This document shows positions 1 through 13,918 of a stretch of 13,918 bases of DNA, one piece after another. The stretch's first letter is position 1. The number at the start of each line of letters is the position of its first letter. The stretch comes from a virus (taxonomy: Duplodnaviria > Heunggongvirae > Uroviricota > Caudoviricetes). The position numbers were made by a program, and so were the translations under genes. The stretch is taken from the IMG/VR virus record IMGVR_UViG_2695420480_000007; one strand, 5' to 3'. Below the pieces are notes generated by a model. It searched no databases. It saw only the letters and a list, made by a program, of their open reading frames with translations, and was not told the origin of the DNA.

Positions 1-993
1 TTATGCTAGAGTTGAATATTCTCCATTTCCTCGGTCGGTGAGTGTTAATTCGCGGCCATTTTCTGTAAATGTAATGGCATCCAGCAGGCTTTTTCCTGTT
101 ACAGCTATACCATATCCAAGGTTATCAATCTTTGAACTGTCCTCAGATGATATTGGTATTTGTACAAGCATACCAACAACAAGGCCGTATTTGTTAATTA
201 TAGGGCCACCGCTATTCCCCCCCTTAACCCTAGCATTGAATAATAAAAAGTCTTGTGAATCTAAGTAAGAGTGACCAGAACCAACAATTCGCCCCTTTGA
301 CAGTCGGACAAACGAATTTATATGCGAAACGTCATATAACTTTAATGCATCAAATCCTGGAATGGGTGGAAATCCTATTGATAAAATTTCATCCAGTACC
401 GAGGCTTTGGTTGAGACCTTAAGTGGTTGAATATTATCTTCATTCGGAATGGTTGTGAAAACTAAAGCGATATCAATACGTTCATCGTTAGATACAAAGA
501 TTTTATGTATTGGTAAAGCCTCACCACCAGCTCTAAGTATCCTGATACTCTTCATGTCTTCAATAACATGTCTGGCTGTAAATATCGTGTGGTTATTCCC
601 AACAATAAAACTAGTACCAAGATCATGTGAACCATCACTTTTTTCAACAACAACAGGTAAAACGGAAGGACTAAGGCGGTCTATGATTGACTCAAATCCA
701 TCAGCTATAAAATCATACTTTCCATATTTCGCATCTGATTCATTGAAATTCGGTGCGAAATAGCAACGGTCAAAAAGAGTATGTCCTGAAGACAATTCCA
801 TTAAAATACCTTCAGTTGCTAGCTTTTCACAATTGCGTATTAACTTCATCATATCGAGAGTATTTTCCCACTCAGGTTTGAGACGGGTCAGGCTCTCAAT
901 TGTTTTTCTCTCTTTTACGTTATCGTTTTCCGGTTTGTCATAAAAATATTTCACTATTTCTGTTGGTGTTACATATGTTTTTTTTATAGTCAT
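1..993 (-). CDS. Trypsin-like (S1/chymotrypsin-fold) serine protease with an N-terminal domain of about 115 aa of unknown function
   Basis: Track ORF 1..1047(-) starts at a GTG with no SD; first in-frame ATG is at 993 (MTIKK...) with a weak GGG 7 nt upstream, so 993 is preferred and 1047 is the alternative. Ordered motifs TARHV (His), DIALV (Asp), GNSGGP (Ser) fit an S1 catalytic triad. Stop TAA at 1-3, so the gene is complete in the window. AT-rich. Confidence 0.7.
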   Translation of the reverse strand: MTIKKTYVTPTEIVKYFYDKPENDNVKERKTIESLTRLKPEWENTLDMMKLIRNCEKLATEGILMELSSGHTLFDRCYFAPNFNESDAKYGKYDFIADGFESIIDRLSPSVLPVVVEKSDGSHDLGTSFIVGNNHTIFTARHVIEDMKSIRILRAGGEALPIHKIFVSNDERIDIALVFTTIPNEDNIQPLKVSTKASVLDEILSIGFPPIPGFDALKLYDVSHINSFVRLSKGRIVGSGHSYLDSQDFLLFNARVKGGNSGGPIINKYGLVVGMLVQIPISSEDSSKIDNLGYGIAVTGKSLLDAITFTENGRELTLTDRGNGEYSTLA

Positions 994-1410
994 TTTTGTA
1001 CCCGCGATGACGTTATTCCATATATTTTTCTTTGTAGAAAATATCACTATTGCTGGTAAATGTTAAGTTCAGTGCTCGCACTAAAGCTGGATGATCAACG
1101 TCGCCCTCGTATGGAAATCAGGTAAGATTCATGTCTACTTGGGGTCTAGGGTAGACAGCATAAAAACGTACAATAGCGTTCGATTGGCTCTCACCCCCGC
1201 CTATAAACCATGAGGTTGATAGGGTAGTATCGTTAGGCAATAGTATACATGTAAGTATCCAACCTAATTGGTCTTGAGATTTCTAACTAACGTGTCGTTA
1301 TGTCCGCTTTTGGCACATAGCAGCCCCAGAGACAGTGGTGTAAAGTCATGGAGGGTCGGTGGGAGGATATTCAGTTTCATTCATGCCGAAATACGGTAAA
1401 ATCTATAATA

Positions 1411-1514
1411 GATGGAAATCATTCAATACTCGCACTATCGAAAGTCCACCATCCAGCCGCAGCAAGTTCTTGCATACGACGTGTCAGCGGGTTCAACTCC
1501 CGCCAGCTCCACCA
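1411..1514 (+). repeat. Copy 1 of a paralogous non-coding element of about 80 nt; its last 28 nt (1487..1514) match the tmRNA (ssrA) 3' end including a GGTTCAANTCC T-loop and CCA
   Basis: Ungapped alignment of 1411..1490 against 4081..4160 gives 68/80 identities. 1487..1514 = gcgggttcaactcccgccagctccacca, which I recall as the 3' terminus of E. coli tmRNA (from memory, not searched). Confidence 0.5.
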
Positions 1515-1639
1515 ATCATGATTGGACGGTGTAAGGACAACACCAACAAAAACAGGATGTTAGCAGTCTCAGCAGGACACCGACCAGACGGTGAGGAGAC
1601 AAAAAAGGATACGCAAAGGAGCCGCAGCTCCCGAGTGAT

Positions 1640-1669
1640 AAAAAAGCCCGCTTATGCGGGCTTTTTTTT
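1640..1669. terminator. Bidirectional intrinsic terminator
   Basis: aaaaaa-GCCCGC-ttat-GCGGGC-tttttttt: 6-bp GC stem, 4-nt loop, A-run 5' and T-run 3', so it reads as a terminator on both strands. It lies 10 bp past the Bro-N stop on the minus strand. Confidence 0.65.
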
Positions 1670-1678
1670 CCCTCAAGC

Positions 1679-2440
1679 TCACTGACGTGTTCTTGCCTCA
1701 ACTACTTTCTGGTATATAGCGATAGCTTCATCAACCAAAGCTAATGGATAGCAAGAATTTATATTCAATCCGGAGGGGCACTTAATTCTTTCTGCTCCAC
1801 GTTCACTACGCAATTTTTCACACCATTGCCAAAGCTCCTCAACCGAATAGGTATCCAAACCTAACTCCATCAATCGTTGAGGAACACTTCTGAACTGAGA
1901 CAAATCTCTTAAACTTTCTAACGAGTTAACTTTTAGTTCAACTTGGTTTACTCTACTTTCTAACTCTTCACGTTTTTCTATTTCCATTACCAATGCTTGA
2001 ACCGTCTGCTGCAGACTGTTAGCAAAAGCACTCAGTTCTGAACGTTCTTGCTTAGGTGGCGGAGGATATACACCAAATTCACGAATAGACGGAAGGACCT
2101 GATGAAAAAGCCAGCGTTGGAATTTTTTCCCCGCAGCAGTAGTATCCTGAGCAAGTACTCTATATAGACCTGGTTCAGTAAGAAATACCTCAGAGATAGT
2201 TTCACCATCCACGACAAGAGAAACATTCCTAAACTCATCTGGATCTAAAGTTTTTATTACCGCTCTTATTACAGTGAGCAAGCTTTGAGAAGTCTTTCCA
2301 TCCAGTTTTCTGTTCTCAGCAGAAAGCGTTCTTAGCACATCTGAAAGTGAAACAAAAATCTGCCCTTTTTCATTCATGCTACGGATATAATTTTCTCCAC
2401 ACTCTCCTTCGTAGCATAATTGTAACAAATTCTTTTGCAC
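1679..2440 (-). CDS. Bro-N domain protein (phage antirepressor-like) with coiled-coil middle and C-terminal domain
   Basis: 253-aa ORF. N-terminal region (…IFVSLSDVLRTL…EPGLYRVLAQDTTAAGKKFQRWLFHQVLPSIREFG) has the Bro-N pattern. GTG start at 2440 preceded by AAGGAGGGG with 7-nt spacing; the nearby ATG is out of frame. Confidence 0.65.
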   Translation of the reverse strand: MQKNLLQLCYEGECGENYIRSMNEKGQIFVSLSDVLRTLSAENRKLDGKTSQSLLTVIRAVIKTLDPDEFRNVSLVVDGETISEVFLTEPGLYRVLAQDTTAAGKKFQRWLFHQVLPSIREFGVYPPPPKQERSELSAFANSLQQTVQALVMEIEKREELESRVNQVELKVNSLESLRDLSQFRSVPQRLMELGLDTYSVEELWQWCEKLRSERGAERIKCPSGLNINSCYPLALVDEAIAIYQKVVEARTRQ

Positions 2441-2463
2441 GCCATCCCCTCCTTTTTTTATGG

Positions 2464-2491
2464 ATTATACATCCTATAAACATGTTGTCAC
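2464..2491 (-). promoter_or_regulatory. Putative sigma70 promoter for the Bro-N gene
   Basis: On the minus strand: -35 GTGACA (plus 2486..2491), 16-nt spacer, -10 TATAAT (plus 2464..2469), followed by the SD and GTG start. Confidence 0.4.
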
Positions 2492-2718
2492 CGAAAGGGA
2501 AAAGCATAAACCCAATTTATGTTCCACAAGATGTTCAAAAATCAAACAACCATATAGCTGAGGAGCACAAAAGAGCAAAAGTTTACCAACCCCATATATC
2601 CATACAGCACATAAAATTGACACTACATATGGTATTTTTTAAGTTACGCCTTGCACCATTTCATGATTTTATGTAGATTGTCATCACACGCTGAGATTAA
2701 AAAATTCTACAATTTTTG

Positions 2719-2747
2719 TTGATCTTGAGTTTGGTTTTTAGTATAAG
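2719..2747 (+). promoter_or_regulatory. Putative sigma70 promoter for the XRE/ImmA operon
   Basis: -35 TTGATC (2719..2724), 17-nt spacer, -10 TATAAG (2742..2747), then SD AGGAGG (2762..2767) and ATG at 2774. Confidence 0.45.
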
Positions 2748-2773
2748 TGAGCATGGATTGTAGGAGGCGCAAC

Positions 2774-3124
2774 ATGGTAACTAGCTTTGGTAAGACTCTC
2801 AGAAAAATGAGAATAGACCGGGGTATGGTGCTCAAAAATATGGCTGATCTGTTAGGCGTTAGTTCGGCTTACTTATCCGCCATTGAATTAGGCAAAAGAG
2901 CTATACCGGACTCATTAGTAAATACGATTGCAACAACTTTTGAGCTTAGCGGACAAGACATCATCAATCTCAAGAAACAGGCAGAGATTTCTCAACCGTC
3001 CATTAAGGTTGATATGTCGGATGCAAATGAGCAGAACAAAGAACTAATGCTTGTTTTTGCTCGTAAATTTAAGGACCTGAGTCCAGAGCAACTCGATAAG
3101 CTTAATAAAATGTTAAAGGACTGA
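2774..3124 (+). CDS. XRE-family (Cro/CI-type) helix-turn-helix transcriptional regulator
   Basis: Track ORF 2747..3124; the likely start is ATG 2774, 6 nt after a perfect AGGAGG. HTH signature FGKTLRKMRIDRGMVLKNMADLLGVSSAYLSAIELGKR. Confidence 0.8.
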   Translation: MVTSFGKTLRKMRIDRGMVLKNMADLLGVSSAYLSAIELGKRAIPDSLVNTIATTFELSGQDIINLKKQAEISQPSIKVDMSDANEQNKELMLVFARKFKDLSPEQLDKLNKMLKD

Positions 3125-3127
3125 ATA

Positions 3128-3661
3128 ATGATTGCGAAACGAGAACTTGGCCATCGCGTTTCACCTCTCAGCACCAGCATGATTAAATCATACGCTCATC
3201 GTCTGAGAGACGTTCTTCAGATATCAAATCACACATATCTGAGACTGGATGTATTACTAGAAGGTCTTATGGCCTCAGAAAGCATTGAGCTAGAAATTGT
3301 TGAAGATCATGAACTGCCCAAACGCTATGCAGTGACTTATCCAGATAAGAACAAAATTGTTTTACAGCGATCTGTTTACGATGCAGTGTGCAATGGTGAG
3401 AACCATGCGAGATTCACTGTTGCGCATGAACTTGGTCATTTAGTCATGCATCGCAATCAAAGTATCTATGCACGTAATAAGACTAGTGGAGGGCATAAAA
3501 TCTATGAAGACAGCGAATGGCAAGCAGATGTTTTTGCAAGCCACTTCTTAATTGACTCAAGACTAGTTTTGCCCACAATGACTGTTGAAGATATAAGCAA
3601 AACATTTGGTGTCAGTCAACAAGCGGCTGAAACTTGGATGAGAAAAAATGCAAAAAGATAA
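3128..3661 (+). CDS. ImmA/IrrE-family (COG2856-like) zinc metallopeptidase
   Basis: 177-aa ORF starting 4 nt after the XRE stop (operonic). HEXXH motif in FTVAHELGHLVMH with downstream SEWQADVFASHFL, typical of ImmA/IrrE anti-repressor proteases. Confidence 0.8.
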   Translation: MIAKRELGHRVSPLSTSMIKSYAHRLRDVLQISNHTYLRLDVLLEGLMASESIELEIVEDHELPKRYAVTYPDKNKIVLQRSVYDAVCNGENHARFTVAHELGHLVMHRNQSIYARNKTSGGHKIYEDSEWQADVFASHFLIDSRLVLPTMTVEDISKTFGVSQQAAETWMRKNAKR

Positions 3662-3668
3662 CGAAAAA

Positions 3669-3691
3669 GCCAGCGAACCGCTGTCGCTGGC
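3669..3691 (+). other. Hairpin just after the ImmA stop; possible weak terminator or protein-binding palindrome
   Basis: GCCAGCG-aaccgctgt-CGCTGGC: 7-bp stem, 9-nt loop, but no clear T-run after it. Confidence 0.3.
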
Positions 3692-3786
3692 TTCTCCTAT
3701 CGTAAGCAAATACGAAAAACTTGGCGGTTGTGAGTATACGCTTACCTTAGGTTTTGTCAACAGCGAAACTTTACAGGTAACACGAT

Positions 3787-3930
3787 ATGACCATTGAAAA
3801 AGCTGTATCTGAGGAATACATCACAATTTACCGTCCTTTTATTACGGTCAAAGGTAAACGGATCTTTGCTCGTCAAAAAGGCTTGGCAGCCTTTCCTATC
3901 AAAATTCCTGCCTCTAAGTATCGAGGATAA
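3787..3930 (+). CDS. Small hypothetical basic protein (47 aa), possible micro-gene
   Basis: ATG directly after an in-frame stop (3778..3780); weak AGGT 9 nt upstream; followed by a terminator hairpin. Below the ORF-track length cutoff. No recognisable domain. Confidence 0.25.
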   Translation: MTIEKAVSEEYITIYRPFITVKGKRIFARQKGLAAFPIKIPASKYRG

Positions 3931-3944
3931 TCTTTGCTAATCTT

Positions 3945-3970
3945 AGGCCCTTTTCTAGGGCCTTTTATTA
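3945..3970 (+). terminator. Intrinsic terminator-like hairpin
   Basis: AGGCCC-ttttcta-GGGCCT followed by TTTTATT. Confidence 0.4.
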
Positions 3971-4079
3971 CACTTCTGTTACGCGCACCACAGATAGAGT
4001 TTCAGCTAAAACTTTTGTTCATACCTAGGAGTCTGCTGACGAGTGGTTTGTTCACTAATAAACACGTAAAAACGGTAAC

Positions 4080-4165
4080 GGCTGGACATCATTCAATATT
4101 CGCACTATTGGAAGTTCACCAGCCAGCCACAGCACGTTCTTGCATACAACGTGCCTGCGGTTTTT
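4080..4165 (+). repeat. Copy 2 of the paralogous element of about 80 nt
   Basis: 85% ungapped identity to 1411..1490. Flanking stem GGCTGG (4080..4085) / CCAGCC (4119..4124) corresponds to GATGG/CCATC in copy 1, which is one compensatory A-T to C-G change. Confidence 0.5.
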
Positions 4166-4255
4166 GAGACCGGTCCGATCATCAAACGAAACATAAAATT
4201 AGCTCACACTATGAGGAAAAGTATCTTTTTTTACTATGTAAATTCAAAGGATTAG

Positions 4256-5125
<870 letters not shown>

Positions 5126-5147
5126 GTCTTTAAGTGATAAGCATAAA

Positions 5148-5186
5148 CCGCAGCACGATCTTCTTGCATACGACGTGCTACGGTTT
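5148..5186 (+). repeat. Copy 3 (shortened) of the paralogous element, between the GIY-YIG stop and the invertase stop
   Basis: ccgcagcacgatcttcttgcatacgacgtgctacggttt aligns with the core of copies 1 and 2. It contains a potential 6-bp stem AGCACG/CGTGCT. A mirrored copy lies at 8275..8313 inside the inverted duplication. Confidence 0.45.
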
Positions 5187-5740
5187 CATTTATCTCCGAC
5201 CGGAAACTTCTTATACAGTGTCGATATACCAACATCATAGATGATCGCCACCTTCTGGCGAGGAACGCCTGATGCAATTAATCGCCCGGCCTGCGCCCAT
5301 TGTTCTGGTGTAAGTTTGGGACGACGTCCCCCAATTCGTCCCTGTGCGCGAGCAGCTTCCAGTCCAGCTTTTGTTCGTTCAACAATCAGTTCTCGTTCCA
5401 TTTCAGCCAAGGCACCCATCACATGAAAGAAAAAACGCCCCATCGGTGTGCTGGTATCAATAGCATCCGTCAGGCTGCGAAAATTAACGCCACGTTCGCG
5501 CAACTCCTCAACCAGAATGACCAGATGCCGCATACTACGCCCCAGCCGATCCAGCTTCCAGACAACCAGAGTGTCACCTGCCGATAATGTCCTGAGCAGT
5601 TTTTTCAGTCCCGGCCTTTCGGACTTTGTACCGCTTATCTTGTCTTCAAAAATAAGCTCGCATCCTGCACAGTTCAGCGCATTACGTTGTAGATCTGTGT
5701 TCTGGTCATTTGTTGATACGCGTACATAGCCAATAAGCAT
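5186..5740 (-). CDS. Serine recombinase, DNA invertase of the Pin/Gin/Hin/Cin (Din) family, copy 1
   Basis: Track ORF 5186..5776; the likely start is the internal Met giving MLIGYVRVSTNDQ… (184 aa, the Din-invertase length), with catalytic-Ser region YVRVST and a C-terminal HTH. 100% identical to copy 2. Confidence 0.85.
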   Translation of the reverse strand: MLIGYVRVSTNDQNTDLQRNALNCAGCELIFEDKISGTKSERPGLKKLLRTLSAGDTLVVWKLDRLGRSMRHLVILVEELRERGVNFRSLTDAIDTSTPMGRFFFHVMGALAEMERELIVERTKAGLEAARAQGRIGGRRPKLTPEQWAQAGRLIASGVPRQKVAIIYDVGISTLYKKFPVGDK

Positions 5741-5794
5741 GGTAGATCCCCCTGACAAAAGCAGGAATGATGCCATTTGCTCGTTATTTCTGCA

Positions 5795-5820
5795 TTTTCA
5801 TAAATGTTGGTTTGGGAGAA
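5795..5820. other. 26-bp Din-invertase crossover site (hix/gix-like), site 1
   Basis: TTTTCATAAATG-TT-GGTTTGGGAGAA; the inner half-site is the reverse complement of TTCTCCCAAACC. Exact inverted copy of site 2; the duplication boundary falls at its central dinucleotide. Confidence 0.5.
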
Positions 5821-6288
5821 GGTTCGGCATTACCCGTTGGTGTGCCTGTTCCGTGGCCTTCCGCCACTCCGCCAACAGGCTGGCTGAAATGCAACGGCGC
5901 GGCTTTCTCTGCTGAAGAATACCCGGAACTGGCAAAGGCTTATCCAACAAATAAATTACCTGATTTACGCGGTGAGTTTATTCGTGGCTGGGATGACGGG
6001 CGCGGTATTGATGCAGGACGTGTTTTATTGAGTATTCAGGCCGGAATGCTGGAAAAGCACCGTCATCCTGTTGTCGCCAACGATGGGTATGACTCAAAAG
6101 AGGAATGGGAACTGGCGACAATCTTCAGAAGAGCATATACGCAAGGCAGGGGGCTTGATGCTGCCGCTGCCGGAGGGAGTCTGATCCCATCACCGACACT
6201 TCATTCACGAGGGAGTATCGGTAATACTGGCGGGAGTGAAACCCGTCCACGAAATATTGCATTTAACTTTATCGTGAGGGCTGCATAA
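5809..6288 (+). CDS. Silent tail-fibre C-terminal variable cassette (Sv'), start-less in the current orientation
   Basis: Track ORF 5767..6288; its first 18 aa are read-through across the crossover site. The cassette (…GWLKCNGAAFSAEEYPELAKAYP…LPDLRGEFIRGWDDGRGID…) resembles Mu/P1/e14-type fibre C-terminal domains. Its stop overlaps the tfa' start (TAATG). Confidence 0.6.
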   Translation, partial: GLGEGSALPVGVPVPWPSATPPTGWLKCNGAAFSAEEYPELAKAYPTNKLPDLRGEFIRGWDDGRGIDAGRVLLSIQAGMLEKHRHPVVANDGYDSKEEWELATIFRRAYTQGRGLDAAAAGGSLIPSPTLHSRGSIGNTGGSETRPRNIAFNFIVRAA

Positions 6289-6890
6289 TGGATAACGCCG
6301 TATTAAATAGCGAGCTTATTGCCACGAAGGCGGGGAATATTACCGTCTATAACTATGATGGTGAAACTCGGGAATATATGTCTACTTCAAATGAATATCT
6401 TGCCATTGGTGTCGGTATCCCTGCATATTCCTGTTTAGATGCCCCTGGCACACATAAGGCGGGTTATGCTATCTGCCGTTCGATTGATTTAAACTCATGG
6501 GAATATGTGCCAGACCATCGCGGTGAAATCGTCTATAACACCGAAACGAGAGACGCCAAAGAAATCACAGCTCCGGGTGATTATCCTGAAAATACAACCA
6601 CTATCGCCCCGTTAACGCCATACGATAAATGGGATGGTAAGAAATGGGTGACCGATACTGAGGCACAGCATAGCGCCGCAGTAGAAGCGGCAGAAGCACA
6701 GCGCCAGTTGCTGATTGATGCTGCTATGGCTTCCATCAGTCTGATTCAGCTGAAATTGCAGGCCGGGCGGAAGCTGACGCAGGCAGAAATCACCCGCCTT
6801 AACGCTGTACTGGATTACATTGACGCGGTGACGGCAACAAATACCAGCACAGCGCCGGATGTCATCTGGCCTGAATTGCCGGAGGCGTAG
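6288..6890 (+). CDS. Tail fibre assembly protein (Tfa', 200 aa; U'-like)
   Basis: 200-aa ORF translationally coupled to Sv'; Tfa-like composition and C-terminus. Converges on and overlaps the opposite-strand tfa by 29 nt, as in Mu G and e14 P segments. Confidence 0.75.
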   Translation: MDNAVLNSELIATKAGNITVYNYDGETREYMSTSNEYLAIGVGIPAYSCLDAPGTHKAGYAICRSIDLNSWEYVPDHRGEIVYNTETRDAKEITAPGDYPENTTTIAPLTPYDKWDGKKWVTDTEAQHSAAVEAAEAQRQLLIDAAMASISLIQLKLQAGRKLTQAEITRLNAVLDYIDAVTATNTSTAPDVIWPELPEA

Positions 6891-7293
6891 GCCATTCAAT
6901 ATCTGGATCACTGGAGGTATCAATCAGTTCCAGTGCGTCCAGATAATCCAGCCACAGATTATATTGCGCCAGTTCCTCGCCTTTCAGACGACCAATAGCG
7001 GCTTTACCGGGCCATTGCTTACTGTTCATGTATTCGTTGGCCTGATTAACTAATCGCTGTTTATTTGATTCAGCGATTGTGATTAATTCTTCGCTGGTAA
7101 GTGGTGGCGCATCCTGCCATATTGGAAAACCATTTTTATCTGAACCAAGTATTTTACCATCAGGCCATGCAACTCCTGCGAACTCAGAATAAATAGTAAA
7201 GTTTATTTTCGTAGCGTTCTCAGGAATGGTTTGGCTATCTGGTGAAATATAAAACCCCGAATCAGAGGGATTAAAATAATATGTCTTTTCCAT
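6862..7293 (-). CDS. Tail fibre assembly protein (Tfa, 143 aa; U-like), copy A
   Basis: 143-aa ORF, identical to 8700..9131. ATG 2 nt after the stop of the upstream Sv cassette. Confidence 0.75.
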   Translation of the reverse strand: MEKTYYFNPSDSGFYISPDSQTIPENATKINFTIYSEFAGVAWPDGKILGSDKNGFPIWQDAPPLTSEELITIAESNKQRLVNQANEYMNSKQWPGKAAIGRLKGEELAQYNLWLDYLDALELIDTSSDPDIEWPTPPAIQAR

Positions 7294-7295
7294 AG

Positions 7296-7653
7296 TTAAT
7301 ACCCCACAGCCATCCAGTAAATTGAATTTGTTGTAGCAGAAGTGTAAGTAAATCTGATTTTAGTTCTGTTGGTACTTCCAATATCAAAGCCCACAGAACG
7401 GGCAGAAGGATCATTAGTTGAAATAAGAGCATTTACCGAACGACAAGCCGCAGGGAAAGCTACAGGTAATGTTATATCAACTGTTCCAACACTTCCTCCG
7501 GTTGGTGAGACAGAAAAACTCCCCCATTGAATAATCATCCCCCCAGGTAATTTCTGGTATCCATTGGCGGTCAATGAGTTACCAAAGCTGTTCATATCCG
7601 GTACCTGATTTTCTCCTGTCCCCACATTCCTTTTTGCTGCTTCTCCCAAACCA
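7296..7653 (-). CDS. Tail-fibre variable cassette Sv, duplicate copy not fused to a constant region (silent)
   Basis: Track ORF 7296..7694; identical to the C-terminal 118 aa of the stf gene at 9134..9781. Here the sequence upstream of the site is the invertase leader, not the fibre constant region. Confidence 0.6.
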
Positions 7654-7666
7654 ACATTTATGAAAA
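7641..7666. other. 26-bp Din-invertase crossover site, site 2
   Basis: TTCTCCCAAACC-AA-CATTTATGAAAA. The left half plus central AA (7641..7654) is identical to site 3 (9479..9492); the right half is identical to the outer half of site 1. Confidence 0.5.
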
Positions 7667-7720
7667 TGCAGAAATAACGAGCAAATGGCATCATTCCTGC
7701 TTTTGTCAGGGGGATCTACC

Positions 7721-8275
7721 ATGCTTATTGGCTATGTACGCGTATCAACAAATGACCAGAACACAGATCTACAACGTAATGCGCTGAACTGTGCAGGATG
7801 CGAGCTTATTTTTGAAGACAAGATAAGCGGTACAAAGTCCGAAAGGCCGGGACTGAAAAAACTGCTCAGGACATTATCGGCAGGTGACACTCTGGTTGTC
7901 TGGAAGCTGGATCGGCTGGGGCGTAGTATGCGGCATCTGGTCATTCTGGTTGAGGAGTTGCGCGAACGTGGCGTTAATTTTCGCAGCCTGACGGATGCTA
8001 TTGATACCAGCACACCGATGGGGCGTTTTTTCTTTCATGTGATGGGTGCCTTGGCTGAAATGGAACGAGAACTGATTGTTGAACGAACAAAAGCTGGACT
8101 GGAAGCTGCTCGCGCACAGGGACGAATTGGGGGACGTCGTCCCAAACTTACACCAGAACAATGGGCGCAGGCCGGGCGATTAATTGCATCAGGCGTTCCT
8201 CGCCAGAAGGTGGCGATCATCTATGATGTTGGTATATCGACACTGTATAAGAAGTTTCCGGTCGGAGATAAATGA
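7721..8275 (+). CDS. Serine recombinase, DNA invertase of the Pin/Gin/Hin/Cin family, copy 2
   Basis: Track ORF 7685..8275; ATG 7721 preceded by AGGGGG 8 nt upstream. Identical to copy 1 in inverted orientation. Confidence 0.85.
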   Translation: MLIGYVRVSTNDQNTDLQRNALNCAGCELIFEDKISGTKSERPGLKKLLRTLSAGDTLVVWKLDRLGRSMRHLVILVEELRERGVNFRSLTDAIDTSTPMGRFFFHVMGALAEMERELIVERTKAGLEAARAQGRIGGRRPKLTPEQWAQAGRLIASGVPRQKVAIIYDVGISTLYKKFPVGDK

Positions 8276-8313
8276 AACCGTAGCACGTCGTATGCAAGAA
8301 GATCGTGCTGCGG
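8275..8313 (-). repeat. Inverted copy of element copy 3
   Basis: Reverse complement of 5148..5186, lying within the 985-bp inverted duplication. Confidence 0.45.
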
Positions 8314-8335
8314 TTTATGCTTATCACTTAAAGAC

Positions 8336-8625
8336 TCAAAAATCAGGTGAGTAACGGACCGGGGACATAGCTCCTTTTTTTCTTAATTCATCTGGTATTT
8401 TTTTTCCAAGATAAAGATTTGCTATTTCAGGTGGGGCTTCTCGACCTTCAAAACCATAGCGAGAACTTTGTGTTGCCTCAAAGTCCGGATCCTCGTCCCA
8501 GTATTTCATCGTAGGGAAATTTTCACGTGTTGATTTGAGCCATTTATCAGCAATGAAAACCCCTCGAACGATCCCCCTTACAGTAGCAAGAATGACTTCT
8601 GCTTGGCTGGCGCGAGAGACATTAA
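8336..8625 (-). pseudogene. 3' fragment of the GIY-YIG gene (codons 180..274), inverted duplicate
   Basis: Reverse complement of 4836..5125, exact. Track ORF 8336..8761 is a chimera of this with antisense tfa sequence. Confidence 0.7.
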
Positions 8626-8728
8626 AATCACCCGCCTTAACGCTGTACTGGATTACATTGACGCGGTGACGGCAACAAATACCAGCACAGCGCCGGATGT
8701 CATCTGGCCTGAATTGCCGGAGGCGTAG
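8625..8728 (+). pseudogene. 3' fragment of tfa' (direct duplicate of 6787..6890)
   Basis: Identical to the end of the 200-aa tfa' gene but lacks its 5' 500 bp; begins at the non-site junction at 8625. Confidence 0.6.
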
Positions 8729-9131
8729 GCCATTCAATATCTGGATCACTGGAGGTATCAATCAGTTCCAGTGCGTCCAGATAATCCAGCCACAGATTAT
8801 ATTGCGCCAGTTCCTCGCCTTTCAGACGACCAATAGCGGCTTTACCGGGCCATTGCTTACTGTTCATGTATTCGTTGGCCTGATTAACTAATCGCTGTTT
8901 ATTTGATTCAGCGATTGTGATTAATTCTTCGCTGGTAAGTGGTGGCGCATCCTGCCATATTGGAAAACCATTTTTATCTGAACCAAGTATTTTACCATCA
9001 GGCCATGCAACTCCTGCGAACTCAGAATAAATAGTAAAGTTTATTTTCGTAGCGTTCTCAGGAATGGTTTGGCTATCTGGTGAAATATAAAACCCCGAAT
9101 CAGAGGGATTAAAATAATATGTCTTTTCCAT
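8700..9131 (-). CDS. Tail fibre assembly protein (Tfa, 143 aa), copy B, cognate to the expressed fibre
   Basis: Identical to 6862..7293; directly downstream of the stf gene. Confidence 0.8.
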
Positions 9132-9133
9132 AG

Positions 9134-9781
9134 TTAATACCCCACAGCCATCCAGTAAATTGAATTTGTTGTAGCAGAAGTGTAAGTAAATCTGATTTTA
9201 GTTCTGTTGGTACTTCCAATATCAAAGCCCACAGAACGGGCAGAAGGATCATTAGTTGAAATAAGAGCATTTACCGAACGACAAGCCGCAGGGAAAGCTA
9301 CAGGTAATGTTATATCAACTGTTCCAACACTTCCTCCGGTTGGTGAGACAGAAAAACTCCCCCATTGAATAATCATCCCCCCAGGTAATTTCTGGTATCC
9401 ATTGGCGGTCAATGAGTTACCAAAGCTGTTCATATCCGGTACCTGATTTTCTCCTGTCCCCACATTCCTTTTTGCTGCTTCTCCCAAACCAAGGTTTTCG
9501 AGAGCCGTTTTCACCGTGCCATCCGATTTGATATCGCCAAACGGATTCTTGCGGCTTAACAGCAGCGCGCGAAGTGCGGTAAGTAACTGGTCGTGCCGCC
9601 CCTTCTCCAGGCTGGCACCGGATGCCTCCACCACACTGCAAAGTTCCTCCTGCAACATGTCAAAGTAGTCATCATCCAGATCGGTGGCAGGCGTGCCGGT
9701 CTGGGGGTTACCACGGGTAAAACCGTTCTTACCCGCGCCGAACTTATCCTTCTGCGCGGTTTTCGTGTCTATACGATGCAT
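9134..9781 (-). CDS. Side tail fibre protein (about 97-aa constant N-terminal region fused to the Sv variable region), 215 aa
   Basis: ATG at 9781 with GGAG 7 nt upstream. N-terminus [21 protein letters not shown]… looks like a short e14/Mu-type fibre constant part; the constant/variable junction (…ENLGLGE|AAKRN…) coincides with crossover site 3. Confidence 0.75.
9479..9504. other. 26-bp Din-invertase crossover site inside the stf gene (best palindrome), site 3
   Basis: TTCTCCCAAACC-AA-GGTTTTCGAGAG, close to hixL as I recall it (TTCTTGAAAACC-AA-GGTTTTTGATAA, from memory). Sits at the fibre constant/variable boundary. Confidence 0.6.
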
Positions 9782-9784
9782 GGA

Positions 9785-9916
9785 TTACTCCGGATAACCG
9801 GGGTTTTCACCCGGTGCCGACCGCGCACGGCGCATCACCAGCCGACGGGCATCACGCATATGACGCTGACCAATCGTGACAAACGCCCGCCGGACACGGG
9901 CGCGGTTAAAGCGCAT
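9785..9916 (-). CDS. Small Arg-rich hypothetical protein (43 aa), possible late-operon remnant
   Basis: ATG overlaps the end of the upstream reading frame; stop is 3 nt before the stf ATG. Not in the ORF track (short). Confidence 0.25.
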   Translation of the reverse strand: MRFNRARVRRAFVTIGQRHMRDARRLVMRRARSAPGENPGYPE

Positions 9917-9935
9917 CTCCGCGGGCTGCTGAAAA

Positions 9936-10235
9936 TCAACGTGCAAAAAGGAAGTCGCCATTGCTGCCTCCGTGACTCTGCGTAAATTCGCCCAGTTCCG
10001 TACACTCCAGCAGCAGAAAGCGCCGCGCCCCGTTCAGATCGCGCTGACGTTTCACCCGGTACACACTGTCACCGCAGACCACCTCATAATCAGCGGTGAT
10101 CCCCCGGCGGTAGCGAATGGTGATGTAATGGGTGATGGCGTCCCCGGTCTGCGCGGTTTCCTGCCAGGTGGTGGCACTGGTCTGGATAACCTTCGCCCAT
10201 GTCCGGAACGTAACCGGGTACCCTGGCGACGCGCC
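9936..10235 (-). pseudogene. 5'-truncated phage head-tail joining/adaptor-like gene fragment
   Basis: A frame with no start codon reads …VTFRTWAKVIQTSATTWQETAQTGDAITHYITIRYRRGITADYEVVCGDSVYRVKRQRDLNGARRFLLLECTELGEF…, resembling the head-tail joining family pattern. GC-rich (about 60%). Confidence 0.4.
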
Positions 10236-10453
10236 TTACGCGTTAACCAGCCTTCTGCTTCCAGCCGTGCGATAGCCGTTCTGACGGTACTCATCCCCGC
10301 GCCAATCTGACGGGCAATGGTTTCAATTGATGGCCAGCACACACCTTCGTCATTACTGAAATCAGCCAGGCGGGCCATAATTGCCACGCTGGATAATTTC
10401 ATGCCTGACGCTGCGCAACCATCCCATACATAGCCGGTTAATTTAGTGCTCAT
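10052..10453 (-). pseudogene. Chimeric ORF: authentic N-terminal HTH domain (about 77 aa) of a phage replication/regulatory protein, then out-of-frame read-through
   Basis: [13 protein letters not shown]…SIETIARQIGAGMSTVRTAIARLEAEGWLTRKARRQG is a clean winged-HTH N-terminus. After RQG (about 10220..10228) the frame reads low-complexity Pro/Arg/Gly text while another frame carries the head-tail joining fragment. Confidence 0.5.
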
Positions 10454-10664
10454 GACCGACCTCTATTTCCCTGAATTTACGACGAAACTGTTCGAGCGGG
10501 CTGAAGCACTCATGCTCATAGCCTTCACGGAGGTAGATAACCCGTTGTGTTTCCGGCTCCCAACGAATGACTCTGACGGGCACTCCGTAGTGATCTTTGA
10601 ACCAGCGATTAACTTGTCGCAAAGGACTGTCTCCTTCTGCCGGTTGAAATCCCCCACAGCCCAC
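10443..10664 (-). CDS. Small hypothetical protein (73 aa)
   Basis: GTG start; its stop overlaps the start of the downstream HTH gene by 11 nt (operonic). No domain recognised with confidence. Confidence 0.4.
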
Positions 10665-10764
10665 TCTGCAAAGCTGTGGGTTACAATTTCCCTGTCGGGG
10701 ACCTTGAAAACGTCAATATCACTCACTGGGCAGTAATGCCAAAAGCACCGGAGGCTGGAGCATA

Positions 10765-11070
10765 ATGACCACTTTTACCGACAAAGAACTGATTAAAGAA
10801 ATTAAAGAGCGTATCAGCAGCCTTGACGTGCGAGACGATATTGAGCGCCGTGCTTATGAAATCGCACTCCTATCTCTGGAAGTAGAACCAGATGAACGCG
10901 AAGCTTATGAATTATTCATGGAAAAGCGTTTTGGTGACTTAGTAGATCGTCGGAGAGCAAAAAACGGCGATAACGAATACATGGCATGGGATATGACTCT
11001 CGGTTGGATCGTCTGGCAGCAACGAGCTGGTATCCATTTCTCAACAATGTCACAGCAAGAGGTGAAATAA
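10765..11070 (+). CDS. Hypothetical early-region protein (101 aa)
   Basis: ATG 10765 with GGAG 4 nt upstream; stop TAA shares its A with the xis ATG (TAATG), indicating translational coupling. Confidence 0.55.
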
Positions 11071-11420
11071 TGGAGCCATACAGCCTCACACTCGATGAGG
11101 CCTGTCATTTTCTCAAGATATCCAGACCGACTGCCATTAACTGGATACGCACAGGGCGTCTTCAGGCAACACGCAAAGATCCCACTAAGAATAAATCTCC
11201 TTACCTCACAACACGACAAGCCTGCATTGCGGCTCTTCAGTCTCCGCTGCATACTGTCCAGGTGAGCGCGGGTGATGGCATAACAGAGGAAAGAAAATGT
11301 CACTCTTCCGCAGAGGTGAAATATGGTACGCCAGTTTCACATTGCCGAACGGTAAAAGATTTAAACAGTCTCTTGGAACAAAGGACAAAAGGCAGGCGAC
11401 AGAACTCCATGACAAGCTAA
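11070..11420 (+). CDS. xis: Excisionase (Xis), P22-like, 116 aa
   Basis: Internal start of track ORF 10986..11420; ATG 11070 preceded by GAGGTG. DNA-binding motif [26 protein letters not shown]. Overlaps int by 124 nt in another frame. Confidence 0.65.
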
Positions 11421-12460
11421 AGGCTGAAGCATGGCGGGTCAGCAAACTTGGTGAAATACCTGATATAACGTTCGAGGAAGCGTGTGTCAGGTGGCTTGAA
11501 GAGAAAGCACATAAAAAATCACTGGACGATGACAAAAGCCGGATCGGATTCTGGCTTCAACATTTCGCAGGAATGCAACTAAGAGACATTACTGAATCAA
11601 AAATTTATTCAGCAATGCAGAAAATGACGAACCGGCGTCATGAGGAAAACTGGAAACTCAGGGCAGAAGCATGCAGAAAAAAAGGGAAACCTGTTCCAGA
11701 ATACACGCCAAAACCAGCGTCCGTTGCAACGAAGGCTACGCATCTTTCATTTATAAAGGCCCTACTAAGAGCCGCAGAGCGTGAATGGAAAATGCTGGAT
11801 AAGGCACCAATTATTAAAGTGCCTCAACCAAAGAATAAACGGATCCGCTGGCTGGAGCCCCATGAAGCACAAAGGCTGATTGATGAATGTCCGGAGCCAT
11901 TAAAGTCTGTTGTTGAATTTGCACTGGCAACAGGCTTAAGACGCTCGAACATCATCAACCTTGAATGGCAACAAATAGATATGCAGCGCCGGGTGGCATG
12001 GATAAACCCGGAAGAGAGTAAATCAAACCGCGCAATTGGCGTTGCGCTGAATGATACTGCATGTCGCGTATTGAAAAAACAAATCGGGAATCATCACCGT
12101 TGGGTATTTGTGTACAAGGAAAGCTGTACCAAACCAGACGGAACGAAAGCGCCAACAGTAAGGAAGATGCGGTATGACGCAAACACAGCCTGGAAAGCGG
12201 CGCTGAGACGGGCTGGTATTGATGATTTCAGATTTCACGACTTGAGACACACCTGGGCAAGTTGGCTGGTTCAAGCCGGAGTCCCGTTGTCAGTGTTACA
12301 GGAAATGGGAGGCTGGGAGTCTATCGAAATGGTTCGTCGATATGCTCACCTTGCACCTAATCACCTTACCGAACACGCACGGCAAATAGACTCGATCCTG
12401 AACCCATCGGTCCCAAATTTGTCCCAGTCAAAAAATAAGGAAGGTACTAATGATGTGTAA
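11297..12460 (+). CDS. int: Tyrosine site-specific integrase, P22/thrW-targeting family
   Basis: 387-aa ORF with SD GAGGA. N-terminus [47 protein letters not shown] matches my recollection of P22 Int; C-terminal catalytic region has R…HDLRHT…Y. Ends 14 bp from the thrW 3' end. Confidence 0.9.
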
Positions 12461-12474
12461 CTTATTGATTTAAA

Positions 12475-12550
12475 TGGTGCCGATAATAGGAGTCGAACCT
12501 ACGACCTTCGCATTACGAATGCGCTGCTCTACCAACTGAGCTATATCGGC
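12475..12550 (-). tRNA. thrW: tRNA-Thr (anticodon CGU)
   Basis: Reverse complement gives a 76-nt tRNA: GCCGATATAGCTCAGTTGGTAGAGCAGCGCATTCGTAATGCG…GGTTCGACTCC…CACCA, with anticodon loop tTCGTaa, T-loop and encoded CCA. Adjacent to proA as in E. coli/Salmonella. Confidence 0.9.
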
Positions 12551-12664
12551 CCTGAAAGGACATGTTCACGAACGTGAATCACGGTGGACAAGGTTAAAAC
12601 TAACCGGGCGATGCGTCAATGGCCTTGTGAATCAAATGGCTACTTTTGCATCACCCGGTTTTAT

Positions 12665-13918
12665 TTACGCACGAATGGTGTAATCACCAATGCCGATCCA
12701 CTTGTAAGTGGTCAGTGCTTCCAGCCCCATTGGGCCACGCGCGTGGAGTTTTTGTGTGCTTACCGCCACTTCCGCACCCAGACCAAACTGGCCGCCGTCG
12801 GTAAAACGCGTAGAGGCGTTAACGTAAACAGCGGACGAATCCACTTCGTTAACAAAACGCTGGGCGTTGCGCATATCGCGGGTCAGGATCGCATCGGAGT
12901 GTTGTGTGCCGTGTTCACGAATATGGGCGATGGCATCGTCAAGATCGCTGACGATTTTGACGTTCAAATCTAATGACAGAAACTCATCGTCATACTCTTC
13001 GGCTTTAACAGCAACCACCTTCGCAGGGCCTGCCTGCAACTGCGCCAGTGCAGCTGCATCTGCGTGTAATGTCACGCCGCTTTCCGCCATTTGTTTGCTT
13101 AATGCGGGCAGGAAGCTATCGGCGATGTTTTTATTCACCAGCAACGTTTCAACCGTATTACATGTGCTCGGACGCTGAGTTTTCGCGTTGACGATCACTT
13201 TTAATGCTTCAGCGATCTCTACACTTTCATCAACGTAAATATGGCATACGCCTATACCACCTGTGATCACCGGGATTGTCGACTGTTCACGGCACAGTTT
13301 ATGCAAACCAGCGCCACCACGCGGGATCAGCATGTCGATGTATTTATCCATACGCAGCATTTCACTGACCAGCGCACGGTCAGGATTATCAATCGCCTGC
13401 ACGGCACCCGCCGGTAAGCCGCAGGATTTCAGGGCGTCCTGAATCACCGCCACCGTTGCAGCGTTAGTGCGACACGTTTCTTTGCCACCGCGCAGGATCA
13501 CCGCATTACCGGTTTTCAGGCACAGCGAAGCGACATCAACCGTCACGTTCGGGCGCGCTTCATAAATCACGCCAATAACCCCCAGCGGTACGCGACGACG
13601 CTCAAGACGCAGGCCGCTGTCCAGTACGCCGCCATCGATTACCTGCCCCACCGGATCGGCGAGGTTGCACACCTGACGTACATCGTCGGCAATGCCTTTC
13701 AGCCGTGCGGGCGTCAGTGCCAGACGGTCAAGCATCGCTTCGCTAAGGCCATTGGCTCGCGCGTCAGCAACATCCTGGGCGTTAGCGTTGAGGATGATTT
13801 CGCTTTGTGCTTCCAGTTCATCGGCGATTTTTTCCAGCACGCGATTTTTTTCGCGGCTGGAGAGTTGCGCTAATTTATACGAGGCTTGCTTCGCGGCAAT
13901 GCCCATTTGTTCCAGCAT
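12665..13918 (-). CDS. proA: Gamma-glutamyl phosphate reductase (glutamate-5-semialdehyde dehydrogenase)
   Basis: 417-aa ORF matching E. coli ProA as I recall it ([21 protein letters not shown]…); the start codon is the last three bases of the window. Confidence 0.95.

Follow-up and report, generated by a model that had tools for sequence, protein, structure and literature searches.

A one-gene prophage cassette encodes a predicted cytoplasmic HtrA-like serine protease with a winged-helix domain, a candidate phage-defence protein

We analysed a window of 13,918 nucleotides from a Caudoviricetes record (IMG/VR IMGVR_UViG_2695420480_000007), the whole of which is meant by "the window" below. 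At its edge lies a gene on the minus strand (positions 1-993, start ATG at 991-993, stop at 1-3) that encodes a complete protein of 330 amino acids. Because the window begins exactly at the stop codon of this gene, the 3′ flank was read from E. coli A22 (locus L001), where the identical ORF carries the RefSeq label 'S1 family peptidase' (WP_000152898.1); the exact 330-aa protein is recorded on 497 contigs, each time under a generic name. The profile of PHROG 18002, annotated as 'unknown function', aligns with the protein from end to end (E 7.5e-234; protein residues 1-330, profile positions 1-330 of 330). That the ORF is a real gene follows from its significant match to Pfam, from 78 homologues in the databases and from the identical RefSeq annotation, and this gene for a predicted cytoplasmic HtrA-like serine protease is intact. 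Its G+C content (0.35-0.39, whereas the proA end of the window has 0.51-0.53) agrees with the original prediction, made from the sequence before this analysis, that it belongs to AT-rich prophage cargo. The features of the locus are as follows, in window coordinates:

1-993, minus strand: complete coding sequence for a protein made of a winged helix, a linker and an HtrA-like S1C serine protease (WP_000152898.1, PHROG 18002)
748-993, minus strand: residues 1-82, divergent winged-helix domain with helices at 10-17, 32-36 and 48-60 and strands at 65-68 and 77-80 (predicted structure)
658-747, minus strand: residues 83-112, conserved helical linker with the motif YGxYDF...GF, leading from the winged helix to the protease (alignment and model)
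58-657, minus strand: residues 113-312, HtrA/DegS-like chymotrypsin-fold protease domain, no PDZ domain following (fold match)
568-570, minus strand: codon of His142 (alignment, codon read in the sequence)
472-474, minus strand: codon of Asp174 (alignment, codon read in the sequence)
313-360, minus strand: residues 212-227, loop between the two beta-barrels, candidate regulatory or gating element (conservation and pLDDT)
211-213, minus strand: codon of Ser261, inside GGNSGGP (alignment, codon read in the sequence)
4-57, minus strand: residues 313-330, variable C-terminal tail with a beta-hairpin, strands at 319-322 and 325-327 (alignment and model)
994-1321, minus strand: 5′ non-coding part of the mobile cassette (genome comparison, 99.4-99.5% identity between the thrW island and the P2 Z/fun slot)
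1038-1066, minus strand: putative sigma-70-like promoter, TTAACA, 17 nt, TATTTT, with an upstream TG (motif and conservation)
1633-1662, no strand assigned: bidirectional intrinsic terminator (A-tract, GC hairpin, T-tract) that ends the Bro-N gene and insulates the cassette with the protease (folding)
1679-2440, minus strand: Bro-N gene

The catalytic half of the protein was readily recognised. Pfam Trypsin_2 (PF13365) matched residues 126-275 (E 1.5e-17; 65.1 bits against a cut-off of 27.6), and this match, together with the His-Asp-Ser order, places the domain in clan PA(S), the chymotrypsin fold. The triad residues His142, Asp174 and Ser261 were ordered and invariant in an alignment of 39 sequences reaching down to 27% identity; the ordered triad with a GNSGGP motif on which the original prediction had been built is thus present in all the aligned members. 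Fold comparisons against PDB libraries assigned residues 113-312 to the S1C protease-domain fold, with DegS, DegP, Deg1 and Rv0983 as the nearest solved structures at about 20% identity. The HtrA family (MEROPS S1C: DegP, DegQ, DegS, plant Deg1, M. tuberculosis Rv0983) and the 330-aa protein therefore have the protease fold in common, but the latter lacks the signal peptide, the anchor and the C-terminal PDZ domain, has instead a winged helix and linker at the N-terminus and a short hairpin at the C-terminus, and is encoded by an accessory, mobile gene where HtrA genes are core. Pfam returned no PDZ domain at E values up to 1, and the protein ends about 18 residues past the protease domain. 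NCBIfam scores for HtrA-family models ranged from 20 to 46 bits against cut-offs of 250-800, the best being TIGR02037 (46 bits, cut-off 416), with DegS at 34 (cut-offs 408-423) and DegP at 20.5 (cut-off 720). Scores so far below the cut-offs indicate that the protease is a distant relative, not an orthologue, of the housekeeping HtrA proteases, and orthology to DegP, DegQ or DegS, which would have undone the earlier reading, can be set aside. Kyte-Doolittle analysis found no hydrophobic N-terminus and no membrane segment, the highest 19-residue mean being 1.26, within the protease core; with a hydrophilic N-terminus and no mean above that value, the protease is predicted, from hydropathy only, to be cytoplasmic, in line with the earlier view that it carries neither a signal peptide nor a transmembrane segment.

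The N-terminal region had been described as a single domain of about 115 residues resembling nothing recognisable. At the level of sequence families that description stood: residues 1-112 gave no match in Pfam, NCBIfam or PADLOC, winged-helix families included. It did not survive structure prediction and remote-homology search, the route that the original prediction had proposed for this region. A full-length AF2 model, built with the family alignment, was confident (pLDDT 86.8, pTM 0.86), and in it the region is not one domain but two elements, a winged helix (residues 1-82) followed by a helical linker (residues 83-112). The first element has the topology H1-(S1)-H2-H3-S2-wing-S3 and resembles known winged-helix structures, among them the Cdc6/ORC WHD, the C-terminal winged helices of Stn1 and RPA32, PadR, MarR and the BrxC winged helix, at about 10% identity to the N-domain. 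The N-terminal domain is thereby newly given a winged-helix fold, as modelled. The linker contains the best-conserved N-terminal motif, YGxYDF...GF, in which G99 and F100 are invariant.

What such a domain might bind is suggested by its composition. Residues 1-112 carry a net charge between acidic and neutral (mean for the N-domain, -1.8), and no basic residue is conserved across the family in the stretch corresponding to the recognition helix and wing. DNA-binding winged-helix regulators of the MarR, PadR and ArsR kinds use a basic recognition helix and wing, and dimerise. Many of the top winged-helix structure matches bind protein, not DNA. An acidic-to-neutral domain devoid of conserved basic residues favours protein or ligand binding over DNA binding, although the winged helix could still bind nucleic acid despite its charge.

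Conservation is unevenly spread along the protein. Median identity to the query was 24% in the winged helix, 42% in the linker and 38-58% in the protease barrels (58% in the C-terminal barrel), and it fell to 16% in the aligned C-terminal segment 300-330, making the winged helix and the C-terminal tail the most divergent parts of the family. This distribution, variable at both ends and best conserved in the C-terminal barrel, suggests a sensor-like pattern. The tail includes a confidently modelled beta-hairpin (319-327) that stands in the place of PDZ domains; that the tail or the winged helix holds the protease in an autoinhibited state is a guess. The loop between the two beta-barrels (212-227, GFPPIPGFD...INS) is kept in sequence yet predicted to be flexible (pLDDT 39-47).

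We next consider how the gene relates to its neighbours. Because the Bro-N gene and the protease gene both lie on the minus strand, Bro-N sits upstream of the protease, a detail of placement that the original prediction needs corrected, and 685 bp part the two. Right behind the Bro-N stop, at about 1633-1662, lies the hairpin AAAAAAAAGCCCGCATAAGCGGGCTTTTTT; the 71 nt around it fold at -34.1 kcal/mol (z = -5.8, equalled by 0 of 200 shuffles), as had been proposed when a bidirectional terminator was read here. A consensus scan of positions 1-2800 had returned no terminator, and the terminator-free reading was set aside because folding shows a strong hairpin. Between the terminator and the protease, the promoter-like block TTAACATTTAC...GGTGATATTTT is near-invariant in relatives whose DNA is about 79-85% identical. 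Rfam gave nothing above threshold in the 685-bp spacer and no retron RNA, and a retron-like or regulatory non-coding RNA partner was dropped on that ground; below threshold, there were weak leader- or terminator-like matches on the hairpin and a match to a tmRNA 3′ end.

Genome comparison delimited the unit that moves. A cassette of 1,726 bp, comprising 405 bp 3′ of the stop, the gene and 328 bp 5′ of the start (window positions 1-1321), shows 99.4-99.5% identity between prophage contexts of two unrelated kinds and has the protease as its sole gene. In E. coli A22 (NZ_CP028753.1) it spans 3544054-3545779, equivalent to 14596-16321 of L001. Its 5′ non-coding part (994-1321) contains only ORFs of at most 40 aa, none conserved outside E. 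coli; no small ORF or antitoxin is conserved inside the cassette, where all flank ORFs are at most 56 aa. In farther relatives, homology stops about 50-90 bp past the stop and about 75-110 bp ahead of the start. Among the 41 E. coli copies, Bro-N adjoins the protease in 11, while the sequence departs at position 1525 in about 15 and at 1321 in about 14; Bro-N is also found without the protease and the protease without Bro-N. A link to Bro-N was rejected on these breakpoints. Neighbourhood conservation, another check that the original prediction had called for, was assessed at 40 loci from other phyla, where no neighbour family recurred in more than 4; a conserved partner gene was rejected accordingly. 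The strong terminator, the gene's own promoter-like block, the breakpoints, the separable occurrence and the missing common neighbour together argue for transcriptional and evolutionary independence from Bro-N. The original picture of a stand-alone, domain-fused S1 protease forming an independent unit is borne out by these results, as it is by the intact triad and the Trypsin_2 match.

The places in which the gene is found are informative. In the window and in E. coli A22, it belongs to the thrW island, where it stands at that end of a Mu/e14-like prophage remnant which holds the cargo, in the order protease, Bro-N/Ant-like gene, HTH and ImmA/IrrE genes (CapH/CapP-like), PD-T4-3, pin invertase and tail-fibre cassettes. 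PD-T4-3 (PADLOC E 2.7e-140) thus belongs to the same cargo array, three genes (about 3.3 kb) from the protease. In a variant of the thrW island, the protease is near DUF4236, DUF2971 and reverse transcriptase genes. The second context is that of P2-like prophages: in E. coli 120899, 789 and ETEC4090 (3 inspected; ETEC/APEC), the protease is flanked by the tail-fibre assembly gene G and the tail-sheath gene FI, and the corresponding breakpoint occurs in about 14 E. coli genomes. In the phage P2 reference, fun(Z) is directly before FI and is annotated 'blocks growth of T5; nonessential; lysogenic conversion'. The P2-like prophage copies therefore occupy the Z/fun slot, and the copy in the window occupies another, the cargo of the thrW-island prophage. 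Among the defence hotspots of P2 are the Z/fun locus and one that lies in the tail genes of the phage (PMC13586616).

Relatives farther afield extend this range of settings. A Pseudomonas relative lies between HEPN_AbiU2 and DUF4238 genes in a P4-like element or satellite with DUF927 primase and Toprim genes, and DUF4238 by itself protects against T7 (PMC9122126). One relative adjoins a reverse transcriptase and a large SNF2 helicase, one adjoins TPR-CHAT, kinase and SMC-like ATPase genes, and one resides in a P2-like prophage with GAPS4 about 5 kb off. In three independent lineages, a HipA-like kinase is 1-2 genes from the protease, with a gap of 16 bp in two loci (L068 and L037); L068 is a Bacteroidales element in which HTH, HipA and protease genes are arranged as an operon. 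Copies in Nitrospina watsonii and Algibacter have ordinary metabolic genes on either side and no mobile element that could be recognised, and among the matches listed for 149 immediate neighbours, many are ordinary metabolic, ribosomal or other housekeeping genes. In E. coli, the one-gene cassette moves among slots of prophages in which anti-phage genes normally reside.

A word-indexed search recovered 78 relatives, nearly all of 314-362 aa and with the same two-domain layout. Members of the family occur in Pseudomonadota, Bacteroidota, Cyanobacteria, Nitrospinota and Verrucomicrobiota (genera or groups including Escherichia, Klebsiella, Pseudomonas, Nitrospina, Opitutia, many Bacteroidota, Nostoc and Microcoleus). 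When a profile of the N-domain alone was run against 1.84 billion representative proteins, 150 matched at E <= 0.001; most by far are 300-370 aa long and have the domain N-terminally or close to that end, and the shorter ones are consistent with fragments. Matches confined to the architecture of about 330 aa indicate that this winged helix is restricted to the protease family and is not shuffled elsewhere. The gene is rare and horizontally mobile in E. coli (41 of 5,426 complete genomes, 0.76%, every copy at least 99% identical), and Klebsiella copies (87% identity) are on IncF plasmids. IMG/VR prophage contigs carry the gene; among 50,697 deposited phage genomes it was absent, save for one weak partial match.

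Comparison with known defence systems placed the protease near, and outside, several of them. Known defence trypsin-like proteases cleave a co-encoded pro-effector (an MBL nuclease and others). PADLOC models matched the protease domain only (RT-Protease_XI, E 5e-13; LmuA, E 3e-10; HamA, E 2e-7); none spanned the whole protein or assigned it to a system. In the HamMAB protease-HamA, the Avs2/Avs1a trypsin-MBL proteins, Lamassu-protease and the retron type XI RT-protease, all from anti-phage loci, a cytoplasmic trypsin-like domain is fused to a sensing or assembly module, an arrangement that the 330-aa protein is predicted to share, but it is devoid of reverse transcriptase, HamA, STAND and Lamassu domains, and its gene stands alone, with no co-encoded MBL nuclease or other pro-effector. 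The match to the retron type XI RT-protease covers profile positions 340-486 of 506, the protease part only, and the N-terminus here is a predicted winged helix instead. No pro-effector (MBL-fold nuclease, alpha/beta-hydrolase, Pepco or EACC1) was present in the 1.7-kb cassette or as a conserved neighbour in the 40 loci. We regard the protein as a variation on a known type, a trypsin-like protease of the defence kind whose partner domain is a winged helix specific to the family and which lacks an effector partner. In variants of Hachiman, AVAST and Lamassu, trypsin-like proteases are well-established components and are activated by oligomerisation (PMC12799240). By analogy, oligomerisation-driven activation is a plausible logic common to defence trypsin-like proteases.

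Closer functional parallels come from single-gene prophage cargo. Lit of e14 is a latent prophage protease in which a phage peptide triggers cleavage of EF-Tu. Lit and Fun(Z) of P2 are both exclusion functions encoded by single cargo genes in the same kind of slot as the protease, and Fun(Z) has the exact G-FI position that the protease takes in P2-like prophages. Neither is related to it: Lit is a zinc metalloprotease with no homology to the protease, and Fun(Z) has an unrelated sequence and is read antisense to the F operon. We found no published test of this protein or of a homologue in work on P2/P4 hotspots, PD systems, DefensePredictor, a domain-centric screen, metagenomic selections or protease-effectors. 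Counted against a defensive role were the relatives that lie among housekeeping genes, the lack of a PADLOC model for the whole protein and the absence of a pro-effector.

Several other accounts of the gene were weighed. It might be an accessory 'moron' of prophages and plasmids with no part in defence, serving lysogenic conversion, modulating a host regulator or steering the life cycle of its own element by cleaving a DNA-bound repressor that the winged helix recognises. Copies on mobile elements (prophages, a satellite, IncF plasmids) would suit such a role, as would the 'unknown function' of PHROG 18002 and a winged-helix fold fit for DNA or repressor binding, and non-defence morons also occupy hotspot slots. 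The acidic-to-neutral N-terminal region without conserved basic residues in the recognition-helix/wing stretch speaks against it, however, as does the near absence of the gene from the 50,697 sequenced phage genomes. The same gene is moreover carried by a Mu/e14-like remnant, P2-like prophages, a P4-like satellite, plasmids and bare chromosomes, and host elements so unrelated argue against an element-specific regulatory target; we regard this account as unlikely, though it is the likeliest of the rivals. A related idea casts the protease as a counter-defence or inter-element weapon that degrades host defence proteins or those of rival elements, to the benefit of its carrier. The hotspots in which it sits are those of defence genes, such loci also hold anti-defence genes, and the sensor-like domain is variable. 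Its presence at chromosomal sites without a recognisable mobile element speaks against a weapon of this kind, and no known anti-defence family was matched in Pfam, PADLOC, NCBIfam or PHROG, which leaves it rather improbable.

Two further alternatives fare worse. The protease could be one component of a multi-gene system, with Bro-N, HTH and ImmA/IrrE genes here and HTH and HipA-like kinase genes in Bacteroidota. Bro-N does lie upstream on the same strand, and a HipA-like kinase is close by in three lineages, with the 16-bp gap noted above in L068 and L037. The terminator and spacer between Bro-N and the protease, the minority of E. coli copies that adjoin Bro-N, the two breakpoints, the occurrence of Bro-N alone and the lack of a recurrent neighbour at the 40 loci all run the other way. 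For E. coli, both terminator and breakpoints contradict a multi-gene reading; the HipA-linked clade of Bacteroidota stands apart and may include a three-gene variant, and for the family we hold the reading to be a poor prospect. The gene might finally encode an ordinary HtrA/DegP-type quality-control protease placed in the island by chance, since its closest solved structures are DegS, DegP, Deg1 and Rv0983. An enzyme of that sort is scarcely credible for a protein with no signal peptide, membrane anchor or PDZ domain, with NCBIfam scores far below the cut-offs and about 20% identity to HtrA proteases, and for a horizontally mobile gene found in 0.76% of E. coli genomes.

The reading that we prefer, to which we give a probability of about one half, is that of a self-contained, predicted-cytoplasmic sensor-protease, autoinhibited or latent, carried as one-gene cargo for phage exclusion. 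It is drawn from location and architecture. The locations in defence hotspots (the P2 Z/fun slot, the P4-like satellite hotspot and the cargo array shared with PD-T4-3) strengthen a defence reading that is reasonable, if unproven, and make the protein a good candidate for phage defence of a new, single-gene sort. The parts of the picture that we infer are latency, the kind of trigger, the substrate and the anti-phage phenotype itself. In the uninfected cell, the HtrA-like protease would be latent, as HtrA biology leads one to expect and with no antitoxin or inhibitor partner at hand; the variable winged helix, perhaps together with the C-terminal hairpin, would take the regulatory place of the PDZ domain. 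Upon infection, the winged helix might recognise a cue, most probably a phage protein and not DNA, and binding, or oligomerisation induced by binding, would order loop 212-227 and the active site. The active protease would then cleave a host or phage protein required for phage growth, and this cleavage would exclude the competing phage, as Lit (e14) or Fun/Z (P2) do.

A more specific and more tentative proposal, which we place somewhat short of even odds, is that the family represents a new class of abortive-infection or exclusion proteases made of a single polypeptide, in which the family-specific winged helix would directly recognise a phage protein and switch on the HtrA-like protease, with the death or arrest of the cell, or the disabling of the phage, as the outcome. 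If true, such a protein would need no partner pro-effector, antitoxin or NTPase, and would be a serine-protease functional analogue of Lit, found in at least five phyla.

Protease-based immunity in bacteria has so far been known mainly as a two-part affair, in which a sensor-fused protease cleaves a pro-effector (among them gasdermins and MBL nucleases). A winged-helix/HtrA-like protease that works from one gene in validated defence hotspots would amount to a minimal sensor-effector, and its trigger and substrate would be findable by simple genetics. The defence reading, if true, would also give PHROG 18002 a function and would add a compact 1.7-kb module with a promoter-like element to the exclusion genes of prophages. 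If the protein is not defensive, it would still be a predicted-cytoplasmic HtrA-like protease in which the PDZ regulator has given way to a winged helix.

The whole cargo array lies in the thrW integration island, since the tyrosine integrase adjoins both thrW and proA. We take this island to be the position occupied by CP4-6 in E. coli K-12; in A22, an E. coli strain carrying the same protease ORF, it contains the vat autotransporter together with a Mu-like prophage that is almost complete. Genes of the array and next to it include the following.

1679-2440, minus strand: Bro-N gene, matching PHROG anti-repressor (Ant) families (E 4e-17)
2747-3124, plus strand: HTH protein, CapH-like (E 6e-11)
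3128-3661, plus strand: ImmA/IrrE metallopeptidase, CapP-like (E 5e-15)
4301-5125, plus strand: PD-T4-3, a LEM-3-like GIY-YIG defence protein (PADLOC, full-length, E 2.7e-140)
10052-10453, minus strand: 133-aa ORF
11297-12460, plus strand: tyrosine integrase
12475-12550, minus strand: tRNA-Thr(CGU) (thrW)
12665-13918, minus strand: proA

Because Bro-N is found without the protease in other E. coli genomes, we assign it to the HTH/ImmA module rather than to the protease. The HTH and ImmA/IrrE genes lie upstream of PD-T4-3 on its strand and resemble CapH and CapP, and they may form a DNA-damage-responsive regulatory pair, with either PD-T4-3 or the divergent Bro-N gene as its target. Unlike the AT-rich cargo to its left, the segment at 9500-10500 has a G+C content of 0.57-0.58; the 133-aa ORF within it looks, by eye, like a helix-turn-helix or replication-initiator protein.

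Several repeats punctuate the array.

1396-1493 and 4066-4163: two copies of a 98-nt direct repeat, 82% identical
1487-1514: segment overlapping the end of the first copy
5150-5177: third occurrence of the 28-nt core of this repeat
4836-5821 and 7640-8625: perfect inverted repeat of 986 nt
8336-8761: chimeric ORF created by the inverted repeat
6787-7086 and 8625-8924: perfect direct repeat of 300 nt, tail-fibre-assembly sequence

With the third core directly past the pin stop codon, each cargo module is thus flanked by a copy of the 98-nt repeat or of its 28-nt core. The first copy continues into GCGGGTTCAACTCCCGCCAGCTCCACCA, which resembles the 3′ end of tmRNA (Rfam RF00023 positions 347-363, E 0.0037, below threshold) and presumably matches E. 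coli ssrA, and the positions at which other genomes diverge around the protease cassette fall at 1321 and 1525. Together, these features suggest that the repeat copies are att-like sequences or recombination scars mediating cassette swapping. The inverted repeat provides a second copy of the pin invertase and the PD-T4-3 3′ end. No counterpart of this arrangement of 986-nt and 300-nt repeats exists among 5,426 complete genomes of E. coli (best coverage 61%); its origin is either a recent rearrangement associated with the invertase or an artefact of assembly.

Within the protease itself, the inter-barrel loop GFPPIPGFD...INS (residues 212-227, window 313-360) ranks among the more conserved parts of the family alignment, yet it is the sole region disordered in the AlphaFold2 model (pLDDT 39-47). 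It is therefore a candidate for a role in gating, activation or autoprocessing.

Beyond E. coli, three independent Bacteroidota lineages encode a HipA-like kinase upstream of their protease homologue, one or two genes away.

L068, 4372-7008: an HTH gene precedes the kinase
L037, 13-1797: gap of just 16 bp, as in L068
L030, 4133-6906: a small 102-aa ORF without annotation precedes the kinase
L033, 3703-6882: kinase upstream of the protease homologue

Pairwise identity is 25-28% among the kinases and 31-50% among the accompanying proteases. The HipA-linked loci may represent a three-gene variant, or may reflect toxin-antitoxin or defence-island clustering.

Follow-up and report, generated by a model that had tools for sequence, protein, structure and literature searches.

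The DNA analysed here, which we call the window, is a stretch of 13,918 nucleotides from a virus record of the Caudoviricetes (IMG/VR IMGVR_UViG_2695420480_000007). Read from right to left, it contains proA, the tRNA gene thrW, a tyrosine integrase gene, a tail-fibre and invertase region that is heavily deleted and rearranged, accessory genes, a 28-nt sequence corresponding to the 3' end of ssrA, and a peptidase gene. Copies of a repeat that we designate R are also present. From left to right the features are:

1..1047, minus strand: trypsin-like (S1) peptidase gene (Pfam Trypsin_2; annotated as S1 family peptidase in strain A22)
1300..1395, plus strand: upstream extension of R, present in some R copies only
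1396..1490, plus strand: R1, a non-coding R copy, with a near-invariant stretch of ~33 nt (1416-1448) and a hairpin (1457-1490)
1487..1514, plus strand: copy of the ssrA 3' end, the att-site core of ssrA-integrating phages (exact 28-nt identity)
1515..1678, plus strand: ssrA downstream flank ('flankN'), ending in an A-run/hairpin/T-run terminator
1679..2440, minus strand: Bro-N domain gene (Pfam Bro-N), the first arm gene common to the ssrA-resident sister phages
2747..3661, plus strand: HTH regulator and ImmA/IrrE metallopeptidase pair (PADLOC capH, capP; annotations in relatives)
4066..4163, plus strand: R2, a second full R copy, 82% identical to R1, with a hairpin followed by TTTTT
4301..5125, plus strand: PD-T4-3 anti-phage GIY-YIG nuclease gene ('LEM-3-like GIY-YIG'; PADLOC E = 2.7e-140)
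5150..5185, plus strand: R3, an incomplete R copy consisting of the hairpin alone, directly adjoining the pin stop codon
5186..5776, minus strand: Pin-type DNA invertase gene (Pfam Resolvase and HTH_7), with a second, inverted copy at 7685-8275
11297..12460, plus strand: tyrosine integrase gene of the SfV/SfII/SfIV/P22 thrW-specific type, abutting thrW
12475..12550, minus strand: thrW, tRNA-Thr (CGU), the attachment site actually used, adjoining proA
12665-13918, minus strand: proA

The window is a decayed prophage of the SfV/SfII/SfIV type at thrW. Its integrase is 100% identical to that of SfIV, 98.5-99.5% identical to those of SfII, SfI, SfV and the E. coli phage phi458, and 90% identical to those of the P22-like Salmonella phages ST64T and L; the Sf phages and the P22 group are thrW integrators. 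In relatives, a 48-nt block from the 3' end of thrW (12473-12520) recurs as attR and marks the other end of the prophage, 0.3-3 kb beyond the ssrA core. In strain A22, which matches window positions 1-2700 at 99.96% identity with a single mismatch, this attR copy is found ~650 nt to the left of window position 1. The locus thus combines an integrase beside thrW, a far-end repeat (in strain A22, outside the window) and a Mu/e14-like tail module with pin, as in SfV-like thrW prophages, and the first-pass annotation was right to anchor the island at this tRNA gene. Because relatives have this attR copy on the far side of the cargo, the 28-mer lies within the thrW prophage and not at its edge.

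The prophage carries a perfect 986-nt inverted repeat (4836-5821 and 7640-8625, with 1818 nt between the arms) that includes the end of the PD-T4-3 gene, an R hairpin and the entire pin gene, as well as a perfect 300-nt direct repeat (6787-7086 and 8625-8924). The tail-fibre inversion region has been duplicated and rearranged, or else is possibly misassembled. Past the prophage attR, strain A22 contains a second thrW-associated island (L002, 4015-11214) with integrase fragments, IS1, the vat autotransporter toxin gene and a MarR regulator, forming a tandem array at thrW.

The 28-mer (GCGGGTTCAACTCCCGCCAGCTCCACCA, plus strand, 1487-1514) occurs once in the window. Alignment with the annotated ssrA of E. 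coli KSC1031 gives 28 of 28 identities with the final 28 nt of the gene (L003, 564-591), which bears out the original identification of this segment as the 3' terminus of E. coli tmRNA. No chance copies of the ssrA 28-mer are expected in the window; 200 shuffled controls gave zero matches with three or fewer mismatches. It runs from the T-stem through the T-loop and back along the T-stem to the 3' acceptor strand and ACCA. In the alignment, similarity to the ssrA locus sets in precisely at 1487, and the remark that the sequence 5' of the 28-mer does not resemble tmRNA also holds. ARAGORN found no tmRNA in the window, its sole call being thrW, and Rfam at gathering thresholds reported only the tRNA (thrW). 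In a permissive Rfam scan the tmRNA model covers just 1487-1503, with 16 bits against a threshold of 47, and tmRNA_permuted reaches 21 bits, again against 47. We therefore ruled out a tRNA-like or tmRNA gene at this position: ARAGORN and Rfam give nothing past the fragment and a 5' acceptor strand is missing. The element does not show the tRNA-like domain with both acceptor strands, the tag reading frame and the pseudoknots that characterise a tmRNA gene.

Similarity to the ssrA locus continues beyond 1514 to ~1678, through a terminator hairpin. This segment shares 91-95% identity with the DNA immediately following ssrA in most complete E. coli genomes; 4317 of 5426 genomes have a match, and their median copy number is one. 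The K-12 ypjF-ypjA spacer, on the distal attR side of CP4-57, is 90% identical to the segment, which the Citrobacter phage phiNP carries as well. Folding places the terminator at 1640-1669, with a stem formed by 1646-1651 and 1656-1661 and a T-run at 1662-1669. The stem shows compensatory changes between copies, and partial Rfam alignments likewise show the 1646-1669 terminator. A simple terminator scan of the window missed it, probably because the A-run pairs with the T-run. As core, flank and terminator were copied together, the captured block is ~190 nt long. The Bro-N gene, on the minus strand, is convergent toward this terminator, which probably still ends both Bro-N transcription and read-through from R1. 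The limits first drawn around the element (1411-1514) were too narrow on both sides: 1411 is an arbitrary start, the true repeat copy spanning 1396-1490.

Positions 1515-1640 of the flank are purine-rich and contain seven GGA motifs, including CAGGAUG, CAGGACA and, in a hairpin loop, AAGGACA; a sub-threshold RsmZ-like Rfam match scores 25 bits against 44. The flank forms several hairpins that show compensatory changes from copy to copy, and the phage copies that have decayed furthest have lost five of the seven GGA motifs. It may be a structured 3' trailer of tmRNA; its GGA enrichment is modest.

The closest counterparts of this block are found in sister phages at ssrA itself. Window positions 1487-2700 are 98.9% identical, over 1219 nt, to the ssrA-prophage junction of E. 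coli KSC1031. The order there is smpB, ssrA (core), flank, Bro-N, HTH/ImmA, PD-T4-3 and pin, followed by tail, head, lysis and regulation genes, integrase, DarTG, a second core and an intA-type island, and the two cores form a direct repeat (L003, 564-591 and 39634-39661). In FDAARGOS_1297, core and flank are present at both prophage ends, with 94.5% identity to the window on the ssrA side and 89.4% at the distal end, where the copy borders on native DNA that leads to glaH. The flank is thus both native beside ssrA and phage-borne, which rules out reading it as solely phage or solely host DNA. The Citrobacter phage phiNP has the same layout, with core and flank at its start, and its integrase is 92% identical to WP_016243805.1, that of KSC1031. 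This ssrA-type integrase contains an Arm-DNA-bind_2 domain (Pfam) and aligns with the window integrase only locally, over 162 residues, at just 25% identity. Among the matches listed in a search of phage records with core plus flank, only phiNP and PhiR12_1 appeared, and no Shigella or thrW-type phage.

These comparisons show that an SfV/e14-like myophage family exists in two integration versions. The circular order of the ssrA version is int' - cargo - P arm - core - flank - Bro-N ... tail, and its lysogens carry core and flank directly on ssrA and the core again at the opposite end. In the thrW version the elements run int(thrW) - attP(thrW) - cargo - R - core - flank - Bro-N ... pin ... tail, with the ssrA core 0.3-3 kb inside the prophage and without a cognate integrase. 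The core therefore marks the boundary of an element with an ssrA integrase in KSC1031, FDAARGOS_1297 and phiNP but not in the window. The check for a direct repeat that had been proposed accordingly gives a divided answer, with two copies in ssrA lysogens and a single one in the window. The suggestion that the fragment was captured from an ssrA-type element is upheld, as the core, flank and Bro-N arm of the sisters constitute a true ssrA-prophage junction. The fragment is also, as had been supposed, an att scar of ssrA-integrating elements; the choice of CP4-57 as the model does not stand, the source being an SfV/e14-like myophage with an Arm-DNA-bind_2 integrase. A scar of a CP4-57 or P4-like intA island was itself considered and rejected, since the core is followed on its right by the ssrA flank and the Bro-N arm, and none of the 5426 genomes has R1-core joined to intA-island DNA.

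To the left of the core lies R1. Its 28-nt search motif (1418-1445) falls within the near-invariant stretch, and its hairpin is formed by CCGCAGCAAGT and ACGTG-T-CAGCGG. The upstream extension is 80% identical to lambda 24162-24351 and 95% identical to phage phi458, and is present in thrW-type relatives. R3 has an inverted twin at 8276-8311 that abuts the stop codon of the second pin gene. A query with window positions 1300-1600, which includes the ssrA core and part of the flank as well as R, gave about 20,000 matching places in 5418 of the 5426 E. coli genomes; among them are copies of R, for example in the chromosomal ecpE-ykgJ spacer. R occurs in lambda (J02459, 24162-24351) between ea31 and ea47, in HK97 (20941-21040) directly after sib, beside the phi458 invertase, in one P2-like prophage and in at least 120 viral contigs. 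When 55 distinct copies are aligned, the near-invariant stretch reads GGAAATCATTCAATACTCGCACTATCGAAAGT and the consensus 3' hairpin, of 11 bp, reads CCGCAGCACGT...ACGTG-n-CTGCGG.

RNAalifold missed the 3' hairpin in this alignment due to gaps, and the pairing test was based on a hand-specified structure, the R hairpin plus a weaker upstream helix, for which pairs were counted. Pairing was found in 92.7% of cells (93.2% for the hairpin) versus 26-58% when partners were slid; four hairpin pairs, and five pairs in the whole structure, show compensatory change, and the covariation score was matched by no shuffle. Most copies have a T-run after the hairpin. In R1 the ssrA core stands in place of the T-run, and 2 of the 11 hairpin pairs are mismatched. 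With a covarying hairpin and a T-run in most copies, R resembles the 3' end of a transcript, terminator included, in the plus direction of the window. A reverse-strand reading frame in R (MISSRYRFY...), considered as a possible small protein or type I toxin, was rejected because neither its frame nor its length (6 to ~50 codons) is conserved. We also ruled out R1 as the P arm of an ssrA-type attP that would span 1300-1678, because the sequences to the left of the distal core in KSC1031, FDAARGOS_1297 and phiNP are AT-rich and unrelated to R. The lambda, HK97 and MG1655 records examined contain no annotation of R; in MG1655 no feature is annotated between ecpE and ykgJ, the spacer in which other strains have R. 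A literature search on the R sequence, on features between lambda ea31 and ea47 and on thrW/ssrA module exchange found nothing specific.

R1 and the core meet at GCGG (1487-1490), which is both the last 4 nt of the R1 hairpin and the first 4 of the 28-mer. The R-core-flank composite was found at 22 loci, flanked at varying distances by thrW attR on its upstream side and pin on its downstream side, and in at least 297 complete genomes. In the commonest single junction form, CTGCGGT is joined to TTCAACTCCCGCC, with ssrA identity from the T-loop onward; in the group to which the window belongs, C(A/T)GCGGG is joined to TTCAACT and the full 28-mer is present. Several composite lineages have decayed cores, for example TCAACTCCGTCCCCCACCA. 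The native R/pin junction reads GCGGTTTCATTTATCTCC versus GCGGGTTCAACTCCCGCC in ssrA, and contains a look-alike of the core, GCGGTTTCA against GCGGGTTCA. Comparison of the junctions places the join at the T-stem/T-loop edge, between CTGCGG(T/G) and TTCAACT. Tyrosine integrases directed at tRNA T-loops exchange strands at this edge. In phage phi458 the thrW-type arrangement lacks the insert and reads int - cargo - R - invertase. If an integrase had made the insertion at R/pin, a reciprocal junction would be predicted; it is absent from the 5426 genomes, but would have been lost in any case.

The 28-mer is intact in the window lineage and in two relatives (L061 and L092) with flanks that are 7-8% diverged, which could be a sign of selection, or of repeated conversion by ssrA, as opposed to pure decay. 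Two others (L075 and L059) share the attR allele of K-12 (L006, 3001-3020), which has a one-base deletion (CCAGC-CCACCA), and a further one (L081) shares the attR allele of FDAARGOS_1297 (L014, 43513-43535), from which TCCAC is lost. These shared degenerate alleles indicate that thrW prophages have exchanged DNA, by recombination or conversion, with the chromosomal ssrA locus as well as with ssrA-type phages, and that this exchange is continuing.

The genes around R and the attachment sites are variable. The peptidase gene, whose product has weak PADLOC matches to RT-Protease and LmuA protease domains, fills a cargo slot between thrW attR, just left of the window, and R1; elsewhere the same slot holds retron Ec48 (L004, 8064-10983) or nothing (L005, 7782-8001). 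The corresponding slot of the ssrA-type phages, between integrase and attP, contains DarTG in KSC1031 (L003, 38187-39503). A second slot, to the right of the flank, is occupied either by Bro-N/CapH/CapP-like genes or by a type II restriction-modification system. CapH and CapP are damage-responsive regulators of CBASS and other defence operons; the pair at 2747-3661 resembles them and adjoins the divergent Bro-N gene, with no recognisable defence effector there. The PD-T4-3 gene has the full R2 upstream and the hairpin-only R3 downstream, as if it had been inserted into or beside an R element. Overall, the slots at the attachment site and R look like a prophage defence hotspot.

The explanation that we favour, with a probability of roughly 0.7, is that the 28-mer and its flank are a relic half attachment site within a decayed thrW prophage, left by an exchange of integration modules between thrW-type and ssrA-type phages. 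An ssrA-type phage would have gained host DNA consisting of the core and the downstream flank with its terminator, plausibly through an aberrant excision that captured the right-hand flank and so generated the order P arm - core - flank - accessory arm. With core and flank carried by the phage, integration would rebuild a complete, terminated ssrA. This half site would later have become joined to the 3' hairpin of R in a thrW-type phage. In one route (a), an ssrA-type integrase would have inserted its phage at the look-alike at the R end of a resident thrW prophage, creating a B-O-P'-type junction, and homologous deletion between the tandem, related phages would then have left the chimera. In the other (b), microhomology-mediated illegitimate recombination at this point would have been combined with homologous exchange in the tail genes. 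Both routes fit the data. At present the core is presumably a scar without a role in integration, because there is no second core in the window, no ssrA-type integrase and, in the 5426 genomes, no joining of R1-core to the common intA-type island, and cores decay elsewhere. The 190-nt homology patch could nonetheless recombine with the ssrA locus.

A different origin, in which the block was taken directly from the chromosomal ssrA region or an attR by illegitimate recombination or gene conversion, without a sister phage, would account for the native character of the flank in most genomes and for the degenerate core alleles that some phage composites share with chromosomal attR. We nevertheless consider it unlikely. 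thrW and ssrA are ~2.5 Mb apart on the K-12 map, so aberrant excision from thrW cannot reach ssrA; moreover, the block runs directly into the Bro-N arm, and it is phage-borne copies that the window copy resembles most, at 98.9% identity to the ssrA-phage junction versus 89-90% for chromosomal attR copies. The first-pass annotation had also offered a secondary attachment site, and a live landing pad or decoy attB for the ssrA-specific integrases of phages, satellites and P4-like islands would agree with the intact 28-nt core, the native-like right-hand flank and the unchanged cores of L061 and L092. The genome survey lends no support to that proposal: R1-core is joined to the common intA-type ssrA island in none of the 5426 complete E. 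coli genomes, the window has one core copy only, and many lineages have degenerate cores, as expected without selection, all of which makes a live site very improbable.

The structures on either side of the join could also be read as one functional regulatory RNA of ~280 nt, tRNA-like or CsrA-binding, running from R1 through the T-arm and the GGA-rich flank to 1669. Positions 1396-1680 fold better than shuffled sequences (z = -3.2), and the seven GGA motifs, the RsmZ-like match, the compensatory changes in the flank hairpins and the covarying R hairpin are all in keeping with it. We regard this as the most far-fetched of the readings, given that the 5' acceptor strand is missing, neither a tRNA nor a tmRNA is called here, the GGA enrichment is about two-fold over composition (a rough estimate), the structures come from two separate sources and are merely juxtaposed, and both cores and GGA motifs decay in other lineages. 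A composite that is live as a whole, with R as a conserved, structured non-coding module bordering accessory and defence cassettes of temperate coliphages such as lambda, and with the core as an ssrA-integrase landing pad and homology patch, is a somewhat better prospect than either a live secondary site or a regulatory RNA, though an outside one; if it were true, defence cargo could move between the thrW and ssrA hotspots.

The relic half site matters little on its own, but it provides a clear, datable case of integration-module swapping between phages of thrW and of ssrA, both of which rank among the most heavily used island sites in E. coli. It illustrates that fragments of tRNA or tmRNA genes inside islands need not mark boundaries or tandem insertions and can mislead software that delimits islands, and the 190-nt block common to both hotspots offers a route for recombination between them. 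The by-products of the analysis, R and the defence-gene cargo around it, matter more. R is an unannotated, conserved non-coding element in lambda and thousands of prophages; it brackets a slot with varied anti-phage genes (PD-T4-3, retron Ec48, restriction-modification and the trypsin-like peptidase, with DarTG in a sister phage).

R can be compared with the moron boundary elements, the promoter/terminator-flanked accessory cassettes of lambdoid phages, which Juhala, Hendrix and colleagues reportedly described. Like these, R lies between accessory cassettes and has a covarying hairpin, usually with a T-run after it; unlike these, it has a near-invariant stretch of 33 nt, conserved across lambda, HK97, P2-like and SfV-like phages, that a plain terminator would not need. 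The window prophage shares with SfV, SfII, SfIV, SfI and phi458 an integrase 98.5-100% identical to theirs, the thrW site beside proA and a Mu/e14-like tail module with the pin invertase. It differs from them in being a deleted remnant and in the contents of the accessory slot between tail fibres and attP, where those phages carry gtr genes; in the window this slot contains no gtr genes but the peptidase, the ssrA relic, Bro-N, the CapH/CapP-like pair and PD-T4-3. e14 and phage 21 at icd, and P22 at thrW, carry a replacement 3' end of their target gene. The ssrA-type sisters resemble them in carrying a host-like 3' end of the target together with downstream sequence, whereas in the window the replacement segment has been split from its integrase and is off target.

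The relic also resembles ssrA att scars such as CP4-57 attR of K-12, in that a 3'-terminal fragment of ssrA from the T-arm forms the attP/attB identity block and the same block is the direct repeat flanking ssrA-resident prophages. ssrA fragments as att scars are said to belong to the 'traffic at the tmRNA gene' picture of K. P. Williams. In contrast to scars of the CP4-57 attR type, the window copy is neither at ssrA nor at an element boundary but internal to a thrW prophage, has no partner repeat and no cognate integrase, is followed by 165 nt of downstream flank, and derives from a tailed phage instead of a P4-like island. It is an att-site scar of a known kind, in an unusual place and with a long flank, most likely produced by ordinary phage mosaicism.

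Follow-up and report, generated by a model that had tools for sequence, protein, structure and literature searches.

Several described systems come close to the locus examined here. In ICEBs1 of Bacillus subtilis, the ImmR/ImmA pair couples an XRE repressor gene with a downstream, codirectional gene for a COG2856/M78 HEXXH peptidase of ~170 aa. In CapH/CapP and in DdrO/IrrE of Deinococcus, an HTH repressor is cleaved by a protease upon DNA damage; CapP and IrrE sense ssDNA in a groove formed by the peptidase and the C-terminal GAF domain, and CapP carries a cysteine-switch loop (10.64898/2026.05.16.725639). The immI region of phage P22 (mnt, arc, sar, ant) is an operon under repressor control in which a small antisense RNA is transcribed convergently from the spacer upstream of the effector, and it occupies a variable 'moron' region in the late/tail part of the temperate phage genome (PMC2629481). 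RosmerTA (RmrA) and PD-lambda-2 combine an XRE HTH domain and an M78 peptidase with a third, poorly characterised small component. E. coli also carries SOS-induced type I toxin-antitoxin loci (symE/symR, tisB/istR-1, and dinQ/agrB), which are controlled by LexA and in which translation of a damage-inducible small protein is checked by a constitutive antisense or overlapping small RNA.

The window (the whole 13,918-nucleotide stretch of viral DNA that was analysed, IMG/VR record IMGVR_UViG_2695420480_000007) contains a Bro-N gene (1679-2440, minus strand), an XRE gene (2774-3124, plus strand), and an ImmA gene (3128-3661, plus strand), in this order and at the coordinates given by the first-pass annotation. 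The spacer between Bro-N and XRE, described there as an AT-rich region of ~330 bp with two predicted promoters, was measured at 333 bp (2441-2773; 35% GC vs 46% for the window), and a leftward promoter (P_bro, 2491..2464, 11/12 match) and a rightward one (P_xre, conserved in six species) were identified. The proposed ImmR/ImmA-type repressor/protease pair was likewise borne out by Pfam XRE and M78 profile matches and by an intact HEXXH motif (HELGH). The two genes are separated by 3 nt (XRE stop at 3122-3124, ImmA ATG at 3128), and tight coupling is therefore plausible. The statement that no lytic or replication genes sit nearby held locally, but tail-fibre and invertase genes start at a distance of ~1.5 kb, and the XRE-ImmA module of sister genomes lies at the end of complete prophages. 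The suggestion that the pair is not the main prophage immunity switch gained support from phage LLS, in which this module and a CI/Cro of the phage itself both occur, 7 kb apart. Given that LLS has this separate CI/Cro and that cassette positions are variable, control of the excision, transfer, or lytic genes of the element itself is not indicated. In contrast to ImmR/ImmA, the genes here are not placed at a lysogeny/lysis or transfer switch and are not followed by a same-strand int; they form a movable cassette at moron positions.

The XRE protein (116 aa, 2774..3124) is a probable autorepressor and ImmA substrate. HTH_19, HTH_31, and HTH_3 each exceeded the Pfam cut-off, and the PADLOC capH profile gave a full-length match (E = 1.2e-10). 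The start was placed at ATG 2774, behind the ribosome-binding sequence AGGAGG (2762-2767), in agreement with the RefSeq call and with every homologue; the mechanical ORF runs from 2747 to 3124. A C-terminal 'FAR' motif is near-invariant in the subfamily alignment and is regarded as a candidate ImmA cleavage site only. P_xre (2719..2747, plus strand) was recognised in a six-species alignment and consists of a -35 TTGATC (2719-2724), a 17-bp spacer, and a -10 TATAAG (2742-2747). The promoter scanner missed it because the last -10 base is not T. The pattern TTGA../TATAA. recurs at equal spacing in E. coli, Salmonella, LLS, Edwardsiella, and Serratia, and the Providencia counterpart is TAGACA/TATAAA.

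The -35 of P_xre is overlapped by a candidate operator, O1 (TTCTACA-N5-TGTTGAT, 2705..2723), which is conserved in the same six species. Both arms are changed yet still palindromic in Serratia (TTCAACA..TGTTGAA) and Providencia (TCTACA..TGTAGA), and the exact O1 pattern precedes XRE in distant viral loci too (L105, L106, L109, where it occurs twice, and L112). A weaker operator-like copy, O2 (2660..2678), has three mismatches to the palindrome and lies 45 bp from O1; its half-site TGTAGA is partly conserved in the six-species alignment. A palindrome search of the window returned four operator-like matches, a number reached in 14 of 200 shuffles and hence not significant alone, and none of the operator copies was near Bro-N or PD-T4-3. 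The position of the palindrome across the promoter of the pair itself suggests XRE autoregulation, which would be a point of likeness to ImmR/ImmA.

The spacer also includes a conserved inverted repeat, CCATATAT..ACATATGG (2593..2632; alignment A2, repeats I2 and I4), which marks the left edge of the sequence that is shared with loci without Bro-N. It includes the perfect TTGACA (2617-2622) that had been singled out at first pass. The hexamer is present, but the promoter scan listed no promoter there because an acceptable -10 is absent, and a promoter at this position was rejected.

ImmA (177 aa, 3128..3661, plus strand) is a predicted ImmA/IrrE-type (M78) zinc metallopeptidase (PF06114, E = 2.8e-11) made up of the peptidase and a short helical C-terminus, with no GAF domain. 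Residues H100, E101, H104, and E130 (in 'EDSEWQA') were invariant in 30 homologues. Foldseek searches with an AF2 model (pLDDT 90) returned IrrE and CapP as top matches with partial target coverage. For CapP, the query was covered and the target only partly so (TMq 0.51 vs TMt 0.35), with 7t5t aligned over residues 81-181 of 291 only. The PADLOC capP profile matched at E = 5e-15, making capH and capP the pair's best PADLOC matches; by profile and fold, CapH/CapP and DdrO/IrrE are the closest counterparts of the two proteins. The model points to an IrrE/CapP-like peptidase fold with intact catalytic residues. Given that the ssDNA-sensing GAF domain of CapP/IrrE is lacking, the trigger is not transferable from those systems. 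PADLOC RmrA profiles also matched both XRE and ImmA, each only in part. In RosmerTA and PD-lambda-2, however, the two domains are fused and the toxin partners are unrelated; here XRE and ImmA are separate genes, a single XRE-peptidase fusion with a toxin was not found, and the small ORF downstream of ImmA had no PADLOC model match.

In order to place the cassette, ~200 related loci were compared. The XRE and ImmA genes move as a unit among lambdoid, P2-like, and Mu-like prophages while their neighbours change, and no conserved neighbour of the cassette was found: the ORFs flanking 53 cassettes fell into ~30 unrelated Pfam families per side. Travelling with the pair are a 47-aa ORF and a predicted convergent antisense unit, both missing from ICEBs1. 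Of three candidate cargoes named at first pass, only this small ORF was upheld by co-travelling with the pair; Bro-N and the GIY-YIG gene were not.

The small ORF (3787..3930, plus strand) encodes a conserved basic beta-protein of 47 aa (MTIEKAVSEEYITIYRPFITVKGKRIFARQKGLAAFPIKIPASKYRG) and is proposed as the output of the XRE/ImmA switch on the basis of linkage, coding selection, and family size. A copy follows ImmA in the same orientation in 76 loci, which range from Gammaproteobacteria to Clostridia, Synergistota, Spirochaetes, and Rickettsiales. Among loci with a full-length member of this ImmA subfamily, 47 of 61 had the small ORF, vs 7 of 84 loci whose M78 gene belongs to another subfamily; the compared loci share ancestry, so these counts exceed the number of independent events. 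The remaining 14 of the 61, in which the small ORF was not detectable, count against the cassette reading. Between E. coli and Salmonella, 26 of 37 differences in the small ORF fall at third codon positions, a pattern from which we conclude that 3787-3930 is under protein-coding selection. The family is a large one of stand-alone small proteins, with 1519 database matches (1123 clusters at 50% identity); longer members (70-91 aa) have N- or C-terminal extensions only, and among them no domain fusions hinting at function were found. Searches of Pfam (E ≤ 10), PADLOC, and NCBIfam gave nothing of known function, and PHROG placed the protein in 33859 and 4533 only, both of unknown function. The protein is soluble and basic, its AF2 model (pLDDT 84) is beta-hairpin-rich, and no fold match was found for it. 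A literature search found nothing specific on the small protein or on the XRE/ImmA/small-ORF triad. Immediately 3' of the small ORF, the terminator scan listed a terminator-like hairpin with a T-tract (3945..3963, plus strand), which is likely the end of the operon; Salmonella, LLS, and Edwardsiella have hairpins at the equivalent position.

The spacer between ImmA and the small ORF appears to hold a transcription unit on the minus strand. A promoter (TTGACA-16-TATACT, 3760-3733, 11/12 match) precedes a predicted cis-antisense RNA of ~70 nt (3653..3726, ends inferred), which is complementary to the spacer, ends in a terminator hairpin (3697-3663) with a U-tract, and folds with a dG of -26.8 kcal/mol (z = -3.6). 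The promoter is the same in Salmonella at 34 of 34 positions, and promoter plus terminator at 97 of 98 nt, compared with 74% in the flanking coding DNA. Minus-strand promoters occur at the equivalent place in Rheinheimera (12/12) and Providencia (10/12), and the layout is repeated with unrelated sequence in both of these and in one Clostridiales locus. Across 61 loci, a promoter score of ≥ 10/12 was reached in 23 on the minus strand vs 1 on the plus strand (dinucleotide shuffles gave 2.4 ± 1.7 loci), and terminator-like hairpins were found in 41 of 61 vs 9 of 61, mostly ≤ 20 nt from the ImmA stop. The predicted RNA would start ~60 nt upstream of the small-ORF start codon and would leave the ribosome-binding site uncovered, which counts against its proposed role. 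An Rfam scan of the whole window (E ≤ 1) gave no match at 3650-3760 and only a 17-nt tmRNA 3' end at 1487-1503. Outside Enterobacterales, the sequences of the antisense unit are too divergent for a covariance model.

The same DNA is annotated as a 49-aa ORF (3648..3797, plus strand). This ORF is frameshifted in phage LLS and Edwardsiella, and its substitutions have no third-position bias. It is probably DNA holding the antisense unit and not a protein gene, with a translated leader conceivable. Neither the predicted antisense unit nor the non-coding appearance of 3648-3797 was part of the first-pass annotation.

The gene content and linkage counts, the coding selection, and the conservation of promoter, operator, and terminator signals lead us to favour, with modest confidence, a self-contained prophage accessory cassette of four parts: XRE, a minimal ImmA, a predicted antisense RNA, and the 47-aa protein. 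Among the alternatives, the one that survives best takes the cassette as a secondary immunity or induction system resembling P22 immI, in which the small protein would act as an antirepressor after XRE cleavage and bring about LexA-independent induction or prophage cross-talk. The order of repressor(s), convergent antisense promoter, and effector is that of immI (PMC2629481), and the variable moron setting is common to both. The cassette is att-proximal with dinI remnants on its flanks, and the Salmonella copy adjoins an S24 peptidase and DinI. In the Gifsy prophages of Salmonella, SOS-controlled antirepressors are encoded beside dinI homologues. Unlike the cassette, immI has Arc/MetJ-type repressors, no protease, and a large antirepressor as effector, and its sar overlaps the ant ribosome-binding site. 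Against the antirepressor reading, the core motif of the small protein is the same across lambdoid, P2-like, Mu-like, and Firmicute phages with unrelated repressors, which favours a universal target over a cognate repressor, and the protein shows no similarity to known antirepressors. An antirepressor role is unlikely.

The small protein could also be an internal modulator of the switch, such as an ImmA inhibitor or activator or an XRE co-factor, with XRE-controlled genes elsewhere as the output, or part of an addiction element whose harmful member is ImmA. XRE and ImmA are its sole constant partners, Xre-COG2856 pairs have been predicted to be toxin-antitoxin-like (PMC2701414), and Xre-peptidase fusions are antitoxin-like in RosmerTA and PD-lambda-2 (10.1101/2022.05.11.491447; PMC9519451). 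We consider a modulator or addiction role distinctly unlikely, given that one locus (L214) has the small ORF and the antisense unit without ImmA and that an antisense RNA setting a threshold would sooner be expected beside a harmful effector than beside a co-factor. Moreover, the genomes carrying the cassette differ so widely that conserved targets in trans are improbable.

The remaining two candidate cargoes enter through a third alternative, in which XRE/ImmA is a CapH/CapP-like regulator of Bro-N and/or PD-T4-3 that damage or infection would set free. Apart from the profile matches to capH and capP, it draws on the divergent layout, which is similar to that of CapH/CapP loci (10.1101/2022.04.27.489752), and on a validated defence gene 690 bp downstream of the pair. 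That gene (4352..5125, plus strand) matches the PADLOC model of the GIY-YIG type IV restriction endonuclease PD-T4-3/CMoRE over positions 1-255 of 256 (E = 2.4e-140), with Pfam LEM-3_GIY-YIG as its N-terminal domain. Control of it by the pair, as entertained at first pass, found no support: PD-T4-3/CMoRE acts as a single-gene type IV restriction enzyme (PMC12923530), 838 of 5426 E. coli genomes carry it vs 34 with the XRE+ImmA pair, and no fewer than 96% of the copies in E. coli are without the pair. A terminator-like hairpin and a dinI remnant also lie between the operon and PD-T4-3, which appears to be an independent neighbour of the switch showing no dependence upon it.

Control of Bro-N fared no better. 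The gene (253 aa, minus strand) has a Bro-N domain (PF02498, E = 2.4e-7, 31.7 bits vs a cut-off of 25.6); residues 120-253 had no Pfam match, so a KilAC/ANT effector domain was not found, and PHROG 'anti-repressor Ant' families match residues 59-188. Bro-N accompanies the pair only in the E. coli/Salmonella/phage LLS group and is missing from most loci with the pair; it lies upstream in only 2 of 53 cassettes, and 17 of 28 viral loci have a homologue (66-79% identity) but no pair. Its own promoter, P_bro (GTGACA-16-TATAAT, 2464..2491, minus strand), has invariant hexamers (ATGACA-16-TATAAT), with a variable spacer, in 12 aligned loci, among which 9 do not have the cassette. The nearest operator-like site is ~100 bp away from P_bro, and the intervening DNA is variable in both length and sequence. 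A divergent Bro-N gene is found near the cassette in a Veillonella locus (L212) as well, and a looser functional link is therefore conceivable. Taken with the absence from ImmA of the CapP GAF domain, these results make regulation of either neighbour quite improbable. Bro-N appears to be an adjacent but independent, att-proximal prophage gene. By inspection only, a hairpin with A- and T-tracts (AGCCCGC-TTAT-GCGGGCT, 1640..1669) was noted beyond the Bro-N 3' end; the terminator scan of 1500-4400 did not list it, and it is likely a bidirectional terminator.

The segment from Bro-N to the small ORF is bracketed by two copies of a 98-nt direct repeat (1396..1493 and 4066..4163, plus strand, 82% identical), which correspond to a dinI 3' end remnant and downstream sequence. 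Copy 1 is fused to a 29-nt ssrA 3' end (1487-1515). The repeat was also considered as a structured RNA and rejected (z = -0.01). In the favoured reading, Bro-N and PD-T4-3 are neighbours of the cassette, each with a promoter of its own, which have gathered in the variable region beside the prophage attachment site.

The last alternative, that there is no functional antisense RNA, the hairpin being an attenuator or terminator and the minus-strand hexamers incidental or a source of transcriptional interference, takes account of the hairpin also being present in the plus-strand mRNA and of the spacer being structured itself (z = -2.4), but it is highly improbable, given that the plus-strand hairpin has an A-tract before it and no T-tract after it and that the -35 and -10 are conserved or re-created in distant loci, in large excess over the other strand and shuffles.

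In the four-part cassette favoured here, XRE dimers would bind the palindrome over their own -35 and keep the operon low. ImmA would cleave XRE in response to a signal; the precedents of ImmA, IrrE, and CapP make DNA damage or phage infection the likeliest. The operon transcript would then rise and would have to exceed the constitutive antisense RNA before any small protein was made, so that the antisense RNA would set a threshold. The small protein, as the output, would be a potent effector with a universal target (for instance, nucleic acids or a core protein of the host) and would probably be growth-arresting; the idea of a potent effector comes from the double control, the basic, beta-hairpin-rich fold, and the conservation across phyla. 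A damage-inducible small protein held in check by an antisense RNA, as predicted here, recalls the SOS-induced type I loci, but those are under LexA and not XRE/ImmA, and their toxins are mostly hydrophobic membrane peptides, whereas the cassette protein is soluble and basic.

More tentatively, and as a possibility short of even chances, the cassette may represent a hitherto unrecognised, phylum-spanning class of prophage modules in which a switch gated by a protease, together with an RNA threshold, governs a basic beta-protein effector of ~45 aa that arrests the host or aborts infection upon damage or superinfection. The effector family of such a module forms at least 1100 clusters at 50% identity and is without a Pfam or Rfam entry. 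The att-adjacent region of ssrA-integrating lambdoid prophages is also shown to be a hot spot in which independent cassettes (this switch, PD-T4-3, Bro-N, and DinI/S24) are shuffled between conserved linker remnants. Pairs of XRE and M78 genes rank with the most frequent two-gene modules of prophages and defence islands that still lack an explanation. Their targets are usually guessed from the nearest large gene; the candidates here are a tiny ORF and a predicted non-coding RNA, which annotation pipelines mostly overlook or mislabel. If the reading is true, it would caution against labelling such pairs as regulators of an adjacent defence gene by proximity only. It would also provide a defined output for one large XRE+M78 subfamily and would enlarge the set of phage regulators or effectors by one small-protein family and one antisense RNA, both new.

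The window is E. coli DNA carrying proA (12665-13918, minus strand), tRNA-Thr (12475-12550, minus strand) and a tyrosine integrase (11297-12460). The first-pass annotation had described a Bro-N gene divergent from an XRE/ImmA operon, and this layout was borne out: the Bro-N gene (1679-2440, minus strand) matched PF02498 above the gathering cut-off, the 116-aa XRE HTH protein starts at ATG 2774 preceded by AGGAGG, the M78 peptidase (ImmA, 3128-3661) contains HELGH, and the Bro-N/XRE spacer is 333 bp at 35% GC. ImmA residues H100, E101, H104 and E130 were invariant in 30 homologues, and its AlphaFold model (pLDDT 90) had IrrE and CapP as nearest folds. This annotated trio is ordinary, and RefSeq already names the three genes likewise. 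In an alignment of 58 distinct XRE-subfamily sequences, a near-invariant 'FAR' motif (residues ~95-100) precedes an amphipathic helix and is a candidate site for cleavage by ImmA or for dimerisation. Elsewhere in the window, a 348-aa trypsin-like (S1) peptidase (1-1047, minus strand; phrog_18002) gave weak PADLOC matches to the protease domains of effectors from retron, Lamassu and Hachiman systems. Its N-terminus faintly matched CTD12 of ABC-3C systems, and it may be a further defence-related gene.

A tblastn survey placed a 47-aa ORF (3787-3930) downstream of ImmA in nearly all loci. Substitutions between the E. coli ORF and its counterparts in Salmonella, phage LLS, Edwardsiella, Serratia and a viral contig (L103) fell mostly at third codon positions (26/37 for E. 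coli vs Salmonella), which indicates a real protein-coding gene; in Edwardsiella it was 85% conserved, as against 73% for ImmA. By iterative profile search of six-frame ORFs it was recovered at 76 loci; it invariably shared the strand of ImmA and lay ~120 nt (median) downstream, and hosts included Clostridia, Synergistota, Spirochaetes and Rickettsiales. Of 61 loci that combined a full-length ImmA-subfamily match with ≥500 nt of sequence downstream, 47 carried the ORF, compared with 7 of 84 loci with other M78 subfamilies. A profile search of protein databases returned 1519 proteins and 1123 clusters at 50% identity. The family consensus is IFRPYIT-K-GKRIYA-x-YG-KAF-I-V. Among the best 120 of the 1519 and 150 of the 1123, members were 33-91 aa long, each a single profile stretch, and all that bore names were "hypothetical". 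The family is without a Pfam model, and two PHROGs without assigned function match some members. The AlphaFold model is a small beta-sheet plus a single short helix, predicted with confidence (pLDDT 84), and fold searches gave no match for it.

Between the ImmA stop and the small ORF lies the best-conserved DNA of the locus (3663-3760: 97/98 nt identical between E. coli and Salmonella, vs 74% in adjoining coding DNA). It is annotated as a 49-aa ORF (3648-3797), the reading frame of which is broken in LLS and Edwardsiella and the substitutions in which had no third-position bias. On the minus strand, the conserved elements, a predicted promoter (TTGACA-16-TATACT, 3760-3733, 11/12) and, by terminator scan, an intrinsic terminator (hairpin 3697-3663 plus U-tract), would yield a ~70-nt antisense RNA (dG -26.8 kcal/mol, z=-3.6) that matched no Rfam family. 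The same layout is re-formed from unrelated sequence in Providencia (TTGACG-17-TATATT, with a different hairpin seen in the alignment and unlisted by the terminator scan), in Rheinheimera (a perfect TTGACA-16-TATAAT) and in one Clostridiales locus, where the small ORF is without ImmA upstream. Over 61 non-redundant spacers, the loci of which are mutually related so that trials are not independent, the best promoter reached at least 10/12 in 23 on the minus strand and 1 on the plus strand (dinucleotide shuffles 2.4 ± 1.7, maximum 9), and at least 9/12 in 45 and 5, respectively (shuffles 14.5 ± 3.0, maximum 22). Terminator-like hairpins were found in 41 (minus) and 9 (plus) spacers, those on the minus strand mostly ≤20 nt from the ImmA stop. 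This strand asymmetry, together with re-creation from different sequence, argues for a real, although so far only predicted, convergent transcription unit.

Upstream of XRE, a promoter conserved in a six-species alignment (TTGATC 2719-2724, 17-bp spacer, TATAAG 2742-2747) is overlapped at its -35 by a candidate operator palindrome (TTCTACA-N5-TGTTGAT, 2705-2723). Its symmetry is kept despite changes in both arms (TTCAACA..TGTTGAA in Serratia, TCTACA..TGTAGA in Providencia), and viral loci with ImmA only 37-39% identical have the unchanged pattern upstream of XRE. Scanning the window revealed one more weak copy (2660-2678) and none near the leftward Bro-N promoter (2464-2491, minus strand) or the GIY-YIG gene. 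Sequence common to Bro-N-less loci stops near 2590, and from there to the Bro-N promoter both length and sequence vary even among E. coli, Salmonella and LLS.

Neighbourhoods of ImmA homologues from 87% down to ~30% identity were fetched. The XRE/ImmA pair was constant and the flanking genes varied, with ~30 unrelated Pfam families per side (integrases commonest) across 53 non-redundant cassettes. The 3-kb segment occurs at ≥97.9% identity in 34/5426 complete E. coli genomes; many copies start exactly at the real ssrA 3' end, at the tail-fibre end of a lambdoid prophage, and the strain A22 copy has the window's context and adjoins a myovirus-type prophage. In the cultured temperate phage LLS, a copy with 76% identity sits between attP ('tmRNA pseudogene') and the invertase and tail-fibre genes. 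LLS keeps a CI/Cro/cII region of its own 7 kb from this copy, so, in line with the earlier proposal, the pair does not act as the main immunity switch of the prophage. Cassettes lie in the nin/Q region of lambdoid prophages (Serratia, Providencia), between Mor and lysis genes of Mu-like phages (Rheinheimera, a metagenomic contig), beside a restriction-modification system and PIN toxin pair (Marinimicrobium), and at the end of a P2-like prophage (Salmonella). The Salmonella cassette (loci L004-L009) is followed, at ~6855-7565, by a short opposite-strand S24 (UmuD/LexA-like) peptidase gene and then dinI, a second DNA-damage-related gene set in the same variable region. The Rheinheimera Mu-like prophage (L016/L017) is a further case of accessory cargo stacked beside the cassette, which is followed at 6887-7854 by a gene with a SocA/Panacea domain and an ORF of 148 aa; these two may form a toxin-antitoxin pair.

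Direct repeats of 98 nt (1396-1493 and 4066-4163, 82% identical) flank the Bro-N-to-small-ORF segment, match the dinI 3' end and the sequence that follows it in Stx and lambdoid phages, and look like recombination scars of cassette exchange. The first copy merges into a 29-nt ssrA 3' end (1487-1515), an attP-like core present although the window copy belongs to a thrW/proA-side island. A perfect inverted repeat of 986 nt (4836-5821 and 7640-8625) holds the 3' end of the GIY-YIG gene, a pin-type invertase (5186-5776, minus strand; 7685-8275, plus strand) and a tail-fibre gene start. With a direct repeat that is perfect over at least 300 nt (6787-7086 and 8625-8924), it yields a chimeric ORF (8336-8761, minus strand) in which a tail-fibre-assembly N-terminus is joined to a PD-T4-3 C-terminus. 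Because strain A22 has a single copy, these repeats reflect either Pin-associated duplication/inversion or an assembly artefact.

Control of Bro-N by the switch, also suggested earlier, was not supported. Bro-N was confined to the E. coli/Salmonella/LLS group in the tblastn survey, and a Bro-N domain was encoded by the nearest upstream ORF in 2/53 non-redundant cassettes. Homologues (66-79% identity) lacked the pair in 17/28 viral loci, and in L190 a different cassette subtype adjoins Bro-N in the opposite relative orientation. The Bro-N promoter (ATGACA-16-TATAAT) was invariant, with a variable spacer, in 12 aligned loci, nine of them without the cassette. Bro-N therefore behaves as an independent gene beside the attachment site. 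In several cassette-less loci (L191, L192, L198, L202, L207, ~3900-3960) its promoter directly abuts a tRNA-3'-end-like sequence (GGTCGGCACGAGAGGATTTGAACCTC..., by eye). Were this a fragment of att, Bro-N would occupy the terminal position at the attachment-site end in this phage lineage, which, with the near-consensus promoter, would suggest expression in lysogens. At a Veillonella (Negativicute) locus (L212), a 172-aa Bro-N protein (10-528, minus strand) is again encoded divergently from a cassette of XRE, M78 and small ORF, and a small HTH_59 gene separates the two. Either coincidence, given how common Bro-N genes are among prophages, or a loosely recurring association could account for this.

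The proposal that the GIY-YIG gene (4352-5125) is the target fared no better: this full-length match to the PADLOC PD-T4-3 model (E=2.4e-140) occurs in 838/5426 E. coli genomes vs 34 for the cassette, a terminator-like hairpin (3945-3963) and dinI remnant intervene, and nothing points to dependence on the pair. PD-T4-3 corresponds to CMoRE, a one-component type IV restriction enzyme against 5hmC and glucosyl-5hmC DNA (PMC12923530).

We propose that XRE would repress its own operon via the palindrome and that ImmA would cleave XRE upon some cue; the operon transcript would then outnumber the constitutive antisense RNA and the 47-aa protein would be made. Such double control suggests a potent product, and retention across unrelated phage types a universal target. 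The switch would work like ImmR/ImmA, DdrO/IrrE and CapH/CapP, but the cassette differs from ImmR/ImmA, which controls its own element's life cycle, and from CapP in architecture and defence-operon linkage. In layout it is reminiscent of symE/symR and tisB/istR-1, two type I loci induced by SOS. The 'repressor - convergent antisense promoter - effector' order resembles P22 immunity I (mnt/arc, sar, ant; PMC2629481), and RosmerTA and PD-lambda-2 are further relatives via Xre-peptidase fusions (10.1101/2022.05.11.491447; PMC9519451). CapP and IrrE detect ssDNA between the peptidase and GAF domain (10.64898/2026.05.16.725639); alignment and fold comparison found no GAF domain in the 177-aa ImmA, so that trigger is not transferable.

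According to a prediction by Makarova et al. (PMC2701414), Xre-COG2856 pairs control 'a still unknown third component', for which the small ORF is a concrete candidate in this ImmA subfamily. No description of such a unit was found in the libraries and literature searched. Comparative data support a unit of XRE, ImmA, a predicted antisense RNA and a small protein, and this proposed four-part unit is directly testable.

Follow-up and report, generated by a model that had tools for sequence, protein, structure and literature searches.

The window analysed here is a 13,918-nt stretch of DNA that contains a degraded prophage remnant located at a tRNA-Thr gene (thrW) of Escherichia coli. As supplied, it carries a tail-fibre switch of the Pin/pix type with an apparent three crossover sites and two invertase genes. 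The features are listed below by window coordinates and strand.

4352..5125, +: LEM-3-like GIY-YIG gene, 257 aa, ATG at 4352 (PF22945)
5186..5740, −: pin, serine DNA invertase, 184 aa (Resolvase and HTH_7 domains); of the two copies, this is the one that is certainly real
5767..6288, +: Sv′, silent fibre C-terminal cassette (Collar, PF07484), read from the pin-adjacent leader; a homologous ORF is present in canonical loci
5795..5820, −: site 1, the pin-proximal pix, TTCTCCCAAACC AA CATTTATGAAAA on the − strand; 1 base off the K-12 e14 pin-proximal site
6288..6890, +: tfa′, assembly gene paired with Sv′ (PF02413)
6862..7293, −: tfa, assembly gene paired with Sv, first copy (PF02413)
7296..7694, −: pin-side leader joined to the Sv cassette (gp53-like C-terminus); an ordinary junction product of the other orientation
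7640..8624, +: inverted second copy of 4837-5821, with pin copy 2 (7721-8275, +) and a GIY-YIG 3′ fragment; 100% reverse-complement identity
7641..7666, +: site 2, exact reverse complement of site 1; junction as in the other orientation of a two-site locus
8625..8625, no strand: the only novel joint, where two contigs meet at a scaffold gap; the source record has an N here
8626..9492, +: second copy of 6788-7654, with the tfa′ 3′ end, tfa (8700-9131) and Sv; 100% direct identity
9134..9781, −: expressed fibre gene, 215 aa, constant part (9493-9781) plus Sv cassette (PF21882)
9479..9504, +: site 3, the constant-region pix, TTCTCCCAAACC AA GGTTTTCGAGAG; identical to the K-12 e14 site

Genes and crossover sites

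Pin has the domains of a small serine recombinase (Pfam PF00239, E = 1e-51, and PF02796). It aligns without gaps to K-12 PinE, with 175 of 184 residues identical (95%), and the first ~180 nt of its coding sequence are near-identical to functional K-12 pinE; switches of this class have a Fis-bound recombinational enhancer in cis in the 5′ part of the invertase gene. The GIY-YIG gene likewise adjoins pinE in L001, L007, L012, and L018-L025 and is an ordinary pin neighbour in this prophage family. The two cassettes provide alternative fibre C-termini (Collar and gp53-like) together with two Caudo_TAP assembly genes, and the constant N-terminus to which they are joined in frame lies outside the segment. 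Downstream of ymfQ, many canonical loci of the e14-like type encode exactly this 215-aa fibre protein. Exact matches to the 132-aa protein formed by the pin-side leader and Sv are indexed in 300 blocks, and all 10 places among the matches listed have one invertase. A promoter and terminator scan of 4700-10600 returned nothing informative upstream of the fibre gene. The "hin_1/hin_2" annotation of OR902851.1 was considered as a possible invertase duplication and rejected; the record is an excised e14 circle with pin split by a frameshift.

The window contains exactly three copies of the 14-nt core TTCTCCCAAACCAA, at 5807-5820 (−), 7641-7654 (+), and 9479-9492 (+). Chance alone would give about 0.17 matches, and three were reached in 0 of 200 shuffles. 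Sites 2 and 3 are direct repeats, and site 1 has the opposite orientation to both, as the original prediction described. Sites 1 and 3 form a pair of inverted 26-bp sites with a common core and central dinucleotide, as in a Pin-type switch, and the sites are genuine Pin crossover sites. Exactly two sites are present in 13 of the 14 relatives with a match; L009 has an additional weak match with 2 mismatches. The window also contains a perfect inverted repeat of 986 nt (4836-5821 and 7640-8625) and a perfect direct repeat of 868 nt (6787-7654 and 8625-9492), both with pix sites embedded. An 8-bp GC hairpin at 4827-4855 holds the 4836 breakpoint in its loop; the signal is weak (z = −2.7).

Crossover at the central dinucleotide was carried out in silico for each pair of sites and gave the products that had been predicted. 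After inversion between sites 1 and 3, the fibre has 256 aa in place of 215 aa; inversion between sites 1 and 2 has no effect on it. A crossover of site 2 with site 3 deletes 1838 bp exactly and gives the canonical locus, colinear with the loci of other E. coli. Enhancer-dependent invertases of the Pin class have intramolecular inversion as their exclusive outcome (PMC3798978), so a Pin-mediated deletion between the direct sites 2 and 3 would be disfavoured. If the repeats are real, the deletion would likely proceed by RecA recombination across the 868-nt direct repeat. In any case, the invertase could not have created the duplication.

Inversion in related genomes

The switch was followed in other sequences of the same family. 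An exact inversion of 1830 nt, with the 15-nt cores at its ends, separates the near-clonal isolates L001 and L015, and L031 and L032, of the same remnant lineage as the window, carry the switched junction. Contigs of the thrW remnant from other runs (Logan) either stop at 9478 or run on into the Sv′ cassette, and the fusion of the constant region to Sv′ that had been predicted was recovered in such contigs from runs DRR567778 and DRR567785. Both orientations thus occur in nature with breakpoints at the cores, as in a Pin-type system, and the thrW-remnant switch is still flipping in several sequenced isolates. For comparison, K-12 cultures are ~30% inverted (PMC12529663).

One invertase and two sites were found at 20 exact-protein places among the matches listed and in the 5,426 complete E. 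coli genomes searched; query coverage of at least 80% was reached in 0 of these places and genomes. The contigs of L033 and L034 break at inverted repeats. NZ_CP148396.1, deposited as a 1,830-bp "circular plasmid," consists of just this invertible segment and may be a second misassembly of this locus.

The joint at 8625

The public source record is GCA_001277415.1, scaffold CXZE01000004.1 (L030). It is identical to the window at all bases compared (52-13918) except 8625, which is "A" in the window and N in the record, the sole N among its 20,402 bases. The joint is therefore a scaffold gap rather than sequenced DNA, and the third site and second invertase lie across this gap. The position of the N coincides exactly with the ends of both perfect repeats, and 8626..9492 is the start of the second contig, directly after it. 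The sequence facts of the three-site locus proposed originally hold in the window, but its contiguity rests on the N. A multi-site shufflon has at least three crossover sites on one molecule, and here the third is linked only through the N. The isolated N and the accession type suggest that short reads and a scaffolder lie behind GCA_001277415.1.

All window substrings of up to 1,849 nt that do not span 8624-8626 are present in a reconstructed two-site locus, in orientation I or II, and for k = 31 to 1,840 each k-mer missing from that locus spans 8625. The data therefore fit one pin, two pix sites, and an invertible segment of ~1.85 kb present in both orientations.

A 40-mer over 8625 was not found in GTDB representative genomes or JGI metagenome contigs. 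A 301-nt query for the joint gave nothing beyond half-matches in the 5,426 complete E. coli genomes, with the joint in none. H41 and H42, which appeared "99% covered" by this query, were rejected as joint carriers; they are a different, pin-deleted variant. A 141-aa ORF across the joint was looked up and is not on record. A genuine duplication would have a sequenced novel joint; the base here is N, and its 40-mer is absent from the collections searched. The N proves that the joint is unsequenced, not that any duplication is absent.

Origin of the three-site arrangement

The three-site, two-invertase switch is very probably an assembly artefact, in which an ordinary e14-type Pin locus was captured in both orientations and joined across an N. 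The real locus would be an e14-type P segment with one pin and two inverted 26-bp pix sites, between which a segment of ~1.85 kb would hold two alternative C-termini for the fibre, each with an assembly gene of its own, and this segment would have been present in both orientations within the sequenced culture. We infer the following behaviour of the assembler and scaffolder. Contig one would run from pin through a site into Sv′, tfa′, tfa, and Sv and then, via reads of the other orientation, back into pin in reverse, so that the assembler most likely passed through the same DNA twice to produce the copy at 7640..8624. Contig two would begin inside the tfa/Sv cassette and run into the constant region. 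The scaffolder would then have joined the two with a single N, which, shown as A in the window, would produce the apparent third site, the second invertase, and the 1838-bp "duplication." What has been observed is that the joint holds an N, that a two-site locus is enough for all the other sequence, what the sites and the enzyme are, and that inversion occurs naturally at the cores. Against this account, the two contigs end at positions equivalent to 4837 and 6788, where no repeat boundary is obvious.

The chief alternative is a real tandem duplication of 1838 bp (the GIY-YIG 3′ part, pin, pix, Sv, and tfa) followed by Pin inversion. It would have arisen by illegitimate recombination at a time when the segment had the other orientation, after which Pin inverted between the outermost sites, leaving a three-site, two-invertase mini-shufflon with four isomers. 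The three-site sequence is, in silico, the exact product of one Pin inversion on a clean 1838-bp tandem duplication, so a real event is formally possible; conversely, inversion between sites 1 and 3 restores a perfect tandem repeat, with a 1839-nt exact run at a spacing of 1838. The four isomers can be reached by inversion, only one of them expressing the 256-aa alternative fibre, and Pin and its sites look functional from their sequence. The perfect repeat led us to favour this explanation at first, and it was demoted once the joint proved to be an N. The sole junction that could prove it is that N, and the perfect-repeat property follows automatically when an assembler goes through the same pair of graph segments twice. 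The 40-mer was found in none of the representative genomes and metagenome contigs, no complete E. coli genome contains the arrangement or the joint, and no sequence shorter than 1.85 kb needs the duplication. A literature search for tandem duplications at invertase loci found nothing relevant. We consider this event improbable.

Far less credible still is a one-step inverted duplication by template switching during replication, with a first switch at the 15-nt inverted pix cores and a second at 8625 through a jump at microhomology. The layout A-U-B-rc(A)-B-C fits the DUP-INV-DUP class of such events, and the 4836 breakpoint in the hairpin loop would suit it. The first junction, however, is exactly the normal Pin product, and the second "switch" is the N, with a placeholder base as its apparent 1-nt microhomology. 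Once the joint is taken as a contig end, the hairpin is probably coincidental, and it was set aside.

The original prediction, that the locus is a captured intermediate of shufflon dynamics, is equally hard to credit. Its three perfect cores have the orientations described and its products are correct on paper, but conservative two-site recombination cannot make a third site or a second invertase gene, Pin-class invertases are restricted to intramolecular inversion (PMC3798978), contiguity on one molecule is unsupported where the diagnostic joint is an N, and the remainder fits a two-site locus in two orientations.

Significance

The Pin/pix switch itself is already known and ordinary. Read as an assembly artefact, the arrangement carries little biological weight; behind it stands a decayed prophage with a textbook Pin/pix fibre switch. 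The proposed switching of host range is not supported for such a remnant, in which homology to canonical loci ends at 9796, 15 nt upstream of the fibre start, and ymfQ and the baseplate genes are absent. Recent evidence indicates that P-segment inversion in cryptic prophages can act in phage defence (PMC12529663), and a thrW-remnant switch that is still flipping agrees with this. If the duplication were true, the two-invertase switch would hold the constant-region fibre and the pin-leader-Sv chimera at once; the chimera would be the same kind of product as K-12 StfE2, which is reported to block adsorption of phage T2.

The case is chiefly a caution. A segment present in both orientations and a gap N turned into a base together yielded what looked like a coherent "shufflon intermediate," complete with predictions that seemed correct. 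Gap positions should be retained when raw windows are scanned, and an exact repeat of kilobase length should be treated as suspect if it ends where an N once stood.

Related systems

The closest known system is the K-12 e14 P segment (PinE; stfP-tfaP-tfaE-stfE), which shares the order constant part, site, Sv, tfa, tfa′, Sv′, site, pin. Its constant-side pix is identical and its pin-side pix differs by 1 base; identity is 95% for Pin and, at the DNA level, 98.8% for the constant region. Inversion by PinE and PinQ at the same repeats (TTGGTTTGGGAGAAGG) has been shown experimentally (PMC12529663). The two elements differ in location, e14 lying at icd and the window element at thrW, and beyond pin, where e14 has mcrA and the window the GIY-YIG gene. 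The constant-adjacent Sv and tfa of the window are of another sequence type (gp53-like) with no DNA match to stfP or tfaP, and its upstream ymfQ and baseplate genes have been deleted.

Gin with the G segment of Mu, Cin with the C segment of P1, and Hin with the H segment of Salmonella are enhancer- and Fis-dependent serine invertases, and the Mu and P1 switches also swap fibre C-termini. The window shares with them a small serine recombinase with HTH_7, 26-bp imperfectly palindromic sites, and a central dinucleotide (mechanism in PMC3798978). It differs in its element and cassettes and departs from the class in nothing.

With Min of p15B and the R64 shufflon (Rci), the window superficially shares more than two crossover sites and several isomers, but its third site is unsupported by sequenced DNA and what it has in addition duplicates existing DNA exactly. 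Min and the R64 shufflon combine several different cassettes with one recombinase gene, and the R64 enzyme is a tyrosine recombinase.

The window also resembles misassembled phase-variable regions of draft genomes, in which mixed orientations produce branching assembly graphs. The signs here are the breaks at inverted repeats (L033 and L034), the 1,830-bp "plasmid" (NZ_CP148396.1), and the N at the false join. It differs from them in presenting, once the N had become a base, a neat and biologically plausible pseudo-structure.

Genomic setting

The three-site, two-invertase fibre switch of the original prediction, there read as a possible captured intermediate of shufflon dynamics, is most likely a scaffolding artefact, and the real feature is a known Pin/pix inversion switch. 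The DNA is E. coli chromosome, in which a decayed prophage lies to the left of the integrase and thrW flank; the proA, thrW and integrase flanks match many E. coli genomes at 100% identity.

Features of the window (phage domains from Pfam)
12665-13918, minus strand: proA
12475-12550: tRNA-Thr (thrW)
11297-12460: tyrosine integrase
9134-9781, minus strand: fibre, 215 aa, gp53-like C-terminus (Pfam)
Two Caudo_TAP assembly genes (Pfam)
Collar-domain cassette (Pfam)
Serine recombinase (pin), Resolvase and HTH_7 domains, two copies (Pfam)
Farther left: LEM-3-like GIY-YIG gene; XRE/M78-peptidase pair; Bro-N protein; trypsin-like peptidase

The match to canonical loci stops at 9796, which lies 15 nt before the start codon (ATG) of the fibre gene. 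The element has also lost ymfQ and the baseplate genes, so the predicted host-range switching does not apply to it. From 9782 to 10750, deletions have left the remnant as a patchwork, with similarity to DNA annotated in other records as a phage head-closure gene (9797 to ~10220) and to an early-region HTH/DUF4222 pair (10215 to ~10700). A 133-aa HTH_36 open reading frame (ORF; 10052-10453) is specific to the remnant and is carried by only 6 contigs in the collection. Past the trypsin-peptidase/Bro/XRE-M78/GIY-YIG block, at about 5000-8000 of each of ten related loci (L017-L026), lies a variable slot that holds a type I restriction-modification system in L017, an OLD-family ATPase with UvrD helicase in L020, and a reverse transcriptase with a retron Ec48-type effector in L024; this prophage end looks like a defence-gene hotspot.

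Crossover sites and predicted products

The core TTCTCCCAAACCAA has three matches, at 5807-5820 (minus strand, site 1), 7641-7654 (plus, site 2) and 9479-9492 (plus, site 3), with ~0.17 expected by chance. Sites 1 and 2, each the exact reverse complement of the other, have the full 26-bp form TTCTCCCAAACC AA CATTTATGAAAA; that of site 3 is TTCTCCCAAACC AA GGTTTTCGAGAG. The sites are embedded in a 986-nt perfect inverted repeat (4836-5821 and 7640-8625) and in an 868-nt perfect direct repeat (6787-7654 and 8625-9492). An ORF across site 2 (7296-7694, minus strand) joins a pin-side leader (MMPFARYFCIFINVGLGE) to a gp53-like cassette.

At the sequence level the original prediction holds for the window as supplied, and its inversion logic was also right. 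With cuts placed in silico at the central dinucleotides, inversion between sites 1 and 3 replaces the 215-aa fibre with a 256-aa form, inversion between sites 1 and 2 has no effect on the fibre, and four isomers are reachable via inversion. The predicted deletion between sites 2 and 3 was reproduced at exactly 1838 bp, its product colinear with canonical loci; this "restored" locus is in effect the true one. Were the repeats real, such a deletion would be unlikely to be the work of Pin, because intramolecular inversion is the exclusive outcome for Fis/enhancer-dependent invertases (PMC3798978); recombination by RecA across the 868-nt repeat would be more plausible.

Origin of the three-site arrangement

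A single novel joint suffices for the whole arrangement: at 8625, the inverted block, with its 4836 end, abuts the direct block at the end that corresponds to 6787. The 133-aa ORF led to the source of the window, scaffold CXZE01000004.1 of GCA_001277415.1. This scaffold has the same two-invertase layout, and its reverse complement is identical to 52-13918 of the window save one base. That base is 8625, an 'A' in the window and in the scaffold an N, the sole one among 20,402 bases. Its position is precisely that of the novel joint, so what stands there is a join of two contigs and not sequenced DNA. The window text was evidently stripped of ambiguity codes, so that a reader working from sequence alone cannot see scaffold gaps. 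All window substrings of up to 1,849 nt that avoid 8624-8626 can be found in one or other orientation (I or II) of a two-site locus, so a read or pair of ordinary length cannot separate three sites from two sites in mixed orientation.

We first took the arrangement for a tandem duplication that Pin had subsequently rearranged, because in silico inversion between sites 1 and 3 yields a perfect 1838-bp tandem duplication; this model was displaced once 8625 proved to be N. The perfect repeat follows automatically from two blocks used twice, and a real duplication is now improbable, keeping a small share of belief because an N is absence of evidence and not absence of the joint.

Under the scaffolding explanation, the source assembly was presumably built from short reads with a scaffolding pipeline. 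Contig one would run through the flank, pin, site 1, Sv', tfa', tfa, Sv and site 2 and then pin reversed, as a walk that exits the segment via the other-orientation junction and retraces pin; contig two would start within tfa'/tfa and pass site 3 into the constant region. The GIY-YIG gene contains a GC-rich 8-bp hairpin at 4827-4855 (GCTGGCGC, 13-nt loop, GCGCCAGC; z = -2.7), and the first contig ends inside its loop, at the equivalent of 4837, probably by coincidence.

Logan contigs with the same thrW remnant come from other sequencing runs. Contigs L033 (representing 7 samples) and L034 end exactly at base 9478, where the core begins, and L031 (DRR567778) and L032 (DRR567785) continue through the core into sequence that is the reverse complement of the window from 5822 on, fusing the constant region to Sv'. 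The predicted switch junction is therefore real and corresponds to the normal alternative state of a two-site switch, and these contigs lend independent support to mixed orientations in the thrW-remnant lineage.

Comparison with known loci

Related loci in E. coli carry a single invertase and two sites, and their gene order is baseplate J, YmfQ, fibre, tfa, tfa', Sv', pinE and then GIY-YIG or McrA; they include loci encoding the exact same 215-aa fibre and the exact 132-aa ORF that spans site 2. The three-site arrangement was not found in complete E. coli genomes (5,426 searched), phage records or plasmid records. The cores are real crossover points: the near-clonal pig isolates L001 and L015 (NZ_CM149870.1 / NZ_CM149862.1; chromosomes of 5,270,553 and 5,270,552 bp) are separated by an exact 1830-nt inversion bounded by 15-nt cores (L001 6522-8352). 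Across this inversion the annotated fibre goes from 215 aa to 260 aa.

A deposited 1,830-bp circular 'plasmid' (L028, NZ_CP148396.1) consists only of the invertible segment (Sv', tfa', tfa, Sv). Its probable origin is an assembly-graph artefact at the same switch; an excised circle is a possible alternative. A variant of the locus in NZ_AP022245.1 (L029, 3688-6064) has lost pin, one site and half of the segment; its fibre is truncated and its GIY-YIG gene adjoins a tfa fragment, leaving the switch locked. OR902851.1 (L027, 15,193 bp, circular) was also deposited as a plasmid. It is the excised circular form of e14 and carries mcrA and an icd fragment, and frameshifts split its pin into hin_1 and hin_2.

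In K-12, the e14 segment has been shown experimentally to be inverted by PinE and PinQ at the same repeats (PMC12529663). The constant-side site of e14 is identical to that of the window, and the pin-side site differs by 1 base. The window Pin matches K-12 PinE at 175/184 residues, and its 5' coding region, where the enhancers of this invertase family lie, is near-identical to that of pinE. Chimeric Stf proteins of the e14 remnant have a reported role in phage defence, and one of them, StfE2, is reported to block T2 adsorption (PMC12529663). The site-2 ORF of the window has the same build as StfE2, with an unrelated cassette sequence.

Follow-up and report, generated by a model that had tools for sequence, protein, structure and literature searches.

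The Gin/G segment of phage Mu, the Cin/C segment of P1, and the Hin/H segment of Salmonella each combine a small serine recombinase with inverted 26-bp sites that have a 2-bp center. Inversion in Mu and P1 swaps the C termini of the tail fibers (PMC3798978; PMC4134206), and Hin and Gin work with a Fis-dependent recombinational enhancer, located within the 5' part of the invertase gene in known members (PMC3798978). The e14 P segment of E. coli K-12 inverts at CCTTCTCCCAAACCAA and its complement and was found inverted in 33% of 562 genomes; its inversion products (StfE2) are reported to block adsorption of phage T2 (PMC12529663). Invertible phage tail regions are also a recognized hazard for genome assembly. 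Forde et al. (2014), working with E. coli EC958, warned of artifactual duplications at such regions, which are created when the alternative allele is merged into the chromosome (PMC4134206).

Here, we analyze a locus of this kind in a window of 13,918 nt, by which we mean the whole stretch of DNA under study (Table 1). At thrW, a prophage remnant carries this locus, an inversion switch of the e14 Pin/P-segment type. The locus is a private mosaic; a search for a complete genome sharing its right-hand context found none. The mosaic remnant lies beside an integrase, a tRNA-Thr (12475-12550), and proA, and this tRNA was the sole match in an Rfam scan of the window. The 184-aa invertase carries the Pfam domains PF00239 (E 9e-52) and PF02796 (E 5e-13) and is identical to K-12 PinE at 175/184 residues, and the gene order matches e14 ymfQ-stfP-tfaP-tfaE-stfE-pinE. 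Among the features of a Din-family, e14-type system that we tested, we found the recombinase domains, the paired sites with an AA center, the mirror-image cassettes, and both orientations. The window additionally displays an inverted second copy of the invertase region, a direct second copy of one cassette, and a third crossover site. In our assessment, this apparent duplication is very likely an assembly or scaffolding artifact in a draft E. coli genome, superimposed on a known active invertase switch.

Table 1. Features of the 13,918-nt window and of the blocks, genes, crossover sites, and joint discussed in the text (rc, reverse complement).
Feature	Position	Strand	Description
Source window	13,918 nt	+	Layout X-A-C-B-rcA-B'-D
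X	to 4835		First block of the plus-strand layout
Block A	4836-5821		3' part of LEM-3-like gene, 184-aa serine invertase (-), site 1
Block C	5822-6786		With B, holds both cassettes and two Caudo_TAP chaperone genes
Block B	6787-7654		With C, holds Collar and Gp53-like_C tail fiber C-terminal cassettes in mirror arrangement
rcA	7640-8625		Inverted copy of A
B'	8625-9492		Direct copy of B
D	from 9493		Constant 5' part of 215-aa tail fiber gene
Invertible P-type segment (the real one)	5809..7652		Both cassettes plus tfa' and tfa; Pfam domains
Collar-type cassette	5770-6288	+	Inside invertible segment; Pfam domains
Chaperone tfa'	6288-6890	+	Inside invertible segment; Pfam domains
Chaperone tfa	6862-7293	-	Inside invertible segment; Pfam domains
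gp53-like cassette	from 7296	-	Inside invertible segment; Pfam domains
pinE-type serine DNA invertase, 184 aa, genuine copy	5186..5740	-	Resolvase and HTH_7
LEM-3-like GIY-YIG gene	4352..5125	+	Convergent with pin; repeat boundary 4836 inside gene
Inverted second copy of pin region	7655..8624		100% identical to 4837-5806; ends at N
pin, second copy	7721-8275	+	Within 7655..8624
LEM-3-like 3' fragment	8336-8624	-	Within 7655..8624
Direct second copy of cassette B	8626..9492		Copy correctly joined to constant part via site 3
tfa, second copy	8700-9131	-	Within direct copy of cassette B
215-aa tail fiber gene with gp53-like C-terminal part	9134-9781	-	In-frame fusion across site 3
Crossover site 1, pin-proximal	5795..5820	-	TTCTCCCAAACC AA CATTTATGAAAA on minus strand; center 5807-5808
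Crossover site 2	7641..7666	+	Reverse complement of site 1 over 26/26 bp; center 7653-7654
Crossover site 3, adjoining constant tail fiber part	9479..9504	+	TTCTCCCAAACC AA GGTTTTCGAGAG
Only novel joint of the duplication	8625		N in GCA_001277415.1 CXZE01000004.1, A in window

Every position of the window was scored against TTYTCNNAAACCNNGGTTTNNGARAA, which has 20 specified consensus positions. Exactly three hix-like 26-bp sites emerged, sites 1 and 2 matching at 18/20 positions and site 3 at 19/20, with the next-best position at 13/20. These are the three sites of the original prediction, which also held that site 2 shares one half with each of the others; the sequences bear this out, as TTCTCCCAAACC plus AA is common to sites 2 and 3 and CATTTATGAAAA is common to sites 2 and 1. 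Alignment of the three sites and their flanks returns the half-sites as claimed but shows in addition that reverse-complementing site 1 gives site 2 across its entire length. Sites 1 and 3 are in inverted orientation with AA at the center of both, and the same pair is found in 15 relatives. Site 3 is at the same time coding sequence, specifying ..ENLGLGE.. of the 215-aa tail fiber protein.

Two exact repeats define the duplicated material: a direct repeat of 868 nt (6787-7654 = 8625-9492), the first copy of which finishes on the second A of the central dinucleotide, at 7654, and an inverted repeat of 986 nt (4836-5821 = rc 7640-8625). Both had been said to end at position 7653/7654. This is true of the direct repeat, but the inverted repeat spans all of site 2 and ends at 7640. 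The two thus overlap by 15 nt at 7640-7654, CTTCTCCCAAACCAA, because the inner half-sites of sites 1 and 3 are identical, as they are in 16/16 related loci examined, including K-12 e14. The point of exchange can therefore be placed only within 7640-7654, an interval that contains the central dinucleotide without singling it out, and the claim of a breakpoint exactly on that dinucleotide is not confirmed.

The outer, pin-proximal half-site (5809-5820, 7655-7666) is less uniform. It reads CATTTATGAAAA here versus CGTTTATGAAAA in most related loci, including K-12 e14, a G-to-A change at the second base from the center, and a few related loci carry other variants. Separately, a 26-nt imperfect inverted repeat (22/26 complementary, not hix-like) brackets pin at 4866-4891 and 5745-5770. 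One arm is in the LEM-3-like gene, toward its 3' end, and the other shortly precedes the start of pin; the copies of this repeat in the second pin region are at 7691-7716 and 8570-8595.

Together with its flanks, site 2 links cassette B to the pin side, the arrangement that the switch routinely adopts when flipped. In 448/5,426 complete E. coli genomes, a 121-nt probe spanning this site was contiguous, and the 132-aa open reading frame (ORF) that crosses it was found exactly on 285 contigs, compared with 342 for the 215-aa fusion across site 3. The junction is therefore not new. The proposal that site 2 is a product of strand exchange survives to this extent: exchange between sites 1 and 3 does give the B-pin junction, which is not, however, the junction of a duplication.

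It is also of note for the products of the switch that the cassette next to pin always gains the same 18-aa leader, MMPFARYFCIFINVGLGE (5767-6288 on the plus strand, 7296-7694 on the minus strand), encoded by the pin-proximal side plus the site. The 132-aa product is StfE2-like, consisting of this leader and the gp53-like C terminus, and is annotated on hundreds of contigs.

With site 2 accounted for, the duplication has a single novel joint, at 8625. When reverse-complemented, GCA_001277415.1 CXZE01000004.1 matches the window at all but one of 13,867 compared bases, and the exception falls at 8625, where the public record has N. The N coincides with the end of both exact repeats, and no N occurs at any other repeat boundary of the record. 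The joint is therefore a scaffold gap of one N, across which no sequence was ever read. The A shown there in the window happens to lengthen each repeat by one base; ambiguous bases had apparently been turned into A in the window (position 11829 of the matching locus).

The joint also lacks any sign of the invertase or of independent occurrence. No hix-like site or quasi-site was found at its parental positions, 4836 and 6787, where the best matches (5-6 of 20 positions) are at background and which lie inside genes. We found no match to the joint in 5,426 complete E. coli genomes, in species-representative genomes (searched with two patterns), or in JGI metagenomes, and the hybrid ORF that spans it (8336-8761, with four alternative starts) was absent from the protein collection on exact look-up. 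Two apparent matches proved to be an unrelated deletion variant without pin. This variant (NZ_AP022245.1 5497-7064; strains WP8-S18-CRE-02 and GSH8M-2) has lost pin and one cassette, leaving the LEM-3-like gene ~140 bp from a tfa fragment. As the joint is unsequenced and has no independent occurrence, the duplication fails both of these tests for a genuine rearrangement, and we therefore do not regard it as a real feature.

These results bear directly on the idea, central to the original prediction, that the duplication is the work of the invertase itself, through strand exchange at two different sites that might, for example, lie on sister molecules. A site 2 with the flank of site 3 on one side and that of site 1 on the other is what such an exchange would leave behind, but the ordinary flipped state has the same structure. 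Moreover, exchange between sites 1 and 3 yields an inversion and not a duplication, and intermolecular exchange would produce rearrangements of the whole replicon and not a 1.8-kb insert. The second joint that the duplication requires has no site and is an N in the record. We consider this origin highly improbable.

Alternatively, the inverted duplication could be real and have arisen in one step by template switching during replication. The nascent strand would leave the end of B for the complementary strand at site 1 by way of the 15-bp inverted core, rcA would be copied, and synthesis would then return to 6787 with 1 nt of microhomology. Fold-back and template-switch rearrangements show short-overlap junctions of this type, and the overlaps of 15 nt at 7640-7654 and 1 nt at 8625 match them. 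Ordinary inversion, however, suffices to explain the B-rcA junction, the record has an N at the joint, and siblings of the isolate are single copy, which makes this route very unlikely as well.

The siblings just mentioned are informative, as they carry the same DNA. A sister assembly from a neighboring accession batch, GCA_001277735.1 (CXZH01000003.1), has flank lengths that differ by only 93 and 4 nt. Over positions 5138-8040 of the single-copy form (C0), it is base for base the single-copy orientation 1, with no N, and C-B-site 3-D is contiguous. GCA_019513185.1 shares the mosaic context and is identical to the single-copy flipped form over 7,432/7,432 nt. The Logan DRR567778 contigs, again in this context, are 100% identical to the collapsed flipped single-copy form. 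Each exact-match contig from Logan and ENA fits one single-copy orientation or the other. Identical DNA occurs in orientation 1 in two sequences and flipped in three, and the inverted copy of the pin region is absent from the sibling assemblies. Related E. coli genomes likewise have the single-copy layout X-A-C-B-D, and collapsing the window to one copy leaves it collinear with them across 4836 as well as across 6787, the two breakpoints.

The relatives also speak to a reading in which the window represents a natural multi-site inversion system, similar to Min of p15B or to a shufflon, with three functional sites and two invertase genes. Multi-site systems of the Din family are known (Sandmeier, Iida and Arber), and the window does contain three high-scoring sites. 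But all of the related loci that we examined (16/16) have two sites or fewer, and the third site here belongs to the duplicated DNA, which is 100% identical and stops at the N. Such a system is, in our view, hardly credible at this locus.

Another possibility is a real rearrangement private to this isolate, in which a 1,838-bp head-to-tail tandem duplication in a flipped-state cell was followed by Pin inversion. Illegitimate recombination with no more than 1 nt of microhomology would have duplicated pin, its crossover site, and cassette B. Inversion by Pin of the stretch from the distal copy of the site to site 3 would then account for the X-A-C-B-rcA-B-D layout, in which there are two invertase genes and three sites. 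Each step is of a common kind, collinearity with relatives extends over both breakpoints in the collapsed form, and a private event is expected to be missing from other assemblies. Inverting the window in silico between the centers of sites 1 and 3 also produced a perfect repeat with a period of 1,838 (4836-8512, 2.0005 copies). However, any A-C-B-rcA-B layout becomes a tandem repeat on inversion, and the in silico result is therefore not independent evidence. This lack of discrimination and the N at the joint both weaken the explanation. A real and unique joint would have been assembled through, true perfect repeats of 0.87-0.99 kb should have broken the draft at several boundaries and not at one, and only one copy is present in the sister assembly, whose contig ends are nearly the same. 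We regard a tandem duplication as unlikely. Were the duplication true, it would represent a three-site, two-invertase intermediate and a modest illustration of how Min-like multi-cassette systems might grow from a two-site switch.

On the simplest reading, molecules of both orientations contributed to the assembly, and the same DNA entered it twice. In the chromosome, the PinE-type serine invertase flips a 1.85-kb segment between two inverted 26-bp sites, swapping the C-terminal cassette and chaperone that are fused to the constant 5' part of the tail fiber gene, and the real arrangement would alternate between X-A-C-B-D and X-A-rcB-rcC-D. The sequenced culture would have contained molecules in both orientations of the P segment. 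During scaffolding or gap filling, reads from flipped molecules probably carried one contig end out of cassette B, over the site, and into the pin region, and the opposite end was probably lengthened from the constant part back to cassette B. These extensions, which would have stopped at 4837 and 6788 without overlapping, would have been left joined by a single N, the A at 8625 of the window, and the outcome would be the layout X-A-C-B-rcA-B-D with its hybrid site 2.

This assembly reading takes in the N at the joint, the single-copy siblings with identical DNA, and a site 2 that is a normal flipped junction. The absence of N from the other repeat boundaries fits two extension fronts that met once and does not fit short-read assembly of true 0.9-kb repeats. 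The exact assembly step is one that we infer, and the behavior of SSPACE, GapFiller, or IMAGE is a conceivable, if unproven, source of it. GCA_001277415.1 very probably carries this misassembly.

The one positive by-product of the misassembly is indirect evidence that the switch was active in the culture of the sequenced isolate. Among related strains, several short-read assemblies contain the invertible segment as a contig of its own, 1,848 bp long with a 15-nt core at either end, one example being Logan SRR15369622_236, which equals window positions 5807-7654. We read this stand-alone contig as a sign of an orientation-mixed culture, and it could serve as a simple marker of one.

Pin-mediated switching of e14-type tail fibers is already well described, and the main value of the present case is cautionary. 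In mixed cultures, invertible phage segments give rise to false duplications that look convincing in a draft genome; in this case, the breakpoints coincide with genuine recombinase sites. Rewriting the N as a base, as in the window, hides the one clue that exposes the scaffold gap.

It is also important to point out the setting in which the switch is found. No baseplate genes precede the 215-aa tail fiber gene (9134-10700 region), unlike in relatives; instead, there are a 58-aa ORF, a truncated replication-type "O protein" (10052-10453, 133 aa), DUF4222, yfdT, and the integrase. The 133-aa "O protein" is a rare protein. The switch persists here in a remnant unable to build a tail, which is of interest given the reported block of T2 adsorption by StfE2 (PMC12529663).

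The window further contains a family of ~98-nt repeats, with copies at 1396-1493 and 4066-4163 (82% identity) and partial copies at 5150-5177 and 8284-8311. These share a 28-nt core, GCCGCAGCAAGTTCTTGCATACGACGTG, lie in or near intergenic stretches, and match no Rfam family. The first copy is followed by GGGTTCAACTCCCGCC (1488-1506), which resembles the 3' end of a tRNA.

Compared with the systems described above, the locus shares the small serine recombinase and site architecture of Gin, Cin, and Hin, but its invertase is a Pin-type orthologue. It is much like the e14 P segment, having the same order of constant part, site, cassette plus tfa, tfa' plus mirror cassette, site, and pin. The two agree exactly in the inner half-site core, CTTCTCCCAAACCAA, and in the Sc-proximal site, the published e14 inversion repeats (CCTTCTCCCAAACCAA and its complement) represent the same core (PMC12529663), and both orientations are common in genomes. 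It differs from e14 in belonging to another mosaic remnant, at thrW, with a LEM-3-like gene in place of mcrA and no upstream baseplate genes, in the G-to-A change that gives the pin-proximal half-site CATTTATGAAAA, and in the extra copy displayed by the window, which we take to be a product of assembly. The likeness to Min of p15B is superficial: in both, more than two crossover sites are served by a Din-family invertase, but the sites of Min are real and flank different cassettes, whereas the third site here is part of an exact copy bounded by a scaffold gap. EC958 offers a parallel, in that an orientation-mixed culture gives conflicting reads at the 26-bp sites. In EC958, the alternative arrangements appeared as separate PacBio contigs, whereas here the extra copy is internal to a scaffold, with one N as its link, and the draft was apparently built from short reads.

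Follow-up and report, generated by a model that had tools for sequence, protein, structure and literature searches.

The thrW island of the viral sequence IMGVR_UViG_2695420480_000007, analysed here as a stretch of 13,918 nucleotides (the window), places a P22-type integrase and excisionase next to a tail-fibre module with its own invertase, and raises the question of how these two parts came together and why the fibre genes are still there. The original prediction described the island as a mosaic, with a fibre-invertase module retained by co-option in an otherwise gutted prophage. We find that the integrase end and the tail-fibre/invertase end are both native termini of one phage, juxtaposed by internal deletion, and that the element, a prophage gutted in the recent past, is an unremarkable member of the already well-known SfV/e14 family. 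The island is probably the remnant of a single temperate myovirus of this family that integrated at the 3' end of thrW via a P22-type integrase.

Attachment sites, integrase end and accessory cargo

The two ends of the island carry the following features.

12475-12550, - strand: thrW, tRNA-Thr(CGU) (ARAGORN, Rfam)
12474-12520: attR core, 47 bp at the thrW 3' end, recognized from the identical repeat in the source contig (attL)
11297-12460, + strand: intact SfV/P22-type tyrosine integrase, 387 aa (Pfam Phage_integrase)
11070-11420, + strand: intact excisionase, 116 aa (PHROG excisionase, E = 1e-50)
10694-11070, + strand: 3' end of a gene resembling SfV orf29, followed by an intact orf28/yfdT-like ORF (10765-11070) (match to SfV)
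4352-5125, + strand: PD-T4-3/CMoRE, GIY-YIG type IV restriction nuclease (PADLOC PD-T4-3, E = 2e-140)
1-3661, attL end: further cargo block (Pfam; PADLOC CapH/CapP-like matches), with the next four genes
3128-3661, + strand: ImmA/IrrE metallopeptidase (Pfam)
2774-3124, + strand: HTH protein (Pfam)
1679-2440, - strand: BRO-N protein (Pfam)
1-993, - strand: S1 (trypsin-like) peptidase (Pfam)

The att core is duplicated: in the source contig (GCA_001277415.1), an identical 47-bp copy, attL, lies 648 bp beyond the left edge of the window. The original prediction had left room for an intact prophage continuing beyond the left edge of the window. No prophage continues there because attL and chromosomal yagP'-yagQRST directly follow, and the gutted-prophage reading stands. 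With the cores 11,329 bp apart in a clean sister assembly, the true island measures 11.3 kb, and both its composition and its att sites are established. An Rfam search of the window returned the tRNA only.

The presence of P22-type int and xis genes adjoining thrW was predicted correctly, as protein identities and the attP core attest: the 23-bp P22 attP core, as annotated in phage L, is matched exactly at 12491-12513, within thrW. The integrase is 98.4% identical in amino acid sequence to SfV Int and 90.2% to the P22-type Int of phage L, and the excisionase is 98.3% identical to SfV Xis and 87% to the P22-type Xis of phage L. The orf29 end and the orf28/yfdT-like ORF (100% amino acid identity to SfV orf28) run on into xis and int, the same as in SfV, and window positions 10694-12520 match SfV 22418-20592 at 99.3%.

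At the other end, PD-T4-3/CMoRE aligns over its full length (residues 1-256 of the 256-position PADLOC model) and matches the solved CMoRE structures (PDB 9U75, E = 2e-171; also 9U7U). CMoRE functions as a validated defence nuclease (PMC12923530). The suggestion that the module serves as a platform for adjacent cargo was half right, in that the gene adjoining pin is this nuclease. The cargo block at 1-3661 recurs at the end of many prophages; pin and the BRO-N protein had no match in PADLOC.

The fibre switch and the second pin copy

Between the cargo and the integrase end, the fibre module is organized as follows, with Sc and Sv denoting the constant N-terminal part (~100 aa) and the gp53-like C-terminal part of stf.

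9134-9781, - strand: stf, short tail fibre, intact, 215 aa (Pfam Gp53-like_C)
8700-9131, - strand: tfa, tail-fibre assembly chaperone for Sv, intact, 143 aa (Pfam Caudo_TAP)
9478-9504: crossover site at the Sc/Sv boundary, CTTCTCCCAAACC-AA-GGTTTTCGAGAG
7655-9492: artefactual block of 1,838 bp, an inverted copy of 4836-5821 and a direct copy of 6787-7654 joined at 8625
5822-7639: invertible segment containing Sv', tfa', tfa and Sv
7296-7639, - strand: Sv, in the invertible segment
6862-7293, - strand: tfa, in the invertible segment
6288-6890, + strand: tfa', 88% identical to e14 TfaE
up to 6288, + strand: Sv', Collar domain, in the invertible segment
5795-5821: crossover site next to pin, in the opposite orientation to 9478-9504
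5186-5740, - strand: pin, serine DNA invertase, 184 aa (Resolvase and HTH_7)

The stf gene is full length and no fragment, comparable in size to SfV orf21 (216 aa), and its N-terminal region shares 98.8% nucleotide identity with e14 stfP. Two inverted crossover sites of ~26 bp bound a segment that encodes alternative C-termini for the fibre together with their chaperones, and the 16-bp core of the site is identical to the one described for the e14 P segment (PMC12529663). Pin is 95% identical to e14 PinE (~92% for the DNA) and matches Mu Gin (PDB 3UJ3, E = 1e-93), with the catalytic Ser9 present. This is a two-site serine-invertase switch, for which the earlier label of shufflon was loose: a shufflon of the R64 type has the tyrosine recombinase Rci and multiple sfx repeats, whereas the invertase here is a serine enzyme with only two real sites.

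Inversion by Pin does occur. The segment is flipped in L156, L162, L133 and L134, whose elements are otherwise 100% identical, and Logan contigs break or change partner precisely at the crossover site 9478-9504. Because identical sister assemblies show one pin and a flipped segment, Pin still works; the inversion is later than the decay of the prophage. The 132-aa ORF at window positions 7296-7694 corresponds to a 131-aa ORF beside pin in L156 and L162, consisting of a 17-aa leader and the gp53-like domain.

The additional copies of pin and of tfa/fibre, in contrast, are a scaffold artefact from a culture with both orientations of the segment. The inverted part of the 1,838-bp block supplies the second "pin" and a CMoRE 3' end, tfa at 8700-9131 and at 6862-7293 are one and the same gene, and the crossover site copy at 7640-7666 belongs to the artefact; the repeats are 100% identical to their originals. 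If the flipped element had undergone a real 1,838-bp tandem duplication and Pin had then inverted the DNA between the outer sites, exactly this arrangement would result, and all three sites show the half-site combinations that this path predicts. We nevertheless consider it quite improbable and dropped the model despite its fit to the geometry: the public record (contig CXZE01000004.1) has an N at position 8625, which marks the copy as artefactual; the flanking blocks are the contig-end extensions expected if both orientations are among the reads, as the chimeric scaffold requires; and the identical element in sister assembly GCA_019513185.1 has a single copy. A search of 5,426 complete genomes did not find the duplication junction elsewhere.

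Deletion junctions and full-length relatives

The region between stf and xis holds the remains of the phage interior.

10694-10696: deletion junction J3, 5'-truncated ymfM/DUF4222 region joined to the orf29 3' end (BLAST break points)
10221-10693, - strand: early-right remnant (Pfam, nucleotide identity to e14 and phage SKA5)
10443-10622, - strand: intact DUF4222 ORF, 59 aa (Pfam)
10221-10453, - strand: N-terminal stub of a replication O-like gene, 78 codons/233 bp, HTH_36 (Pfam)
10214-10220: deletion junction J2, O-gene codon ~79 joined to codon 5 of the head-closure gene
9793-10220, - strand: head-closure/neck fragment, 428 bp, SfV orf7 and the 5' part of orf8 (nucleotide identity)
9793-9796: deletion junction J1, 12-15 nt before the first codon of stf, with TATC as the microhomology

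The distance from the stf start to the xis start is 1,288 bp, which agrees with the predicted spacing of about 1.3 kb; the description of that interval as pseudogenes does not hold throughout, as the DUF4222 and orf28/yfdT-like ORFs in it are intact. The early-right remnant is 98.3% identical to e14 ymfM-oweE and 97% identical to phage SKA5 over the O gene and the DNA upstream of it, and the head-closure/neck fragment is 97.9% identical to SfV 6026-6453 and 98.8% to L1PEag1. The called 133-aa "gene" at 10052-10453 is a J2 chimera of the O stub and the head-closure gene. J1 removed 10.8 kb of tail and baseplate genes; J2, ~14 kb comprising the remaining replication genes, nin, Q, lysis, terminase, portal and capsid; and J3, whose break points were placed by BLAST against L003, SKA5, e14 and SfV, ~5 kb of immunity and early-left genes. 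Every one of the three junctions has 2-4 nt of microhomology. They are missing from 5,426 complete E. coli genomes and were seen in about a dozen near-identical samples, a near-clonal set representing one clone only. Two break points are recurrent, one in the O gene at ...CAGGGTA/ (after ...GCGCGTCGCCAGGGT) and the other upstream of stf at TAT/CCGGAG (before CCGGAGTAATCCATG), the slash marking the break. Pin quasi-sites were considered as their source and rejected, the break-point sequences on inspection being unlike the crossover-site consensus.

The deletion junctions and the colinearity with full-length relatives are established. E. coli strain L1PEag1 has a complete 42.3-kb prophage that runs from an attL core to thrW and shares the cargo, pin, fibres, int and xis; what is left of the thrW element can be laid out along L1PEag1, SfV and SKA5 without a change of order, and the window was also aligned to e14. 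Phages SfIV, SfII and SfV match both window ends at 97-99%, and on the SfV genome map the fibre, tfa, moron, attP, int and xis are adjacent. Phages SfI, SfII, SfIV and SfV are myoviruses that integrate at thrW (PMC3851460).

These comparisons overturn the view that a P22-like int/xis pair had been coupled to a foreign fibre module. In a true mosaic, a P22-like podovirus contributing int and xis would have recombined with an e14/Mu-like element contributing the fibres, and the 90% (Int) and 87% (Xis) identity to P22-type proteins beside e14-like fibres could be taken that way. Such an origin is extremely improbable, however: SfV, which itself already has Mu-type tails, matches Int, Xis and orf28 at 98-100% identity; the standard layout of SfV, SfII and SfIV pairs int/xis at thrW with tail and fibre genes of the Mu type; a colinear full-length thrW prophage carrying both modules is known; and the fragments between the modules keep prophage order.

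In the preferred reading, of one phage shortened from within, the ancestral order would have been thrW(attR), int, xis, early genes, immunity, replication, Q/lysis, head, Mu-like tail, stf/tfa with the Pin switch, accessory (moron) genes and attL. The three internal deletions took ~31 of 42 kb and brought the phage ends to their 1.3-kb spacing. The survivors are the two att cores, intact int and xis, a functioning Pin switch exchanging the fibre C-terminal half and the matching chaperone, and an accessory end with the PD-T4-3/CMoRE nuclease, the CapH/CapP-like regulator pair and the protease. HK97-type head and Mu-type contractile tail genes are absent from the island save the 428-bp head-closure/neck fragment, and for this reason the element is a remnant, not a functional prophage. 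The original interpretation is therefore supported in part: the gene content is that of a gutted prophage keeping its fibre/invertase module, and the parts that fall are the mosaic and the inference of co-option.

Retention of the fibre module and comparison with known systems

Retention had been read as a sign of co-option. The junctions are near-clonal only, Q and the late promoter fall inside the second deletion, and other decayed relatives show disrupted fibre genes, none of which bears that reading out. Fibre genes would persist here since the deletions are recent and since the module has the deleted block on one side and selectable defence cargo on the other; these genes would not have been recruited for building particles. 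Counting against purely passive retention, pin and all four fibre/chaperone ORFs are intact and the switch is active, and, given the published host-beneficial anti-phage role of the homologous e14 module, passive retention is not proven.

Use of the module in trans, as a fibre donor to a tailocin or to another SfV/e14-like prophage in the genome, would fit the intact stf, pin and both tfa genes and an stf N-terminal part so close to e14 stfP that it could dock on related Mu-type baseplates. It is very improbable all the same, because the island lacks sheath, tube, baseplate, tape-measure and lysis genes, its Q and late promoter are deleted, and related intact prophages have their own fibre cassette. 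The tailocin suggested earlier is likewise unsupported: a promoter/terminator scan of 4000-12600 gave matches no commoner than in shuffled sequences, none convincing for stf or the leader ORF.

A different co-option, adsorption block by an StfE2-like product as in e14, is possible by analogy. Kirigo et al. (2025) reported that inversion of the e14 P segment yields StfE2 (125 aa), which blocks T2 adsorption (PMC12529663). On this model, the host would keep the Pin switch as a recombinase-activated anti-phage device: the flipped state would fuse the pin-proximal 17-aa leader to the gp53-like domain (131-132 aa, StfE2-like), the product, by coating or occluding a receptor in the outer membrane, would keep some phage from adsorbing, and the neighbouring PD-T4-3/CMoRE would form a second defence layer. 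The architecture is that of e14, with identical 16-bp repeats, a closely related Pin and a near-identical leader; the flipped state with the StfE2-like ORF is present in sister isolates, and defence cargo is adjacent. We judge this explanation unlikely. The gp53-like domain is only ~30% identical to its K-12 counterpart, and the whole product only 37% identical to K-12 StfE2, so that specificity cannot be carried over; the promoter scan offers no candidate; many intact prophages have this very cassette and use it simply for host-range switching; there is no sign of selection, because the decayed allele is limited to one clone; and the e14 evidence is a single report, partly based on over-expression (PMC12529663). 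A broader proposal is more doubtful still: selection may keep a compact, excisable, phase-variable defence island (a Pin-controlled StfE2-like blocker, CMoRE and a CapH/CapP-regulated protease cassette), with the recurrent break points of independent elements at thrW, icd and argW marking a preferred, perhaps origin-linked, domestication route of SfV-like prophages.

Gutting of a single SfV/e14-family phage, our preferred reading, carries two cautions for genome scans: a "mosaic" look can arise when deletion joins both ends of a familiar type of phage, and a double invertase can be a scaffold artefact of a switch flipping in the sequenced culture. Both patterns are expected to recur. The analysis adds a thrW-located counterpart of e14, whose active Pin switch lies beside a validated defence gene, and brings to light break points at which deletions in SfV-like prophages recur. 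The thrW element also provides a handy second system for the claimed anti-phage role of Pin-inverted fibre fragments.

Among known systems, e14 (E. coli K-12, icd) is likewise a decayed SfV-like lambdoid myovirus retaining int/xis, a ymfM-O stub and pinE, with stf/tfa and the invertible P segment, and with mcrA, which encodes type IV restriction, next to pin. Pin (95%), TfaE (88%) and ymfM-oweE DNA (98%) are closely related in the two, and both have their O gene interrupted at one and the same nucleotide. They differ in site and integrase (thrW with a P22/SfV-type enzyme here, icd with IntE in e14), in deletion partners, in the divergent receptor-binding fibre halves and in cargo (PD-T4-3/CMoRE, a CapH/CapP-like pair and a protease here; McrA and Lit in e14). 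With SfV, SfII, SfIV, SfI and their thrW remnants, the element shares attachment site and gene order, near-identical Int, Xis and orf28, and related head-closure genes and short-fibre N-terminus; unlike it, the Sf phages have gtrABC at the moron position and no Pin switch, and the thrW element has lost all morphogenesis genes. As in the Din invertase systems (Mu G segment/Gin, P1 Cin, Salmonella Hin), a serine invertase acts on 26-bp inverted sites within a fibre gene, and the alternative C-termini each have their own chaperone; in contrast to those switches, this one belongs to the Pin/e14 sequence branch and sits in a defective element without late transcription. Remnants of the CPS-53/KpLE1 type at argW (for example in strain G4/9) are also SfV-like, and their two break points, which fuse the O-gene stub directly to the stf start, agree with those seen here within 2 nt, but their integrase and site differ, and G4/9 is without pin and has a truncated fibre gene.

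Gene content and limits of the thrW island

The original prediction placed P22-like int/xis genes at thrW beside an e14/Mu-type fibre-invertase module, and gene calls in the window bear out both modules and their positions:

12665-13918, -, proA
12475-12550, -, thrW, tRNA-Thr(CGU)
11297-12460, +, tyrosine integrase, 387 aa, adjoining the tRNA 3' end
11070-11420, excisionase, 116 aa, before the integrase
10765-11070, 101-aa ORF, before the integrase
9134-9781, -, full-length short tail fibre gene stf, 215 aa, Gp53-like_C
8700-9131, -, tail-fibre chaperone gene

Left of stf and the chaperone gene, a block of alternative fibre C-termini and chaperones is followed by a serine invertase (Pin) and, farther leftward, by genes for a GIY-YIG protein, an HTH/ImmA pair, a BRO-N protein and a trypsin-like peptidase.

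A chimeric protein spanning a deletion junction (J2, below) and the GIY-YIG allele were looked up as exact proteins, which identified the source contig CXZE01000004.1 (GCA_001277415.1), the same as the window but for one base. In this contig, attL, at which 47 bp of the thrW 3' end are repeated, lies 648 bp left of window position 1, followed by a yagP fragment and then yagQRST. Therefore, no prophage continues leftward in this contig, and the description of the island as a gutted prophage stands. In the clean sister assembly, the island measures 11,329 bp from core to core. With int, xis and both att cores intact, its excision would be possible in principle.

Many strains (comparison sequences L131 (FDAARGOS_1284), L138, L143, L145 and L001/L141) carry a second thrW-derived islet in tandem past the attL of this prophage type. 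This islet is either the vat autotransporter islet, which includes an integrase remnant, or a P4-like satellite that encodes an integrase itself, so that thrW hosts arrays of elements. The window's strain lacks a second islet, the yagP fragment lying directly past attL.

Phage origin and deletion junctions

Compared with Shigella phage SfV, identity is 98.4% for the integrase, 98.3% for the excisionase and 100% for the 101-aa ORF; compared with the P22-type proteins of phage L, it is 90% for the integrase and 87% for the excisionase. The P22 attP core, as annotated in phage L, has an exact copy at 12491-12513. Pin shares 95% identity with e14 PinE and aligns end to end with Mu Gin (PDB 3UJ3), with the catalytic Ser9 kept; the 200-aa chaperone shares 88% identity with e14 TfaE. 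When phage genomes were searched at the DNA level, SfIV, SfII, SfV and SfI matched the fibre region as well as the int/xis region, at 97-99%. Sf phages are myoviruses that integrate at thrW, with accessory genes adjoining int-attP (PMC3851460), and the SfV map runs from an HK97-like head through a Mu-like tail, short fibre, tfa, moron (gtr), attP and int to xis. Furthermore, E. coli L1PEag1 harbors a complete 42.3-kb prophage, bounded by the attL core and thrW, that carries the same peptidase/BRO/HTH/ImmA/GIY-YIG cargo as the window along with pinE, invertible fibres, a Mu-type tail, head, lysis, Q, replication and immunity genes, yfdPQRT, xis and int. Because the Sf phages and the L1PEag1 prophage already join P22-type int/xis to e14/Mu-type fibres, this combination is the standard architecture and not a new mosaic. 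The integrase and fibre modules of the island belong to a single phage of known type, of which they form the two original ends.

BLAST comparison of the window with L1PEag1, SfV, phage SKA5, e14 and other thrW elements resolved the 1.3 kb that separates stf from xis into colinear pieces, which therefore delimit three deletions (sizes relative to L1PEag1):

9431-9796, stf 5' end and 15 nt upstream
9793-9796, junction J1, microhomology TATC, 10.8 kb lost (tail and baseplate genes)
9793-10220, head-closure gene and start of the neck gene (SfV 6026-6453, 97.9%)
10214-10220, junction J2, ~14 kb lost (rest of replication, nin, Q, lysis, terminase, portal, capsid)
10215-10696, 3' part of ymfM/DUF4222 and codons 1-78 of a replication O-like gene (98% to e14 ymfM-oweE)
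10694-10696, junction J3, ~5 kb lost (immunity and early-left genes)
10694-12520, 3' end of SfV orf29, orf28, xis, int and attP (99.3%)

The 133-aa "gene" called at 10052-10453 is a chimera made by J2. Q and the late promoter fall within the stretch deleted at J2, and a consensus scan found no excess of promoter-like sites and none suitably located for stf.

Two of the break points recur. The O-gene stub ending in CGCCAGGGT(A) is joined to seven different downstream partners in as many decayed elements, counting the window's own island, e14 (joined to terminase), the LR-33 thrW element (joined inside rusA), the G4/9 argW element (joined to the stf ribosome-binding site) and three further viral contigs. 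The break point sequence, GCGCGTCGCCAGGGT(A), lies at 10214-10221 in the window and recurs in comparison sequences L006 (8904), L003 (~25885), L009 (~9088), L062, L075 and L089, and the elements that bear it occupy thrW, icd and argW. The O-like gene runs on intact in 115 of the 124 sequences with the preceding 29-mer, and an imperfect TAnCCG motif is common to several of the partners. The second break point, TAT/CCGGAGTAATCCATG (boundary TAT/CCGGAG), is located 12-15 nt upstream of the stf start codon (window 9793-9800; L009, ~9082; L244) and has three independent upstream partners. The O-gene break point looks like a deletion hot spot, in which template switching or the replication origin may play a part.

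A single invertible segment and a scaffold join

Self-comparison of the window exposed a perfect 986-bp inverted repeat (4836-5821/7640-8625) and a perfect 868-bp direct repeat (6787-7654/8625-9492), which abut at 8625 without homology. This is the sole base at which the window differs from CXZE01000004.1, where the public record has N; position 8625 is a scaffold join. A real tandem duplication followed by Pin inversion fits the geometry, but was rejected given the N at this base. The left contig continued past the invertible segment, taken in its alternative orientation, into pin; the right contig entered the segment from the constant part of the fibre gene, in the reference orientation. Both orientations must therefore have been present among the reads.

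The 8625 repeat junction was found in 0 of 5,426 complete E. coli genomes. Assembly GCA_019513185.1 is 100% identical, with one pin, the segment flipped and the same three junctions; its flipped state encodes a 256-aa fibre joining the constant part (Sc) to a Collar part, and a 131-aa leader-gp53C ORF adjoining pin. The joint between Sc and the alternative C-terminal part Sv' is also present in Logan contigs of DRR567778 and DRR567785, and two other Logan contigs end exactly at the crossover site, 9478. The real locus comprises one pin, two crossover sites and a 1,818-bp segment that was inverted by Pin after the deletions, so the switch is active. The crossover sites, the artefact block and the ORFs concerned have these window coordinates:

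5795-5821 and 9478-9504, crossover sites, core TTGGTTTGGGAGAAGG
7655-9492, artefact block with a second pin and a second tfa/Sv
8336-8761, chimeric 141-aa ORF of the artefact block
7296-7694, -, StfE2-like ORF, 131/132 aa, pin-proximal 17-aa leader and gp53-like C domain (11419-11814 in L156, a sister sequence with the segment flipped)

In the real genome, the last of these ORFs exists only in the flipped state.

Cargo genes and retention of the fibre module

The GIY-YIG gene adjoining pin (4352-5125) encodes PD-T4-3/CMoRE, a type IV restriction nuclease that has been characterised by experiment, is directed against hmC/glucosyl-hmC (ghmC) phage DNA and has solved structures (9U75, 9U7U). In relatives, this position is a variable defence slot occupied by McrA, EcoRII R-M, SIR2 or a protein kinase. 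The block at 1-3661 encodes a trypsin-like S1 peptidase, a BRO-N/Ant-like protein and a CapH/CapP-like HTH plus ImmA/IrrE pair; the peptidase has a weak N-terminal match to ABC-3C CTD12 and, in PADLOC, matches the protease components of RT-Protease and LmuA/HamA. Very common at the fibre-proximal end of SfV-like and lambda-like prophages alike, the block is a candidate regulated defence cassette. An ~80-bp direct repeat (1413-1490 and 4083-4160, 86% identical) bounds the BRO/HTH/ImmA genes and may mark a cassette boundary at which cargo is exchanged; related copies adjoin cargo in strain Z1323PEC0011 and phage SKA5. A 42-nt imperfect palindrome (86%) directly downstream of the BRO-N gene, at 1633-1674, is probably a bidirectional terminator.

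Passive, recent retention next to this selectable cargo is the most likely explanation for the fibre module. J1, J2 and J3 are present in no complete E. coli genome and occur only in about a dozen samples, with flanks differing by at most 1 base over >15 kb; it follows that the decay is recent and confined to one clone, and that intact ORFs are uninformative on selection. Fibre modules are damaged in decayed relatives (IS1 in LR-33, a frameshift in 18AR0366, truncated stfP in G4/9), and intact prophages at several sites very commonly carry the same fibre cassette. These observations argue against reading retention as a sign of co-option, as was originally suggested. The island contains no sheath, tube, baseplate or lysis genes, so that it is not a tailocin by itself, and a function of the fibres as a tailocin part or fibre donor is unlikely.

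A defence role of the Pin/fibre module remains a live minority hypothesis. According to a 2025 study, StfE2, a fusion of the pin-proximal leader to a gp53-like C domain, arises when the homologous P segment of e14 is inverted, and it blocks T2 adsorption. The window analogue has the same leader and architecture, and both the restriction nuclease gene beside pin and the similarity of the HTH/ImmA pair to CapH/CapP regulators are in keeping with some use by the host; however, the analogue is only 37% identical to StfE2 overall, so its specificity cannot be deduced.

The closest known element is e14 of K-12, which belongs to the same phage family, has decayed similarly, and likewise keeps the Pin switch and a type IV restriction gene adjoining pin, but differs in attachment site and integrase, cargo, and deletion partners. 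After e14, the nearest systems are CPS-53-like remnants and the Sf phages.

Follow-up and report, generated by a model that had tools for sequence, protein, structure and literature searches.

Organization of the locus

The window, by which the whole analysed stretch of 13,918 nt is meant, shares 99.99% identity with contig CXZE01000004.1 of the E. coli draft assembly GCA_001277415.1. Its features are compiled in Table 1. At thrW, P22 and the serotype-converting phages of Shigella also attach (PMC3636060). Judged from its genes and its position, the element is a heavily decayed E. coli prophage of the SfV/SfIV/e14 type, integrated at thrW. A pin gene is present in cis in this prophage, and likewise in e14. 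Around pin, at a distance of 1.5 kb from the junction J1, the same contig shows an 1838-bp inverted/direct duplication, and this duplication is probably a mis-assembly.

Table 1. Genes, mapped blocks and deletion junctions of the prophage region (window coordinates).
Feature	Position	Strand	Remarks
Tail-fibre gene	9134-9781	minus	Constant and one variable part; PF21882; follows J2
Block A	9430-9796		Start of the tail-fibre gene and 15 bp upstream
J2 crossover	9793-9796		GATA; truncated Neck1 joined to 15 bp upstream of the tail-fibre gene; gap of ~10.3-10.8 kb, rest of Neck1 to baseplate (tail and baseplate genes)
Tail-completion/Neck1 gene, 5' part	9793-9961	minus	Codons 1-56 of 168; PHROG 879, E=1e-27, residues 1-56 of 168
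Block B	9793-10220		Hc1 codons 43-136 and Neck1 codons 1-56
Head-closure gene (Hc1, PF05521), 3' part	9936-10220	minus	Codons 43-136 and stop; frame differs from that of the rep fragment
Chimeric ORF, 133 aa	10052-10453	minus	Codons 1-78 replication initiator; codons 79-133 out-of-frame head-closure DNA
Block C	10215-10696		rep nt 1-235, DUF4222 ORF, part of the ymfM-frame ORF
J1 crossover	10219-10220		TA common to both parents (rep T234/A235), within the imperfect match CGGgTA/CGGtTA; gap of 15.3 kb in SfIV coordinates, rest of rep to head-tail adaptor
Authentic 5' part of rep	10219-10453	minus	rep nt 1-235, N-terminal winged-helix DNA-binding domain; 99.8% to SfIV 30443-30677
Early block carrying rep'	10443-10696	minus	Upstream remainder
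J4 crossover	10694-10696		GTC; early-right block joined to 3' end of an early-left gene; gap of ~5.2 kb, early-left genes, cI, cro, ymfL
Block D	10694 onward		orf28-like gene, excisionase, integrase
Retained prophage end	10765-12460	plus	Adjoins thrW
orf28-like gene	10765-11070	plus	
Excisionase gene	10986-11420	plus	P22/SfV-type
Integrase gene	11297-12460	plus	P22/SfV-type
tRNA-Thr gene thrW	12475-12550	minus	Attachment site; only Rfam match
proA	12665-13918	minus	At the window end

The window was mapped by blastn and megablast to SfIV, SfV and a 42-kb prophage at thrW of E. coli L1PEag1 that appears to be intact. Positions 9430-11600 consist of four blocks (A to D in Table 1), which are collinear, lie on the same strand and follow the order of the prophage. 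Window positions 9793-10220 showed 98.8% identity to positions 12113-12540 of the L1PEag1 prophage (the Hc1 and Neck1 genes) and 97.9% to SfV (orf7-orf8 in SfI and SfV), and positions 10215-10696 showed 99.8% identity to SfIV 30681-30200, which comprises the replication initiator gene (hereafter rep) and the gene upstream of it. The blastn alignments switch from one parent to the other within positions 10215-10220, and the TA listed for J1 comprises the only bases which both parents share exactly. Hc1 follows rep at a distance of 15.3 kb downstream in the order of SfIV and of about 14 kb in L1PEag1. J1 removed the remainder of rep with its iterons, the nin region, Q and the lysis genes, as well as the terminase, portal, protease, capsid and adaptor genes. 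The junctions J2 and J4 are located within 500 bp on either side of J1.

SfIV, SfII, SfV, SfI and the thrW prophage of L1PEag1 are the intact relatives of the element, with which they share the integrase and excisionase as well as the thrW-proA site. The rep allele of the window is that of SfIV and SfII, while its Hc1 and Neck1 genes are as in SfV, SfI and L1PEag1. In contrast to the window, these relatives retain the about 31 kb that are missing there, and where the Shigella phages carry gtr O-antigen genes, the element of the window carries genes of the serine protease, BRO-N, HTH/ImmA and GIY-YIG types. The comparison indicates that an SfV/SfIV/e14-like temperate phage with lambdoid early genes, an HK97-type head and a Mu-type tail integrated at thrW, and that about 31 kb were then lost from the prophage through three internal deletions, one of which (J1) joined rep nt 235 to codon 43 of Hc1.

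The chimeric open reading frame

Residues 1-78 of the 133-aa ORF are identical to gp41 of SfIV, a 313-aa 'primosomal protein' or O-like replication initiator. Pfam HTH_36 was matched by residues 23-70 (E=1e-11), and PHROG 11896 and PHROG 391, the profiles of which are 225-298 positions long, cover residues 1-81 (E=1e-50 for PHROG 11896); the replication initiator families are thus matched over just the first 80 of 225-298 positions. Initiators of this O-like/DnaD-like class combine an HTH_36 domain at the N-terminus with a C-terminal domain and hold the origin within the gene. The deleted part of rep comprises nt 236-942, including the iterons at about nt 300-445 and the C-terminal domain. For residues 79-133 no match was obtained. 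The same DNA is open in an alternative frame of the minus strand from 9939 to 10235, which amounts to 99 codons without a start, with the stop codon at 9936-9938. Over its residues 6-99, this frame agrees at 92 of 94 positions with the 136-aa head closure protein encoded in an intact E. coli prophage (residues 43-136 there), and it matched PHROG 25 ('head closure Hc1', E=2e-30) as well as PF05521 (Phage_HCP, E=2.4e-15, profile positions 31-105 of 106). The Hc1 fragment is incomplete, as its start and the first 42 of 136 codons are gone, and it is out of frame with the upstream ORF. Further downstream, the last two codons of the Neck1 ORF (9785-9961) are foreign. On the other side, the DUF4222 ORF (10443-10664) is intact, and an overlapping ORF in the ymfM frame lacks its first 35 codons.

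These alignments of both frames to intact homologues, which located the breakpoint at 10219/10220, bear out the original prediction closely. It had considered the ORF authentic for about 77 residues and had placed the switch at about 10225, i.e. within one codon and within 5 nt, respectively, of the positions found here. The winged HTH gene named there can now be specified as the N-terminal DNA-binding domain of a phage replication initiator, and the reading frame of about 99 aa without a start exists as described, coding for part of the head-closure protein Hc1 rather than of a 'head-tail adaptor'. The proposed joining of early and morphogenesis fragments by a deletion in a decayed prophage agrees with the identity of more than 98% of both halves to collinear genes on the same strand, about 15 kb apart.

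It is hardly conceivable that the 133-aa ORF encodes a genuine full-length small HTH protein and that the match of the alternative frame is a spurious one. Such a protein would be in keeping with the start codon, the significant HTH_36 match and the annotation in GenBank, where the protein is named 'phage O protein family' (CTR17744.1). This reading is refuted by the matchless residues 79-133 together with the identity of 92 of 94 residues to Hc1 in the other frame, and also by the two DNA halves, which correspond with 98-99.8% identity to two distinct genes that lie 15 kb from each other in intact phages. Moreover, the cluster of the exact protein has only 2 members; two NCBI entries and several Logan assemblies contain it. 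A programmed frameshift or a functional fusion was likewise rejected: the fusion occurs in one lineage only, the partner fragment has no N-terminus, and other fusions at the same position of rep occur in all three frames.

The ORF is a pseudogene of the same kind as ymfN of E. coli K-12. The scar region probably has no function, because the rep fragment lacks the iterons and the C-terminal domain, Hc1 lacks its start and Neck1 is a stub, and because J4 removed the native promoter region (cI/cro). A promoter scan for the chimeric ORF gave no convincing candidate, the single 9/12 match (10742-10715) being at chance level. At most, the product would consist of a DNA-binding domain of 78 residues followed by 55 residues of nonsense sequence.

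Authenticity of the junctions

Identical 60-mers across J1, J2 and J4 were found together in an NCBI draft assembly, in four Logan assemblies from other runs and in an IMG/VR contig. Because the three junctions recur together in independent assemblies, they are not artefacts. This co-occurrence indicates that J1 is real and that one small lineage holds all three deletions. J1 was absent from all 5426 complete E. coli genomes, and the exact J1 43-mer had no match in the GTDB contigs, a set of one genome per species in which E. coli-type genomes are presumably represented by only one for each species.

A chimera formed during assembly would be suggested by the putatively mis-assembled pin duplication nearby. 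The same 60-mers, however, occur in the IMG/VR contig, which does not contain this duplication, and in the independent assemblies, and the parents share only 2 bp at the joint, an overlap much too short for a mis-join in a de Bruijn graph. An origin of J1 by mis-assembly is therefore given next to no probability.

A recurrent breakpoint in rep

Dozens of further prophage remnants, e14 and CPS-53 of E. coli K-12 among them, are broken at the same nucleotide of rep as the window (CGCCAGGGT/AACCGC, nt 234/235; here and below, a slash within a sequence marks the joint). Four decayed prophages with the same breakpoint in rep have four different continuations after CGCCAGGGT(A). In the window, rep is followed by Hc1, in the argW prophage of strain G4/9 by the region upstream of the tail-fibre gene, in that of strain PCP06173 (at icd) by the last 84 bp of ymfQ, and in e14 of K-12 by the large terminase gene.

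A protein search with the chimeric ORF yielded 120 best clusters, most of which were 95-100% identical over the first approximately 78 residues; divergence was counted on 126 clusters, 120 of them from this search. Divergence from rep began directly after G78 in 64 of them, after N79 in 12 and after R80 in 16, all of the latter being RusA fusions, and among the clusters listed only about 10 diverged elsewhere into foreign sequence. This search was apparently biased towards short proteins, as full-length rep was not listed, and it sampled events from codon 78 onward. The tails were assigned by tblastn to genes for PerC, Dam, RusA, KilA-N, DUF968, Q, lysozyme, small terminase, protease and capsid, furthermore to sheath, tape measure, DNA-circulation, baseplate (J) and tail-fibre genes and even to an IS3 transposase gene. 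Nearly all of these partners lie downstream on the strand of rep, which corresponds to deletions of 0.5-26 kb. At the DNA level, 16 distinct partners were found after CGCCAGGGTA, including those from pattern scans of IMG/VR and metagenome contigs. In total, at least 40 different partner sites with unique native contexts are joined at rep nt 234/235. As not all clusters represent independent events and their counts are therefore too high, the figure of 40 unique partner contexts is the more reliable one. Short-read Logan assemblies are the source of many clusters, although the same breakpoint is present in K-12 and other closed genomes.

The mirror pattern (any base other than G, followed by TAACCGCAATG) revealed five different leftward deletions of the type X/AACCGC, in which rep is kept from nt 234/235 onward. 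One of them is the yfdO junction in CPS-53 of K-12. This strain thus contains both halves of rep in two cryptic prophages, each broken at the identical nucleotide. Of 5426 complete E. coli genomes, 2002 (about 37%) contain this part of the rep allele, which is intact in 1579. A variant with a deletion of 1 nt at the hot spot was also found (P0040).

The sequence comparisons thus show a recurrent, two-sided and nucleotide-precise hot spot at this position of rep, and the break in rep is not random. We infer that J1 arose by the same process. A one-off microhomology-mediated deletion by replication slippage or end joining, with a coincidental position in rep, would agree with the short microhomology, which is typical of such events (TA within CGGNTA), and J4 (GTC) as well as the junction in 11PC (TTC) look generic in this respect. 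On the other hand, the same phosphodiester is joined to at least 40 partners and from both sides, and the partners match rep on both flanks, yet the crossover is never located outside TA. A coincidence of this kind is very improbable.

The literature search yielded no paper on the shared breakpoint; a mention in the 2004 analysis of e14 (Mehta, Casjens, Krishnaswamy) is possible.

Similarity to the cryptic prophages of E. coli K-12

The closest counterpart of the chimeric ORF is YmfN of e14, which RefSeq describes as a 'chimeric replication protein/phage terminase' and splits into the pseudogenes oweE::aaaE. It derives from the rep allele found in the window, from which it differs by 3 nt within nt 1-234, and has the same breakpoint. 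The upstream neighbours (ymfM and the DUF4222 gene) are the same, and here too a deletion fused the N-terminal domain of rep to a late gene, of which the 3' part is retained. In e14, however, the partner is the large terminase and the fusion is in frame (455 aa), whereas in the window the partner is the head-closure gene and the fusion is out of frame. Furthermore, the e14 junction has no shared A, and e14 is located at icd with IntE, in contrast to thrW.

YfdO of CPS-53 (KpLE1) represents the complementary half of the same allele and starts at the same nucleotide (ctcatcat/AACCGCAATG). Unlike the window, CPS-53, which is integrated at argW, keeps the C-terminal part of rep and lacks the N-terminal domain as well as cI and cro. 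As YfdO is the complementary half, the hot spot works in both directions.

The junction of G4/9 between rep' and the region upstream of the tail-fibre gene possibly arose from the structure found in the window by a loss of 428 bp comprising Hc1 and Neck1, from CCGGATA to CCGGGTA. With the hot spot and a reused T/A upstream of the tail-fibre gene, such a descent is no longer needed as an explanation.

Properties of the partner sites

The native partner sequences were taken from three reference phages and are proxies rather than the true parents. Among the 40 unique contexts, T is found at position -1 in 88% and A at position +1 in 95%; at least one apparent exception to T/A (L032) was resolved with a better-matched reference. 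When all 4628 TA sites of the same phages served as background, the partners were enriched in G or C at position -4 (p=3e-5), G at -3 (p=9e-4), C or T at +2 (p=0.01), C at +3 (p=1e-5), G at +5 (p=5e-3) and C at +6 (p=0.02). The enriched bases are those of the rep site itself, on both flanks (GG.T/A.CCGC). Where the flanks are informative, base -2 of the product is always that of rep and base +2 always that of the partner; the exchange is therefore confined to TA. The ymfN junction of K-12 differs, as it shows 6-7 bp of homology (CCAGG(G)T) and G instead of A at +1, so that a strict TA-core model does not account for all events.

Two junctions are of the inversion type (L017 and L018). In L017, rep' is joined to an inverted block from baseplate to sheath, and L018 shows T/A in a yfdT-like gene with new partners on both sides. 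The junctions are clean, with no reciprocal pair recovered intact for the inversions; the contig of L017 ends too early, and L018 has a different sequence at the expected place. Of about seven mapped junctions that do not involve rep, four lie on (G)GTA or (G)ATA, namely J2 of the window, two in strain 18AR0366 and beeE::jayE of K-12. A control search with the other common rep allele (SfV orf39 and L1PEag1) yielded scattered truncations, none of them at the equivalent Gly-Asn codons GGT/AAC. As this allele shows no cluster despite the presence of GGT/AAC, the effect needs more than this hexamer.

Hot spots of short-homology-dependent illegitimate recombination are known in E. coli, for example in the formation of lambda bio transducing phages, and involve paired sites that share 8-13 bp of uninterrupted homology. 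Like these, the hot spot in rep yields recurrent junctions at particular sites with few bases in common. It differs from them in that one site is joined to many partners, with T/A and interrupted matches in the flanks and a fixed crossover.

Possible mechanisms

We favour an enzyme-like break-and-join reaction centred on TA over plain replication slippage. Slippage and annealing are disfavoured because slippage needs homology only behind the switch point, and patchy annealing would lead to a variable switch. It is possible, although somewhat short of probable, that the TA at rep nt 234/235 (CCAGGGT/AACCGC) is the preferred substrate of a break-and-join activity acting on look-alike sites. Candidates for such an activity would be a recombinase, a topoisomerase-like enzyme or a nuclease encoded by phage or host and combined with ligation. 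It may act on partners with a consensus of approximately S-G-N-T/A-Y-C-S-G-C anywhere in the prophage, and it would produce inversions as well as deletions to either side.

The proximity of the break to the origin of phage replication has also to be considered. The first of the iterons (CCGTCAAAATCTGAC repeats) lies about 65 nt downstream of the break, and 10 nt downstream of it there is an iteron-like sequence. Breakage or template switching associated with replication at the edge of the origin might be followed by homology-guided rejoining, for example upon abortive in situ initiation in a prophage that cannot be excised, and the survivors would be enriched because the deletions remove killing functions. 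The homology of 6-7 bp on the left side of the ymfN junction, which ends exactly at T234, and the 1-nt deletion variant P0040 at the hot spot point in this direction. The precision to a single nucleotide on both sides and the near-universal T/A are, however, hard to obtain from fork collapse and annealing, and the same applies to the enrichment on the discarded flank of the partner and to the products of the inversion type. We regard this explanation as possible, though somewhat less likely than the enzyme-like reaction.

Serine invertases of the Pin/Gin family (PinE, PinQ and PinR) occur commonly in E. coli, and the prophage of the window, like e14, carries pin. A palindromic 2-bp core such as TA, with deletions and inversions as products, would be expected of a serine recombinase, and the hot spot might serve as a quasi-site for such an enzyme. 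However, the pix sites of the window (TTCTCCCAAACC AA GGTTT) match the left flank at 4 of 12 positions and the right flank at none, and their core is AA and not TA. The partner sites also show no conservation at the outer positions that are read by the invertase, and deletion is strongly disfavoured by invertases. An involvement of a Pin-type invertase is accordingly very doubtful. As a regular 26-bp site of the Pin/Gin/Hin type, with TTnTCnnAAACC half-sites around a 2-bp core, the hot spot does not qualify.

Several other elements were checked. No hairpin or cruciform was found at the hot spot (folding z-scores from -0.8 to +0.2). A transposon end was rejected, as inverted copies of either flank are absent from SfIV, and the genome ends of SfV and SfIV are unrelated to the hot-spot site, which excludes a similarity to cos. 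Neither XerCD/dif, integron sites, the TTAC of IS608, the YTAR of IS5, the RuvC and RusA targets nor the gyrase consensus, all compared by eye, fits both the position of the crossover and the flanks.

Implications for prophage decay

As a whole, the locus is best explained as a deletion scar without a working gene, in which the break in rep is a recurrent hot spot through which J1 was formed, and we consider this explanation very probable. None of the observations speaks against the reading as a deletion scar. The scar itself is ordinary and adds a further example of the YmfN kind. J1 alone documents the decay of a prophage and warns annotators that CTR17744.1 is a pseudogene.

The original prediction had also seen in the deletion a support for the view that the tail-fibre shufflon survives in a decayed prophage in which selection maintains only some modules. 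Where rep broke was set by a mutational hot spot, which is used in dozens of unrelated deletions, and not by the worth of the retained modules. A selective maintenance of the shufflon does not follow from J1. It appears plausible solely from studies outside the window, according to which inversion of the tail-fibre segment of e14 by Pin-family recombinases (PinQ) leads to a protein that blocks adsorption of phage T2 (PMC12529663).

The domestication of prophages is usually pictured as random deletion followed by selection, whereas here one nucleotide position of rep underlies most of the rearrangements of this gene across E. coli, and its partner sites bear a recognisable signature. If an enzyme is responsible, it would be a new factor that determines prophage inactivation and mosaic joints, and it would explain the long-known pseudogenes ymfN and yfdO of K-12 together. 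If this is true, E. coli would possess a specific and recurrent route for disarming a very common family of prophages, which would have made e14 and CPS-53 of E. coli K-12 defective.

Junctions flanking J1 and breakpoints in rep

Two further deletion junctions, J2 and J4 (see table), flank J1, at which the 5' part of the replication-initiator gene rep is joined to the 3' part of the head-closure gene. The T/A step of J2 upstream of the tail-fibre gene is the same site that is fused to rep in strain G4/9, which carries a decayed prophage at argW, and in the IMG/VR contig L033.

J4 cost the ymfM homologue its first 35 codons and gave rise to a chimeric ORF of 87 aa whose N-terminus is new (window 10463-10726, minus strand). 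The DUF4222 ORF, which overlaps the ymfM homologue in another frame, was left untouched. For the e14 element of E. coli K-12, ymfM has been described as an SOS-inducible cell-division inhibitor (bioRxiv 10.1101/2020.11.19.390815).

Coordinates of repeats, cargo genes, extra block and flanking junctions in the window
Feature	Position	Length or sequence	Remarks
Repeat, two copies	1396-1493, 4066-4163	about 98 nt	82% identity between copies
Repeat, third copy	5150-5177	28 nt	
Cargo genes	1-5125		S1 serine protease, BRO-N protein, HTH/ImmA pair, LEM-3-like GIY-YIG protein
Extra block	7655-9492	1838 bp	pin inverted repeat and repeat of 6787-7654
J2	9793-9796	GATA	Neck1 codon 56 joined to tail-fibre upstream region
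J4	10694-10696	GTC	ymfM/DUF4222 region joined to 3' end of early-left gene

Joints of the inversion type were found at the rep hot spot, the recurrent T/A breakpoint at rep nt 234/235, in two metagenome/Logan contigs, L017 (10234 onward) and L018 (6299/6300 and 10234/10235). One T/A step of L018 lies in a yfdT-like gene, with one side joined to the 5' fragment of rep and the other to an unrelated 347-aa ORF, a pattern suggestive of one event after another at TA sites.

The P0040 variant lacks 1 nt precisely at the hot spot (GGTAACC to GGTACC). Apart from this site, a minor second cluster of fusions to foreign sequences occurs at residues 95-97 of the SfIV rep (L007 30443-31384, codons 95-97), immediately before the iterons. 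In the other rep allele, of the SfV orf39 type (L006 26267-27085), which served as control, four different foreign tails begin at residues 85-86 (after ..NIYLL and ..IYLLH); this allele may have its own, weaker hot spot.

The head-closure gene encodes 136 aa in SfIV and E. coli prophages and is annotated with 98 aa as SfV orf7 (L008 6014-6310), a difference that probably reflects a wrong start site or a frameshift in this older SfV entry.

Duplication of pin

The gene pin is present twice, in identical copies, within a 986-bp perfect inverted repeat (4836-5821 and inside the extra block), and the region 6787-7654 likewise has its second copy in this block. In the IMG/VR contig L030 (12080 bp) exactly these 1838 bp are absent; it shows the normal single-pin arrangement and is otherwise 100% identical to the window. 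The Logan contigs, too, break at the pix site, a crossover site of the Pin invertase. The extra block resembles the invertible segment in its flipped orientation, inserted into the assembly, and is therefore probably a mis-assembly that arose because Pin was actively inverting this segment in the culture used for sequencing.

Cargo region

The repeat of about 98 nt, for which a comparison with Rfam gave no match, lies in the stretches that separate the protease, GIY-YIG and pin genes. The cargo genes themselves have the tail-fibre/pin module on one side and the far prophage end on the other; in the Shigella phages their place is taken by the gtr O-antigen genes.
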